A stretch of 64,000 bases of DNA, taken from NCBI GenBank assembly GCA_050084515.1, contig CM114271.1:45508001-45572000 (forward strand). Direction: 5' to 3'. The notes under the pieces were generated by a model. The model worked only from the letters and a program-made list of their open reading frames with translations, was not told the DNA's origin and made no database searches. This document shows, in pieces, positions 1 to 64,000 of this stretch (the first letter of the stretch is position 1; each line of letters begins with the position of its first letter). The position numbers were made by a program, and so were the translations under genes. The DNA comes from Blasia pusilla (taxonomy: Eukaryota).

Positions 1-33
1 AAGTTTCACAAAAATGGTTTTTTCATTGAAATA

Positions 34-2981
34 ATGGATGACCAAACTACGATAGCCAAAGTAAGTAGATCTGGAAAAATGTTCAAATTAGATGTTTCTA
101 TGCCAGAGATTCAAACATCCATGTATGGTCAAATCGGCCAACAAGTCACGGATCTAAATGTGTGGTATAAGAGAATTGGACATATGAATTTTCAAAGCTT
201 ACAGAGTCTTTCATCATATAATATAGAAATATGACTTCCAAAATTAGCAAGTCCCTACGTTAGAGATATGTCCTGCTTGCCAATTTGGAAAACAAGTAAG
301 ATTTCTTTTTCCAAAGCAAGGTAGAAGAGCATCCAAGATATTGGAGTTGATCTACAATAATGTGTGGACAACATCACAACATAGCCTTAGTGATTGCGAG
401 TACTTTATTTCATTTATTGATGACTTATCTATGTATATATGGGTATACTTTCTGAAAGCCAAGTTAGAGGTATTCTCAATGTTCCAAACATTCAGAGTTC
501 TAGTAGAGAAGCAGATTAGAGAATACATTCTGAAATTGCGTTTTGATGGAGGAGGAGATAATCTTTCAACAGAGTTTGATGACTATTTATGTCAGAATGA
601 CATCCAAGATGAAGTAACTTACCGTTACACTCCACAAAAAAATGGAGTGGTTGAGAGGAAGAATCAACATATTGCTGAAGTGACACGAGCTATGCTAAAT
701 GAGAAAAACATGCCTAAGATGTATTGGGCAAAGGCTGTAGTGTGTGCAGTCTTCTTAATCAACCGAACTCCAACAATAGGAGTTCATGATAAGACTCCAT
801 TCGAAGACATATTGCTGAAGCGATACGAGCTATGCTAAATGAGAAAAACATGCCTAAGGTGTATTGGGCAAAGGCTGTAGCGTGTGCAATCTTCTTAATC
901 AACCGAACTCCAACAGTAGGAGTTCATGATAAGACTCCATTCAAAGTCTTCATAGGAAATAAACCTGATTTTTCCTTCTTGAAAGTATTTGGTTGTATTT
1001 GTTATGCTCATGTTCTTTCTGAAAGACTACAGAAATTAGACCCCAAATCTGAAAGATGTATATTCATTGGCTACGTTGATGGAACTAAGGGGTATAAGTG
1101 CTACATTCTATCCTCTAGGCACCTTATTATTAGTCGCGTTGTTGTCTTTTATGAGCTAAAGTCATTGTATGCTCTATCTGAGCCTATTTCATCTCTAAAC
1201 TCATTTGTTGAGGGGAGAATATGAATATAAACCAGTAGACATTGCCTTCAAATTTCCCAAATATTAGTGTAGGATTTAGTCTGTTGACACTAGTCAGAGC
1301 TCGAGCCAGGTGTTAGAGGCATCTACCCTGAACAACAATTTTGTAGATCAAGTAGAGTTACACATCATGTTCATAAATTTATAAATGAAGGTTTCCTTGC
1401 AACACATCATGCATATATGATGACTACGCTTCAAGAACAAGAGCCGAGATGTTTTGAAGAAGCTGCAAGTAAAGTCGAATGGATTGAAGCTATGGAGGAA
1501 GAGCTTACTGTATTAAAAATCAACAAATATGGGAGGTGGTTGATATACCTTCCGGTAAGGAAGCTACTTGTTGTAAATGGGTTTACAAAATCAACACAAT
1601 CAAGATGGTACAATTAATAGATACAACACGAGATTGGTGACTAAGGGCTATACACAACAATATGATATTGATTATCAGGAAATATTTAGCCCTCTTGCAA
1701 AGATGGCGACTATGAGAACAATGGTTGCAATTGCAATAAGTAAGAAGTGGAGATTACATCACATGGACGTCAAGAATACCTTCTTGAATGGAGATCTATA
1801 CGAGGAGGTATATATGACTCAACCATCTAGATATGAGCATCCCAAGTTTCATTTCGCGTATGCAGGTTGAAGAAAGCTCTATATAGGCTAAAATAAGCTC
1901 AAAGAGCTTGGTATGACAAGATTACATACGTCCTACAAGAGCTGGGTTTTAGGATATGTGATTCTGACTCCTTGTTATATGTCTTGATAGGACAAGATTA
2001 TACGGTTATCATTGTGTTGTATGTTGATGATCTTTTGATTATTGGGAGTATTGAAGAAATGGTACAACAAGTCAAGCTGAAGTTACAAGCAGAATTTGAT
2101 AAGAAGGATTTGGGAGAACTCAAGTATTTCCTTGGTGTTGAATTTATCAAGGTTGGAGAGAGCATGTGGTTACTACAACAACAATATGCTCTTCATATGC
2201 TTTCAAAATATGATATGACGGCTTGTAAGCCAATCTCTATACCGTTGGATCAGAGTGTGAAGCTAAGAGTGGATGAAGAAGAGTTGCTTGCAGATTCTAA
2301 TATGTACAAGCGTATGGTTGGAAGTTTGATCTATCTAACTATAACCAAGCCAGATTTGAGCTATGTTGTTGGCATAGTGAGCCAATTTATGCAAGCACAT
2401 CGAAAAACTTATCTTGATGTTGTGAGGAGGATTATGCGCTATGTGAAATTCTCTGTTCAATTCGGACTTCAATTTGAACCTTCTCCGAATTTTCAATTAC
2501 TAGGATTCACAGATGTTGATTGGGCAGGAAGCGTGTCTGATCGACACTCTACATCTGATTATTCATTTACTTTGGGAAGCTCATCTATAAGTTGGGCTTC
2601 AAAGAAGCAACCTACAATTGCTTTATCTTCAATAGAGGTTTAGTACAGAGGAGCAACCAATGTAGTATGTGAGACGGTGTGACATGCTACATTGGTGTTA
2701 GTAACTTAGGACCTAGTGTAATATATGCAGACAATATTAGTAACATCAAGCTTGTTAAGAACGTTTTGTTTCATGCTCGTACAAAGCATGTTGAGGTGCA
2801 CTATCATTTTATCATAGAGAAAGTGTTTTCCGGAGAAATTAATCTTGTGTATATAGATACAGATCAACAAATTGCTGACATCTTTACAAAGGCATTATCT
2901 AGAAATAAGTTTGAGATGTTTAAAAATGATATATTTGTTAAAGATATCGATATGAGATTGAGGGGGAGTATTGAAGATTGA
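34..2981 (+). mobile_element. Degenerate Ty1/copia LTR retrotransposon pol (GAG-pre-integrase, integrase, RT, RNase H); 5' part lies outside the window
   Basis: Domains in copia order: WYKRIGHMN (pre-integrase); FIDD..YIWVYFLK, LRFDGGG and YTPQKNGVVERKN (integrase); HHMDVKNTFLNG and LYVDDLLI (RT); DVDWAG, YADN, HARTKHVEVHYHF and QIADIFTKAL (RNase H). Many stops and frameshifts. Confidence 0.97.
667..946 (+). repeat. Tandem duplication, 2 x 140 bp, inside the copia integrase
   Basis: 667-806 and 807-946 align without gaps with 7 mismatches, all transitions; duplicates the peptide MLNEKNMPKxYWAKAV. Confidence 0.95.
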
Positions 2982-3280
2982 GTTACAATCAAGTTCATGA
3001 AACACCTAAATTGCTACATTTGGTTCTCACATGAAGTAGGGAACTTTAATCTTGGTTAGTTAGTTAAGCGCGATTATCTTAATTATGGTTAGTTAATCAC
3101 AATTAGTCTAACTTTAGATTATGGTTAAGGTTAGGGTTAGGGTTGCTTGTACATATCCTATATAATTGAGAATGGGACCAACCTCCACTCATTCTCTCAT
3201 TGCAAATTTCATTCTCCATATTGGTGCGTGAGTGTGAGAGCCATTTTCCATCAATTATGCTTCTTTAGCAGTTTTCTACA
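2959..3280 (+). repeat. Polypurine tract plus putative 3' LTR of the copia element
   Basis: PPT TGAGGGGGAG (2959-2968) directly after RNase H, followed by TATTGAAG (decayed TGTTGA start). TATA-like CCTATATAA at about 3158. Candidate end ...TTCTACA at 3280, after which the sequence turns very AT-rich. Confidence 0.7.
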
Positions 3281-3450
3281 AATAAATATATGATCTCAAT
3301 CATCCTCCATTATAAAAGAAAATTTACTTTTGAAGAAAATTTTAGCTATTGGTAAAATAAATAAATTCTTAAAAACCAAAAAATAAAATATATATTGAAA
3401 AATGATGGATATTATAGAATGCCAATATTATTACCTTTCCCATTCTTTAA

Positions 3451-3840
3451 AAATAATTAATGTGTTTTTAGGGTTAAAAAATTTATTCAAAAAAGAAGAA
3501 ATTAAAAAAATCTAGATCATTGATTCCACAATAATTTTCCCTATTTTCTTTTGATTCTCATTCTTATTATTATTTAGTTAGAAGAAATCCAAATTCTATG
3601 AGAAAAATAAAATTTTTGAAGAAATTAGTGGATATAATAAGCATTATGATATATGTAGTGTTCATCGTAGAAAATCCACCATCACAAAAAAATCAAAATA
3701 AACATTTTTTTAAGAATAACGTAAAACTTGTGAAAAAATGGGACTTTTATTACGCGGATAAGAAAGTCTTCATTCACATCACCTACAATAATTAAGAAGC
3801 AAGGGTAAATTTTTTAACCCTAAAAACATATTAATTATTT
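3451..3840. mobile_element. Possible MITE/foldback element with ~35-bp inverted repeats
   Basis: 3451-3485 AAATAATTAATGTGTTTTTAGGGTTAAAAAATTTA is the reverse complement of 3806-3840 with one mismatch; the interior is AT-rich. Confidence 0.5.
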
Positions 3841-6800
3841 GTAATGTGTCTACTTGTCTAAGATCCATCTACATATGAATCCTAACATCTCTACATATGA
3901 ACGACTGGACAACTCCAATGTAAAGTTGAATATGAATTGTAAGCTATGATGAAATCTGCAATCAAGCGTGCTTTATCCAAACAACCCTATTTATGAATTA
4001 GATACACGATGTTGCAATAGCAAGAGAAATTGTACACAAGGACTCCCAAAATGTGTATGATTTTCCATATCAATCAATCCTAGCCCATTCTTCAAGAGAG
4101 AACCCAAGCTCAATACATGCACGCTACACTATATTATGGATCCCAACACGAGTCTGATCCTAAAGGAAGATTAGCTCCAAATGAGCTTCATTCGACGTAT
4201 GCCCCTCTGGGCACCTCCATGGGTGACTTATCACACATGTCACCTCCCTCCTAGCAACTCACTACAAACCTGTAATATACAAATACTAACTCCCTAACAA
4301 CTACATTTGTGGTTCCCTCATGAGACCAACTACCAACTAACCCACGACTTTCGTGCGCCTACTCCCCTCAAACATCAATCTCTAATGTTACGGAAGCGTA
4401 CTTTCAGTAGGACACGCTCTCATCACCGATCTGCATCCAAACACATTCATATTAGTCTAGTCTGGGTCAACCGGCCTTCCAGCCCATCGAGTCCTCAACC
4501 CGACATATGATCAAGCTCAATCTTCCCTCATTCCTAGCTTCCCAACATGGGCAAGTCTTCGGGGACTTGGGACAGACTTTCAGGTTAGTCCACACACCTA
4601 AAATAATATTTGCGTGTCTAGCGGTCCCAACTTTCCGATGGACCTCGCATGAGCTTCCATCCAAGACCCAAAAATATGAGTCGCGAATTGGAATCCTCTG
4701 AAATCCACTCTAGTGGACTTGGTTTGGATTTCGAATCCCAATGCCAAAACTCCCAATCCATTCTGTGCCCTTGAGTCATCCCACGACGCCCAAAGTGGGG
4801 TTTGAGTCACAAGCACCCTTGGAGACCTTCCCCCTTGATAGGACTTTTGGGAAACTCCACCCTCCCCTACGTTTGGGGAAAAGGCATCCGAGCCCTTCTT
4901 TTTGGCCCTCAACCCGACTCCTCATAAAGTATTTTTTGGAAAATATCTCAGTCTCTGCTTGAGCGTTTGCCAAGATCTCTAGTGCGTTGGAACCAGATCT
5001 ATGTAATCTTTCCGACGCTACCTTATTTGTATCAAACACATCTTAGGGCTAAAAGTTATGGTAAAAAATACAGTTGAAGACCCCAAACGCTAGTCACGTC
5101 TCAAGTTCGGTTCTCATCCCTTGGCCACGTCTCGTCCAAGACTCAAATCCTCTCAAGTCTGGGTTTGCATTTCCTTCTGATTTCCTAGTCGCAACCATAA
5201 ACCATTTGTTTTGTATTAGATTGCACTTTATACGATTTTGAAGCCAAGAGATATGACCTCGGATTTGGACACATAGGTATTTCCAAAAATTTTCTAGGCA
5301 TAAGCATGCCAACCTAGTCGATAGGTTGGTAGAATACTATATGGAATGTAATATTACATTGGAGGGCATCCCAAAAATAATCCTATCATGATTATAGTGA
5401 AGATATGCGATAGGAAATATATGGTTAAGAAGTCTACATTGGACCTTAAGGTGGGACTCAAAGTCTTTGCACTCAAGAGGTTAGTCATGGATGATTATTG
5501 GGATGTGGATGACTCTCCCATTTTATTCTCCTATATTGGTGTATTATATCTCCTTTGTAGATGGAGGGAGATTGTGAAGAGAGCTCATTCTTGCTTGGAA
5601 TATCTACTGTCTCTCTATGCCTTGAGTGTCAAGGATATCCGTCAATCTCAATATATTGATTGTAATGATCTGAGAACATTGAGGTACATCTGTTCTCACT
5701 TGATATATTGACAATATATGATGTGGGAACATTAAGCTACATACGTACCTGATTGATGTGTATGGCTAGAAGAGTTGGAGGATAAGTTTTTGAGTAGACT
5801 GTTGGCTCCTTGGGTACTCACTCAAGGGTAGAGAAGAGTCCTATGTGCATGACTCCCAACTTCACCGATGTTGACATGATACAAAACCTACTTTTGTAGA
5901 TAATTGCAAACCTATGTTACAAATCATTAAATTTTCCCTTGCATTATTGGAAATTTTCTTCTTACTCTCAATCAATGAATTGCATTCACACTATTTCAAT
6001 CCTCCAACCTTTGTGCACAATCTTCCAATGGCAACTTTGTTGTCACATTTATTCCCAAATTGAATATTTTAGTCATTCATATGACTCCTTGAACCTCTAA
6101 GACCATTTCCTTCAACCTTATTGTTATGGCCACTAACACCTTTCAACAACCTCCTTCTTGATTTTGCCAAAGGAAAAAAGAGAGAAAATAAATTCTTATA
6201 GATTCTTCAAATCCCACATAATGTCATTCATATCATGGTGTAGTCTCTACAGCACCCTGCTTATGCTTTGACTCATCACCCATGTCAAAGAGACCAAGTG
6301 TTGAAATGACTTGGGAAAAACAAAAGCCACACGCCTTTGAAGAAAAAAAATATTATCGTAAGTGCAAGTTCCTCATGAGTCCCTACACTCGCAAAATAGA
6401 CTTGCAAAAAAATGCATTAAAACAAATTCGGACTCGAAATAGACTCACAAAAGCTTTTCGAGTAACTTGTAGCTTTAAGGACTTGCAAATAAGGAATACT
6501 CAAAAACCAATTTCCGAAAAATTCCCACGCGCAAAGATTAGTGTAATCGCCTAAGGTCGCACAATGTGCTTGTGAGATCCTCGAACGATATTAACTCACA
6601 AAAGTACTTGAAGTGGACTTGCAAAGTAGTAGTTAATGCTAAGAAAGGGCTCGCAAAACAACTTTGGGCACCCTTCATACTCCTAGAAGTGAGGATGTAT
6701 GCAATTTTGTAAATTCCTCGTGGTTGATAGGCCCTCCAAGAGGTAGGTAGAGTGTGATTAAACAAGGATGTAGAGATCGTAGAGTAGTATGTGTAAGTCA

Positions 6801-7787
6801 CATGGAAGAGCAAGCACATGAACACATTTACAACTAAAGAGGAAGAAAGGTCAATCATCTCACCCTCTCATTTGTCTCATTGGATTTATCCTTCACCAAT
6901 ATGTACAACTTTGTCCACTTGTAAGCTTCCCTCAACATATGGTCAAATTGCAAGTCTCTCGGACAATCAATTGAATGTTTTAGCATTACTCATTGAAAGT
7001 TTGAGGTTCTGCGATTTGAGGTTCCTTGGGCATATGGATTCTTACGTGGGTTCTCCCACATAAGTTAGGTTTTGTTTTCCTCTTAGTTAACTCTATGTGA
7101 TGCAATCATGCCGAGGCTACTATCTAGAGATCCCATCAAAACTATGGGCTCCCCCATTTTCTCCTCCCTACCACAAGTGCTCGTCTTGGAGTTAAGTGTT
7201 CTTTCATTCCCCCTTTTTGATATTACAAATAGATTCTCCTATCCTCTTCTACTGCACGATATGCCCATGCTACGAACATTGAAAAAAATTGGAGTGGAGT
7301 CCTAAATGGAGGGATTTGTAGATCAAAGAGGAAGTGCCATCTTAAACTAGCAACTTCCAAAATCGGTGTTTAACTAGTGTGTAAGTCACTCGAATCTATA
7401 CATACCCTAAATGGACCTTCGATTATCTTTACGGCCCCTCTAGACACTCTCCTTTTTTTTACTCTCCATCTAGGCTATCCGGGGAAATTACTTTCTCTCT
7501 CACCCCTTTCAAACGACAACACATTAGTTTTTATCTATGTTGACTATTTTGTCTCGTAGTGACATGTGCACTTTTTTCGCTAACAAGTTAGATTCCATTT
7601 GTGTTCTCCATATGGAACTCAAAACGTGAAATCGTATAAAGTGGAGACTAAAGTTTAGGGTGGCCCTACGGACCTCGTCTGACACGCCCCATAACTCCAA
7701 ACAGTAAACATACGTGAGCTTTCTTTCGTGTGTACAAAAGTGACGAAAACCGTGAAGTGAAGCCGGACGGGACAGCGCATGGCGGCA

Positions 7788-7860
7788 CGGGACGGGAATG
7801 GGCGGGCGGGGCGGGGCGGGGCGGGGCGGGGGCAGGGAAGGCGGGGCGGGACCACGGGGG
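7788..7860 (+). repeat. G-rich (GGGGC)n tract upstream of GCP2, G-quadruplex-prone
   Basis: GGGCGGGCGGGGCGGGGCGGGGCGGGGCGGGGGCAGGG...; many G3-G5 runs with 1-nt loops. Confidence 0.8.
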
Positions 7861-8702
7861 TCGTAAGAAGCCCGGAATGAGGAAGCTGCGAGAGGTGGGG
7901 CACTAGAGTTGCATCCTCAGGTGTGCGAACGGAACATTTGAAAACTGGTGCACTGTCTGTAGTTGGGAGGGCGGATTGGGGAAGGGATCCACATGCAGCG
8001 ATCGAGCGAGGGATCGATCGCAGTCGCAGCGTCATGGAAGGTGTGGCATGCGCACGCAGGGATGCGCGAAGTCGCAGAGAATTTTGAAATAGAATGTCTG
8101 CGCAATACAGTGGTGGCGGAGAAATCTTCCCGGTGTGCGTACTTTTTTGTGCGTTTTGAATTCGGCGGATGGAACAGCGAATGTTGAGGAATGCGTTTTT
8201 GGTAGCATAGGCAGACGAGGAAATGGGAATGTGGTATGCGCCGGGAGGGGGAGTGGAGTAGACTGTGTGGAAAGAAAATGGAGTGGCTAATCAACAGAAC
8301 AGGAGAAATAATCGTGTCTGATATCGGGGTTGGATTCAAGCAGGGCGTAGGGTTTAGCACAGATGTTCGACCAATCGAGCAGGACGAGGGGAGAAATCTC
8401 TCACGGCTGGATTATGTGGAGGTGCGAGTGGGGCTAAGACTTTGACAATATTGGGAAACGAATATGGACGTTGGGACGGGAGGACTTCCACTACTGACTG
8501 TGGTGGAATGGAATGTCGGCCGGAAATGTATGAACGAGGCAGCTGGTTGGAAGTGAAACAGAGAAATTTCCATGGTGGTGAATTTGTTTCATGACTTCAT
8601 AATGTGAGTTTCAAGAGGAATATGTCTGAGCCGACTCTCCAGGTATGAAGACTTGAACGGTTGCAGAGTAGAGGAACAGAGGTAGTGCTACTTTTCAAAC
8701 GG

Positions 8703-11700
8703 ATGGCCACTATGGACAGGACGAAGGGAGATCCTATTAGAATACAAGAACTGCTCCAGGAGTTGGTAGAAGTTTGTAAGACGACTTCAGAGGCAGCAGC
8801 ACTATTCCATGATCATCTTATCACAGAATCAGGGGAGTTTATCCCCTCACTGAAGAAAGCATCCGCTCAAACCGTGCCCAAGGTGAGTTTTTCTCAAATG
8901 AGTTTTAGGACTTGAATCTTTTGAATCATAGTATTGCCCTTGTAGTAAAAGAGGTGAGTGGATTCTTGTTGACTTATTCGCATCCGGACATTCTCCGGAT
9001 CGACAAGGCATTATGATTGCACGTGTGACCCGTCGGTCAGCTGAGCGAATTGATTAAGTCGTCCAGTCACTCTATCGTCCAAGAACCCTACTTCCTAGAC
9101 GATGCCTGTCTGCATTGAATCGTGTTCGTCTGAGGGGCCTCGTTGTGCTGTGACGGTGACATGTTGCTTCCCTAAACTTCTTGAGCTTTATTCCATGCTT
9201 ATCCTTGCAGATGCAGCTACTTCAAGAGCAGCGTGTTCTTCTAGCTGCCTCGCCTTATCCTCAGAAACTCATGGAGAAGATCGAACTGCTGAAAGATGCT
9301 GGGTAAATTGCCGTGCCTGGAGCCCCGTCCATGAACGTGTGTTTTGGACTTAGGGAGATTAGGTAGGTTCCTAGGCCAAACTGGAGACTAGAGAGTTTTT
9401 GGGCTATATACGTGATTGTCACATGGTAGGCAAATGAAGGTGTGGCTGTTATGGAGCAAACAGCAATGGCAGGGCTAAAACTTAGAAACAGCTGTAGTTG
9501 GAGGAGCTTCTATTGGGTTAAGTCCGTAATAGTTTCTAGTGTCGGTAAAAAAGCAGTAAGCAAATAAGGGGACGGCCGTGACTTGTGAATGATCAATTTA
9601 CAGTACCCTTGCACATAATTTGAACACAAAATGCTAGAATTTTTGGGCTGTATTTATTTCACCACCTATGATTGACAAAGCCTGCACTGTTATCAGTATC
9701 CTAAGTTTTCGTCATGTAGTACTTACTCTCTGTGAGCACTGTTGGCACTCTGAGATATCATATAGGGTGCAAGGAATCGATCGCTATATTTGGCTTGTGG
9801 GTCAAATCATTGCGGATCCAGATGTCAAGAAGATGGTCTCCGTCCAGCCTAGTGCTGAAGCCTCTGCATCTTTAGATCCAGGTGACACTGCACTTGAATC
9901 TGGCCCAAGCTCACCAAATCAAGCATCTGATGTGAGTAGCTCCTCAAAATTACTGAGTAGATCTTTCTGTGAACCCTTCAGATCATGCCTTCATGTATTT
10001 TATCAGGATGGATCCAAACCAATCAATTTCTGGTACAGTGGAATGTGGAATGTGTTTAGGGTAGTAGTGTCAATTTTTTTGGCACTTGTTTCTCTACTTG
10101 TGCAGGTGTCCAGTCCTGGGAAGGTGGCACCAGCTATTGATGCCGTAGAGACTGCTACAAGGCAGCAACATGATGCAACTCTGGATGAAAGCAACCATCA
10201 AAATGGATTAGGAAAACGAGCGCAACGGATGGATAGTAAGTCAATGGTGACATCAATCCTACAAATTTTGTAGTCTTTTTCATCTTACAGCCTGTCCTTG
10301 TAGCAACGTTTTAAGAGACATGCTGTCGATCTCTTCGCCAGTTTATATCTGGTTCATCTGTCTGGCTTGTGGTGGCAGAAGTGCTTGGGGTTCCAAAGCC
10401 ATTAGTTGAGGGTGTATCCTACCCTGGAACCCCTCAGTGGAACATCGATAGGCCATTTCTTACTGGCAAACACTTGTATCAGCAGGTACGAATGTCTGCT
10501 TTTGCTCATAAACTGCTGTAGATAAGCTGATCCGTGACTGGCTATGTCGCTACTCTCTGTTTGGAGTTCCTTTCCTGTATTGACACTGTACCTTTTGTTT
10601 GTGGTCAACTGGCACAGGAGATAATTATTCCAACTCCTTTCATGAATATGAGCAGAAGAAGCTCCTTGGATAGAGACCTGGTTAGGTATGCAGTTTTAGG
10701 CTCGCAATTATTTTATAGTTCTGATGTGGCTTGTTATGGCATTGGGAAGGTGTATAATCTTCTTACAACATCCCACTTGATCTGGCCTTATTAATTCTGT
10801 GTATCTTTTTGAAAAGCTTAAACCAAAGCATGGTCATAAAGTGGAGAAGATGGAAAATATTGGGGGGGATAGTAGCTCCAGGGGCCTAAATTTTCTCATG
10901 TCACAAGCATCTTTTTTGGCTGCAGCAATGGCGAAAATAACCGCTCCCTTGGTGGTTATTCACCAGCTGTGCAGGTACAGTCTCTCCTTTTTATTCTCTC
11001 TTTTTGACTTCAATTTAAATTCAGTCCTGTCCTTTGAATGTCAAGAGAATACTGAGTTGCTGTGGTCAGCAACTGGTGCTAAAATTACCTATAGTCACCA
11101 AGACCGTGATGTCTAGAAACTCATAAAAAAACTACCAAGTAGTGGGTTCACAAGGAGCCTTACAAGAGGGTGTGATCACTATTTGTACTTATCTAGGTAT
11201 TTCTAATCCATCTCCAATCAGAGTTTATTTGTATCGTCAAGTGCACTAGTTGTATGAGAGAAGATGTGGCTTGGAAATTCCAAGTGTGGCTCTGAAATTC
11301 CTTGGAATTTCCAATCAAAGGGGGATCAAAGTACATAGAGAGGGTTGGCAAAGTGGGTGGACAGAATGCCCTTACGATTTCTGCAGAATTGTGATTCAAC
11401 TTCTGCAATAATCATTGTGCTAGGGAAGCTATTTGCAAGTACCACTGTTGAAGAGACAATATTTTGCAAAATTATCACTACCTGGAGACTTTTATTTTCT
11501 GCCTTATGTATACTTACTCTAAAAGTCTTTCACTGCAGGAATTACTTGTCATAGATGATCTGTTATCGATGATGGTGGGCATTGAAGGGAACTATGTTCG
11601 GGTTAGAAGGGGCAGGCTGAAAGAGAATTCCTTGTCACTTTCTGTGGACCCAACTATGGATTCCTCCATACAGGTGAGATGAGAAGGATGCAAGAGCTAG

Positions 11701-14700
11701 TGGTTGGTATATATGATGTGTTTAGGAATGATGAAGGTTCTTGTGTGTGACTAAGAATACATGTCTTGCAGGATTCTGATCCTTCAAACTTGAGGAAGGT
11801 TATTGTATTTGTCAGTTAGAGTACTAATTTGTCTTGATTCTGCCCATGAAAACTGTTGTTCTTTTGTGTATCTTAGCACTTTCTTTCTCATCTGTCTTCA
11901 AATTCTTTTGCTATGTGAACTTTGTTATTAATGCTTTTATCTACTGAGGTATGTTTCGATCTTGACCTATTTGCCCTGTTGTTGGAATTCACTTTATTCA
12001 TACACCAGGGTTCTTCACCTGGTGTCTTGTCTGAGGTCACAGTATAGGTGTTGAATGGTGTTGTAATCAATTTAACTTAAGATAAAGGGTTGCCAACCTT
12101 GCAGGAACTGGCAAAGCGACTATTGCCTTTGTGTGAGAATTACTTGGTTGTGAGTCAATTTGCAGAGTCACGGTCACATTTTAGACACGGCCTGGTGAAT
12201 CATGCATTTGCCGCAGCTTTGAGGGCTATTCTGCAAGTGAGTCTAAACAAGGAGTCTTTTATCAGTTTGTTGACAATTTTCCAATCGATGAATGCTTTGA
12301 GTTTTGAGATAGGGTTTCATCCATTGGTTTGTGGTGATTTTCCACAACCTTTTGAAGGGAAAATATCAGCATTGAAACAATTGTTCTTTAGTGAGTAATC
12401 CATTTGAAAATAGCAGTATTGAGCAACATACATGTCAACTATTGCTTTGAAGTGTATTCTCAATAAAATACTTTGGTAAACTGGAGTTTGATGTTAAATA
12501 ATTCTCTACATTCTGGACTATGTGCAGGATTACCATGCTATGATAGCTCAGTTGGAACACCAGTTTCGTCTTACAAGACTCTCGCTTCAGGGTTTATGGT
12601 TCTTTTGCCAGGTGATGAAGCCGTATGATTAGTTGTTGGTTGTTGAAGTCACTGCTTCAGAGTCAAATAATTCAAGACTTTTTTCTGTTTGATACCTTTA
12701 CGGAGTACCTACCCTGCCCAATGTCAATGTATATCCATTAAATTCCTCATTGATGATAAAGTACTAATACCAGAAAGTCATCATGTGAGCAGCCTATGAT
12801 GGGTGCTATGCAAGCTCTTTCAGCTGTGGTACAAAAGGCAATGGTGAAGAATTTCTCAGGGGCTGCTATTCTCAATCTGCTACAAAGTCAGGTCTGGTTC
12901 CACTCACACCTAACTTGTGATCTGCTTCCTTGCATGGTCAAAATGCTTGGCTGGCAGGCTATCTCCTACTCTAACTTTATTCGAATTGTGGTAATTTATT
13001 TAGAGTGTCTTCATGTAAAACAGGCAACAGCAATGGCTGGAGATAGCTCAGCGAGGGCTTTACTTCAAAAGCTTACTCAAGCAGCAAGTGCTCCTTATTT
13101 TGGGATTCTAGAAAGGTATTTGTTCTCAACTGGCTTTGATGTGCCTGAAGCCCAGACACCAGGCAAGTTCATTCTTGTGTTTTCTGGATAAATCTGTTAT
13201 GAACCGGTCACTGTACTTTAAACTTCCAATCTCTGATTCGCTACATATGAGGCTGTGAAGCTTTAAGGTCTTTTTGAGATAATGACAGCTTGATTTCTAC
13301 TTGGGAGAAAGATGGATATCTGAAGGAGTCATAGATGATCCATATGGCGAGTTCCTCATTGATGAGAACAAGGCGTTGCAGAAGGTGAGTGTCTCCTCTG
13401 TAGCCCTTGTTTTTTCCTTACTAGTATATTTCTATCAGTTCTTATATTGGATATTGGAGTCATGTCCCATTGGTGTCTTAAATCTGTTCTTGTTTTCCAG
13501 GAGAGCTTGAGCCAGGATTACCATGCAACATACTGGCACCAGCGATATAGTCTACGACAAGATATTCCAGGATTTTTAAGTGGCTCAGCAGAAACCATTC
13601 TTACAGCGGGAAAGTACTTGAATGCCGTGCGGGAGTGTGGACACAGCATAAAGGTCTGGAATTTGCACCTGTCATTTAAACGGCTGGAGAGGAAGAAGTT
13701 TGTTTGGCGCAGAAAACTTCCTGCACCATGGCTCTTCAAGATTTTTGCTTATTCCACTCACTCACGTGGCTGCAGATCCCTACTACAATGGATATCCACT
13801 CAACAGATTCTGCAACAAGCCGTCCATATGTGGAACGAATCAATGTTGCATATAATCATGCAAGTGCAGAACTGAAAAATCTGATCATCAACAAAGTAAG
13901 TCTCAAGACATGTGAGAAGGTTTTCTAAACCGAACTGGACTTGAGATTTTTAAATCTATTAATCTTCACAGCAATGACTTCCTATCAATGACATCTTCAA
14001 AGCGTTTTCAACACTCGAACAAATTTTAAAGGTAGCTAATGTGTGGTTGGTTGTAGTTTGATTTGATGGGCAGGCTTCGATCTGTCAAGCATTACTTCTT
14101 TATGGATCAGGTGACTACACTTCACGCACATGAGCTGTCAAGTAATTATTATTCTGAGAAAGATGGGCATTTCTTCAGAAGATGTTCATCGAGAGCTCAC
14201 TCGAGTTTGACGTTGCGCTGGAAAACTAGAAGTTATATATTACATCATGTAGTTTTATTTGAACTCCTGTCAGAGCAAGATTTTTTATTGCATGCTATAG
14301 GTTGGAAGGAGACTAGCCCATCCTGACTGTTGTGTATCACTGGATATGTCACGGTGTCTTGGTTGTTTAATCAACCAAGAAGGCGAGTAAACTTTGGTCC
14401 AACTGAACAGCCCATACTACACTCTTCTTTGGCCTCCTTCAGTTGGAGGGTTGGATACATTTTATCATCATTGTTCATACTTATTTCTACATTCTTTTTT
14501 GGCCAGTGTCCATGATCAAGACTTCCTTGACTGCCACACAATCTAATTTTATTTTGCCTACTTGCAGGGAGATTTTCTTGTACATTTTATGGACATAGCA
14601 AAGGACGAGCTTAGAAAAAGGAGTTCAAATATCACGATGGAAAAGCTACAGGTTTATAATTGCCTCTTTTTTTACTTGATGAATTATCACAGCATAATTG

Positions 14701-17557
14701 GATCATAAGTAATATCTATGATCACTCACAGTGCTGATTTTGCATATATGATTTCTTCGAGCAGATGGAAATCAAAAGTAACCCTAGCTGGGATTTGAGA
14801 AAGGTTTTGTCACCTTTAAGCTTAGCCTTATGCATAATTTATTGAAGAAGTCTTCTCGAACCTAAATCTTGGATCTGAACTATTTTATTCTGGTCTGTAC
14901 AGTCTCTGCTGGAGCTCGCTTTACGAACATCTGTTTCTGCTTCTGATCCTTACCATGACGATCTAACCTGCAATGTGGTGAGATATCTTACAGAGTAATT
15001 TTTTTACTTTCCAACTTCCACTTGAAATTACCAAGTTGTAAAATGTTCGATGAAATCATGGAGATGTAAAGGTTTGATGTGTTCAACTGAGGTGCTGCCA
15101 CCACATCTTGTACTGTGATAACAGATTTCTTTTTTTACTCTTGAAGGAAAAGTCCGCTTTATTGACACAGCTTCAAAGTACAGTCACAACGGGAACCAGC
15201 ACTCCTGACTCTAGTGGAAGTCTGGAACCCTTCATGGGAAGTATGAGCTTAAATGGATCAAGTCTCGGGGCTCAAGGTGGAAGTGGAAACATTACTGGTA
15301 TAGAGACATTTACGCTTGACTACAAGGTAAATCATTCAATCTTGAATACTGGTAGGTGTTTTTTAAATGAGAATCTATTTCAATACTTTTATCACTAAGG
15401 TTAAATCTTTTTCTTGTTCTGTCTTATTTGCGCTTCAACTAGTAGAACTTGAACTTCTGTTAACTGTCATGAAGAGGGAAAACTGTGCTTTGTGCAGGTG
15501 CCATGGCCCTTGTCGCTTGTTATATCCCGTAAAGCTTTAACAAAGTATCAGCTTATTTTTCGGCATCTCTTTCATTTTAAGCATGTTGAACGACAGCTCT
15601 GCATGACCTGGCAAGCTCATCAGGTGAGTATGGTATACTTTGCTCCATCAGCACGGGAATATTGAGCCAATGTTGACGTAATGAACCAGAAATGGAAGTG
15701 GATTCTAAACTAAAATTTCATGTGTGTATCAATTATAGCAATTCAAATGATCACAATAGGTAAGGATTGGTTGTTTTCTAAAATTGATGTGATTCAGGAA
15801 TCCTTTCTATGGTGACTCAAGCTTTGATGTGCCTGGTTTGTGGTCTACTGTGGCCTTAATTCTTTTATGAATCAGAAACTTTAAAGTCTCTTTGTTGCCA
15901 TGTAGTCACTAACTTTACAGTGCTCTGTTGGCAGGCAACTCGACGGTTGAGCTTTGTTGGAACAGCCATTTCGCGATCATATGTGCTGTGCCAGAGAATG
16001 CTCCACTTCATGCAGAGTATTGAGCATTACATGACATTTGAGGTAGACAGTGAAGATTTTATTCTATTTGCTTGGAACACTTATTTTATTTGTAAATTTT
16101 GTTCTTTCATCCAAGAGAATTGACAGGGAGGACTGTTGTTTGGTTGCTCACAGGTCCTTGAACCAAATTGGCATGTCATGGAAAACCATTTACAGAATGC
16201 GAAAAGTGTAGACGAGGTGAAACCCCAAACCTTTTTTTTGTCATAGAAACAGACCCGGATTTGCTCAATCCCTATTTCTATTGCATGAGTTGTCTTCAAT
16301 CAAGTCAGTCCTCAATACAGCAGAGACCCAATGCTGAACAGCCCATGGGTATGTCCCAGTAGGATGTAGAACTCCCTGTGAGCCACCTTTCTCAATCAGC
16401 TCATACTGTGTTGGTGTCCTTTCTATAATGATGCACGTTCAGAAGATGTCTACTATTAAGCCACCATCTTTGGTTTGTGCAGGTTATGCAACAACATGAT
16501 AGGTTCCTGGATAAGTGTCTGAAAGAATGCATGCTTTTATGGCCACAAATCTTAAAGGTGGGGATCATCATGGTTTGAAGATAGCTGAATGTTCATGTCT
16601 TTTTGGTACTTCACTTTCACCCCAAAAATTTGTACCAGGCTTAAGATTTGGATTGTGAATTCGTCATTTTTATTACATGATGAGCTGAGGAAGTAATGCA
16701 TCACTGACTATATGGCTTTTTAATCATTCTCCCCAGCTGGATGTGCACTACAAGGACCTGTTTCTTTCAGCGAATAACTTTGTTGATTTGTTGACTTCAG
16801 AAAGTGGAGGCCTTAAAGACCACGTGTCAACAGTATGCCACAACTACTCAGTGGTTGATACCGGCAGTGAATACGCCAGAAGGAGGTTCAGATGCCCCCT
16901 GGCAAGCAGATGCCCTTGAAGGTGGGAAGCCTAAGTCAAGACAACGCTTTAAATATCAATTTGTTCGTGCTTGGAAAGCAGAAGATGAAAGTAATTTCAA
17001 ATCAACAGTGGGGTATGAGTTTTTAACCCTTTCATCTGTCTTTCCCCATCAGGAATCTTCTGTGTCCTGCTTGATTTGACTTGCACTCATACCTGAGTAA
17101 TTATTTATTTATTTTTCTCTGTGTACTAGGTATTTGACACATTCTTTCAGCTATACCACCATGCATTTTCCAATGCTTGAATGGTAATCGACTGTTGATA
17201 TACATTCAAGGATTAGAAAATGTTGTGGTTATCTACTATTGAACTTCTTGTGGTGTGGAGGTCCTCCACTATGAATCTTGAAATCTGTGTAATACCAATT
17301 TCTCATAACCCATCCCTCATTAAAACTACCAATACTTATTGTGCACAGTCCAGCTGCTATTGAGTGACACCAATGTTGACTTGTGTCTGATTTGTTACTT
17401 CCACAAACTGATAATATCTTGTATTTACAGGAGAATTGACGAGGAGTTCAAGGCAGAGCTCAAGGAGCTCATTTTCTTACTCAGTACTCACTCACAAACT
17501 GAACCGTGCTTTGCACACCTTGCCCAGGCATTACAAGGGGACGAGATGAGTAATTGA
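8703..17557 (+). CDS. GCP2: Gamma-tubulin complex component 2 (Spc97 family), 25 exons
   Basis: GT-AG exons in consistent phase: 8703-8882, 9211-9302, 9766-9931, 10106-10235, 10379-10485, 10618-10685, 10926-10974, 11539-11673, 12105-12236, 12528-12611, 12793-12891, 13024-13115, 13312-13384, 13501-13653, 13776-13895, 14057-14110, 14568-14651, 14903-14977, 15147-15326, 15498-15623, 15935-16042, 16154-16216, 16483-16557, 16801-17012, 17431-17557. Motifs [79 protein letters not shown] and [13 protein letters not shown] are typical of GCP2. Confidence 0.95.
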
Positions 17558-18777
17558 AGGTCTACCATGAGGATAAAAGCTGACAGTGTTACTATTCCCA
17601 TTCCAACATGACAGTACAAATTCTTTGAGACCTCTTCCTGGGCTGTTGTAGCCGAGCAATGCCTAAATGAAAAGGTTTTGTACATTTCCAAGCCTGCACA
17701 AGCCACAGAGCCAGCCTAGTAGTTAACTGCAGCAGTCACGGTCCCTGCAAAATTGTTTTGAATTAGAGAGGTTCTCTGGTGCAATTGCACTTGTATGTGT
17801 AGATTTCCCCTGCGCCCACCCAGCAATTGAGGTAGAATTGGTATTGGTGATCTAGTGAGCATTTAAAGAAATACTTGGGTGGGGCAAGTACGAAGTAGTG
17901 CAGAAATGGGACTCAAAAGGCTTTATGATCCTGATGAATGTCCGTGCTTGACATGTACTTGCCTTCACTACAATTGGAATTGGGGACCTTCCTTGTGGTC
18001 ATGAAGAATTTTTTATCTATACCATTTTTAGGTATGCCAGGCAACTTGTTTCACTAGTGAAGCTCATCTGAAAGAAAGATACCCTGGGTGGTGGTAACGG
18101 TCTTTCTAGTTTTGAGAAAGATAACTTTTCTGGTTTAAGCAGATTAAAATTGAGTTGCGAGTGTAAATCTTCCCAAGGATCTTGAAATAGACCGTGAGAT
18201 TTGTAGGTCTCTGTAACCACTGACCTAACTAAGTTGAAGAAAGACTGGTTGAGGACGGACGTGTCCGGTAAACGGATGTAAAAGGTCATGTATCTTCTAT
18301 ACAAGGCTCCAGAACGGTGCATTTTCTACTATTGTGGACCTACTTTATTGTAAGCCTTGCACTCATTGAGGATTATTTGACAAACATCCGCATGAATTGT
18401 GTGCATGTCCACCTAGGAAACCGGTTTAGAGAGCTAATTTCTTCTTACAAGCATTTAACTCAGAACGCGCTCTACAGTTGAATTGACACGTGATCAACCA
18501 CGTGAACAAGAACTCCCATGCTGGGAAGGGAGAAATATGTTCTACAACCCCAAATATAGCCTGCACAGAAGTAAACACTCTCGTCTCTTACACAAAGCAT
18601 GTCAACAAAGTTCGTCAATTTGGACGCTTAGTAAGATGAAGAATCACCCTATACGTTGGAGATATAATATAGACCACACACTAATATAGACCAATGAATT
18701 ACCAGGTGTTTTCATCTTTGCCACAACTTTCCACATCTTTCTTCCTTGTAGACCAAATAAAACCATGGCAAAACTTA

Positions 18778-21700
18778 TTATTTCATAGATTTGGTTCCTG
18801 TCTCCCAGGCTGCTTTCTGCTCGGCAGCGTCTACTTTCTCAGTCCATCGTTTCGCCTTCTTCTCAAAGGAAGCTTCACTGCAGCCATACACACTGTTGAG
18901 TGACAACGATTTGAAGAGCTCCCCAAGCCGCTGATGCCGAGGAATGATGCGGTTGGCCAAGCTGTAGCTGAAGTACTGAGGAAAAGGAATCACCTCTTTC
19001 CTGGAGCGTTTCATGACGTCCACAAGGTACCCATACTTGGGTGCTAGCACGGTCACCACACTAAAGCCCAGTAATGAAGGCAAACTCCTCACCATGTCTG
19101 CAACCTCAGCTCTGCCAACCATACCATTGTGTGTAGGTAAGAGGTATTGTGGACTTAATCACAAAGGACCTTCTGGCAGGTTTTAAGTGAGGAGTTGGAG
19201 GACATGGGCATAAACTAAAGAGAAAAGAATCAGCTGACTTCTTGCCCAAGAGGACCATGGAGCTACGAGAGATATCAAAAGGTAACAACCAGTACTAATC
19301 ACCAAGCACTCAGGAAATCAGTGCGGAATTAATCCGAAAAGAACTCCTTGATCATAACTATTCCTATTATCACTCCTACCTTGTGAAACCAAGCTTGAGA
19401 AGGTACGTGACAGTTGGTTTAAGATTCTTCTCCACACTCAAGGTGAGCAATTGTGGGTGCCTGGTAACCAATCTTGCAAACAAAAACACAAAAATCTTAA
19501 GAGATACAGAAACATTTAACATCAGTGAGAGTGTAGACACCACTATGGCGCCTGGTAGATGGTCATTTACAGTGAGAAGCAAGTGGAGGATGGACTGTAC
19601 CTAAGAACCTTATTCACCCTTCTCAACAGATGATTTTGCCCCTATCGGCCAAGAAAACAGACTACTCACTAAGTAGCACCTGTCGTTTCCTTATCACATG
19701 AGGAAACATATAGTTCTCATTAAGTAGTGGCTGTTGTAGAGTTGCAAACATTGAACATGTGCAGATGTGCCTAGTGCTAGACTGAGGAAACAGACTCCAC
19801 TCACTAAGTAGAGCTTCTCCTTGTGAATGTAGACTCACTAAGGAAACAGAGAAAGATTGGAAACTGTTTAGGAGAAGGAAAAGGCAGGTAGCCACATACT
19901 TTGCAATCTCTGCCTGCTTAATTTGAATGCTTTTGAGAAACTTTATGTTTGGCTTGAGCTTTGTCTCAACACTGTAGCCTAGAATCATGGGTTTCAGCTT
20001 CAAAACCTGACAATGGAAGTGAGGAAAGTTCAATTAGTGATTTCGCTTCAAGTGGAACCAAGAAGATTGTGAAGTATTTGCAAGCCAAATGTCAATAATC
20101 TGGTTCACCTGGTTCTATTCCAATGCAACAATTTGAAGATTTCAAAGACTTGTGTAGATGTAAAGTGGGGTAATTTAGACTGCCCACACAGAGAACCCCA
20201 AATGTCCTTGAAATCAGTCATCCAACATCAACCCTATGATAACCTTTCTACAAACTCAAAGAAGCTTTACACCTAACAACTTTATTTCAAAAGACTATGA
20301 CTGTAAAACTAATGCATGTTAGCTCATACGAACTTTCTGATGGTTATCGTAGTGACTTACCTTTAGAAGCGAAGCTCCATTGATTCCAATGCTATCAAGA
20401 AACTTGACGGTGGGTTCCATATTGTCTCCAACACTCAGGCCCATAAGTTGTGGGGCATTATAGATAACCTTCATATCAGACACCGTCATCAATAGCCATC
20501 CTAGAGAGCCTCCGGCTTCTTGAAAATCAAAAAATTCCGATCACTTCTTTGATTTAATGTCCTGACATTCTAGATCACTCATCCTTCCAGTGTCATTAAA
20601 CCAAACATCTACCAAACCAGGTGCGCTGACTATCAATATCACTATTTATACCATTATTGGAGAGTGCCCCTTCATTTTGCAAATTCTTCTCTTCTTGACA
20701 CTTGGCACATTCAGCCAATAGGATTGCTTGGCTTCTAAGCCAATAGGATTGCTCAAAATTGAGAGTTAATTATGGGAGGTAATTCAAACCTGTGCATCGA
20801 ACATGCTTACACTAGTTAACTAAACATATGGACAAACCAACCATAAGATTGTGTCAAATTGATCCTATGGGTCATGAAAAGATTATTAAACCTTAAAAGT
20901 TTAATCTGTGTGAGATTATGTAAGTTCAGTTTCAACTACCACATGAAAATGAGAAACTCAAGTCAGAATTGATACCCCTAACATCAGATCGACTTTAAAA
21001 AACACAAACATCTCACCTTACCGAGATCTTTGTGGTCCAGACCCACGTTGAGGAGGAATTCTATTTTGAGCTGAAAGTTGTGTCGATTTTTCAACAATTG
21101 AGGATGCCGCCTGAATAGCTTGCCCATGAGACCAGGTTCGACCCCCAACCTTTCAAGGTGCAGAACGGTCGGTCGAAAGTCCTGGTCATGAATAAAATCA
21201 ACCACAGACGCTCAGAATTCTGACCCGTGTGAACAACCATGCTGTTACTCAGCAACGACACTACTGTAGTAATTCCAAACTGACACTTACGTCTCTTGCG
21301 CCCAACAATCCAGCCAACTAGCACCCTGACTATGGACAACTTCATGGCCGCCAGACTCACCTCAAGAAAAATGTAAAACTTTCTCTCTTCTTTGACACTT
21401 ACTTTTTGGTAACACTAGCTTAATATCACTGCTGTCCAACACAGCATCAAACCAGACCGCTGCAAACTGTTACTTCAACACTCCACTACATGTTCAGGGG
21501 AGTTCGTCACTGCCCAGTGCCTAGCCCCTTCAGTTTTAGGACGCACTGCATATCACAGCCAGCCCAAAACAGCTCACTTGCCTGTTCAATATCGTAGCAG
21601 AACAGCTGAGGAAACGACATCAGAATCTTGTCGATGTCATCCGCACTTGCATTCAAGCTCTTGAGATAGTTCCCAACCGGCATCAGTTCCTTCTCCACAT

Positions 21701-23078
21701 CACTATCCAGCAACAACGGTCTTCGGATCAGGACTGTACCTATGTGCTCTTTCTGTACCCCTAGATCTACCAGGTATTTAACAAGGGGATCCAGCTTGAT
21801 CTCAGCGTCTTCTGTAAGGAGGATGGGATATCTTACCACCAGCTTCTTTACATCCTTCAGTTGCACGCCCAAGCTTTCCAACACTTTCACAGATGTATGC
21901 AGCTGGCTTTGAGCGTCCCTACCGAGAATTTGCGGAAAGTCTATTACCATCTTGCCAATATCTTTGTGGGCTAGTCCAAGGCTAACTAGGTAGTCAACAT
22001 TCTGTGCCAAAGTGTCGCACTGGTTGGATAGAAGCTGTGGCCATCTCACCAATATTCCAGGAAGATGGATGTACTTAACGCCCAGACTCCTCAAGAACTC
22101 CACTTTCGCCATCACCATATCAATTCCTCGCTCCACAAAAGGCAGCACAATGGGAATATTCAGCGCCTTCATTCCGATAACCTGGAAATAGTGCACAAGC
22201 CTTGCCAGCCCTCTCCTTTCCGCACATACTGACACTCTGGAGGCCAACACACTGATCCGTTCACTTTGAAAGGGCTCCTCGGCATTTGCATTCGCTTCCG
22301 GCTCCGAGCTTTTGGAAATCTCCCAAAGCTTGCGCATATTTCTTCCTCGCTCCCGATCTGCAAACGAAGCCTCGATATTATGAGTCGGGTCCTCCCCGTC
22401 ATTACGAACACTTGCCTCACTGCTTCCCACGCCAGGCCATCTCCCATCGAAGCCCTGCAAAAATTCCACATCCTCGAAGACCTTGTCTTTAGCCTCCACA
22501 ATCAAATCATCGATGAGATCTCCCGCGTGCCTGACAAACTCAAACGCGTACCCCGAAGTCACCCCTTTCTGCTCTAAGAGATCCAGGAGTCCATTCATGG
22601 CCTCAATTCTCTCCTGACGAGAGAATATCGTTCTGACCTCCAGAGCCTGTGCCTCCTTCTCCAGCAGCGTCGGCAGCTGCCTCCCAACATTCGTGTTGGA
22701 CAGGACTGAAGGCGGGGACACGATGAGATCCTGTATATCGTCAAATTCATGTTTCTCAGTGGCAACCTTCCTGCTCTGCTTCGTCGGCAGACCGTCTCCT
22801 CCTCCCACATACGCACAGCACGAGAATCCAGAACCTGCCCCCTGCCTCCTCCTCTCTTGCAGACTCCAACGCGAGCGAACCCCTTGATCTCCTCCCCACG
22901 CCGCTCCAGCTCCAGCTCTGAAGAAGCGAATTCCCAGCGCTGAGCGCCCACAACAGCCCCGCAGAAACGCTCGTCGTCTCTCGGGCGGCGAAGCTGCGCG
23001 CAGCTCGAGGTGCAAAGAAGCGGCGAGCGAGGCGACGCGAGCGCGAGCTTCAATACTGGAATTGCACACAACTGACAT
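18778..23078 (-). CDS. mTERF: mTERF-family protein, probably organelle-targeted, 6 exons
   Basis: Exons 23078-21582, 21181-21017, 20468-20361, 20006-19900, 19472-19380, 19111-18778. Repeated mTERF motifs (RWPQLL, DFPQILG, RYPILL, RHPQLL, LKPTVTYL..LG) and C-terminal FPQYFSYSLANRIIPRH. R/S/A-rich N-terminus resembles a transit peptide. Start taken at the first in-frame ATG (MSVVC). Confidence 0.92.
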
Positions 23079-23191
23079 GTAAACCGCACGCGCGCGCACG
23101 AAACTCCCCGACTTTTGTTCGCCTACATCAGCTGCGCCGCGAGCCCCACTGCTGCTCTTCAATGATCTTCGCTACGCATCCTCCACATCTC

Positions 23192-23451
23192 TTCATTCGT
23201 TCGTTGGATACCCCCAACAGCTCTCGTGATCTCTGCTCTCCGATTCACATTACACACATACACACAATCACAGGCACTCCGCTGCAGCTGCTCTCTAAGG
23301 AATTCTGTAAGCGCTCCCCAATTCATTCGTTCGTTGGATACCCCCAACAGCTCTCGTGATAACTGTTCTCCGATTCACAAAATACACACACACACACAAA
23401 ATACTCCGCTGCAGCCGCTCCGTGACCAATTCTGTAAGCGCTCCACAATTC
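23192..23451. repeat. Diverged tandem duplication, 2 x ~130 bp, in the mTERF 5' region
   Basis: TTCATTCGTTCGTTGGATACCCCCAACAGCTCTCGTGAT...TTCTGTAAGCGCTCC starts at 23192 and again at 23322. Confidence 0.9.
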
Positions 23452-23658
23452 TCAATTCTCCATGGGACGCCTCCGCCGCTCGCACAGTTCGGCCCCAGAA
23501 AGATCTCAACCACATGAGATCTTTCTGTGGCCTCTAAACCCAAACCCACGACGGACCAGAGGATCTCGTCGCGGAGCGCCGGACGGACGGACGGACGGCA
23601 ACTTGGGAAGGGTCCGGTCCTGACCCCGATTTCTTTTACGGTCACCACCATCCATCTA

Positions 23659-23820
23659 TCTATATAATTAAAAGAGGTGAGGTCCTTGGTGATTGACACG
23701 TGTACATCGTGGGAAGTTCCCGCGAGGACACGTGGAACAAGCCGTTGCCGAGTTCGGATTAATAAACTGGTGTTATGCATGGGTGATTTTCACCGGTGCA
23801 TAGCACATGTATCATATTAG
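23659..23820 (+). mobile_element. Short non-autonomous Helitron (decayed)
   Basis: 5' A|TCTATATAATTAAAAGAG; 3' GGTGTTATGCATGGGTGATTTTCACCGGTGCATAGCAC...TTAG|T. Both ends resemble the copy at 29264-29436. Confidence 0.65.
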
Positions 23821-24278
23821 TTACCTGTTATGTTATCAGTTACCTGTAAAGAGGGAATAACAACTCCGAAATAAAATTCTCCAGTAGTTGTTCTATCTGA
23901 TTGCGATTGGGCTGGGAGGGCCACATGGGACCGGATCCTTAAGGGCGGAGCTCGACGTTGGGTCCCAAGCCGAAAGTCCTTCACTAGCCCCGACAAGACG
24001 GATGGCACTTTCAAGTTACTTCACCGAGGTCAGGTAAGTTGTGCCAATGCCCTCATTCCAAAGAAGTAAACGAGTATAAGCCAATTCTATGAGAAATTGA
24101 AACTAGCTATAGCACGTGTGCGATCCAAAGATCGTCCTTGGAGTTTCAACGCCGTGATTTTTGCGGCGTGGACATACCAAAGATTGATCTTTCGCCTGTG
24201 AAGTTTCAATCGTCGATTTCTAAGATCAAGGACCCCCTGACCCAAATCTTGGTCCATGGGGACTCGCCCTAAGAATCG

Positions 24279-24598
24279 AGAGAGCACACGTTCTCTTTAC
24301 ACGGAGAAGAAAGGCAATGGAAAGGTGACAAGATCTATGATCATATACACTTTAGGCTTCTTTTATGAACGGAGAGAGCACACGTTCTCTATACACAGAG
24401 AAGAAAGGCAGCAGAAAGCATGGAAAAATAAAAAAAATTAGTGAACCATTATGGCAATGGAAAGGTGACAAGATCTATGATCACATACACTTTAGGCTTC
24501 TTTTATGAACGGAGAGAGCACACGTTCTCTATACACAGAGAAGATAGGCAACAAAAACATGGAAAAATAAAATAAATTAGTGAACCATTATGGCAATG
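24279..24598. repeat. Tandem duplication of ~140 bp plus a partial third unit
   Basis: GGCAATGGAAAGGTGACAAGATCTATGATC...TTAGTGAACCATTAT occurs at about 24313 and 24453. GAGAGCACACGTTCTCT occurs three times. Confidence 0.9.
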
Positions 24599-27500
24599 CA
24601 CTAGTGTGCCTTTATTAAGACGTTTCTTCTTTAATTATCCCGTTGGCACATGTCAAGTAAAGAGGTGTTTGGAAATCAAGAAGGCACTCTCAAAAAATAA
24701 TATAAAGTATACTTTGTTGATATTTTGTCCTATTATGCTTGTATAATTGGCCATTATAGTAAAGATTTTTGGGTCTTTCTATGTTACGAGGATTTACTAT
24801 CATGGGAAAATACAAGGGAGACCTAATTTGGTTGGTAGGGATCCTAGAGGAAATGAAAATGTTTGGGGGAGTAGTATTGGTATTATTGGAGGACTCCATG
24901 ATGTTTTATTTAAGAAGTGGAGATTATTGAGTAGTAGGGAATTAATGGAAAGGAGGAATGGGATGTTTAAGAAGAACTTACACCGCTCTTTAAGTGTCAA
25001 TAGTGGTCATCGTAGCATAATATTTTCTTTTAACAATTTTAAAAAAAGTCCTTCTTTATGTGCATAGCATGTGCTCATTAACTAGTAGACAATATAAGAG
25101 AAGAAAATAGAGTTGTAGGGTTTAACATCCAAGAAAACATAAATGAAAAATTCTATAAATAAATTTTCACTAAAATATGTTATTGATTATGAAATTTGCA
25201 CACCATATAACAATCTTTTGCATTTTCCCTTATTAGTATGAATGAATAAATTATCTCTCATTTTGCCAATCCCCCTCTTTCAACTAAGATTAGATAAAAA
25301 AATTAATATTGTTGAAAAATCCATCCACACCAATTTTTTTAAAATTAAAATCAATTTCATCCTTTTTAAGAATTATCGTGTTTCCACTCTTCCATATTTA
25401 TCCTTTCTCATTTTTCCAAAAGAATATTTAAATTCCCCTCCATGCTAAACTTAAAATTAAAAATCTTAACTTTTCTACCTAAACATTTTTAAATGGATTT
25501 CATTTTTTAAATAGAAAAATCAAATGAACAGGAGGGATATTTTAAAAAAATTCAGAAGGATTGCAAAAAAAAAAATAGAAAATTCTAATTCTAATTTAAA
25601 CCTATTTTACATTCAATTTTTAGCTTAGTGTAGGGTATATTATAGGGTTTAAGAGCTTCATACGCTCATTTGGAGCTTCTCGGCCTTAGCCAATGCAAAG
25701 CTTAATATGAAGAACTAATTTTAAAATTTTAGCACCTAGCACTAAATGTGTGATCCAAAGCCTTCTTGTGTCAATGCAAATTAGTAATATACATGTTTGT
25801 GTGAAATAATTGTATGGAACTCGCGTGTGTTCGTGTAATAATCATGAGTCAAATTTGAAATCAAGTAAGGTCCAAAAAATCAAGGACGCAATATGTGAGA
25901 GTATTAAGGGGTTTCGTTTTTTTTTGGCGTAATGGGATACATGTTGAACTCAAAGTGGATATAGAGAACATGTGTCAAAATTTGGAGCACTTGAAAATGA
26001 AGAACATGTCCCCAAATAATAGTATCCTTGTACTCTTTTTCTTGCCACTTTACTTACAAAATTAATGCAAGGTGTTAAAACCCCTATTAGACTCCATTTA
26101 CTCTCTATAAATATAGACTAGTTATATTCCAAGACATTGCCATGTGTATGTTATATGGAAAATGAGTTGTGAAACATAACGGTTTCTAAATCATTGAATA
26201 ATAATCAAGCCTAATCCACCATCAATGTGAGGAAATCTAGAAATGATTCACCACTAGTAGCACCTTGCCCTAGAAAATGCTTAGAAAGCTTAAATATTGA
26301 AAGGTGAGTCTCTCTAACCCTCCCCTTGGGATTTATCCCTCTCCAAGCCTATAAAGCTCCAAGAAAGTAAGTTGCGCTCAACCTTCACCCCAACCTGCAC
26401 AATAGGTTATTAACTAATCAAGAATCTCCATGAACACTTCAAGAAAGCCCAAAAAGGGTGGCTTGTATCCACATGTCACCAAGGAAGGCCAATAGCTTAC
26501 TCCTAATATCTCCATCTTTATCTAACTATATATATCAGCCCTCCAACATGTTGCACTATCTATGTCATGTGCCTACTTCCTTGAATGTTGGTGTCATGGT
26601 AGAGAAGATGTAGAGCGAGATAGTATCGAAGCCTTAGAGGGGTCTTGTACTTCCCCATTTTTAGAGGTCATATACGACGTATACTTGTGAGGCGACCTAC
26701 GAGTGTAGGTCAATCTTCCTTTATGAGGAGTGACAACCTTTGAAAGATTGATTCTCCCATCCTTGGTGTGAAGCCACTTGGGCCTATAAAATTGAGGGTT
26801 AGTTGGTAATTGGTCTCATGAGAGGACCACATATGTAGTTTATTTACAATTGGGACATAATTATCGTCCTTCAAGAACTGTATCCAAGGGTGGCATCAAA
26901 TATGCCATATCATCATAGAGTTCAACCTCTACTTGTCCTTGCTCGTTCATGAAGAGATCCCAACCTTGAGCTTTGCAAGTAGAAGACTTGGGTTGCGAAT
27001 GTAAGACTCAACCAATCATGTGTTCCATATGTAGTCAAGTAGGACTAAATGGTTTCAAGTTTTTCGATGTGGATAGTGTCTCCCTAGAAAGGCTCATCCC
27101 CAAGCCTCAACCAATCTCTCCAAGTACCTCTCTTTAATAAGGAGTGCATTGATTATTTCCTCAAGTTGTGTCATGGACGGTTACTTAGCTCAAACCTCTA
27201 ACATAGTCAAACACGAAACATGGTTAATCTCTTGTTCTAAGACTTGAGCGGGTAGGAAGTGAAAGGATCCTCCCTTACAGGTACTTATGGGGTTCTTTGA
27301 GGCAAGCCCACCCTTATTGTGATCCATTTCGGGCCCTTCGTTTTGGCCCACAATCCCAAACGTGGTTTGTGACTTGTGGACCAGTGCTTGACTACTTAAT
27401 CCCCAAGATGCCATGAGATAGTCTCTTGTTAGACCCTCTATATCCTAACTTCCCCCAACACATCTTAGAACCTTAACCCACGTTTCATACATATGATAAC

Positions 27501-28512
27501 TTGTGCCCGGTTTGACTCTCAGTGTTTAGCGTCTCATGGTTGTCTTACCGCCCTTTGTGTTTCTTGACTAGTCTTATGACGTCTCGCCCTTTTTTACCAC
27601 TCCTCTTTTCCTTGCCACTCACCCTTGCTTAGAACTTAGATCAAGGGTCTTACACATTTCTTGGCTTGCCCTCATCCTTGTGAGAGTTAAGGGTTAGTTT
27701 TAAGATGTATGCTTGTTTTGACTAGTGTTAGTCTTGAGGCCAATTCTACTTCCCTTCCTAGTCTTGCGACTAGCTAGTCTAAGTTTGGACTATAATGGGT
27801 CACACCAAGTTCAGTCCTCATTTGAACCGGAATCATGACTCACTTCTTGGATCCCCGCTAGCGTGGGCACCATAGACATAAATTTTCAATGCTTAGGACA
27901 ACCTCTTATAAGCAACCATTACATACCAAAATTGTGATCACCCCTCATACTAACCCGCACAACATGCACCTAAAATATGATGGAACCACTACCAAACTTG
28001 AGTTCATCATACCATCCATGTTGCGAAAGTGAAATTGCATATATTTGCACTCATGGTCCTTCCACACCATACCATCATGGGCCTCCAACTTACTAGTGGC
28101 CATTTGTTAAGATAAATCACCACTAGTAAGTGTGCCACCTATTCATATAGCCAAAAATAGGGCGAGAAGATAGCCAAGGATGCCAACCAAATGAAGTGAT
28201 AACCTATAGCCAACCATGACAACTATAGGATTCTATTTCCCAATATATTGTCCTTGTTGCAAACTATATTTGTGTCAACTCATCTTCATCGTCCTCTCTC
28301 CATTCCTCGACAATAGAGGTACTAAAAGGATGAAGAACAAAACGTTTGGATAAATATGCAAGGAAGCTAGGAAGATGGAGCAATTCTCCATTCGTGCGAA
28401 AGGCCAAGTATGGAAATCAAAGGGAGCCCTTCCCTTCCCTTTTGTAAATGGTAAAAAATGATGAACATTGTCCAGAGGGTTCAAGAAGGTCCCTTTGGTC
28501 TTCTTGAACTAA

Positions 28513-28726
28513 TCTATATAATTAAAAGAGGATGGGGTTTAAGAAACCCTTCCTTCGGTGTTGACACCTATACCTTTTACCCTCCTCCAATGTTATTTTT
28601 AACTAAAGAACTAAAATAACAAGCCATAGACTTAAAATCTATTCTTTTCCCTCACATGCAATGACTTCATGTTTTCTTTCCCTCACAATTATTTTTCACC
28701 CGAGTGTAGCACGGGCATTATGCTAG
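28513..28726 (+). mobile_element. Short non-autonomous Helitron
   Basis: A|TC 5' end (TCTATATAATTAAAAGAG); imperfect subterminal hairpin CCCGAGTGTAGCACGGG (28699-28715); CTAG|T 3' end; no TSD. Confidence 0.8.
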
Positions 28727-29157
28727 TACTCGTTTATAACCATTGCTATGCGTGGAGCCAATGATCAAGCTCTCCAAAAGACTTAAAAAAAGTTTGTATG
28801 ATTGCTTGAGTTATTAATTTTTTTTACCGCCCACCACACGTTTGCAAATCGAGAAAACGTACTCCCTAACAATAGAAATAATGTGTAAAATACTAATACG
28901 AATCTATATTAGCATGGGAGAGTGCCTTCTTGATTTGCAAACACCTCTATGCTTGACATGCGACAACCGGGCAACAAGAAAATGTTTCTCCTTACAAGAG
29001 CAACAACAAAATGTTTTCCATTCTATGGGCAACACATTTTTTTTGCAACGTTATTAGTCCTTTCACTCCCGTATATTTCACGGGCTGCCCACTAGTATAT
29101 TTTATTACACGAATATATCTTCCCAATTTTTCCCAAATATTCACCAGTGTCAAATTA

Positions 29158-29483
29158 TCCATACAATTAAAAGAGGGCCGAATTTGAGAAAATCCTGTCC
29201 TCTAAGGGTTTCTATGGTATTGGCACATGTCAACTTAAGAGAGAAAATTGAATTAAGAAAAAACTAGCGTAACAACCGTGCATAGCACGAATGAAAATCA
29301 CCCGCGCATAACACCCCGCTTCTTAATTTAAATTAAGCAGCTCTTTTCTACACATATCGTCACTTTAGCAAATGACATTACATACATGTCATCATCTAAA
29401 GAGGACGGGTCCTCGAACCTCTTTTAATTATATAGATAATAAAAAGAATTGAATATCGCTCACATAGCCTGGGCACGGGCTAG
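29158..29483 (+). mobile_element. Short Helitron interrupted by a second Helitron
   Basis: 5' A|TCCATACAATTAAAAGAGG at 29158; 3' decayed hairpin and CTAG|T at 29480-29483. Confidence 0.6.
29264..29436 (-). mobile_element. Short non-autonomous Helitron (minus strand), nested
   Basis: Minus strand reads A|TCTATATAATTAAAAGAGG ... CGTGCTATGCACG hairpin ... CTAG|T; inserted at an A|T dinucleotide. Confidence 0.8.
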
Positions 29484-29755
29484 TTTCTTTTCTTCGGTTA
29501 GAAAAGAAAACATTCCCACTCGTTTCTGAATTTTGTCATTCCACTTTATGCCTTTATCGAGGGCCTACATTCCGCGATGAATAAAGGCCTTCAAAGTGCG
29601 TTGAAAGCCGGAAGCAACAGCGGAGAACCCTCTCATTCCCTCCACTGCGCTTCTCAGCCCGTGCAGCGAGGGACGAAATCGGCTGTGTGCAATGGATATG
29701 GCTGGAGATGCGGGCTGTCGGTGAAATCGGGGACTCGTGCGTGGAAAGGAAGGAA

Positions 29756-29791
29756 GGAGGAGGAGGAGGAGGAGGAGGAGGAGGAGGAGGA
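29756..29791 (+). repeat. (GGA)12 microsatellite upstream of the EDRF1-like ATG
   Basis: Perfect GGA x12, about 315 bp before the start codon. Confidence 0.95.
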
Positions 29792-30106
29792 ACGAGAGCA
29801 TCGCTGCGGCAACCGACCGCACCGGTGCTTCGTGGGAGGAAGAGCGGAGAATTGGAGGAGGTCGAGGTTGTGCGCACGGGGAGGAGATTAGGGAGAGGGT
29901 GGGAGGAGGGAGGGTGCTGGAAAGATTGGGGTGGTGGCGCGCGAGGGATGCCGGGCTGGAACGATCGGATGTTGCAGGGGCGCTCGGTTGTGGTTCAGGA
30001 GTGGGGGATCGGTGGCTTTGGGTCGTCGGTGATGGTGGGGCGCGTGTGAGCGATGCAGTGAGGGTTTAGGGATCTTTCGGGGAGGAGGGGGGAGTGCGTT
30101 GGGGAG

Positions 30107-33100
30107 ATGCAGACGCCGGTGATCGCCGATCGGCAGCAGCAGGTGTGGCCGCTGCAGGCCCATCCGCCGCAGCGCCAGCTGGGGCAAGTTCAGGTGGTGC
30201 CGCCGGACGCATTTGTGGCGAGTATGCATGTGCAACCATCGGAGCCGTTGCAGCTTGGTTTCATGTGTGGCAGCCTCCCTGTGCCGACAGTCAGCCCGCC
30301 GGACATCACCAGCACCAGCAATTGTACCACAGAAGCCGCTCTCATTCCTGCCATCGGCCTTCAGACCCAACGGTGCGCTTCTGGTCCTGCAATTCCTGCA
30401 CTCGGGTTCTTGCCGGCTGGCTGCTATCCTTGGGTGTGACAATTTCTAGGATGTCTGCAATGACTCTTTTGTTGGTGACGATGTTGCAGGGCAGCGGCTC
30501 CGCGGTACCGAGTTCTGCCGACCGAGACAGATCTCAACATGCCGCCTTCAGATAGCTTTCAGGCAGAGCCGAATTTTCCTGTGGCCGCCTCTCATGAAGC
30601 AGCGGGTGGGTTACCTCTTAGAAACTTTAAACCTCAGTGTCCTCCTACATTTTCCAGCAAGCAAGACTCGTCATTTCAATTTTTCATGAGATTCACGTAC
30701 GTTTGCTCTCCTACTGCGTGGCTCTGCGTCACGGTCCCTAGTTGATGCATTTGAGTGTGCCAAGATACATTTCCCCGCCCCAGTTATTGGGGCAATTAGC
30801 TCATTTTCTGTGTTGATCCTGCTGCACGCGAGTGGGCTCTGCCCTCACAGCCTGTGACAGGGTGGCTATTTTGTTTGAAATTGCTCGTAGACAACTTGAA
30901 AAATTCCGTTCTGCTCAGTTATGTCATCCACCACCACTGTTAACTAGCAACAGTCTCTATGACCTTATTAGTATAGCTGCGAGAACCCTATGCGTTTATT
31001 AGTATAGCTGCAAGAACCCTATTATATGAAAACTGTCAAAGGCGGTAATTCCTGGAAGCCACCTCTGATGGCTACGGAGCCCATCTTCAACCTTGGAACT
31101 GATGGCAAACTCCATAAGAGATGCCTCTCTTTGCACTCGGAAATCAATGCAGATACATGTGGGATATGTTCAGTCATGCTGTCAAATGTGATGCTCACTT
31201 TTTGATTTATGATCTGTGTGGGCTCGTTTGTCAGGATTGTGCAAAGCCTGGGGTGGGAATTATCTGAGTCAACCTCTAGCAAGGAAGTGCGAAGCTCTTG
31301 CAGTCAACGCTCTTGCTGGTTATGGTGATGAGATTGATGTGGTAGCCCCGGTAGATATATTGAAACAAATATTCAAAACTCCATATTCCAAAGCCCGGAT
31401 ATCGGTTGCAGTCCATCGGATTGGTCGTACACTCATACTGAACAGTGGGTATGGTTTCCCCCCGTCATTCTTCTGAGCTTTGCGGGTGTTTCTTGGTTTT
31501 GGATGGCGGGGTAAAAAGAAAACTTAAATATGCATTTGAGATGTTCAAGTTGTGGAATGGTTGGACTTACCTCAATTTTAACATTGCAGGCCAGATGAAT
31601 GGAGGGACGACAGATCAGGAGCGAAAATAGCTAGGCAAAAGAAAAGTAACGCCAAGGCAATGGAAAGAAGCCTGTTCTCAAAATTTGTTCAGCATTCAAT
31701 GAATGGAGATTCTTTTGATTCGGCATTCTCTGCACATGCGGATTCAAAAAATTCTTCAAGTGCCCCTGGTTTCGAAGAGTTAGAGGACCATGAACTTCGT
31801 TGCCAGTCAAGGTCCAGGATGGCCACACAGCGGAAGGGTAAACAAAGGGGTTCATTGGGTCATTGCAGGCGCAGTAGATGTGGAGGTGGACTAGATACCT
31901 TACAGCAGAAGTCCCGATTTGTGGGTGAGCAGCAGAGGGAGACTGAATTTGTCCCAAATGACTGTCCAACAGAGGGCCCACAGAGGCCTCCTGAGGGATT
32001 TTTAAGAGTTCTTTTTTGGCAATTTCAAAATTTGCGAATGCTTTTGGGAAGTGACCTGCTTTTATTCAGCAATGAAAAGCACGCTGCTGTGAGCTTGCAT
32101 CTCCTAGAAATTGAGCGTCAGGTAGGATTTTGGACCCATCCCGAGTATTTTCTGTGTCTTTTCTTCTCCATGGTGAGCTTTGGATTTATTGGGTGATGCA
32201 TCTGTATGGTTCCTCCAAGTAAGAAACTGTTTCGAGCTTTGACTCATCTTGGGAATGTTGGCAGGTGACACCTGTGATGTGGTTAGATGCTTGGCTTGAC
32301 AATGTGATGGCCAGTATACCAGAGCTTGCTGTTTGTTATCATCGTGATGGTGTTGTCCAAGGTTATGAGCTCTTGAAGACAGACGACATATTCCTGGTGA
32401 AGGGGCTCGCTGAGGATGGCACGGCATTTTTTCAACCACATGTTGTTCAGCAGAATGCCTCCAATGTCTTAAGGTTCTTGCGAGACAACTGCAAGGAAGA
32501 TCCTGGGACTTACTGGGTATAAATATATCCTCTGTGTCCTTGACAATTTTATCACTTCTCATTTCAGCTGCAGGAAACAGCGAGAGCTAGTGACAACCGA
32601 GTTGATTCCTTTCCAACTCTCACTTACCTCCTTGTCATTCTTGAGTTGTGAACTACATTTGGAGGCTCCCAGGGCTCATTGCTAGTCCAAAGTCACCAAC
32701 TGAGGTTCTGTCTGCCTGTGTGATACTGACATTATGAATGGATGTCTGCAGCTCCTGAAGAATGCTGGAGAAGACTTGATGCAGCTTTTTGATCTTTCCG
32801 TGATCTCTAAGACGTATCCTTCTTGTGGGGAGAAGAAAGATAAGGATGGTGGCACACTACCTTCTACAAGAAACTGCTGCAATGGGCACTTCTCTCTGCC
32901 TTTGGCTATGCTTCTATATCGCTTAACTCACCGACTTTCACGATCTAAGGTATTGGAGGAATGCCCAACCGGTGCACTTCTCTGGTGAAATTCAAATCTG
33001 TCTTCATAATTGTCATGTGTGAGTTTGTGATACTGAGGCTGATGGATTTCTTTCCTCTTGAACAGGACCCAGCGGACAGGCGCAAATGTGCAAAGCTATT

Positions 33101-36100
33101 TGGCAAATGTCTGGAGTTTATGGATGAACAAGAGCATTATGTAAGGATAAGCTTATATCAAGCATGCAACTTTTTACTTCTGAGCTAAATTCTTTTTCAT
33201 TGGGAAAGAACTACAAGCTTCCCATATCTGTGGTTCTTTCTGCCTTTTCATGGACGTACAATAGATATGGACGGGAAACCACATATGTGATCTGATGGAT
33301 GTCAAATTGGAGTGATTATTTGAAGACATGATTTTTTTTCCAGCTAATGAATTCATTTCTCACGGTCTACAGATTATCCGTGCCTCAGCCCATGAGCATG
33401 TTGCCAGGCTTATTCTTTCTACTTATGAAGAAACTGGAGCATCTTTGAAGCCATTGTTACTGAAGTCTAGTATGACTAGTGGTGCAGTTGGAGGGAAAAC
33501 AAACCAGGGTGTACTTGAGCTATCCTGCTCTGTCCAAGAACCTACTGGAGATGAGGTCACTGTCTCGAGTCATGACGTACTGGAAGTTTGTAATGGAGAA
33601 GACTTAAGAAGCCATGATACCAAAATGTCTGACACATCTGTTGATGGAGAGGCACTTTCACTTGATGGGTTGACAGCAATGTCTCATCCTGAAGAAATGT
33701 CCATTACTTCGGAAGATTTAAGTACTCAAAAATTGCACGGATCACTGGTTGCCTGCGCGACAATGCCAAGCAAAAGCTGCACAGAAGCCCAGGTACCGAT
33801 GACTGTGGAAGAAACTCCCATTCCTGCCAGAGAGCCACAAAATGAACTTGATTTCCTTTCTGCAGCCTACTCTTTACCAAAGTCGCTGTGTGCTCTGACA
33901 GATCCTGTATCTGCCCGTCTTGAAGCAGTACACCATATTTCTCAGGCAATTAAAGCCCTGAGATGGCAAAGGCAGCTACAAGGTGTGGAAGAACATCCAC
34001 TGAAATCTGGTGGCACTTTTACTGAGCTGCCAAGTATTCAACAATTGCCTCTCTGTATATGTGGAGAGGTAGATTGTGTTGCAATTTGCGACTTCAAGGA
34101 AATTGGAAAAGGTGCCCAGATGGATCAAAAGCTTTGGCGCCTTATGTGGCTTCTTGGTGATGCCTATCTTACGCTTGGGCACGCATATAAGGATGAGGGG
34201 CAACTTAGCAGAGCTTTAAAAGCGACAGAGTTAGCTTGTATGGTATGTGGGTCGATGCCTCAAGTGAATGATAACCATACTCTCAGCCCCCAGAGTCACA
34301 AAGAAGGTGATGGTCTGTGGGATGGTTCCAGTGCGTCTCAGAAGGAGTCTCCAGATGTTGGTGGCGAGCTTTTGAGGCCATCCTCTTGTGCCAAATATTT
34401 CCAAGTAAATGGTGGTGATACTCCCAGCACAAGTCGTCCTTCAGTGCCCAAAGCTCGGCATTATCAAGAAGGTTCTTTCTGGGGGCAATTGTGGACGTTT
34501 GTGGGAGACATCTATGTGGAGATTCAACGCTCCCTTGGTGAAGGTGATGTTACATCTCTTGAACAGGGTTCCCAATTTGAGGAACTGACCATGACACAGG
34601 AAGTAATGAAAGAGGTTAAGCGCCTGAAGAAGAAAATTGGGCATCTAAGAGGAAGTTGCGGAATATGTAGTCTGACGAGTTGTAGTTGCCAGAGTGACAG
34701 GGCAAGTAGTGGAGATAGTGCCAGTAGCTGTAGCAGTAGCACCTTTAACACCAAGTATGGGCGCAAGCAAAGCAAGAAGTCAAAGTCAAATTGTAGAAGC
34801 GGAATGAATTTGGGTGGAGATGTATGGAATGATTTGACAGAGACAGCTGCTGAAAATGAAAGGAGACCGGAGAAAAAATCAATCTCAAAATCTAAGGAGA
34901 AGTTGAGTTCTCAGAGAGTGTATGAAGTCTCTGAAGACCTTGACATAACTCCCCCGACTCCTCAAATCTCTAAAGAAGTTCCAGAAACTGCTAGCAAGGC
35001 TCCCAGTGACATCTTCACATACTTGAGGAGACCTGTGATGGTGGATTGGGAAGCAAATCTTTCAGCTTCGGTGGACTGCTACTCTGCTGCAATAGGTTCC
35101 TTTTCGGGGGCTTCTGATGGTTCTGTAGACCTGGAACTCACACAGCGGAAGAAAGGGTGGGCTTGTAATGAACTTGGGCGCAAGAGGCTAGCTCTTGGGC
35201 AGGTTAAGTCAGCAGAAGTTTCTTTTGCGAATGCTATAGAAGCTTTTAGGGAGGTGAAAGACTTGACAAACATTGTCCTCGTGCATTGCAATCTTGGTCA
35301 TGGTCGAAGAGCAGCTGCAGAGGCTATGGCAGCTAAGCTAGCAGTTTGGGAAAACACTGATTTTGTTACCCCATTCCTGAAGACCATTGCTGAGGCCAAG
35401 TTTTTATACGGAGAAGCATTGAAGTATTACGGGAAGGCCAGGGGGGAGCTTGTTGGTGGAGGAGAGGAATTGGAGCGTGCCATGGGTGGGCTGTGGAATG
35501 AAGTGCATACGCAGTTGGCACATACATATCTGAGACTTGGCATGCTTCTGAGTAGAGAAGATAGATTTGTCTATACATGTCGTAAGACTAGCGAGAGGGG
35601 ACAGCTTGGGAATGAGGAGTCTCAAAACAAAAAATCTGGGATTAAGGATGCTACTTCTACGAAAGATGCTATTACAAAGGCTCTTGTCATTTATGAATCT
35701 TTGGGAAAGTACCGGGCCCAAGAGGCTGCATTTGCCCAGTACCAACTTGCATGCCATCACAGGGACTCTTTTATATGCATTGCCACTCAGGTGGATACGT
35801 TTGGTTTGAAGAAAGTTGATACATCAAGCTTTCATAAAGCAAAACTGCATGTTTCTCTTGCAGAGCTTTACTGGCAAAAAGCTCTAGACTTTTACCAACC
35901 AGAAACACATGCTGAAATGTTCCTGGATATCTTGATGGAAAGGTCCGCTCTGTGTTCAGTCATGGCAAGTTCATTTCATCAAAATCAGGTTAGTACTGCT
36001 AGATCTTGTTTCCTCTTGAAAGAAATATCTGTTTTGACCCTGGTGGTCCCTGTTTGACAGGGTAGTCATGATGTGAGTTTTAACTGCAGTGAGTTGCACT

Positions 36101-36567
36101 ACACATCCTGGATGTAGAACTGTGTAAGTCTTTGGTCTAGCTGTCACATGGCTTTCTCTCTGACGAGTTGTCATTATTGTACGCAGATGATGGAACAAGC
36201 ACTTCTGCTTCTTCTTGAAGGTCGCAGAGTCTTTGTCTCCAAAGCCAGGGGTCACGAGAGTGAAAGCCTGAATGCAGATAGCGTAAAAGAAAAACCCCCT
36301 AGGAATGTGGTTGAGAGGCTGACCAAGCAGGTGCAGATGTTGCTAAAAAACATGCTGGCAGCTGCAATGATGTTGAATAAACCCTCCTCCAGTGCCAACT
36401 TCTTGAATAGACCTGGGAAGAACAGTGATACTGATGTGCATGGGGACACGAAAACTTACATGATCAGGACTGCGGATGTCATGAAGTTGAAGGAGATGTA
36501 CAGAGTGATTCTACAATTACAGGACGAGCCTGATTTGGAGCTACTATCCAATCTGTGGATCTGCTAA
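30107..36567 (+). CDS. EDRF1: Erythroid differentiation-related factor 1-like protein, 9 exons
   Basis: Exons 30107-30372, 30490-30605, 31235-31448, 31590-32121, 32265-32516, 32752-32949, 33066-33140, 33373-35988, 36187-36567 in consistent phase. Motifs GFMCGSLPVP, APRYRVLPTETDLNMPP, LKQIFKTPYSKARISVAVHRIGRTL, MLLGSDLLLFSN and WLDAWLDNVMASIPELAVCYH match plant EDRF1 proteins; TPR-like C-terminus. Confidence 0.9.
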
Positions 36568-38084
36568 GAATGGAGGGAGGGAAGTTGAGGGGATGTTTCA
36601 TCTGACGTCTACATGCTGCCTGCATCCATAGCATCTGACCTCTTCATACACACAGAGCTGGGGCGAACTTAAGCACTTCGCAGTATAGGAGACTGCCTCC
36701 AATCCAAGAAAGAAACCGCAGAGCAGATTTTCCTGAGAATATCACCACATACAAACAGCAAGAGACATGTGAGTAACCCCTCTAGTATCTGTAATTAGAA
36801 AGGTGAATACACTCACTACTCACCAAAATTGACATTTGTGTTGTACATTGTGGCTCTGGGGTGCTTGCCATTGTCTTCTCGTCTACAATGTCCAGACAGC
36901 CTCTGTCCATTTCTTCCATCTGCTAGTCTTAACTTACCATCGCAAATGCATGTGTGGAAGCTGTTCCATCACAATGAGTTCTATTCTGTCACCTGATCAT
37001 TATTGCAGAGCAAGTTATCTCGATGGCAGCCGAATTAGGTTTCTGTTTGGGGATTAGGCCATGCTTATTCCTCTTATTCGAATGGCTATCAATGCTTCAG
37101 TTAGGTTCTACCAACTTATAGAGTCTGGCATGTGACCCAAGTTCAGCAGGATGAGTGCTGATGAGATCAGGGTGTATGATTGTAACATGGCTGTGTCCAC
37201 TAGGTTTCATGAGTCAAACCTCAAATCCACGAGGCTATGGGAGTCTCCAAGTTCCATCAGAGGACCTCAAAATTGGCAAATCATTTGGTAATGAGCTTCA
37301 TTCAGTGTGATCGGATGGGAAGACAATTGTGGAGATTACAAGGGGGATGCAATGGAGCAAGGGTCACTCAATGTGAAAGGAGTCGTGTTTACCAACTTGC
37401 AGTTATCACCAACAATGATGTGGTGGTTACAACACCAGGTAGAACTCATAGAAGAGAACATGTTAACCCCAATTTGGCAATACAACCATGAATGGAAACT
37501 TCAGTGAACTTGAGTGGCATAAATGTATTGTGGTCACATAATGAGCAATCCAATCTTTTGCGAAGAATCAGCTCTATGTTGAAGAGTTTTTCTTTAACTC
37601 TTGAAGCCGTGAGGGCACACAATATTTTGTTCTTTCTTTTCTCTTTTTGGAATCAGTTACAAGTTTTACAACAACTGCATGAGAGTTTACCACTATATAT
37701 GGATTCTCAACCAATGAATCCCAAAAACAATTCTGGTAGAATTGATGTATTGGGAACTTCTATGAGAATACTATGAATAGAATGGGTAGACATCAAAGAA
37801 TATTTGTCGAGTCTGTTCATGGTATTCATCTTTAGTGCATTTTGATCTATAGTCAAGAACTTTCTTATCGCTAGATAGATTTTCACATGTAGAGAAGTCC
37901 ATTCATGATTATACATAGTAAGCTCTTTTCTATAGTTGCAATACATTCAATCTTCCATGTGATCTTTTTTATTTTCTTATTCATTTTCGTGAAAGGTGAT
38001 TATGTGACTCTTGTAAGCATGTTTTTATAGAATTCTATTTACAAATTTTGGTGTGATTATTTAATTACCAAGGTGGTCATAATT

Positions 38085-38325
38085 AGATAACTCTTCCAAT
38101 CAGCAAGTCACACTTCCCTGTTATCGACGATGCTCAAATCTCCTCGATGTGCGATGTGAGTCCAGTGGTACGGTGGGGCACTAGCGGCACGGAACGACTA
38201 CAAATTAAACAACATGACACTCAATGATGGAATGCGGCACTCAACGGCATACCTTCCTCAATCAGCAAAAAATGTTATGTTCCCCAATGATGGTGCGGTT
38301 TTACAATTGAGACGGTGCGGTGCAC
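38085..38325 (-). repeat. Inverted, diverged fragment homologous to the LTR-like region at ~59517-59760
   Basis: The reverse complement shares colinear blocks: TGCACCGCACCGTCT, ATTGAGGA.GGTATGCC...GAGTGCCGCAT, ATCGAGGAG.TTTGAGCA.CGTC and TGACTTGCTGATTGGA.GAGTT.TCT. Confidence 0.8.
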
Positions 38326-38869
38326 ATGCTGAAATTTAATTTGAGTTTCGACTAGTATCAAAAGATTGAATACATATCCTTTAGACCATGAATCTGCAAG
38401 TGTATTTGAAGGAACTAACATAAATTTGCATTTGCATTTGATGGGGAATCTTTAAGCTAAGCTTGTTTACTTGAAATTGTGTTCTTTTCGATTGACTCAT
38501 TGTAAGGTGGAATAGGTTAGGGTGGAATATACCATGACTTTCAATTCATTGAAAGTAGAACCTCTAGTAGTATTAGTGTGCAAGAACGATGGTTTGTGAT
38601 GGTTATTTGTTCCAACATAATTAGCGAATACACATATAGTAAATTTATGATGTAATGTCTTAGGTCTTTCCCCTTAAATAGAAAAAGTACCATATGAAGA
38701 CTTACAGAAAGAGTCAGTCAAATTTATCATATGTAAAGATTTGAATGGAGTTGAATGATGAAGGAGGACTCGAGAGGACTAAACATGCTTCACATTATGA
38801 TATACATCATTGGAATGAGAGTAAGATGAACAAATGAAGAGAAGAAATGCTATCATGGTAGCATATTTG

Positions 38870-41800
38870 TTTTGTAGGCGAAAGTTGTGGGTTGGGTTTG
38901 AAAGTTCCGATGAGTTGCGTAATCCGCATGTAGTGGAGAAGCCGTTGTGCGCTAATCAGGTGCGAGTCTCCCAACGTCTTCCCATAGATCTAGCAAACCT
39001 CCCAAGTTGCTCCTACCAAGATCTTGCAAGAGAAGTGTTCTAAAGTCTTAACATGAGAAAAATGATTTGAGAAAGATATCTCTCTCTCTCTTATACTTTT
39101 GGGAAGAGGCAAAAGCCCTTCCCTAATAATGGCCTTAAAAATGGTAACTTGCGTGCAAAGGTTATCGGGTGATTGTTGATTTGTTCGACACGTCATACGA
39201 CTGAAAATAGCAAAAGAGGGGACTTAACAAAAATGACAATTTTGATTCAATGGACTTGTCATCAACTTTATCTGATACCTTTGGACAAAGTTACGCCCAA
39301 ATAACCTGATGATCCTCTATATCGTTGACACAATAGAACTCTACTTGTTGGTTAACTAAGATGTGATATGTGGTTTGCGACCCGTATTTGATTAATTACT
39401 CCCGAAGATGGCTTGGCGGAAGGTAAAGAGGTAGATGCATTGGTGATGAAGCTAGTAATTCCACCCTCTCGAATTTATAAATCTTACAGAAAAATGAAGG
39501 CGTATGGAAATCACTTTCGAGTTGATGAGGGAGATTCGATAGCATGATCAACTTATGATTATGGGATAGCTTCTATTTTTACTTATGAGTATGGAGTGGG
39601 GAATGATAGGACTTCAAAGTATGCTTATGTTGGGATATTACAAGAGATTTTGGTCTTGGACTATGGAATCATAGATCATCTAATCCTTACGAAGATGGGT
39701 TCTTCTTGGCAAACTTTCATAAGTGCTTACTATGCGGACAAGAGCCATTTGTATTTCCTAGCCAAGCGGAGCAAGCTTTCTTTGCTGATGTAGAAGAAAA
39801 ACCTGGCTGGAAAATTGTGTTTCAAAAACAAGCTCGTGGTAGAAGAGTAGTTGGTGGTGGTGTTGATCATGATTGTTATCACCATGTTGACTTGTCTAGT
39901 TTTAAACCACAAGCAAACATTGAAATAGGAAACATGGAGATATGTTTAGAGGGGGCTGTTACCCTTACAATAGCAGAATCTACATTGGCTGCAAATAAAT
40001 TTCCATCTGATAATATAGGAGATGCAAGCAATCGTTCAGATTCTGATATGGTGTCAAAATCAGATTCTAGTGACTCTTAAATTTTAATTGTTCAGAGTCA
40101 GGATATTTGGTTTGATCCGTATTATGGTGCCAAGAGAATCTACGTTTATAAAATGAAAATACCTACTTTCAATTTGAGACAAGGTTCTGGGTTGAGGCCC
40201 AAGGTATCTCAAATTTTTACTGGATGGTACTCAAGAGATACTACCACTAACACTGTGGATTGTTCAACTATAAGGGAAGATGGTCCTACAGGTGAGGACA
40301 TTGAGTATTTTCTTGCTAGGGAGGAGCGATGCAAACTTGTGAGGGAAAAAGCTTTAGAAATCAGCAAAGAGTTTTTGTTAGTGGTCGAGTTTGTATGCGA
40401 TCATTTTAAAATAGGATGCGGTAAATCCTTTGGATCCCTTTTATATGTGTATCACTCTTCATGCTTGACCCTACAGTTCTAAATCCTCTTTGATGCATGG
40501 ACTAACCATATGTACTCTTGATGAGAAATCTCCTACCTTGGAGACCTACTTATTGATATTTTCTTGTACTACTCAAAGTGGCTTCTATTTTTTTCTTCCT
40601 TTCAGATTGGCTATGAAAAGTGCACCTCCTAAGGTGCAACCTCCCAGACGCATGAGTAGTGAGGGGGTAGGATCATCCATCCCCTACAAGAAACACCATA
40701 CTCGACAATGTCGTCTAGAAGAGACGATGGATGGGTCCAATGATGGATCATTGCAGAATTCAGATGATACATCAGAGTCAGATGGAGGGTTTGATGTGAA
40801 AATGGAGAAGGGATCCTCAGATTCTCCATCTGAGACACCAATGATGAATAATACATCACCTTCAAAAGTGCCATCTATGCACCATTCAAAAAAGCGACCT
40901 AAGTTGAGTTGACCAAAGGTAATGAAGATCAATATTGAAGCAAACTCATGTTCACTCTACTTTAAATTTCACCCAACAATTTTGTGAGATAGTGTTCTTC
41001 AATAAGACTAGAAAAGATTCAAAGGAGAAAATGATATCATATTTCCCAATCCCTCTAATGTGAAGGAGAAGAGTGATTGCATTATTCATTCATAGAATTG
41101 TAATGTGTGATACTAATCTAGCGATGGTATAAACAAGAGGTGCCACCTATGGTTGGAGATGGTAAATACCACATGCCACCCACCAATCAATGGTCCATGT
41201 CTTCATATCCAAGGTTTCTACAATGTTCCTCCAGGTGGGATTTTTGTAGTGCACTCGATCTCCCTCTCTTGATATTTCATTATAGCTTTTAATCGTAAGA
41301 TTCTTTGCTGAATTTTACCAAGTGTTTTCTTCTCTAGGATGAGGATCTAATTTTTGGATGTTTATAATTGCAATTGACACCAGGACCCTACTATCCGTCA
41401 AATCCATATTATGGGATGCTACCCACGCATGGTATCTCGAATGCAACACAAGAGCCTCCTACTACAAATATCATTGAGAAGTCTTCGGGGCGCCATCCTC
41501 GAGGTCCAACTCCTCCAAGTGGTTAGTATCCTTGTTAAAAATAAATTGCAGTGCATGAACTCGATTTGTTTAAGAAAACTCTTTGAATCTCTTTTCTTAT
41601 CTCTCATTATCCTTTGTAATATTGCTGAAACTATGTCTAGTGATCCTATTTGTGGCCTTGTTACAGCAAGCTTTCTAGCTCGTCATCATCGCCGAGAAAG
41701 CCTCAAGAAATAGAAAACAAATACAAGGGCTCTACTTGAAAAGGGATTGAAGCCAAGAGTGGAAGTTACATCATCCGGAGAAATTATTTCTGGTTGTGTT

Positions 41801-43560
41801 GGGAAGACAACTTGGCATGATGAGTTGAAGGTTTGTGCCCTTTGTTGTTTGGACCTTAGTACACATGATGTGGCAAAACAATCTAAGTTTGACATCAATA
41901 CTGTGAGAAGAGAGATGGAAGAAGGTTGGGAGTACGTTGGGTATGAGTTGAGTGATTGATTTTTTAAGTCGACCTTAGCAAATATAATGAAAAGAGAAAG
42001 AGCTCGTTTGAAGAAGCTCTTTTATAACTTAGGGCTTAGCATGGATTGCCCAACACCTTCATATGTACTTCTTGATACTTGGGAAGCCCTCAAAAATTAT
42101 TTGCTTTCACCGGAGGGAATGGAAAAATCAGAGAGGATGAAGATAAATAGAGGCAAGGTTGAGCATCCTAATCGGACGGGTCGAACTGGTCACAAAGGAG
42201 TGAGACTTTCTTTGGTATGTAATTGCTTTCTACTTTAATTTGTTGAATCTCTACTTGGTTTTCATATGTATCATGTGAAGGTTCTAATTAAGAATCTAGT
42301 TCTGATCTTGTAGACAAAAGAAAGGGAGAGAGCCCTTCATTACAGCAGTTGGGAGATTCACTTGGGACATGTGGGGGTGGCCCTAGTTAGCACACTGTCG
42401 ACACCATGGTAACTTGCCTTCCTTCATAATTTTTTTGTACTCTCACCCATATCAGGGGATTCATTTTTGTATGTTTTTAATTCCTATTCAGATGTGTAAG
42501 CCTTCTTGTGATACTGTACTTTTTTGTAGGGATCTGGTTCTACATTGACACACCAGATGGAAGCTTTAGAGAAAGAGGCACAATCTACACAGAGTGAGTT
42601 AAAGGCTATTAGGCAGACCCTAGGTTTGATTCAAGAGATGGTCTCCAAGTTTGTAGTGGAATCATCTAAAAACCCAAGTTCACCTTCCTTGGCTCCTACC
42701 TTGAATGTGAGAAAAAATGAGAGTCCCCAACCATTGGTTGATGTGGACGTGGACAGAGAAACTAAAAAAAAAGCTACATTATCTCCCTGTCTTACAACTA
42801 GTAATCCACACCCAACTACTATTAGGGAGGCTGCATATTGCATTGAGGAGGGATTTAAACTAGATGAGTCCACCTTGGTGTCAAATAGAGAAGAACAAAA
42901 CAAGCAAGATGGTAAACATCACCTTCAACCAAAGCAAGGGGTTCCAAAGAAGAAGAAGGCGTCTTGAGTGGAGAAGAAAGAGAAATTGGCTGTAAGTTTG
43001 AGACCTGGTCCATCAATATTTTTTCCCTTCTATCTTCTTCCCTATTCTTTTCACTGAATCCTCTTATATTGCATTCAAACTTCAATAGGAACAACTCAAG
43101 TGTTTGACCATGTTCATGTATACATTGTAGACCAGCCAAGCACATCCTATCTTTTCTTCCAATATTCCTAACATTGGTTGGAGCATTTTGAAGGTAACTC
43201 TTGTGGTTGTGTTAGTGATGTATTCTCTTTTGTTTCATGCATGTGTAGAGTGTATATTCTTGGATTTATCATTTCAAGTGAACAAGTTATACTCATGGTC
43301 TTTGGTTGTGTTTGTATCAACTTGTGATAGGTGATTAAGTCTTGATGAAGCAAAACAAAAACACACGCCAACCTATGGGAGCAAGATATGTATCAGGTCT
43401 TGCAAGTCGAGATATTATCCATGGGAAAGCAATCCCATTTGGATTTGTGAGGGTTGATATCAAGGTAATTTTGAATGGCGATGTTGAACTGCCATTTCCA
43501 AACCGTGATGATGATCCCCACAATTGTTCTTGAACCATTCTGCTGGGTCTTAGGTCTTAT
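38870..43560 (+). mobile_element. Degenerate CACTA/En-Spm transposon remnant (TnpD C-terminus plus TnpA-like ORF fragments)
   Basis: AYGNHFRV, YVGILQEILVLDYG and EPFVFPSQAEQAFFADVEEKPGWKIV (DUF4216-like end of TnpD); WEALKNYLLSPEGMEKSERMKINRGKV...TGRTG (Transposase_24-like); IHGKAIPFGFVRVDIKVILNGDVELPFPN (En/Spm C-terminal domain). Frameshifted; TIRs not found. Confidence 0.8.
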
Positions 43561-44586
43561 GGCCTGAAAGGTTATTGAAGAAAGAGACTCCATTGGAATA
43601 GTGACCATATCTTATAGAAGCACAACCAATTGTGACTATTATGAATGGATTTTTTTCCATTGGAATAGGTTACAAGACTCTTTTGTTTAATCTGAAACTC
43701 CTATTTTGTTGGAGTTCGTGATCAGAATCCTATTTTCTTGCATTTTGTTATCACATTGACTTGTGTTTTTTAATCTGGATGCTTCCTTTGTTTCTCTCCT
43801 TTCCTCCCTTGGCATGTGTTTGAAAGACTCATATATAGAAAGTCTAGCCTTCCCAAGCCTTGCCTAGGTGTATAACCCTGTCCAAAACCCCAATATTGCT
43901 CCAAGAAGGTGATGTAAGCCCAAAAGCCACTCAAAATATGTACAACAAGTTCCTAATTAACCAATCAGGAAACCTCCAAGAGGGTTCTAAGAAATCCCCC
44001 GAAAGGATGACAAATAGACATAGGTCACCAAGGGAGACCAATAGGTTACTCCTATCCTCTCAATCTCTAACTATATACATATATCCCTTGAATTGGGTTG
44101 CACCATCTATTCTTGTTTGACTACAACTAGCGTGACATAATTGTGTTTCCATATTCATTGAGAAATTTGGATTTAAAAAAATCTTGACGACTTTCAGTTC
44201 ATTATTATTTGTTGTATGAATCTCTCCATATGCACAAAATTTCTCCAAAGCATCATTGATGCATGAATAATGTATATCGAATAAAAATAAATTTAGTATA
44301 AGAAATCATATTTTGAAGTGCAAGAAAAAATCATTTATTGAAATTAGTATACGATCCCATATGAGTTAGGGACCCAATAAATGAGGAATTTAAAGTTGGA
44401 CATGGTTGGAATAATTTGGAGATTGAAAATAATTCTCATTATTTTGAATAATCCTCATTAATAAGTCCGAGTGGACTTATTAAGTTATTATGTGTGTAAC
44501 CGAAGCCTCTCATGACAAGAATGAGGTTGGCTTGACAATTAGAAAATTATGGAATGTTTGTGTGAATTTGTGCTTGCTCGTTACAA

Positions 44587-44806
44587 TCTATACTATTAAT
44601 AGAGGATGGGTTTAGAGAATCCCTCCTCCTCTCGATACCTGTCCTTTGAGGGCTTTCTTGGTGTTGACACATGTCAACATCAAGAATTAAATGTAATGAA
44701 GAAGAGAAAGGAAAACTGAATGAATAGGGAAATCGAAGATTTGATGATAAAATTTTTTTATTCCAAGATTTCATGTTAGCTATGCGTAGCACAAGAAATG
44801 CTCTAG
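44587..44806 (+). mobile_element. Short Helitron-like element
   Basis: 5' A|TCTATACTATTAATAGAGGATGGGTTTAGAGAATCCC, similar to the 28513 copy; 3' GCTATGCGTAGC hairpin then CTAG at 44803-44806. Confidence 0.6.
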
Positions 44807-45346
44807 GTTTGTTTAATTGAAAATATTTTTGATACATGATTGTTCTTATGTATGGACTCTATGATTGGATATTTTTAAAAGAAAAAGTGTGTATGGATGG
44901 TGATAGCGATGCATATGCATATGGTATAATCATGAAAATAAACAAATAAATATGATTAGAAAATAGAATAATACAAACCCCTATAAGACTATAATTATGG
45001 GCTAAGTCACAAGAAGATATTTGAAACCTCAATTTTTTTGATAATTAAAAAAAAAACCTTCCATGCATATAAAGCATGGATGGTACATTACAAGATCAAT
45101 TATCTTGCTGCTTTTCAATCTATGTACTATGTTTATAGACATGTGGAACTCTTTACTTATATGTTTTTTCTAGACGTGTGGAATTTTGGATGGAAAGGCG
45201 TAAAGATTAATTCAAAGGAAATTTACCTTTGCTTCTCCTAAAATGCCATCAACTCAAACTCAGATTCTAAGAATCTCTTGAGTAATGGATATTGAAGATG
45301 AAAATATCAAGTAATATGAATATTGCGATTTGAGCAATAATAAAGA

Positions 45347-45665
45347 CTAGTAAGGTGCTCGTGCTATGCGTAGTATCTTTGAATGAGTCGAAAGTGGTTT
45401 TTTTCCAAACTAAAATGGATCACCCATGTAAAATTACATTTTCCAATAGACACATGTGAGGGTGAACTTGGGAAAACTCAATCCTCTCATTAGCATATAA
45501 ATCAGATTAGTGGATGAGCACCATGGGAACACTCTTTTGACCTTAGTTAATCATAACTAACTAATTAGATGGGACATATGTCACAACAAGAGACCACTCA
45601 AGAGGACATGTATGGAATTAGGGGATGTTTATTGATGATAAGCTCATCTCTATTAATAATACAGA
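45347..45665 (-). mobile_element. Short Helitron-like element (minus strand)
   Basis: Minus strand: A|TCTGTATTATTAATAGAGATGAG ... CGCATAGCACGAGCACCTTACTAG|T. Confidence 0.55.
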
Positions 45666-46434
45666 TAAAAATTTGAAGAAAACTCAAATTTCTAAATATA
45701 ATGTTAGATTATAACTTGATACGGTTGATGGATGCATTGCGACAAGTCCATTCATTATAAGTGGCATAAGTCACTTATACACAATTTCCCATGCTATGGA
45801 CTCGTGACCCTAATTCCATACCTAAGTCCTCTTAGAGGTAATCATGTTTTTTTCGCGGATAACTAATATTAATGAGTCTAGCCCATAAGGGTTATTTTTT
45901 CCTTCCCCGTTCTTTCATCCAGGTCGGGTATGACATATTCCATAAGTCTCCTCTTTTGATGGGATAAGTCTTCTCTTCCTCCATAGCTTGGCAGCGTGCC
46001 CAAGCATATGGGCTTTTGCGGCGGGCTCATGCTGTAGGAGACCTTGACACTAGAGGCCCACTTAGCTATAGCTATAGTTCTCCGCCCCTTGTTGATATGG
46101 TCTCTATTTTTGGTGAGTCTAGTTAGAGGGATGCCCCCTTCTACTTTTTCAGGGCCGGTTGTGACCTAGACTCCTTGAATCCCCTCTTTTGTTTTTCCTA
46201 TGGGTTTTCCATCATGCATTTTTATTGAGGCTCGTCATTTTGATTCTTATGGGTACCCATAAACCTTTCGTGCAGGCTCTCCCTTTTGTTTGTCCATCGT
46301 CCGTCCACCAATCGCCAGCGGCTCCGTAACGCAGTCCATATCCCGACGGCGCAAGCCGCGCGCTCAGCGGTGCGGGTTCCGACTCCCCGATCGGACGGGA
46401 CGATGACGGGAGGTGGACGGGAAGTGGACGGCAG

Positions 46435-48394
46435 TCAGTCCCTGGAAACGCCGGTGACATTTCCCCCTTGCAAGACAGCACTCCGCAATCTGTGGACTTT
46501 GCTGTTGGTGTTGTTGGCATTGTTGCTTTGCGGGAAAGCATCGCGAGGGGAGATATGCAGGGCGTGTGGAGGGAACAATTCGCCGACTTCGCGGTTCTCC
46601 TTGGAGGCCAGCTCGGGGATCTCGAGGGGACGCTTGAGAAGGTTCGACATTCCCAGGGCGAAGGAGCTTTTGGCGGCGGGTGAGACGGATTGTTTGCCCA
46701 AAATGGTTGCGAGAAATGTGTCAGCGAATAAGCGATTGTCGACCGTGTGGTCCGGAGCGGTCAGGGCTTCGAGATTCGTGGGAATGGAGTCGTCCTTCAT
46801 GAAGACAATCTGTGAATCCACCGGCACCATGCCAATTTGCTAAGTGAGGGAAAGGATGGTAGTATCCATCTTGACAGCATTTGAGTTACACCTGAGGTCC
46901 TGTCTGTCTGTCATCATCTTTATGCGTGATCCTCGAATATGTTCCTCCGGGCAACCGAAGTTGAGTAGCTGCTAGTTTTGCACGGTACATGAAGTTTGGA
47001 GAGTTTCGTCTCTCATGAGCCTCGTATGTCAGATTACGAATGAAAAGTATGCGCTCAAGATGCTTGTAATGGAATGGCCGTAAGACAAATCATGCGGATT
47101 GGGAACGGGTGTTAGAAGGACGCGTACCCTGAGGCCTTCTTTGGAGCGGATGATGATTGAAGATCCTGTCAGGCAATTTTTTCCTTGGAAAATGGAGTGG
47201 TACTGCTGCAAGGCGGTGCGTTCCTTGCCACCGCATTTCCCGGACTCGTAAAGCAAAGTCATCACGTTTGTCCCAGACTTCTCAGCGAATTGGAGGCCTG
47301 ACAGATCCCGAAGCATAACGATTCTTGCCGTTTTCTCCACCGGGGCTGCACTGTCACGAATGGTGAGCAATTCAAGAGTCTAGCAGCTCGATGATCGATC
47401 CCGGTCAGTGACACATTTAAATTTCCTACTTTTTTGACATGGCTGAAAGAGCTTCCTTCCTCCATGGCCTGCCTCATTCTGAGAGTTGTCGTGGGAACAC
47501 GAAAGGACGGCTTTCTGTGGATCAATTCTGTAGCTAAAGGCGTGGAAGCAGATTCACTGTATCGAGGAATCCACACAATTCAGACCTCCCTTCGGCTACT
47601 CAACATGTTAGACTTTCGCAGTTTGGGAACGAGAATGCAATGTGGTACAGGTTAAGCAATTCACTTCAACCAGCGATTTTAAAGGAATAGGATGAGGACG
47701 CAATCCATATCGTCGACACAGTCTTGATGCAGGGATCAATGCCACTTCCTGCACATCTAGGCTCGAGGATGCATATCCAGTACACCGGCCTTAAATTCCA
47801 TATAGGCCGGCCCTGGTCATAAATGTCGTAGACACCCAACCAATGACATGAAAGCTGTGACTAACGTGAGTCGGGCTGATACTAGCAGTGAAAGCTTCCT
47901 TTTAGAAGCAGATTTTTGGCGCATGTGCACGATCTCATACCTTCGATAACGTCGGTAAAGAACTCGTCCTCTTTCAGAAGTTCAGCGGCAGACTTCCCTT
48001 TCCAGTGGGATAGAAGGTCTAGAATTGCGGGAGCCACGTATATGCCAATGGTTGTGAAACTTAGTGTCTTGGTCGTGTTTCCTGGTCCCGGGATCGTTAG
48101 ATTTCTTATACCTGCTCACGATCACGATTCGCATTTGTCACAACCCTGGGTAGCTATATTTAATCAGCTAGTTCCTGATTAAGACTGCGACTGACCTCGC
48201 GAATACAGGGATACCAAGATAAATTGATGGGAAAGTGTACCTGCTCCTGCCAAAATGAGAGATTCAGATGCTTTGTTGGTTGGGCGTAAGCTAATTGTTG
48301 CCGGATACTTCGTCCCTCCCACCATCAATTTCCCAGGAGCCAACACTCCTCCTGGATCTGCCTCCTCGCATGGCTTGCCATTTGGGCAACTCAT
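46435..48394 (-). CDS. CHI: Chalcone isomerase-family protein, 4 exons
   Basis: Exons 48394-48241, 48111-47941, 47345-47128, and 46809 (or 46839)-46435. Peptide LILAGAGIRNL...FTTIGIYV...HWKGKSAAELLKEDEFFTDVIEAPVEKTARIVM...LSGLQFAEK...FQGKNCLTGSSIII...FMKDDSIP...LATILGKQSVSPAAKSSFA follows the CHI fold; the three introns lie at the usual CHI positions. Confidence 0.88.
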
Positions 48395-48522
48395 TCCGTT
48401 GAGAACACCACGATCAAGCAGCAAAGTGTTTCAAATATGGTAGGCCAGCGTCAGACGTGAAGAATGGCTGGCGAGGGGTAATCGCTGTGCTGCTGAAATG
48501 CGCTCCACAGGCGCCACCGTCC

Positions 48523-48874
48523 GCTGCCTGCGAACTTTTGAAGCCAGCGAATTTGTGGAATAAGATCAGACTACATGGAAGCTGAGAAACTCGAGACATA
48601 ACACAGCTGCTTGTGAAGTTGTGAATGTCAGCCAACTTCTGGATTAAGACCAGATTACAAGGAAGCTAGGAAGCTCCGGACATAGCTGCCTGCGAAGTTT
48701 TGAAGGTCAGCAGACTTGTGACGTAAGATCAGAGTCCATGGAAGCTGGGAAACTCGAGGCATTATAACCCGTAAGTTTTAAAACTTCCATGACCTTTTAA
48801 GTAGGATCAAAGTAAACGAAGCGTGGGAAACTAGAGACATAGCTGTGCCTGAGAAGTTTTGAAAGTCATCGACC
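48523..48874. repeat. Diverged ~80-bp tandem array (4-5 units) upstream of CHI
   Basis: Consensus-like GCTGCCTGCGAAGTTTTGAA...TAAGATCAGA...GGAAGCTG.GAAACTCGAG recurs near 48523, 48606, 48685 and 48842, with a partial unit near 48770. Confidence 0.8.
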
Positions 48875-49799
48875 TTTTACAGCAATATCATCTTAGTATC
48901 TGGAATCTGATAAAACGGGGAAACACATTTCTACTACTCATGGAGATACCATTTCGCTTGACCATGTGCATGTAAGAGAACGAGACCACCTGTGTTAGCC
49001 TGTACGCAAGGTGACTAAAATTGACCAGGGATACGAACTGGGTGTAAATACGGCATGATATGAGTCCTCGCGCATGTCCATCTGCTCGTTGAATTGCAAA
49101 ACAGCATGCCAAAAATTGCTTATAGTCATCAAACCTGGCAAGTAAGGAAATGTCAGAGTGATTGTGGTCAAGATTCGTGGCTGGAATTAAAAGTAGATTC
49201 CATCCATGGTCTCCCGAGAACCCAGTGGGTTTAGAAAAAAGGCATGAGAGGGTATGGAATTTCTGGCCGCAAGCACATGGTGATAGATCTAGACTTCACG
49301 TGCGCAACCATTCTGCCACGGCAATGGCCAAACCCACATCCTAGGCCTGCCCCGAGGTCCAATGTGGAGTGATTTCAGCTCGGGAGCCAAAAAGCTGCAA
49401 CCTCATTATAGATTCGGGAAACGACTCGGAGATGCCGGTGCTGTACCTGAGAAGTGTAACCCACCACCGCAAAAATGGAACGGTGAAGAAAATTACCGTC
49501 CACCAAGACCCTCAAATGAAAAAGCAGCAGCGCGGACTAGCCCACTGGATGCTGAGAGGCGATGATCATTTCTTACCAAGGTCGAGGATCTGAGCGTGAA
49601 TCCCTGTATTTGTATTAACTGCGCATTTGCACTGCACCTCTCTCGAATTGATGCTGTGGTCCTCGTGTCTTTCTTCCTGATCTTTTTGCCACTGGCTGCA
49701 GCTCTGGTACTGGTGATTGCAAGCCGCTACTCTCAATACTTATATATGTACGACTCTCCTAAAAAGAGCACGGGCTACAGCTCTTGTCAGCTGTAGCGA

Positions 49800-49950
49800 T
49801 TAGAGCTTCAGATCTGTTGAGCACGTAAAATTTCCGTGATTTTGCATCAGGCATGCCTTTGACGTCAGGTGTTCCGATTTGAACTTCAAATCTGCTGCAC
49901 ACGCCAAATTTTCGTGACTTTGCATTAGGCATTCCTTCGACGTCAGTTGC
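49800..49950. repeat. Tandem duplication, 2 x ~78 bp
   Basis: CTTCA.ATCTG...AAATTT.CGTGA.TTTGCAT.AGGCAT.CCTT.GACGTCAG occurs twice. Confidence 0.8.
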
Positions 49951-51301
49951 ATGCGCAAAGAGCAGACGCTTCACTGATAAGCTTTCTAGTGGCACGGAAA
50001 GCGTGATTGCTGCTCGCAGTTAGGTACTAGACACCTTTCCGATTTGGTCACCACACTTCTGTTGTGAAGTCCGCGTGCCATGTACATTCATTCCCCTTGT
50101 CTCTCAAGTGAGTCTTTCATCAGATGATGCAAAGCTTCTTGTGGCCACTCACATCCAAGTATGGACATTCTCCACCCTTCTGCTTCTCTCCAGATCGTAA
50201 TGAAGCTGGAGTCTGCTGCTGTCCACGGATTCAATCGATGCTGATCTACTCTACTCAATGAACGAAAACGAGTTTCACATGAAAGTGCACAGTTGCGAAC
50301 TAGCCATGAGGTTTCCCTCAGAGACTGCCTGCGTTTAGGGACCTTGTCTAGCATGACTTGATGTGAAATGATCCAGTCGAGTATCTCCATGCCCGATAAT
50401 CCTCGGAAGAGCCCTTAGCACCCACGTTACAATTCCTATTTTTACCGAGTTTAATGACAAACAATTGCGCAGCTGCTGATTCTGCTCTTCTTAACTAAAC
50501 CTTTCGAGGAGAAGACGGCAATAAAGGCATAGAAAGAATTCCATCTGTTGCACCTCTAGGTAGTTGCACTTGGGATCCAGGCGTGCTAATAGGCGCCCAG
50601 GTGACAGTAGATGCAGGTCAGTAACATCTACAATTGAATGGAGAGGGTTTCAGGTGCGATAAATTTCAGGAATGATCCTTGGCACAATCTTATAAGTTAT
50701 TATTTCACTTTTTGTTTAATCACTAGCGACATTCTGAGCAGTATTGAGTGGTCAATACGTTCCAGATAGGTGATCATATGGCTTAAGAAGTCCTACGCAC
50801 TCAGACATTAGAACTTGGACCCTGCCAATTGGACTGGTCTTTGGTTGAACGCATTGAACAGACGAGGCACAATGTTACTTGCTCTGAAGCCCGTTCAGAG
50901 ACAGGGTAATTCTTGGTTCAGAAAGGAGGATTTGGTCGCACAACTCCCACCCATGAGACAATGCAAAGTGCCAAAAGACTTTGAACCCATCCATGAAAGC
51001 ATGTGGCCAGATCTTTCCCAGAAAAGCAGGAGGGTCTTCTGCTCAAAACGATGAGATTCTGACCTCTAGTATGCTAGCACATTCCTGTCTGAAATCCAAC
51101 ACAACCCACCATACATGTCACCCTGGATGCCGCAAGATACATGCAATCAAACCTGTGTGGCACTCTTCCTGATCCAAAACTGTGTTCCAGAAGTGTACTA
51201 CAGGTCAAGTATTTGGAACTCTGAAGGCTGGACAGATCTCTAGATCCATTTCCTTTATTTCTGTGTTGATACTTGTACAAAGAGAATCCATTGAGAAGCA
51301 A

Positions 51302-54300
51302 TCAGGAACTAGCCTCATTAGCATATCCAGCTGCGCGACCTTTCTGGCCTTGGATTGCCTGTGATGGTTTAGTGGGACCATCGTCACTATGCTTGTTTAT
51401 ACCTAGACCCTGATAGGTCCTTGAAGCCAGATATTCAGCACCTGACTTGATATCTAGAAGAGATCTCTGTGTGGTAATGAGTGATGACGAATTCCCCATC
51501 TGCAGCTGAAGGGCATGCTCTGCATACTGTGAAAGAACAATGGCACGTGAAGTGACATCATCCGAGTCTACAGATGAACACACCATGTGAAAGTGGGTTA
51601 ACACCTTCCGGCATAGCAAAGAAAGAGAAAAGGGAACCAGTCCTTTGACGATCAAAATTAACCATTTCCGTCACCATTCTAACTATGCACAGAAAAACTC
51701 CTGATGGCTTTCTAACCATTCCATGCACAATGCTGTAGAGAAAAGCCAGGATCAGGCTGAAAAACACACAACATTTCTTGAATTGGAATTTTCTTGAACC
51801 AATATTCTGAGTCAACATGTTCAATCATCATGTTGAGGGCAAATGCAGTGGTGATTACCTTGGTGTTTGGAGGGGTTGATGCCTGCGTAACTCCCTGTTA
51901 AGAACGAGAATCGAGCTTCATCCCTAGGAGATTCATGAGCATTCACCATACTTGGAAGAGGTTCATTGACAAAGTCCAATCGATAGGCTCCAGTCCACTG
52001 CTTTCCTCTGTGAAGCCATGACACCAAGATTCAGATGTGTTCATGCATGTGCAACCTTAAGAAAGAAATCACACTTCACACAATAAATTAGGGAATCTGC
52101 ACAGGTACAAAGCATGCAGCCAATCAAGTTGTACAATGTTCCAACATAAGATGACACCTAATCAAGCATCAGCTTTAGTGCATGACGTGAGACCAACAAA
52201 GCTTTCATCCGATGAGAAGAAATACACAAAAATATCTTACTCTATAAATGCCAATTCAGCTTCGAATGGTGTTATAAGAGGCGCCAGATAGTCTCTACTA
52301 TCCAAAAGAGCTGTTTGTGGGCATGCCACTAGGACAAAAACATCACACTGCAGTTTCACATAATAACAGAAAAGTATCAATCACCACTCACAGTCAAACG
52401 CAATCTCAGCTTTTGAAGCACCTACTAGCAGAACAGGGTCACTAAAGCTCTGAAGTTGCCTTTTGAGGGAGAACCCCTTCAATCCTGCAAAACTTAGATG
52501 CAAAACTCACGGTGGTAAACAACAGTAAAGCCTTGCAAAAATTGCTGCCGAGAAACTAGAAATAAGAGGCATATGCGACTCGTGAAAAACCTCTGGAAAG
52601 TTAGCTAGCTTTGATGGAGTGGGTTTACCCATCACCAATGTGTATGCCTTCTTGCCAGCTCCTTCTATCATTTTTCTGATATTTTGGATTACTTCTCCAT
52701 ACCCAGCTACACATTCATACACAAATTTCTCATTTGGAGGATAGAGACAGTGAAATATGTCTTATGATGGCAATACACATTATTAACACATTACACCAGA
52801 CAGGACTAACACAATATACAGGTACGGAACTATGAAAATTGTTACATGAATCCAACCTATCATGAAACCCAACTTTTATCATGACTAAACCACCACTATA
52901 CCAGGAAGCAATTGAACTTACCTACACCGAGAGTACCAACAACAATACCAACAACATTGGCATCCTTTGCTCGCTCAACAAGATAATACCTGCCACCACA
53001 ACAACAGAGAACCATTATCCATTATGCCTCCTTTGCTATATATATAACGACGTTTTCAAGTACTCCTGGGAAGACTGCGCTTGTGGATCTTTCTGCTGGT
53101 AGCTATCTAGACATTAAACCAATTCTCAATTCTCTTTTGATTTGAATACCTTCGTTTTAAAAGTTTAGATTGATTTGCCAAGTCTGACAGCAACTTCTTC
53201 TCTGTAGGATCATATCTAACAACCTGTAAAAACATCCCAGCAGAGAATCATGTATGATGTGAGATGGGGAGCAGTAGGACTAATTTAAAATCAAGCATAC
53301 AAGCAGTTGAGCAAAACTCAGATCTTCTCAAGGGTGTTGAGGAGGACCTACAGTAGATGTGTTGAAGATGAGGGATGTATTTATGAGTCCGGGACCATCA
53401 TTTCCAATCCAAAGTATGTTGTAGTCTGCCATACTCCTGTCTCTTGGTATGGTCCATTTCAGACCTCCTAGACAGTGCTCTGAAACCGCATCGACAGGTG
53501 AACTCTTTTTGGCAGAGGCTCCCTTCACAATTGATGAATCAGTTGTATTGCAGCTGGTTTCTCCTGTATCAATATGGATTCGTCCATTGCAGTCACCTAC
53601 TGATCTCTGCTCTTCGATGACAGCACCTGCTCCAACTTCTTCATGGGTCATATCCTGCTCTTTTGTGGCAGATGATGGTGTGATCTCTTGGAATCTTGTT
53701 TCACATTTGGTGCTTGCCAACGATGGGTTCATGTGCTGATTGGGAATGCCTGCAAAAGATATGTCCAATTCTTTTGCTCCAATAGCATCGATCTTCTTCC
53801 AAATATTTGGCACTGCATATGTGTATTCAAGCCCAAACATAACCTGCAGAGTTCAAGCGAATATGAACTATAGGACAAGACCTTTCAAATTGCATAGCAG
53901 GCTGGACTCTGTAAGAGTAGTTAATAGATGGGATAACCGGAGAATGCAAAGCTCTTACAAGTATACACATGCAGCCCTTCAGATAGAGTGGTCCATGAGA
54001 AACAATAATAGATTGCAATTTCAGACAGATACACAAATTGAAGTACCAAGAGAGGCTTCAGGTTGTCTGCTGCAAATTCTATGATGAGAGTTGCACAGTC
54101 TCCAACATCGAGCCTTGCCCTTCCAAACACAAACCATACTGGTAGTCTTGATGTCCTGCTCCACAATTAACAAAAGCATATGAGCAACACGGTAGACATG
54201 GTGCTCCATACAGAATCCCTCCTGTTCAATGAATTGAAGTAAATTCCTATCTCTACATCTTCATTTCAACTCTGCTTGATAAATTTGTCTCAAGAAAATC

Positions 54301-55104
54301 AAGAGCAATGTAGGTGAAGAAAACTCACACACTTAGGCAAGAATGGCCATAGTGCACTATACACTGTGCATCAGCATGCATGGCAGCTACCTCATCAGCA
54401 CAACAGCTGCCAAAGGTGGTATCAGCCATCACAAAGAAACGAAGAGGAAGAATTTCTGCTTCCGCTGGATCCCTTGAGTCGCTCTGTAGTGCCAGCTCTT
54501 TCTTCAGAGCAACAGTCACTGCGACACTGTGTCTGAGGAGCTCATCTGGGAACTGTATCCCGACTCCACCATATATTAGCAGCCAGACAAATTATTGCTC
54601 TTATATGAGAACAATCCCACTCAGAAATGGGGCATTTTTGCTACTTGTAGATATGAGAATGGCATTCAAATTCTGTGGCATCTATTTTTAAGACAGCATG
54701 GTTATCACAGGGAGGGTCAACTCCTTTCGGATTTCCACTTATGCGTAAAGAGTCAAGGGCATCCAAATCATGAAACTGAGTATAGTCGCATTGAGATTTG
54801 CTGAGTGCAAGGGACAAAGCTTAGTTCCAATTCGCTACTACTTCTCCATCTGATGATTACTGGAATCTGTCAGCTTCCTTCAGACAGGGTTAAAAACGAG
54901 ACACATTCGTAAAGATTGCAAAGATTTTGCACATTTGGTCTCCCCAACCCCAGCCATGCACGACCGCGTCGTCCTCCCCACTGATCCAGATCAGATGCGG
55001 ATTACCTGCAGCGCTACGCGTTGGAAACGACTGTGAAGAATAAAAGCGACCGTTCCGATGATGTCGAACTTGTCCCAGAACTCTTCCTCTTCATCTCTCA
55101 CCAT
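51302..55104 (-). CDS. DPH2: Diphthamide biosynthesis protein 2, 10 exons
   Basis: Exons 55104-55006, 54552-54329, 54155-54047, 53843-53352, 53223-53150, 52989-52922, 52706-52591, 52347-52241, 52007-51859, 51567-51302. Motifs [76 protein letters not shown] and [14 protein letters not shown]...[10 protein letters not shown]. Confidence 0.95.
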
Positions 55105-57077
55105 GACAGTTTCCTGCATTTGGCCCTATCCCTGCATCAAGCAATTGTTTATAAGTCAGTGCACTCCTGCGGCTTTGCACCGAAACACTGGGCCTTGGAA
55201 GTGGAATCACGATCACAAAGCTGAGACTGCTAGCAGTTTGGTATCCCACAATTTTCATGTTCAGGCACACCACATTTGTGAAATTGCAGTACATTGCAGA
55301 TATCATGTTCAGTAGGTCCATCGTCCTTGCAGCTGAAGTTGCACATCCAATGATTACAATCAATGATGCAGATAGTAATGATCGTAGAGCTGCTGCTATT
55401 ACACCACATGGATCCGGTCTATGGTTAGTGAATTCTTTGAACTATCAAAGTTGCTCAAATTTCCTCATGAGATGGTGGGATAACAGTGAAGTGGTCGCAG
55501 GAGAGGAAGTTGAGCTGAGAGCAGTAAAGTACTTGTCCTTCCAGAACTAGCAAGCTCATTCTCAATCCAATGGTTGAAGTCGTGGAAGAAATTGCAATAG
55601 AAAGCCCAGCTCTGCGAGCTTGGCCTTCACATGAATCATCGGGTCACTCATGCGAAAAACGAGTCCGACATTGAGTGCCAGGGTTTTCTTAGAGAGTGGA
55701 AATAGGGGTCATTATGGTACCCCTTCTTCCTCAGCGAGCACTCACACATTTACTTTAATCTTCCAGATCACGTAACTGCAAACTATTGCTGTTGCACCGA
55801 ACAGAAATCCTTCTTTTCCTCGAGATTTCCTGTACTTTGTGCCAACTCTACCATCGCTGGTTGCTGCAATTACCCCCGTTCTCACTGCAGCATTCAGTCG
55901 GTCACATGGCCGTAGATGTCATGCGAATGAACCAAAACCCTAAACCTTGGAGGCAAAAGGCTCTCATCGCTGTGCATGGTAGGCACAGCGATGATGGGGT
56001 CGCTTGGACACTAATTTCATGTGTGGATGGGAAATGCTTGAGCTGGCCAACCGTGAGCAATCTCAGCAAGAGTGCTCAAGGACTAGCATGACGACGGCTG
56101 CCAAACGAAAGAATTCAACTTTCACGACTAGAAGCAGGGAGGAGCTCCCTTGTGTTCAGAAGCTTGCCCCAACTGCTGGATACGGTTCGCAGACTCCGAT
56201 TGCTCAGATGGTACTTGGCAATAAAAGCTCTTCAATTGTCAGGAGAAAATTGGAGCTTGCTGTCGTGAAACTCGGCACCGCGAGAGTCGATCAGGGTATC
56301 TCCAGACGCGGAAGCAGTGCCCATGTGACACATACGACCAAATTCTCCGATGTGGCGATCATCATCATCATCGTAATAAATCACAGAAAATCATCACCGC
56401 ATCGCTCTCCACATAATTTCCCCTTTCCACTGTTGTTAACGAGCACGACGCCAGCACTGAAAGTGTGTACGAGACGCTTCTACAATCACAGGCTTTTGCC
56501 TCAAACCGAATTGTTCACACACCGGGTACACCGACAAGAGAGACCAGAAAGAGACCGTCGGCACCAGCACAGAAACGAACTACCGCAAATTGGTCGCATG
56601 GATTGCACCCAAACTGTCCGCTGAAACCTACCTCACATCATTGACACGAAGGTAGATTCGCACATTCCTACGCGTGCTAGCGAGCCCGTGGCACATGAGA
56701 CACGGAGGAGGTGTCCGCTCTATTACCTTCAAGAGATTGATGTAGTGGTAGTCAGCAGATCCGTCCCCAGCGACGGCAATAGCTTCCGTTGCCTTCCTGT
56801 CCCCGCGACGCGAATCAAAGTGTGCGCGTGAAATTGTCAAATCGCGTCTGCTGTAAGCACCCGAAACCCTCTGTGCCTCGCGGATCGGAGAACGCTCGAA
56901 TGAATGCAGTCACGCTAAGGGCTAGGGATCCAACCGTGCCGCCCCTTCCACTTCGCACTCCATCACGCTGCGATTGAGACTCATCTCAAAACGTGTCAGA
57001 GGCGAAGAAACTTGTCTCATTTGCTTTCATGGAAGAGAGACCTCTTCTCGCGTCGCTCGAGAACGTTGCCTCCACGG

Positions 57078-57292
57078 GCGAATGTGGCAGCTCAAGAACT
57101 TTCTCACATGCACTACGAAAGTGCGAAAATGTTGTGTAGCTCAAGAAAACCTATGCGAAAGCGTGAGAATGTGGCAGCTCAAGGGCTTTGCTTCCATGCT
57201 TTACAAAAGCGTGAAAACGTGGCACGGCTAAAGAACGAAAGTGTGAAAATGTGGCATAGCCGTATGAATTTTTCTCCATGCTTTACAAAAGA
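57078..57292. repeat. Degenerate short tandem array (~40-50 bp, about 5 units)
   Basis: Recurring (G)TGAAAATGTGGCAGCTCAAG-like core, and CCATGCTTTACAAAAG twice. Confidence 0.7.
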
Positions 57293-57636
57293 GTTTGGCA
57301 TTCTCTCAATCAATTTCTCCATCTACGAGACATACCATACGGCAACATCCAGTAAGGGACATTTAATAATTCATGTTTGAATGTCACTCCTTACAAACAA
57401 CCAAAAGCATTTTTGAGAATGACCAAAAGTACTTATTGGAGAAATATAGTGACATGCGTCAAACATCTATATACTACTAGCATAATTCCTACTAGTAAGG
57501 TGTGCGATGCATGAGTATATAAATATGTCATAATTCACATTCGATGATTTTAATCCAAGTAATTCACATTCTATTGCCTACCCTCTTTTCATAGAGAATG
57601 AAAAAAGAAACTCGGGTGATTCATTTCTTACATAAG

Positions 57637-58060
57637 TTTTTTTACCTTCTATTTATAGCAACCCCCTAATATTTGGTTTCTAGTATAGATAGATTTGCTT
57701 GATGACGTTCACTTCCTCAAGCCAAGTGCGCGAGAGAAGGTGAAAAACTTAGACGTAAGGTCCATATTTGAGTGATAGAAAGTACCATTGTCAAAGTAGC
57801 AGTTCATATTTGCCCCATAAGTAGTTTCTAGGAATGAGGAGTAATTACTTAATTATAACGCCTGTGAGGTGTTGTGAATTTGTTTGTTGTTTCCAACTTT
57901 CCTTGTGTTGGCCCTAATATGATTGAGTGAAAACTCAGAGGAAGGATTTGGAAAAGAATGGGGAGTACAGATAGATGCTCGTTTTTTTTACCTTCTATTT
58001 ATAGCAACCCCCTAATATTTGGTTTCTAGTATAGATAGATTTGCGTGATGCCGTTCACTT
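57637..58060. repeat. Direct duplication of ~78 bp (57637-57714 and ~57982-58060) containing a Helitron-like 5' end on the minus strand
   Basis: TTTTTTACCTTCTATTTATAGCAACCCCCTAATATTTGGTTTCTAGTATAGATAGATTTGC is present twice. A candidate CTAG 3' end lies at about 57492. Confidence 0.8.
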
Positions 58061-58069
58061 TGTCACGGC

Positions 58070-60037
58070 TGTTAGGATAGATCGGTGGGATCTAGCAGAG
58101 CGTCTTCACGAGTAGAGGAGGACAAGCCCAGGAGGTCGAGGATGACTTGCTGAGGCCCTAGGAAACCTGAGAGAGTAGGTTTCCCCTTCGTTTCGGCTCA
58201 TTTGGAGCCATATAGAGAAAAACTTGCTATTTCGAGGAAGTTTCCATGTTGGTGATAATTGACTTTCCACTTTGGGAAGTGGCCCTTGACCCGCTACAGC
58301 AGGTCAAAAGCCAAGGAGGTGACCTACGAGTATAGGTTACCATTGAGAGGGCTTGGGAGAGGGAAGGGAGTATACCTCCAAGAGAGAGAGATAGAGATCA
58401 TTCTCTCTTTGTTGAACCTCTTGGCATGAGGCGGCGGAGCTATGGTCCCTTGCCTTGTGAGTGTAACCCAAGCCTCTCATTAGGAGAGTGGGTTTGGTTT
58501 GACATGAGAGAGAGTGCACACCTTTGACAGCTATGGTATGAGATGGTGTAGAGAGAGATTGGATCTTACTTTACAAAGAGAGAATGAGAGAGTGAGAGAG
58601 CTTCATGGGGGAGCTCGCTGGTCACTCCCTGTTTTTGGAGGTTGGGGACCATGTTCCCCGTTCAACGGCTCATAGGAGTGCTCACCGAAGCAAGGGCTGC
58701 TTTGATTGTTCTTTGCATTTGCCAATTTTTCGTGTGGAAGAGTGACGTGCAGAAGCGTTGCCCAATTTCTGATAGGGATTGATTATGGGGTTGGGTTGTC
58801 ACATGCCGGTGCTCTTGGGAGCACCATGTAGCTTGTTGATTTGTATTTTTACAGGATTTACATTTTCTTTGGGAGAAATCAGCGTGGAAGCACTGCCAAA
58901 TTTTGTGTAGGAGAAAGAGACATTGGGCCTTACAACAGTCCTTGTCAGTTTTTACTGGAATGTTCGATTCTAAATATTTTTTGACGCTGTCATAGATTGT
59001 GAAGTTGTGCAAGCTGTGCAACAAAAAATGCGCAATTTGGAGTTGCAAACAAAAAGTTATGGTCAATCTTGAAAAATTGCCATTGCTAGGCAATTTTTAG
59101 GGTTAAATTGTTCAAACCCTGAACCAGCCGCCACTCCGGCGGCTGCCGTCGCTATCATGGTAACCGTCAACGATCCTCCATCGACGGTCAACCTTCAACG
59201 TTAGTGTCAGTGGTCAACCGTCACCGTCCGTTGTCCACCCTTTGGTTGCCATTGCCGTCTTTACGGAGTGGAGGGTCTTCACGACGTTCGTTGATTCTTT
59301 GACTTGCGTCGCCACCACGTACTTTGTTTTGGTCGCTATCATCATCGCAGTTTCGTCATCAACCAGTGATGGCAGATGACCTATGGTTATGGTGTTTGAG
59401 TTGTGATTTCATGCTGCTATGTTGTGATTGGTAGTCGCTCGACGATGATCGAGTACCATGCCGTGACGCCCGTAGCCGCAACGCGCCACCGATTGCCGCG
59501 TCGTGCCGCTCATGGCTGCACCGCACCGTCTGGATCACGGAGCCGCATCATCATTGTGGAGCAGAGTGTGGGTTTATTTTTCATTGAGGAGGGTATGCCA
59601 CCGAGTGCCGCATCCCACCATCGAGGGCCGTGCCATTCGTAGCCATTTCGTGCCGCTTGCAACGCCGCACCGTTCCGCTGGAATCGCACTGTCTATCGAG
59701 GAGTTTTGAGCAGCGTCAGTACGGGAGGAGTATGACTTGCTGATTGGAGGAGTTGTCTCCACGACCGAGTTGGGGTTGAGATTTGCAGTTGCTGAGGAGT
59801 GACATCAACATGTATTCAGGTTATCCATTTGGTCCTTTACCCTACACGTGTGAGGGATTGTGGGATTTGGGTAGTTTATTTGGGGATATTGGGTGTGTGG
59901 ATGCTGAGAGCATCATGTATGTATGTGGTTTAGGGGACATAGACCTATGTGGGATGTCTTGAGTTGAGGGTAGGTTGTCGATGAGATAATAGCCTGGTCA
60001 ATTTGCCGCACCCCGCCGCTTGTTGCCGCACGTTACA
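58070..60037 (+). repeat. Putative 5' LTR (~2 kb)
   Basis: Begins TGTTAG where homology to the upstream duplicated flank stops; candidate end GTTACA about 100 bp before the gag ATG; shares segments with dispersed repeats elsewhere in the window. The second LTR is not in the window. Confidence 0.55.
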
Positions 60038-60133
60038 CGTCTCGGGGAGGGAGAGTGTAGATTGAGTGACGTATGTTTGGGATGAGTGATTGAGGGATTA
60101 CTCGCAAGGTGAGAGTGATCGGGTGAGAGGGGC

Positions 60134-61400
60134 ATGAGGGTCATCACAGCGTCCATTCGGGACTTTGAGAGACGAGGTGGTGAACTCGAGAGTAGCTCTA
60201 GAGGTTTTACGCGGAGTGGCGCGAGGTTCCGAGGGTCTCCACGTGAGGGACCACCTCGACCTCCTTCTGTGTCATCGTCAGACGAGGGGGAGGGTGTAGA
60301 GGAGTTTATGAGCACATCGCCACACATTGTGAGTGGTCCTACCAGTTGGGCATACGAGATGGACGACCGGGGTAGAGGACCGCATAGCTTTTCAGGTGTA
60401 GTAGGCACGATTTCATAGCGGAGTTTAGGAGTTGGTGTGACTCACAGCGGGCTAGGAACTCTAGAGAGTTCAACTCGTTTACAGCATGGAACGGTATGTT
60501 CCAGCATTTAGAGAGGGCGCCCATGGACAATTACCATGAGTTCTCCCATAGATATGCCCACGAGATTGAAGCATGCCGACTCTACTACAACCCACACTAT
60601 GTGTTATGGACGGAGCCGTTCCGAGATGAGGAGGAGGAATCAAGAGAGGCTACTTCATCTTCCACTAGTGACGTTTTAGGAGGGGTCACTTGCATGGGAG
60701 CAGTTGCACCGTCTAGTCGAGTTCGTCCCAGGTTCAACCATGTGGTTGAGTTCTTTGTTGAGTTGAGGGCGAGCTACCAGGGGATACGGACGGAGAATTT
60801 GCAGAGCCTCCACGAATTCCAAAGACGCTCGGGTGAGAGTTTGCGTGAGGCTTAGACTCGCTTGCGCCGGTTGATCAACGTCACTCAAGGGGTGACAAAG
60901 GCTCAGGCTATCCAGTCATGGTACGCGATGCTGGATCGGACCCTGCGGGTGCGGGAGGGGGTGCTTCTTATGAACACCTCCCCTACATTTAGAGATGTTT
61001 TTAGGACCGCCAAGAACATTGAGCGCAACATGGCGGAGGAGAGCTTAGCCACCATGGGTTTTAGGCGAGAGTAGTCACGATTGTCTGCACCACCTGTCCA
61101 GCAACTTGGACTCCGAGATAGGTCGACTGTGGCACCACAAGCTCAGGGAAGATACCGGGAGGGTGTGCCATAGAGACCTACGCCTTCATATGCGGCTTAG
61201 CAGCAACCGCCTACTATCACTTGTTGTGCATGTGGTGGAGCCCATCATCAACGCGGGATTGCACTCGTCAGGATCTTGGACGTGTGCCTCAGCATGGAGG
61301 AGGAGATGGTGCTGCACCAGGAGGTTATCAGTGTGACTATTGTCACAGGTATGGTCATACACGCGCCAAACGTTTCAGTTTACATCTTAAGTTACGTCCA
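60134..61400 (+). pseudogene. gag: Retrotransposon gag with two CCHC zinc knuckles (frameshifted)
   Basis: FFVELRASYQG...LHEFQRRSGESLREA*TRLRRLI (gag major-homology-like); CCACGGAHHQR(D)C at about 61222 and CDYCHRYGHTRAK(R) at about 61332. Confidence 0.8.
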
Positions 61401-62337
61401 GACTGAGGGCCAGAGAGGGCACTAGAGCGAATAGTCGGTCCGGGTGGGCTAGAGATCGTGCACTAGGTGGTCCTGTTGGGGGACGAGGAGCTGGAGTTGC
61501 CCGACATGGTGGTGGAGCTGCCCGTGGAGGAGGTAGAGTCCTACCATCTAGACGCGTCGAGGGAGATGTCGGGCGTGTGGCTAGGATGGCTGCTCACATA
61601 CATCAGCTACAGGAGCAGATTGCCGCTATGGCATTGACATTACCCGATGCCGGATCCGTGGCATCGACATCATATGGAGTAGCCAGAGATATGGAGGATC
61701 CTGGTTGGATATGTGGGATTGCCCAGATGGAGGCAGCCGTAGTTGTGATGCGTGGAGCAACCGCAGAGTTGGATCCACAGCGAGGGGAACCGAGGAAACA
61801 GACTAGGCTTCCTCAGTATTTCACGTTGTCCGAGACGATGACGACCCCATGATGGGTCCTAATCAGAGTTCTTGGAGAGTTGGTGATGTTGTTGGTATGC
61901 AGGCACGGAGGGCGATGGGAGAAGCGAGTGCGACGATTCCTATTGTTGATGCTCAGGAGGGGCATGTGTCGAACATGTTGCTAGGACTGGCCACCATTGT
62001 GTATCGCGCTCCTTTATTTTTTGCTTCCGATGTTATGACGTTGGGGGGTACGCCCGCCGAGGCTTTTCGGCTGGCCTCCAGGCTATGTGAGCGTGGAGTT
62101 GGAGTTCTTGCATCACGTTCAAAGATGATTGCAGAGGAGGTGATGGACCTGCCCTTGGAGCGGATGCTCGAGCCATCCACGTCAGATTCATGGCAGGCTG
62201 CGGCTGCTAGGATGGCAGAGATGCCCGCTGAACCCGCGAAAGAGTGTGCCATGGCTTCTCCTGGTGTTGTGTTGCTAGATAACCAAGGAGAGGTCTTCCA
62301 GTTGGTGAGTCCCGGAGGTAGAGCTTTTAGTCCGTAG

Positions 62338-62703
62338 CGCGTCTTGTTGGATTCAGAAGCGCAACCCCTAATGTTGGGGAAAGCGTCATTCAGAGGATTG
62401 GGCTTGACGAGAGCCGATATGGAGCGTTGTCCATTCCGGATACAAACATCCTTGGGTGGAGTAAGTACCACACAATATATCACCCGAAAGGAGGTCGTGA
62501 TGAGGATTCGCTCGGGACATCCTACAGATGAGTCCGTGGTGCGAGCCAAGGCGATAGTGACTGATGAAGAGACTCACGACGTCTTGGTTGATGGAGCAGT
62601 GTTATACTCGATGGGGTTTGCCCTGGATTACTGGGAGGAGTCAGCGTCCGACAGACCAGGATGGCACTCAGGTGATGGGCGTCTTAGCTCATTACCCGTT
62701 TGA
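62338..62703 (+). pseudogene. Retroviral-type aspartic protease
   Basis: RVLLDSEAQPLMLG (D-S-G-A motif with G>E), IQTSLGG flap-like region, and HDVLVDGAVL (DVLIG-like). Confidence 0.8.
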
Positions 62704-63060
62704 TTCACAAGTGCAGTGATCGAGCAACGGCCAGGAGAGGTGGCGACCTTAGCAGCATTTAGCAGTGCCATCACTTGGCCTAGTGATTTGATTGAGGGAC
62801 ATGTCCATGCAGAGGATACTCCCATTCCTGAGATTTCTATGGAGAGGAGTGTTATGGTAGCCGCATCATTCCGCGGAGGAGAGGTATAATTGTGGGGCTC
62901 GACTAAGGAGCTTCGATGATTGGCAGATGAGCAGGTGCAGACCGCGTGGAGCAAGGCGTTTGCACCGAAGCGTGATGGGTCTAAGAAACCCGAGGTTGCA
63001 GGGAGTGCTACAATGACACCCTTAGATACCACACCCATTGTGTGGTGTATCCCGGAGGAG

Positions 63061-64000
63061 GGTATTCGAGTGTTAGATCTATTTGGAGGGATTAGCACCT
63101 GGTTAGCTGCTGTTTTGCAGGCAGGAGTGCGAGTGCAGCACTACCTGTATGTGGAGAGTGATGATGTTGCAAGGTGCGTCTCACTACGATATGTGGCGCA
63201 GTTACACGTACGTTTTCCCGACTTCTTGTCTGCGTCCGCGGTACAGGGGTACCAGAGTTCCCTATCGAGGGATATTTTGTTGCTGGGGCATAGGACTTAG
63301 AGCGGGTAGTGACCATTGATTTGGTCATTGTCGGTTGGCCATGTCAAGGCCAATCGAGTGTTGGACGAGGCAACGGGTTGGCTGACACTCGGTCCAGGTT
63401 GTTTTGGGAGATGTTGAGGGTCTTACGACACTTGCAGGAGCACCAAACTTGTTCTCCAGCCTACATTTTGGAGAACGTGCCGATCTTAGGAGACTCTAGG
63501 TCACGGGTGGTGACGACTACTCATCAAGTGCATGCCTGGATCGGCCCAACAATGTTCTTGGATGCGGCGAGTGTAGGGTCTAGAGCCCATCGCCCGCGTC
63601 TATGATGGACCAACTTGGTGCCCCATGCGGTGTTACCGAGGGCGTATGCAAGAGTGGAGCACCCCTTCCATTTGTTAGTGGATTCCATTCTGGATCCAAG
63701 TCGTCGATCACAGGCAGTGAGGCACGATGATCAACCACCATTGACTGTGGTCAACAGGGTAGGCAGGCCGCGGGCAACCTTGCCCACATTTGTGAGTTTT
63801 CCCGCTTCTTATGCATACAAGGAGGCCAGTCCTGGCTTGGTTTAGGATGACCAGGTTCAGCGGTTGGTGGAGCCCAACACCAACGAGAGAGAGCGAGCAA
63901 TGGGATTTCCCACAAGAGTGAGGGCAGTACCGTAAGTGTCAGAGGCATCACGACGCCATGTCTTGGATCAGGCGATGGACTTGAACTGCTTGACATGGAT
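63061..64000 (+). pseudogene. C5 cytosine DNA methyltransferase domain (DNMT3-like) within the retroelement polyprotein
   Basis: Motif I IRVLDLFGGIS, II YLYVESD, III RDI, IV DLVIVGWPCQ (63333-63347), V SRLFWE, VI YILENV (63471-63479), VIII AHRPRL*WTN, IX ERERAMGFP, X RRHVLDQAMD. One frameshift near 63292 and three stops. Confidence 0.93.

What the first reader, a model, noticed from the sequence alone, without database searches (positions are those of the whole stretch)
60134..64000. Land-plant retrotransposon encoding its own cytosine DNA methyltransferase inside the gag-pol polyprotein
Seen in sequence: gag, two CCHC knuckles, an aspartic protease (62338-62703) and then a complete C5-MTase domain starting at 63061 in the same frame as the protease. 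The two are separated only by point-mutation stops at about 62701, 62887 and 62917, and there are no introns. Established (from memory, de Mendoza et al. 2018, Nat Commun): DNMT-carrying retrotransposons were described in dinoflagellates and charophyte algae, whereas ordinary land-plant LTR elements go straight from protease to RT or integrase. Inference: because the neighbouring genes (CHI, plant-type EDRF1, mTERF) indicate an embryophyte, this lineage may have persisted into, or re-entered, land plants. The enzyme could be released by the protease and methylate the element's own cDNA or its insertion sites. I cannot confirm novelty without a search.
Basis: partly seen in the sequence, partly recalled or inferred. 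Interest (0 to 1): 0.93.

Follow-up and report, generated by a model that had tools for sequence, protein, structure and literature searches.

The report
Dead methyltransferase-carrying retrotransposon copy in a liverwort
The window ends in a decayed copy of a jumping gene that carries its own DNA-methylating enzyme, a kind described in print only for algae but shown here to be abundant in liverworts and mosses.

Summary
Window 58070-64000 (+) holds the 5' two-thirds of a Ty3/gypsy-type retrotransposon. Its reading path runs gag-like region, two CCHC knuckles, aspartic protease, then a DNMT3-type C5 cytosine methyltransferase. The window ends at the last methyltransferase motif, so RT and integrase cannot be seen here.

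This copy is dead: 11 in-frame stops, at least four frame changes (one between methyltransferase motifs I and IV) and a damaged protease motif.

The host is a liverwort. A neighbouring mTERF gene is 73% identical to the Marchantia polymorpha protein.

The family is real and widespread:
- 13 annotated Marchantia proteins, 2 from Calypogeia and 2 from Sphagnum match it.
- 107 metagenome stretches encode relatives.
- Relatives show CCHC-PR-DNMT-RT-RNaseH-integrase-PHD, and three loci have split direct repeats.
- In this organism's own reads the family is roughly a thousand-fold repeated and transcribed in sense.
- In an intact sister subfamily the DNMT has dN/dS of about 0.12.

The closest described kind is KnitGypsy-Dnmt3 of the charophyte Klebsormidium (de Mendoza 2018). 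Ten full-text searches found no paper describing such elements in bryophytes. I rate it a new member of a known kind, of moderate interest. What the enzyme does remains untested.

The parts
58070..60310 (+). 5' terminal repeat plus untranslated leader of the element. The start is at about 58070 (TG...). The inner limit of the repeat was not determined.
   Evidence: Depth of the organism's own WGS reads (X18) is 0-1.3 per direction in 56000-57868 and 55-59 in 57869-58135. It is 105-1210 from 58136 onward. No second copy of the repeat is in the window, so its length cannot be measured. No initiator-tRNA-type primer-binding motif lies inside the element.
60409..61254 (+). gag-like N-terminal region (no Pfam family); four in-frame stops
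   Evidence: tblastn of Marchantia P0008 residues 25-312 gives 44% identity. The stops are at 60853, 61072, 61171 and 61198.
61222..61358 (+). Two CCHC zinc-knuckle remnants. The first is split by a frame change near 61254. The second lacks its last Cys.
   Evidence: Motif coordinates come and the frame change. Intact knuckles sit at the homologous place in L052. PF00098 hits occur in P0035 and P0235-P0238.
61586..62301 (+). gag C-terminal and spacer region, in two frames; one stop at 62335 just beyond it
   Evidence: tblastn of P0008 residues 398-485 (frame 2) and 514 onward (frame 1).
62302..62703 (+). Retroviral-type aspartic protease remnant. The active-site motif reads D-S-E (62350-62358) where relatives have D-S-G. 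It ends at the stop at 62701.
   Evidence: P0002 residues 110-303 align to P0148 605-790. P0148 661-755 is PF13650/PF13975. The motif is located and the L052 homologue is shown. Pfam does not hit the window piece itself.
62704..63039 (+). Linker between protease and methyltransferase, conserved in relatives; stops at 62887 and 62917
   Evidence: Contiguous alignment with P0045, with L043 ORF1 residues 545-1012 and with P0008 514-955; stops.
63040..63288 (+). DNMT3-type C5 methyltransferase, N-terminal part with motif I (63076-63096), in the protease frame
   Evidence: The alignment of the family profile to DNMT3A starts at this motif.
63294..63998 (+). DNMT3-type C5 methyltransferase, motifs IV to X, in another frame. 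Motifs: IV (PCQ, 63333-63350), VI (ENV, 63465-63479), VIII (HRPRL, 63588-63602), X (63897-63980). Three stops. Cut by the end of the window.
   Evidence: PF00145 at E 8.6e-12. Translation P0001. 63-67% identity to liverwort proteins over 100% of the query. Motif coordinates. Stops at 63603, 63843 and 63933.

Best explanation
Window 58070-64000 is the 5' part of a decayed, non-coding copy of a bryophyte Ty3/gypsy-type retrotransposon family. Its polyprotein carries a DNMT3-type cytosine-5 DNA methyltransferase between the protease and the reverse transcriptase. The copy is inserted in a liverwort genome and is cut by the window end.

Shown:
- the domain order gag-CCHC-PR-DNMT in this copy;
- the order continuing as RT-RNaseH-integrase-PHD in relatives;
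- split direct terminal repeats in three related loci;
- high copy number and sense transcription of the family in this organism;
- purifying selection on the DNMT in an intact sister subfamily.

Inferred, for live family members only:
- The enzyme is made as part of the Gag-Pol polyprotein and freed by the element's protease.
- It then methylates the element's newly made cDNA or its integration neighbourhood.
- The PHD finger on the integrase reads histone tails to choose insertion sites.

I put about 0.9 on the identity and about 0.3 on self-methylation of cDNA as the enzyme's job.
For: Identity of the domains:
- PF00145 matches the window piece.
- Liverwort and moss proteins are 63-67% identical over 100% of the DNMT query. 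Of 39 hits, 17 are named: 13 Marchantia, 2 Calypogeia and 2 Sphagnum.
- The window is collinear with Marchantia P0008 across gag, knuckles, protease, linker and DNMT.
- 360 proteins match the protease-linker-DNMT query at E<=1e-3. They include P0045, with one contiguous stretch across the junction.

Architecture in relatives:
- P0035 has CCHC-PR-DNMT-RVT_1-RNaseH, and Marchantia P0009 has DNMT-RVT_1-RNaseH.
- L052 has the full order plus integrase and PHD between terminal repeats.
- P0236-P0238 are single ORFs of 2318-2374 aa with all domains.
- L043 ORF2 is closest to yeast Ty3 Gag-Pol, E 4e-98.

DNMT3 type:
- The family profile hits DNMT3A at 1.2e-18, DNMT3C at 2e-17 and DNMT3B at 1.3e-16.
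- It hits DRM at 2.8e-8 and M.HhaI at 9e-6. The motif order is unpermuted.

Host.

Abundance and RNA:
- X18 depth is about 630 (both directions, median of 22 bins) inside the element against about 0.5 in the flank.
- RNA-seq reads lie 5- to 50-fold more on one direction.
- A spliced minus-strand host gene next door shows that this direction is sense for the element.

Decay of this copy.

Selection: dN/dS of the DNMT is 0.12 over 320 codons in each of two pairs of intact loci.

Tree: the window's DNMT sits in a well-supported clade (SH-aLRT 97) with 11 Marchantia, 2 Sphagnum, 1 Calypogeia and 5 unnamed rows.
Against: - RT, RNase H, integrase and the 3' repeat of this very copy lie outside the window and no genome is held. 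That this copy ever had them is inferred from relatives.
- Pfam does not recognise its protease or gag pieces.
- The copy-number figure rests on a flank depth made of a handful of reads, and on reads only 90-95% alike (30,869 of 35,791; only 225 are 99% or more alike).
- Most related loci are also dead. Only 3 of 80 have a DNMT stretch of 300 aa or more without a stop.
- The selection estimate comes from a subfamily only 49% identical to the window's, and dS is saturated (1.36) in one pair.
- No activity is known for this kind. The Klebsormidium enzyme gave no methylation in yeast, a result its authors call inconclusive (PMC5890265, section 10 read).
- No Klebsormidium sequence was retrieved, so kinship with KnitGypsy-Dnmt3 rests on shared features, not on a tree.
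Confidence: 0.9

Rival explanations
1. A host DNMT3 gene, or a one-off retrocopy of it, merely lies next to or nested in an unrelated retrotransposon. The apparent fusion would then be a chance juxtaposition in this locus.
For: The methyltransferase is in another frame than the protease from about 63288 on, and many stops separate the parts. Pfam sees only the DNMT in this window.
Against: The same protease-linker-DNMT order is contiguous in single proteins and loci from other species. The linker itself is conserved. The DNMT part has the same several-hundred-fold read depth as the gag and protease parts.
Confidence: 0.02
2. The stretch is algal or other contamination, or an assembly chimera, and not part of the liverwort genome.
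For: The junction at about 58070 is not bridged by any record I could inspect. Flank coverage in the WGS sample read was only about 0.5x.
Against: Reads labelled as the same organism hold the family at very high depth in WGS and RNA runs. The nearest relatives of the DNMT are liverwort and moss proteins, not algal ones. The flanking genes are liverwort-like.
Confidence: 0.02
3. The element family reached bryophytes by horizontal transfer, or recaptured a DNMT3 independently. It would then not be descended vertically from the charophyte Gypsy-DNMT3 lineage.
For: In the DNMT tree the two Sphagnum (moss) rows nest between liverwort rows rather than outside them, with support of 82-93, unstarred. 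A second architecture with a related DNMT (RT-RNaseH-DNMT-integrase-PHD: P0039, P0240) shows that the domain has moved within elements.
Against: The Klebsormidium elements are described as Gypsy by domains but DIRS-like by repeats (PMC5890265, Fig. 4c legend read). Three related loci here show exactly such split direct repeats with gypsy domains. Both DNMTs are DNMT3-type and intronless. These are shared oddities, but no joint tree was possible.
Confidence: 0.25
4. In live family members the DNMT domain does not methylate the element's own DNA. It might act on RNA, methylate host DNA in trans, or serve as a non-catalytic DNA-binding module.
For: The Klebsormidium domain gave no DNA methylation in yeast (PMC5890265, section 10). 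The same paper raises RNA methylation for LINE-borne DNMTs and other roles (section 11).
Against: The catalytic motifs (PCQ, ENV, RxR, motif I) are invariant or nearly so across the family alignments. The domain is under purifying selection. Its closest solved relatives are de novo DNA methyltransferases. A related DIRS-borne DNMT3 does methylate CG de novo (PMC5890265, section 10).
Confidence: 0.2

Closest known systems
KnitGypsy-Dnmt3 of the charophyte Klebsormidium nitens (de Mendoza et al. 2018, PMC5890265; sections 9-11 and 15 read)
   Same: An intronless, unpermuted DNMT3-type methyltransferase sits inside the polyprotein of an element with gypsy-type domains. The terminal repeats are arranged as in DIRS elements; relatives here show A1...B1-A2-B2. 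The DNMT is under purifying selection: Ka/Ks<0.2 there, 0.12 here in a sister subfamily.
   Different: The host is a land plant (liverwort; relatives in Marchantia, Calypogeia and Sphagnum). The copy number in this organism is of the order of a thousand, whereas the paper stresses few copies in Klebsormidium. The domain order of the Klebsormidium element could not be read because figures are not held, and no sequence comparison was possible.
SymbioDIRS-Dnmt3 and SymbioLINE-Dnmt of Symbiodinium dinoflagellates (same paper)
   Same: Retrotransposons that carry a cytosine methyltransferase. The DIRS one is also DNMT3-type and was shown to methylate CG de novo.
   Different: These are other element classes (tyrosine-recombinase DIRS, LINE), in another eukaryotic supergroup, and were acquired independently.
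EpiLTRs of Cymbomonas and Euglena (bioRxiv 10.64898/2026.05.21.726589; passages read)
   Same: LTR elements with a DNMT plus a chromatin-reader domain. A Cymbomonas protein (P0239) is a distant hit of the family profile at 32% identity.
   Different: There the DNMT is appended at the 3' end of pol, groups with DNMT4, and comes with an adenine methyltransferase and a chromodomain. Here it lies between protease and RT, is DNMT3-type, and the reader domain is a PHD finger.
Host de novo methyltransferases DNMT3A/3B/3C (solved structures) and plant DNMT3/DRM
   Same: These are the best solved matches of the family profile. Motifs I, IV, VI, VIII and X align.
   Different: The element DNMT has no PWWP/ADD or plant DNMT3 companion domains, is embedded in a retroelement polyprotein, and is not permuted as DRM is.
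Ty3/gypsy LTR retrotransposons, including chromoviruses (reference classification of plant elements, PMC6317226; passages read)
   Same: The order is PR-RT-RNaseH-integrase (H2C2 plus rve). Yeast Ty3 Gag-Pol is the closest solved relative of L043 ORF2.
   Different: This family has an extra DNMT, a PHD finger instead of a chromodomain after the integrase, and split direct repeats instead of plain LTRs. The classification paper does not contain the words methyltransferase, PHD, Marchantia or liverwort.
Ngaro/PAT-like DIRS elements (split direct repeats; recalled, not read here)
   Same: The terminal repeat layout is A1 ... B1-A2-B2.
   Different: Those use a tyrosine recombinase. The relatives here carry a DDE integrase.

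Membership tests
C5 cytosine DNA methyltransferase (PF00145) | Significant match to the family profile | tested here: met
   E 8.6e-12 and 45.5 bits against a cut-off of 22, for 63294-63605.
C5 cytosine DNA methyltransferase (PF00145) | Motifs I (FxGxG), IV (PCQ with catalytic Cys), VI (ENV), VIII (RxR) and X present in unpermuted order | tested here: met
   All were located in this order and align to DNMT3A. They lie in two frames with three stops, and motif X has D where the family has G.
C5 cytosine DNA methyltransferase (PF00145) | Open reading frame able to give an enzyme | tested here: not met
   There is a frame change near 63288 and stops at 63603, 63843 and 63933.
DNMT3 clade | Closer to DNMT3 than to DNMT1, CMT, DRM, DNMT2 or bacterial enzymes | tested here: met
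   Profile against solved structures: DNMT3A 1.2e-18, DNMT3C 2e-17, DNMT3B 1.3e-16, DRM 2.8e-8, HhaI 9e-6, DNMT2 2.8e-4. No DNMT1 or CMT chain is listed at E<=1e-3. This is a ranking, not a tree.
DNMT3 clade | Placement inside DNMT3 in a phylogeny with reference families | not tested
   No reference DNMT sequences could be obtained.
Ty3/gypsy (Metaviridae) LTR retrotransposon | gag with CCHC knuckles and a retroviral-type aspartic protease | tested here: met
   Both are present as remnants in the window, identified through homologues. Pfam is silent on the window pieces.
Ty3/gypsy (Metaviridae) LTR retrotransposon | RT, RNase H, then integrase, in that order | not testable with these tools
   These lie outside the window and no genome is held. 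The feature is met in relatives L052, L043 and P0236-P0238, and Ty3 is the best solved match.
Ty3/gypsy (Metaviridae) LTR retrotransposon | Two terminal direct repeats and a target-site duplication | not testable with these tools
   Only the 5' end is in the window. Seven of 29 related loci of 9 kb or more show a repeat pair, and three of those have the split layout.
Gypsy-DNMT3 retrotransposons (KnitGypsy-Dnmt3 kind) | DNMT3-type domain inside the polyprotein ORF of an element with gypsy domains, without introns | tested here: met
Gypsy-DNMT3 retrotransposons (KnitGypsy-Dnmt3 kind) | Repeats arranged as in DIRS elements | tested here: inconclusive
   Seen in relatives L052, L061 and L065. It cannot be seen for the window's copy.
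Gypsy-DNMT3 retrotransposons (KnitGypsy-Dnmt3 kind) | Sequence kinship with the Klebsormidium elements | not tested
   No Klebsormidium protein appeared (unnamed library) or 46. Supplements and figures of the paper are not available.
Autonomous (live) retrotransposon | Intact gag-pol reading frame | tested here: not met
   There are 11 stops and at least four frame changes on the homology path.

The most novel reading that the evidence does not exclude
Bryophytes, including the genetic model Marchantia polymorpha, keep live Gypsy-DNMT3 retrotransposons that descend from the charophyte lineage. In some liverworts these have multiplied to about a thousand copies. Their transcribed, selected DNMT3 enzymes methylate the elements' own cDNA, and possibly host DNA in trans. 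Transposon-borne enzymes would then be a real contributor to de novo methylation in early land plants. Their integrase-borne PHD finger and split repeats would mark a distinct, unclassified branch of plant Ty3/gypsy elements.
Probability: 0.15. Interest if true: 0.8.

Novelty: new member of a known kind. Interest (0 to 1): 0.5.

Why it matters
Retrotransposons that carry the enzyme normally used to silence them are a paradox, and their function is unknown. So far they are described for dinoflagellates and one charophyte alga, neither easy to manipulate. One opinion paper states that transposon-encoded methylases are absent from land plants 'such as tracheophytes' (PMC6338049, passage read).

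This work shows three things:
- The gypsy-DNMT3 kind is present in liverworts and mosses.
- It is abundant and transcribed in at least one liverwort.
- It is already annotated, unrecognised, in Marchantia polymorpha.

That would move the question of what a transposon-borne DNMT does into a transformable model plant. The standard classification of plant LTR elements also has no place for a family with a DNMT, a PHD finger and split repeats. The window's own copy adds nothing functional, because it is a relic.

Tried and rejected
- Own-genome search was impossible: no genome is held for this window.
A second request sent in the same batch failed on a missing field and was not repeated.
- Pfam on the window's own ORF pieces found no gag or protease family. 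It gave only a sub-threshold C2H2 hit on the knuckle piece.
- A search for the usual initiator-tRNA primer-binding motif found 3 matches in the window (4.9 expected by chance), none inside the element.
- The ESM Atlas look-up gave only 'Streptophyta' and 'Chlorophyta' DNMT clusters and no further lead.
- No Klebsormidium protein came up in the two DNMT homology searches with names, so no joint tree was made.
- The sequencing-run index listed no RNA holder. Expression evidence comes only from the raw RNA runs that were laid.
- DNA comparison of the window's 5' part with the 80 related loci found nothing.
- I had recalled that the algal Chlamyvir clade carries a PHD finger. The papers read say chromodomain, so that comparison is dropped.
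- One literature search was wasted on too loose a setting.
- Structure prediction and complex prediction were not run, because sequence evidence already decided the family.
Full report
WHAT IS IN THE WINDOW

Three-frame translation of 60100-64000 and Pfam on ten ORF pieces show one certain domain. It is a C-5 cytosine DNA methylase (PF00145, E 8.6e-12) in 63294-63605.

Read through its stops with X, the frame 63294-63998 (P0001) carries these motifs (coordinates):
- motif IV (GWPCQG, 63333-63350)
- motif VI (ILENV, 63465-63479)
- motif VIII (HRPRL, 63588-63602)
- motif X (AMGFP...LDQAMD, 63897-63980)

Motif I (DLFGGIS, 63076-63096) lies upstream in a different frame. That is the frame of the protease-like stretch (P0002).

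So are a stop at 62335 and three inside the methyltransferase, at 63603, 63843 and 63933.

A tblastn with Marchantia polymorpha protein P0008 (1278 aa) lays residues 25-1192 collinearly on 60409-63998 at 36-60% identity. The path passes through frames 1, 3, 2, 1 and 3.

On that path there are 11 in-frame stops and at least four frame changes. The protease motif reads D-S-E where relatives read D-S-G. The first CCHC knuckle is split by a frame change, and the second has lost its last Cys. This copy therefore encodes nothing. The window ends within motif X, so RT and integrase cannot be seen.

THE HOST

No genome is held for the window.
- The single-exon mTERF ORF at 21507-22700(-) is 73% and 72% identical to proteins of Marchantia polymorpha and M. 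paleacea. The next hits are 47% (unnamed) and 45% (ferns).
- Pfam confirms mTERF and an EDRF1-type TPR domain in the neighbouring genes. I did not check the CHI gene.

The host is therefore a liverwort, or something closer to Marchantia than to any other named genome.

THE FAMILY

With P0001 as query, 39 longer proteins match at E<=1e-3. The best are 63-67% identical over the whole query.
- 17 of the 39 are named: 13 Marchantia polymorpha, 2 Calypogeia fissa and 2 Sphagnum. All are 'hypothetical' or 'unnamed' products.
- With the protease-linker-motif I query P0002, 360 representatives match at E<=1e-3. One of them is P0045 (1775 aa), with a single contiguous stretch from the protease into the methyltransferase.

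Pfam on relatives gives the architecture:

| Relative | Domains, in order |
|---|---|
| P0035 | CCHC, aspartic protease, DNMT, RVT_1, RNase H |
| Marchantia P0009 | DNMT, RVT_1, RNase H |
| P0148, P0030 | protease, DNMT |
| P0236-P0238 (single ORFs, 2318-2374 aa) | protease, CCHC, DNMT, RT, RNase H, integrase |

A scan of metagenome contigs found 107 stretches encoding relatives, and 80 loci were kept.
- Locus L052, read in three frames with X at stops, shows the full order between terminal repeats: gag, knuckles, protease, DNMT, RVT_1, RNase H, integrase (H2C2 plus rve) and a C-terminal PHD finger.
- The RT-integrase ORF of L043 is closest to yeast Ty3 Gag-Pol among solved structures, E 4e-98.

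TYPE OF METHYLTRANSFERASE

A profile of 16 family members hits solved chains as follows:
- DNMT3A at 1.2e-18, DNMT3C at 2e-17, DNMT3B at 1.3e-16
- plant DRM at 2.8e-8, M.HhaI at 9e-6, DNMT2 at 2.8e-4
- no DNMT1 or chromomethylase chain at E<=1e-3

The alignment to DNMT3A runs from motif I to motif VIII, and again at motif X, in normal order. It is a DNMT3-type, unpermuted domain. This is a ranking, not a phylogeny.

TERMINAL REPEATS

Of 29 related loci of 9 kb or more, 7 have a direct repeat pair 6-11 kb apart around the DNMT.
- In three of them (L052, L061, L065) a second short repeat of about 105-116 bp lies both immediately before and immediately after the 3' copy. The layout is A1 ... B1-A2-B2.
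- L052 and L061 are alike from A1 to the end of B2, which marks the element's limits at about 9.1 kb.
- This is the split-direct-repeat layout known from some DIRS elements (recalled), yet these loci carry a DDE integrase.
- The legend of Fig. 4c in de Mendoza et al. [quoted passage not shown]

That shared oddity is my main argument that the bryophyte family is the same kind. For the window's own copy only the 5' end is visible.

IN THIS ORGANISM'S OWN READS

Reads were laid at 90% likeness or more on 56000-64000.

The WGS run X18 (about 1 in 100 of the run read) gives these depths per direction:
- 0-1.3 in the flank (56000-57868)
- 55-59 in the bin holding the supposed start (57869-58135)
- 105-1210 from 58136 to 64000, including 295-387 over the methyltransferase

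Summed over directions, the median of the 22 element bins is about 630 against about 0.5 in the flank. The ratio is of the order of a thousand. The flank value rests on very few reads, so this is a rough order of magnitude.

Of 35,791 laid reads, 30,869 are only 90-95% alike and 225 are 99% or more alike. This copy is a diverged member of a large family.

At the four frame changes, most or about half of the family's reads differ from this copy in length:
- 269 of 488 reads near 61251
- 249 of 451 reads near 61448
- 186 of 294 reads near 61850
- 229 of 358 reads near 63284

The frame breaks are therefore private or minority states of this copy.

Two RNA-seq runs cover the element with first mates mostly on the minus direction. 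Over the DNMT part the figures are 13-24 against 0.8-3 in X21, and 12-30 against 0-0.9 in X22. The host exon at about 56727-57334 has its first mates on the plus direction. That exon is joined to an exon ending near 55131 across an intron whose ends read CT...AC on the plus strand, which marks a minus-strand gene. First mates therefore lie opposite to the RNA, and the element's RNA is sense. The family is transcribed; from which copies is unknown.

ARE RELATIVES ALIVE?

Most are not. Of 80 loci, only three (L043, L045, L049) have 300 or more residues of DNMT in one stop-free alignment.

Those three belong to a subfamily 49% identical to the window's domain.
- L043 is intact. ORF1 (1369 aa) has protease and DNMT. 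ORF2 (1047 aa) has RVT_1, RNase H, integrase and PHD.
- dN/dS of the DNMT (320 codons) is 0.12 for L043 against L049 (dS 1.36, saturated) and 0.125 for L043 against L045 (dS 0.26). ORF2 of L043 against L049 gives 0.06.

The domain is therefore under purifying selection where the element is intact, as reported for Klebsormidium (Ka/Ks<0.2).

TREE

A quick maximum-likelihood tree was built from 47 DNMT rows. Four of the 51 candidate rows were left out for covering fewer than 180 query residues: P0034, P0036, P0038 and P0041.
- The window sits in a well-supported clade (SH-aLRT 97) with 11 Marchantia, 2 Sphagnum, 1 Calypogeia and 5 unnamed rows.
- All Marchantia rows form one clade (support 100).
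- The window's row is long (0.32) and branches at the base of the clade.
- The Sphagnum rows nest among liverwort rows with weak support.

This shows a bryophyte clade but does not decide between vertical descent and transfer.

HOW IT MOST LIKELY WORKS

For this copy: it does not work. It is a relic, at most passively transcribed.

For live members I infer the following, step by step.
1. Sense transcription from the 5' repeat. Transcription is shown for the family; the start site is not.
2. Translation of Gag-PR-DNMT-RT-RNaseH-integrase-PHD as one polyprotein in the Marchantia-type clade. The continuity DNMT to RT is shown in P0009, P0012 and P0023.
3. Processing by the element's protease (inferred).
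4. De novo methylation of the newly made cDNA, or of the insertion neighbourhood, by the DNMT3-type domain. This is inferred. It is the hypothesis of de Mendoza et al., who showed CG methylation only for the dinoflagellate DIRS enzyme and got an inconclusive negative for the Klebsormidium one.
5. Integration steered by the PHD finger reading histone H3 tails. This is inferred from what PHD fingers generally do.

I give step 4 about 0.3.

WHAT IS KNOWN

I used all ten full-text searches.
- The only paper describing this kind is de Mendoza et al. 2018 (abstract and sections 9, 10, 11 and 15 read). It reports it for Klebsormidium nitens and says its single multi-exon Dnmt3 groups with 'metazoan and bryophyte sequences'.
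- Sarre et al. 2025 (passages read) and a 2026 preprint (passages read) refer to 'streptophytes' and 'streptophytes (Gypsy-DNMT3)', citing the 2018 paper.
- Morozov et al. [quoted passage not shown]
- The reference classification of plant LTR elements (passages read) does not mention a methyltransferase, a PHD finger, Marchantia or liverworts.

I found no text describing such elements in bryophytes. Figures and supplements were not available and may list them. Specialists may well know of them.

VERDICT

This is a real feature and was correctly read by the first stage in its essentials. It is a dead copy of a gypsy-DNMT3 retrotransposon in a liverwort. It is a new member (new host group, high copy number) of a known kind, and the interest is moderate.

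Noticed in passing
L043:5083-5085, L049:4661-4663, L045:2081-2083, L071:806-808: In the intact sister subfamily the gag-PR-DNMT ORF and the RT-RNaseH-integrase-PHD ORF are in the same frame, separated by one TAG. The TAG is conserved in 4 of 4 loci that cover the place, although the loci differ by 9-27% in DNA. It is followed each time by CAG TTA or CAA TCA. This fits the UAG-CAR-YYA leaky-stop context of plant viruses (context recalled, not read), which suggests programmed readthrough. Two loci of the nearer family (L028, L034) have Lys there instead.
   Followed up: partly
L052:1679-10805, L061:5626-14835, L065:1328-12353: The elements have split direct repeats (A1 ... B1-A2-B2) together with a DDE integrase. 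This combination matches the legend given for the Klebsormidium elements.
   Followed up: partly
L052 (frame 1 residues 2750-2794), L043 ORF2 residues 990-1034, P0039, P0240: A PHD finger follows the integrase where chromoviruses carry a chromodomain. Among solved structures its best matches are the PHD fingers of CHD4, PHF12 and PHF21A.
   Followed up: no
P0039 (1991 aa), P0240 (2096 aa), P0040: A second architecture carries a related DNMT (35-40% identity). Its order is RT-RNaseH-DNMT-integrase-PHD, so the methyltransferase sits between RNase H and integrase instead of between protease and RT.
   Followed up: no
window 57637-57719 and 57983-58065: An 83-base direct repeat (95% alike, 346 bases apart) ends four bases before the element's start. 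It looks like a local tandem duplication of host DNA into which the element inserted. Read depth there is single-copy.
   Followed up: no
window 248-2643 (+): A Ty1/copia-type retrotransposon fragment, with a retroviral polymerase SH3-like domain (E 6e-29) and RVT_2 (E 6.5e-25), lies at the left end of the window.
   Followed up: partly
window 38085-38324 (-) and 44488-44537 (+): Two short stretches resemble the element's 5' non-coding part. Window 59517-59758 matches 38085-38324 at 71% over 247 bases, and window 58455-58504 matches 44488-44537 at 80% over 50 bases. They may be old fragments of related repeats.
   Followed up: no
window 55131-57334 (-): An expressed minus-strand host gene lies next to the element. 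A first exon at about 56727-57334 is spliced to an exon ending near 55131 (intron 55132-56726, GT..AG on the minus strand). It is seen in two RNA-seq runs.
   Followed up: partly
window 58217-58573 and 58403-58669: Inside the 5' repeat many family reads break away from this copy, at 58217, 58393, 58505 and 58573. Depth peaks about fourfold above the rest of the element at 58403-58669. This may be a variable or separately amplified segment, or solo repeats.
   Followed up: no
P0239 (Cymbomonas tetramitiformis, 2122 aa): A chlorophyte integrase-bearing protein is a distant hit of the family's DNMT profile (32% identity, E 2e-74). It is probably one of the elements the 2026 preprint calls EpiLTRs.
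   Followed up: no

What the first reader, a model, noticed from the sequence alone, without database searches (positions are those of the whole stretch)
63061..64000. The captured methyltransferase is non-permuted and DNMT3-like, and keeps its catalytic residues
Seen: motifs run in I-to-X order, so this is not the circularly permuted DRM type, and there is no chromodomain insert as in CMT. IRVLDLFGGIS, DLVIVGWPCQ, AHRPRL(W)WTN and ERERAMGFP...SRRHVL(D)QAM parallel DNMT3 IRVLSLFDGIA, DLVIGGSPC, AHRARYFWGN and EMERVFGFP...RQRLLGRSW. The catalytic Cys (PC), ENV and RxR are retained. Established: DNMT3 orthologues exist in bryophytes but were lost in angiosperms. Inference: the ancestral element encoded an active de novo methyltransferase rather than a decayed passenger.
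Basis: partly seen in the sequence, partly recalled or inferred. Interest (0 to 1): 0.75.

Follow-up and report, generated by a model that had tools for sequence, protein, structure and literature searches.

The report
Retrotransposon carrying its own DNA methyltransferase
This is a dead copy of an abundant plant jumping gene that carries its own DNMT3-like DNA-methylating enzyme; that kind was already known from a green alga, but its odd end repeats suggest it inserts by opening a DNA circle at an internal site rather than at its ends.

Summary
Observation confirmed: a non-permuted, chromodomain-free C5 methyltransferase with PC, ENV and RxR; best solved matches are DNMT3A. This copy is dead (1 frameshift, 4 stops). 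The domain lies between protease and RT in a Ty3/Gypsy element (Gag-PR-DNMT-RT-RH-IN-PHD) with A-coding-B-A-B repeats and 4-bp target duplications, matching KnitGypsy-Dnmt3 (PMC5890265). This scan noted it before in a peat moss (e1-7304403). Net dN/dS between subfamilies is 0.08-0.13, so the domain was maintained; activity is untested. It is not a recent capture of this host's DNMT3: it belongs to a 100/100 clade spanning liverworts and chlorophyte algae, with Sphagnum homologs; the donor is unresolved. New here: a polypurine tract abuts B1, a self-priming complement abuts A1 (different sequence, same pairing, in a second family), the A2|B2 joint is ragged and not inherited, and the TG/CA ends meet inside U3. 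I infer the cDNA is B-A...B-A, is end-joined, and is opened at an internal palindrome. The mirror product this predicts was never seen (0 of 43).

The parts
58057..58060 (.). left copy of the 4-bp target site duplication; the right copy lies 15 kb past the window end, after G000:C1:45587006
   Evidence: identical 4-mer on both sides of the element
58061..58573 (+). repeat A1, 5' end of the element (starts TG); a second A lies in the 3' B-A-B block outside the window
   Evidence: A1 and A2 differ at 31 of 511 aligned sites
58371..58411 (+). TATA-like box (58371) and inferred transcript start / self-primer (58400-58411)
   Evidence: same spacing in a second family with a different primer sequence; start site inferred, not mapped
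58574..58585 (+). primer-binding site: reverse complement of 58400-58411, directly after A1
   Evidence: 30 of 30 5' ends stop at this boundary; RNA centroid fold of another copy pairs the two stretches
60146..61400 (+). gag-like region with CCHC knuckles, broken; boundaries approximate
   Evidence: only a weak zinc-finger Pfam match in another copy
62260..62640 (+). aspartic protease-like region (LLDS motif), broken
   Evidence: no Pfam hit here; homologs P0027 and P0192 carry Asp_protease_2 just before the DNMT
63064..64000 (+). DNMT3-like C5 cytosine methyltransferase domain, motifs I-X in linear order; 1 frameshift and 4 stops in this copy. RT, RNase H, integrase, PHD and B-A-B follow beyond the window (to G000:C1:45587006), interrupted by two insertions

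Best explanation
The domain is the DNA methyltransferase module of the Pol polyprotein of an old green-plant Ty3/Gypsy lineage (Gag-PR-DNMT-RT-RH-IN-PHD in bryophytes; RT-RH-DNMT-IN-PHD in the named algal proteins) of the KnitGypsy-Dnmt3 kind. Shown: anatomy, fold, purifying selection on the branches between subfamilies, sense RNA from the family. Inferred: in active ancestors it was a working SAM-dependent C5 enzyme, packaged with RT and integrase, that methylated the element's own new cDNA in cis (about 70%). Also inferred (about 70%): the RNA self-primes, RT makes a linear B-A-coding-B-A cDNA, its ends are joined imprecisely, and integrase opens an internal GACA-NN-TGTC palindrome in U3, giving A-coding-B-A-B with a 4-bp duplication. 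The window copy itself is a decayed pseudogene.
For: Pfam domains in sister copies. Top solved hits are DNMT3A by sequence (E 1.4e-13) and fold (pLDDT 93, TM 0.74/0.82). Net dN/dS 0.08, 0.12, 0.13 for the three subfamily pairs against 0.50-0.55 within subfamilies; RT 0.05-0.12. TE clade 100/100. Both domain orders group on RT/RNase H apart from 4 distant RTs, 100/99. TSD exact in 7 of 11 complete elements, one mismatch in 3, two in 1, and exact in 3 of 3 of a second family. G-run abuts B1 in 25 of 25. A2|B2 joints in 30 3' ends: 12 lacking one base, 9 full, 3 larger deletions, 1 insertion, 1 truncated, 4 with no A2-B2; a 19-nt insert in a metagenome relative. Joint type is scattered on the copy tree: 6 changes for 7 rows, shuffled mean 6.6. 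Three RNA runs show strand-biased reads over the domain and 47-73 reads each across the B|A joint.
Against: No activity assay; the Klebsormidium domain was inactive in yeast (inconclusive). No extra CpG loss: o/e 0.76 and 0.61 in the two DNMT families, 0.79 in three other RT fragments, 0.54-0.57 in host DNA. The circle model predicts a mirror product A-B-A-coding-B, seen in 0 of 43 5' ends. The copy tree is nearly a star (3 starred branches of 30). No transcript start was resolved. No K. nitens sequence appeared under a name in my searches. The RT tree had only 4 outgroup rows.
Confidence: 0.72

Rival explanations
1. The domain was captured from the bryophyte host's DNMT3 (DUF3444 type) within land plants and keeps its de novo specificity.
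For: The host has an exon-rich DNMT3-like gene (G000:C4 23.28-23.29 Mb). TE plus host DNMT3 as one clade is not rejected (p-AU 0.35).
Against: 26% identity to host DNMT3 against 35-42% to algal TE domains named Chromochloris, Scenedesmus and Cymbomonas. The clade is older than land plants unless it moved sideways.
Confidence: 0.07
2. The domain came from a phage or virus DNMT3-like enzyme, not from a eukaryotic DNMT3.
For: Four phage enzymes score 70-77 bits against 48 for host DNMT3; 500 phage records match; TE plus prokaryotes is not rejected (p-AU 0.29).
Against: The 20 sampled prokaryotic rows form a 100/99 clade that excludes the TE rows. PMC5890265 places the Klebsormidium TE domains among Dnmt3-related sequences. 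BLAST scores favour slowly evolving rows.
Confidence: 0.2
3. The fold is kept for DNA binding or a structural role in the particle or intasome, not for methyl transfer.
For: No CpG-depletion signature; no yeast activity for the Klebsormidium domain.
Against: Catalytic Glu and the first Arg of RxR are invariant, and Cys, Asn and the second Arg at least 90% conserved, in 42 homologs down to 32% identity.
Confidence: 0.15
4. The split repeats work as in PAT/DIRS elements: the RNA extends into B2 and the internal B-A joint templates both ends.
For: Same A-coding-B-A-B layout as SymbioDIRS; it would explain why only one orientation is seen.
Against: The PPT and self-primer define the ends B-start and A-end; the A2|B2 joint is ragged and not inherited; read depth drops before the A end; the element has a DDE integrase and TSDs, and no tyrosine recombinase was found.
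Confidence: 0.18

Closest known systems
KnitGypsy-Dnmt3 of Klebsormidium nitens (PMC5890265; text parts 1-4 of 7 and passages read; figures and main supplement not seen)
   Same: Non-rearranged Dnmt3-like domain inside Gypsy Pol, DIRS-like repeat layout, conserved key residues, Ka/Ks under 0.2.
   Different: Described as an acquisition in the K. nitens lineage with few copies. Here it is in a bryophyte-type genome with probably thousands of copies, with relatives named from Marchantia, Calypogeia, Riccia, Sphagnum and three green algae, and two positions of the domain in Pol. PHD, self-priming, PPT and joint anatomy are not mentioned in the text I read.
DNMT3A/B catalytic domain (PDB 6f57, 6brr) and bryophyte DNMT3 (PMC6453930, passages)
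   Same: Motif order, fold (TM 0.74/0.82), PC/ENV/RxR.
   Different: 22-23% identity in the structural alignment; no PWWP, ADD or DUF3444; a polyprotein domain; the target-recognition loop differs, so specificity cannot be read off.
Tf1/Sushi and Tcn1 self-priming chromoviruses (PMC6317226, passages)
   Same: The primer-binding site is complementary to the element's own inferred 5' end instead of a tRNA.
   Different: PHD instead of a chromodomain; the integrase attachment site is not at the reverse-transcript ends.
Integrase cleavage of 2-LTR circle junctions in foamy virus (PMC1180852, abstract)
   Same: A retroviral-type integrase can cut a palindromic joint in circular cDNA.
   Different: There the cut is at the end-to-end junction; here it would be at a templated palindrome inside U3, leaving the end-to-end joint within the inserted element.
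SymbioDIRS-Dnmt3 and EpiLTRs (PMC5890265; bioRxiv 10.64898/2026.05.21.726589, part 1 and section 8)
   Same: Retrotransposon-borne C5 methyltransferases; SymbioDIRS domains methylate CG de novo in yeast.
   Different: Tyrosine-recombinase elements, or a DNMT4-related domain with DAM and chromodomain.

Membership tests
C5 DNA methyltransferase (PF00145) | Motifs I, IV (PC), VI (ENV), VIII (RxR), X and the SAM-binding fold | tested here: met
   motif X Gly is Asp in this copy
C5 DNA methyltransferase (PF00145) | Methyl transfer to cytosine | not testable with these tools
   no assay possible
DNMT3 | Linear motif order and closest solved relatives are DNMT3 | tested here: met
   DNMT3A/B/C rank above DRM2 and HhaI
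DNMT3 | Groups with eukaryotic DNMT3 to the exclusion of DRM and prokaryotic DNMT3-like enzymes | tested here: inconclusive
   basal polytomy, no alternative rejected; one host DNMT3 only; no animal DNMT3, MET1 or CMT in the tree
DRM | Circular permutation (VI-X before I-V) | tested here: not met
   the host's two permuted DRM genes serve as contrast
CMT | Chromodomain inserted in the catalytic domain | tested here: not met
KnitGypsy-Dnmt3 kind | DNMT in the Pol frame of a Gypsy element with RT, RNase H and DDE integrase | tested here: met
KnitGypsy-Dnmt3 kind | A-coding-B-A-B repeats | tested here: met
KnitGypsy-Dnmt3 kind | Purifying selection on the DNMT (Ka/Ks under 0.2) | tested here: met
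   net 0.08-0.13 between subfamilies
KnitGypsy-Dnmt3 kind | Direct homology with the K. nitens sequences | not testable with these tools
   no hit carried that name; main supplement too large to read
DIRS/PAT tyrosine-recombinase retrotransposons | Tyrosine recombinase, no DDE integrase | tested here: not met
   rve and H2C2 integrase, 4-bp TSD
Tcn1/Tf1 chromoviruses | Self-complementary primer-binding site | tested here: met
   (sequence only)
Tcn1/Tf1 chromoviruses | Chromodomain and two full terminal LTRs | tested here: not met
   PHD after the integrase; split repeats

The most novel reading that the evidence does not exclude
A green-plant-wide Gypsy lineage has moved its integrase attachment site from the cDNA ends into U3 and inserts only through an end-joined (2-LTR circle or concatemer) intermediate. 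Its Pol-borne DNMT marks the new cDNA so that only one of the two identical internal sites is cut, which would explain both the one-sided A-coding-B-A-B product and why the enzyme has been kept from prasinophytes to liverworts. The circle part I put near 0.7; the DNMT-gating part is speculation with no direct evidence.
Probability: 0.15. Interest if true: 0.9.

Novelty: new variant of a known kind. Interest (0 to 1): 0.6.

Why it matters
It matters because the lineage reaches genetically tractable bryophytes (many Marchantia gene models are such domains), making the open question of what a transposon's DNMT does testable, and because thousands of candidate copies with sense transcripts could affect the host methylome or inflate DNMT gene counts. 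The end anatomy points to an integration route via an internal attachment site that I did not find described for LTR retrotransposons (searches). Surveys that demand TG/CA on both LTRs (PMC6317226) would probably miss it.

Tried and rejected
The DUF3444 search for host DNMT3 found only a DnaJ-DUF3444 gene; the host gene was found by a motif pattern instead. The attempt to pull named eukaryotic DNMT3s with a phage query returned 120 listed proteins, none named as eukaryotic, so the tree lacks animal DNMT3, MET1 and CMT. The viral-contig scan with the algal protein found nothing. ESM Atlas gave only generic C5-methylase clusters. CpG depletion as a sign of self-methylation was not found. Protease dN/dS was uninformative (net dS 0.025; third subfamily did not align); the PR and RT controls returned nothing and were rerun. 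For dN/dS I dropped 11 of 74 loci with short matches, then 1 duplicate and 3 error-rich loci of 63, and capped each subfamily at 14. Three of 14 elements lacked one end and were left out of the TSD count. A TATA-plus-complement scan gave 13 hits against 4 and 4 in controls, only 4 of them at element 5' ends, so it is weak alone. No RNA holder was listed by the index; raw runs were added by species label. Five of 25 B1|A2 joints look garbled and may be assembly artefacts. Literature searches for bryophyte Gypsy-DNMT3 gave no such report in the listings or the papers opened; subscription papers are not covered.

Full report
Observation. PF00145 matches at E 8.6e-12. There is no permutation and no chromodomain. 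The copy is dead: 1 frameshift near 63290 and 4 stops, and the usual motif X Gly is Asp. The window lies in a 390-Mb, 26-contig eukaryotic assembly; 40 of 40 scored matches were full length at 91-100%, from 6138 first-look candidates. Other parts of the element gave 4511-5347 candidates; these are not copy numbers but suggest thousands. A bryophyte host is inferred from the nearest named proteins (Calypogeia 72%, Marchantia 69%) and from host DRM and DNMT3 genes.

The element. Sister copies show Gag with CCHC knuckles, protease, DNMT, RT, RNase H, H2C2/rve integrase and a C-terminal PHD finger. The ends are repeat A (about 514 bp), the coding region, then B (128 bp)-A-B. It starts TG and ends CA. 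Of 14 elements fetched, 11 had both ends: the 4-bp duplication was exact in 7, one mismatch in 3, two in 1. The window copy starts at 58061, has an exact duplication, and is interrupted twice past the window end. A second family in the genome, about 72% identical in DNA, has the same layout and exact duplications in 3 of 3; so do metagenome relatives.

What the enzyme is. For an open-frame sister copy (L039; it differs from the family over about six residues of one loop), the best solved matches by sequence are DNMT3A (E 1.4e-13), then DNMT3C/B, DRM (1e-6) and HhaI (2e-4). The model (pLDDT 93) matches DNMT3A at TM 0.74/0.82. In 42 homologs the catalytic Glu and first Arg are invariant; Cys, Asn and the second Arg are at least 90% conserved. 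Among 63 copies in this genome, Pro, Glu and Asn are kept in 63, Cys in 60, the two Arg in 52 and 53; only 4 of 63 have no stop or frameshift. Within subfamilies dN/dS is 0.50-0.55, as expected for decay after insertion, dominated by CG and CHG transitions (7-10% of sites against 1.9% CHH and 0.8% A/T). Net of that, it is 0.08, 0.12 and 0.13 between subfamilies, the same as RT at 0.05-0.12. Activity is inferred, not shown. CpG o/e in the elements (0.76, 0.61) is no lower than in other RT fragments (0.79) or host DNA (0.54-0.57), so composition gives no sign of self-methylation.

Origin. I found the host's exon-rich DNMT3-like gene (one exon matches DNMT3A best) and two permuted DRM genes. The TE domain scores 48 bits (26%) against host DNMT3 and 70-77 bits against four phage enzymes. 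In a 46-row tree the 20 TE rows form a 100/100 clade including Calypogeia, Marchantia and Chromochloris; 20 prokaryotic rows form a separate 100/99 clade; the base is unresolved. AU tests on 25 rows reject none of TE+host DNMT3, TE+prokaryotes, TE+DRM (p 0.35, 0.29, 0.45). Named homologs also include Riccia, Sphagnum, Scenedesmus and Cymbomonas; most hits are unnamed. The algal proteins carry the domain between RNase H and integrase (39 proteins show RT-RH-DNMT-IN-PHD), the bryophyte ones between protease and RT. Both orders group on RT/RNase H apart from 4 distant RTs. So the capture is old and the domain moved within Pol at least once. The donor is undetermined; the tree has no animal DNMT3, MET1 or CMT.

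How the ends are made (inferred). Four features fit one model. (1) A G-run polypurine tract abuts the start of B1 in 25 of 25 copies and in relatives. (2) The 12 bases after A1 are the reverse complement of a stretch about 31 nt behind a TATA-like box inside A; 30 of 30 5' ends keep this boundary. The second family and the metagenome relatives have a different sequence (AGTTCTTTGAG / CTCAAAGAACT instead of ATTCTCTCTTTG / CAAAGAGAGAAT) with the same pairing and spacing. The RNA centroid fold pairs them, though the minimum-energy fold does not. This is self-priming as predicted for Tcn1/Tf1 elements (PMC6317226; the 11-nt Tf1 primer length is recalled). The reverse-transcript ends are thus B-start and A-end. 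(3) Where those ends meet, at A2|B2, the joint is ragged: of 30 3' ends, 12 lack one base, 9 are full, 3 have larger deletions, 1 an insertion, 1 is truncated, and 4 stop after B1; one relative has a 19-nt insert. Joint type does not follow the copy tree (6 changes for 7 rows; shuffles 6.6, a poorly resolved tree). (4) The TG and CA termini sit face to face at B1|A2 as GACA-NN-TGTC. The simplest reading is a B-A-coding-B-A cDNA, end-joined, then opened by integrase at the internal palindrome. Foamy virus integrase can cut palindromic circle junctions (PMC1180852, abstract). Against: the two internal sites are identical, yet the mirror product was seen in 0 of 43 5' ends; this is unexplained. 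A-coding-B forms (4 of 30) and solo A-B (5 of 30) fit double cutting or later recombination equally.

Expression. Three raw RNA runs, added by species label and not proven to be this organism, gave 4419-5062 reads each on 8.4 kb at 85% or better; only 17 per run were 99% alike, so this is a family-wide sum. Over the DNMT, depth is 39-81 on one strand and 0.5-6 on the other, sense if the libraries follow the usual convention. 47-73 reads per run cross the B|A joint, and depth falls before the end of A. No start site was resolved.

What is known. PMC5890265 (parts 1-4 of 7 read, passages, three supplementary files searched; figures and the main supplement not seen, which may show PHD or domain order) describes KnitGypsy-Dnmt3 with the same repeat layout, Ka/Ks under 0.2 and no yeast activity, as an acquisition in the K. 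nitens lineage. Later papers cite it as 'streptophytes' (PMC12344493, passages; bioRxiv 10.64898/2026.05.21.726589, part 1, passages and section 8). A PHD-bearing Gypsy is known in Chlamydomonas (bioRxiv 10.1101/2022.06.16.496473, passages). Passages of 10.1101/363937, 10.1101/2021.11.30.470311 and PMC11042837 added nothing decisive. Eight searches showed no report of bryophyte or chlorophyte members or of the end mechanism in the listings or the papers opened; bioRxiv supplements and subscription papers were not visible. This scan noted the same kind in a peat moss (e1-7304403); I had reached my reading before seeing it and do not count it as support.

Verdict. Real, correctly described, and of a known kind; new in range, abundance and end anatomy. 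Interest 0.6.

Noticed in passing
G000 contigs C20 and C23 (L172, L173, L175): Small contigs carry phage-type genes: intronless C5 methyltransferases and a terminase large subunit. Probably prophage or contaminant sequence in the assembly.
   Followed up: partly
L295, L297 against L094, L141, L149, L165: A divergent family in this genome is closer to metagenome relatives (about 80% DNA identity over RT-integrase, same self-primer) than to the main family here (72%). Old coexisting lineages or horizontal transfer between bryophytes.
   Followed up: partly
L031:6572 to L032:6354 and L032:7417-8692 (past the window end): The window's element is interrupted by a 9.8-kb foreign stretch that replaces about 390 bp of RT, and by a 1.3-kb insert with an 8-bp duplication. 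Two ORFs of the large insert had no Pfam match.
   Followed up: partly
G000:C1:44.108 Mb and 44.174 Mb (L208, L209): Two close DRM paralogs in opposite orientation, 66 kb apart.
   Followed up: partly
G000:C4:23.28-23.29 Mb, minus strand (L232): Exon-rich host DNMT3-like gene with GGFPC at motif IV and a downstream piece resembling DUF3444, missed by the PF11926 search.
   Followed up: partly
window 21510-23171 (-), 31582-36054 (+), 248-2640 (+): An mTERF gene, an EDRF1-like gene and a Copia-type RT remnant.
   Followed up: no
P0046, P0216, P0227: Some algal-type members carry a G-patch between the DNMT and the integrase.
   Followed up: no
L069, L071, L072, L084, L091, L288: Garbled B1|A2 joints; either polishing artefacts or real cut-and-repair scars at the internal attachment site.
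   Followed up: no
P0004, P0005, P0006 and other Marchantia entries: Many annotated Marchantia 'hypothetical' or DNA methyltransferase gene models are domains of this retrotransposon, which can inflate DNMT gene counts.
   Followed up: partly
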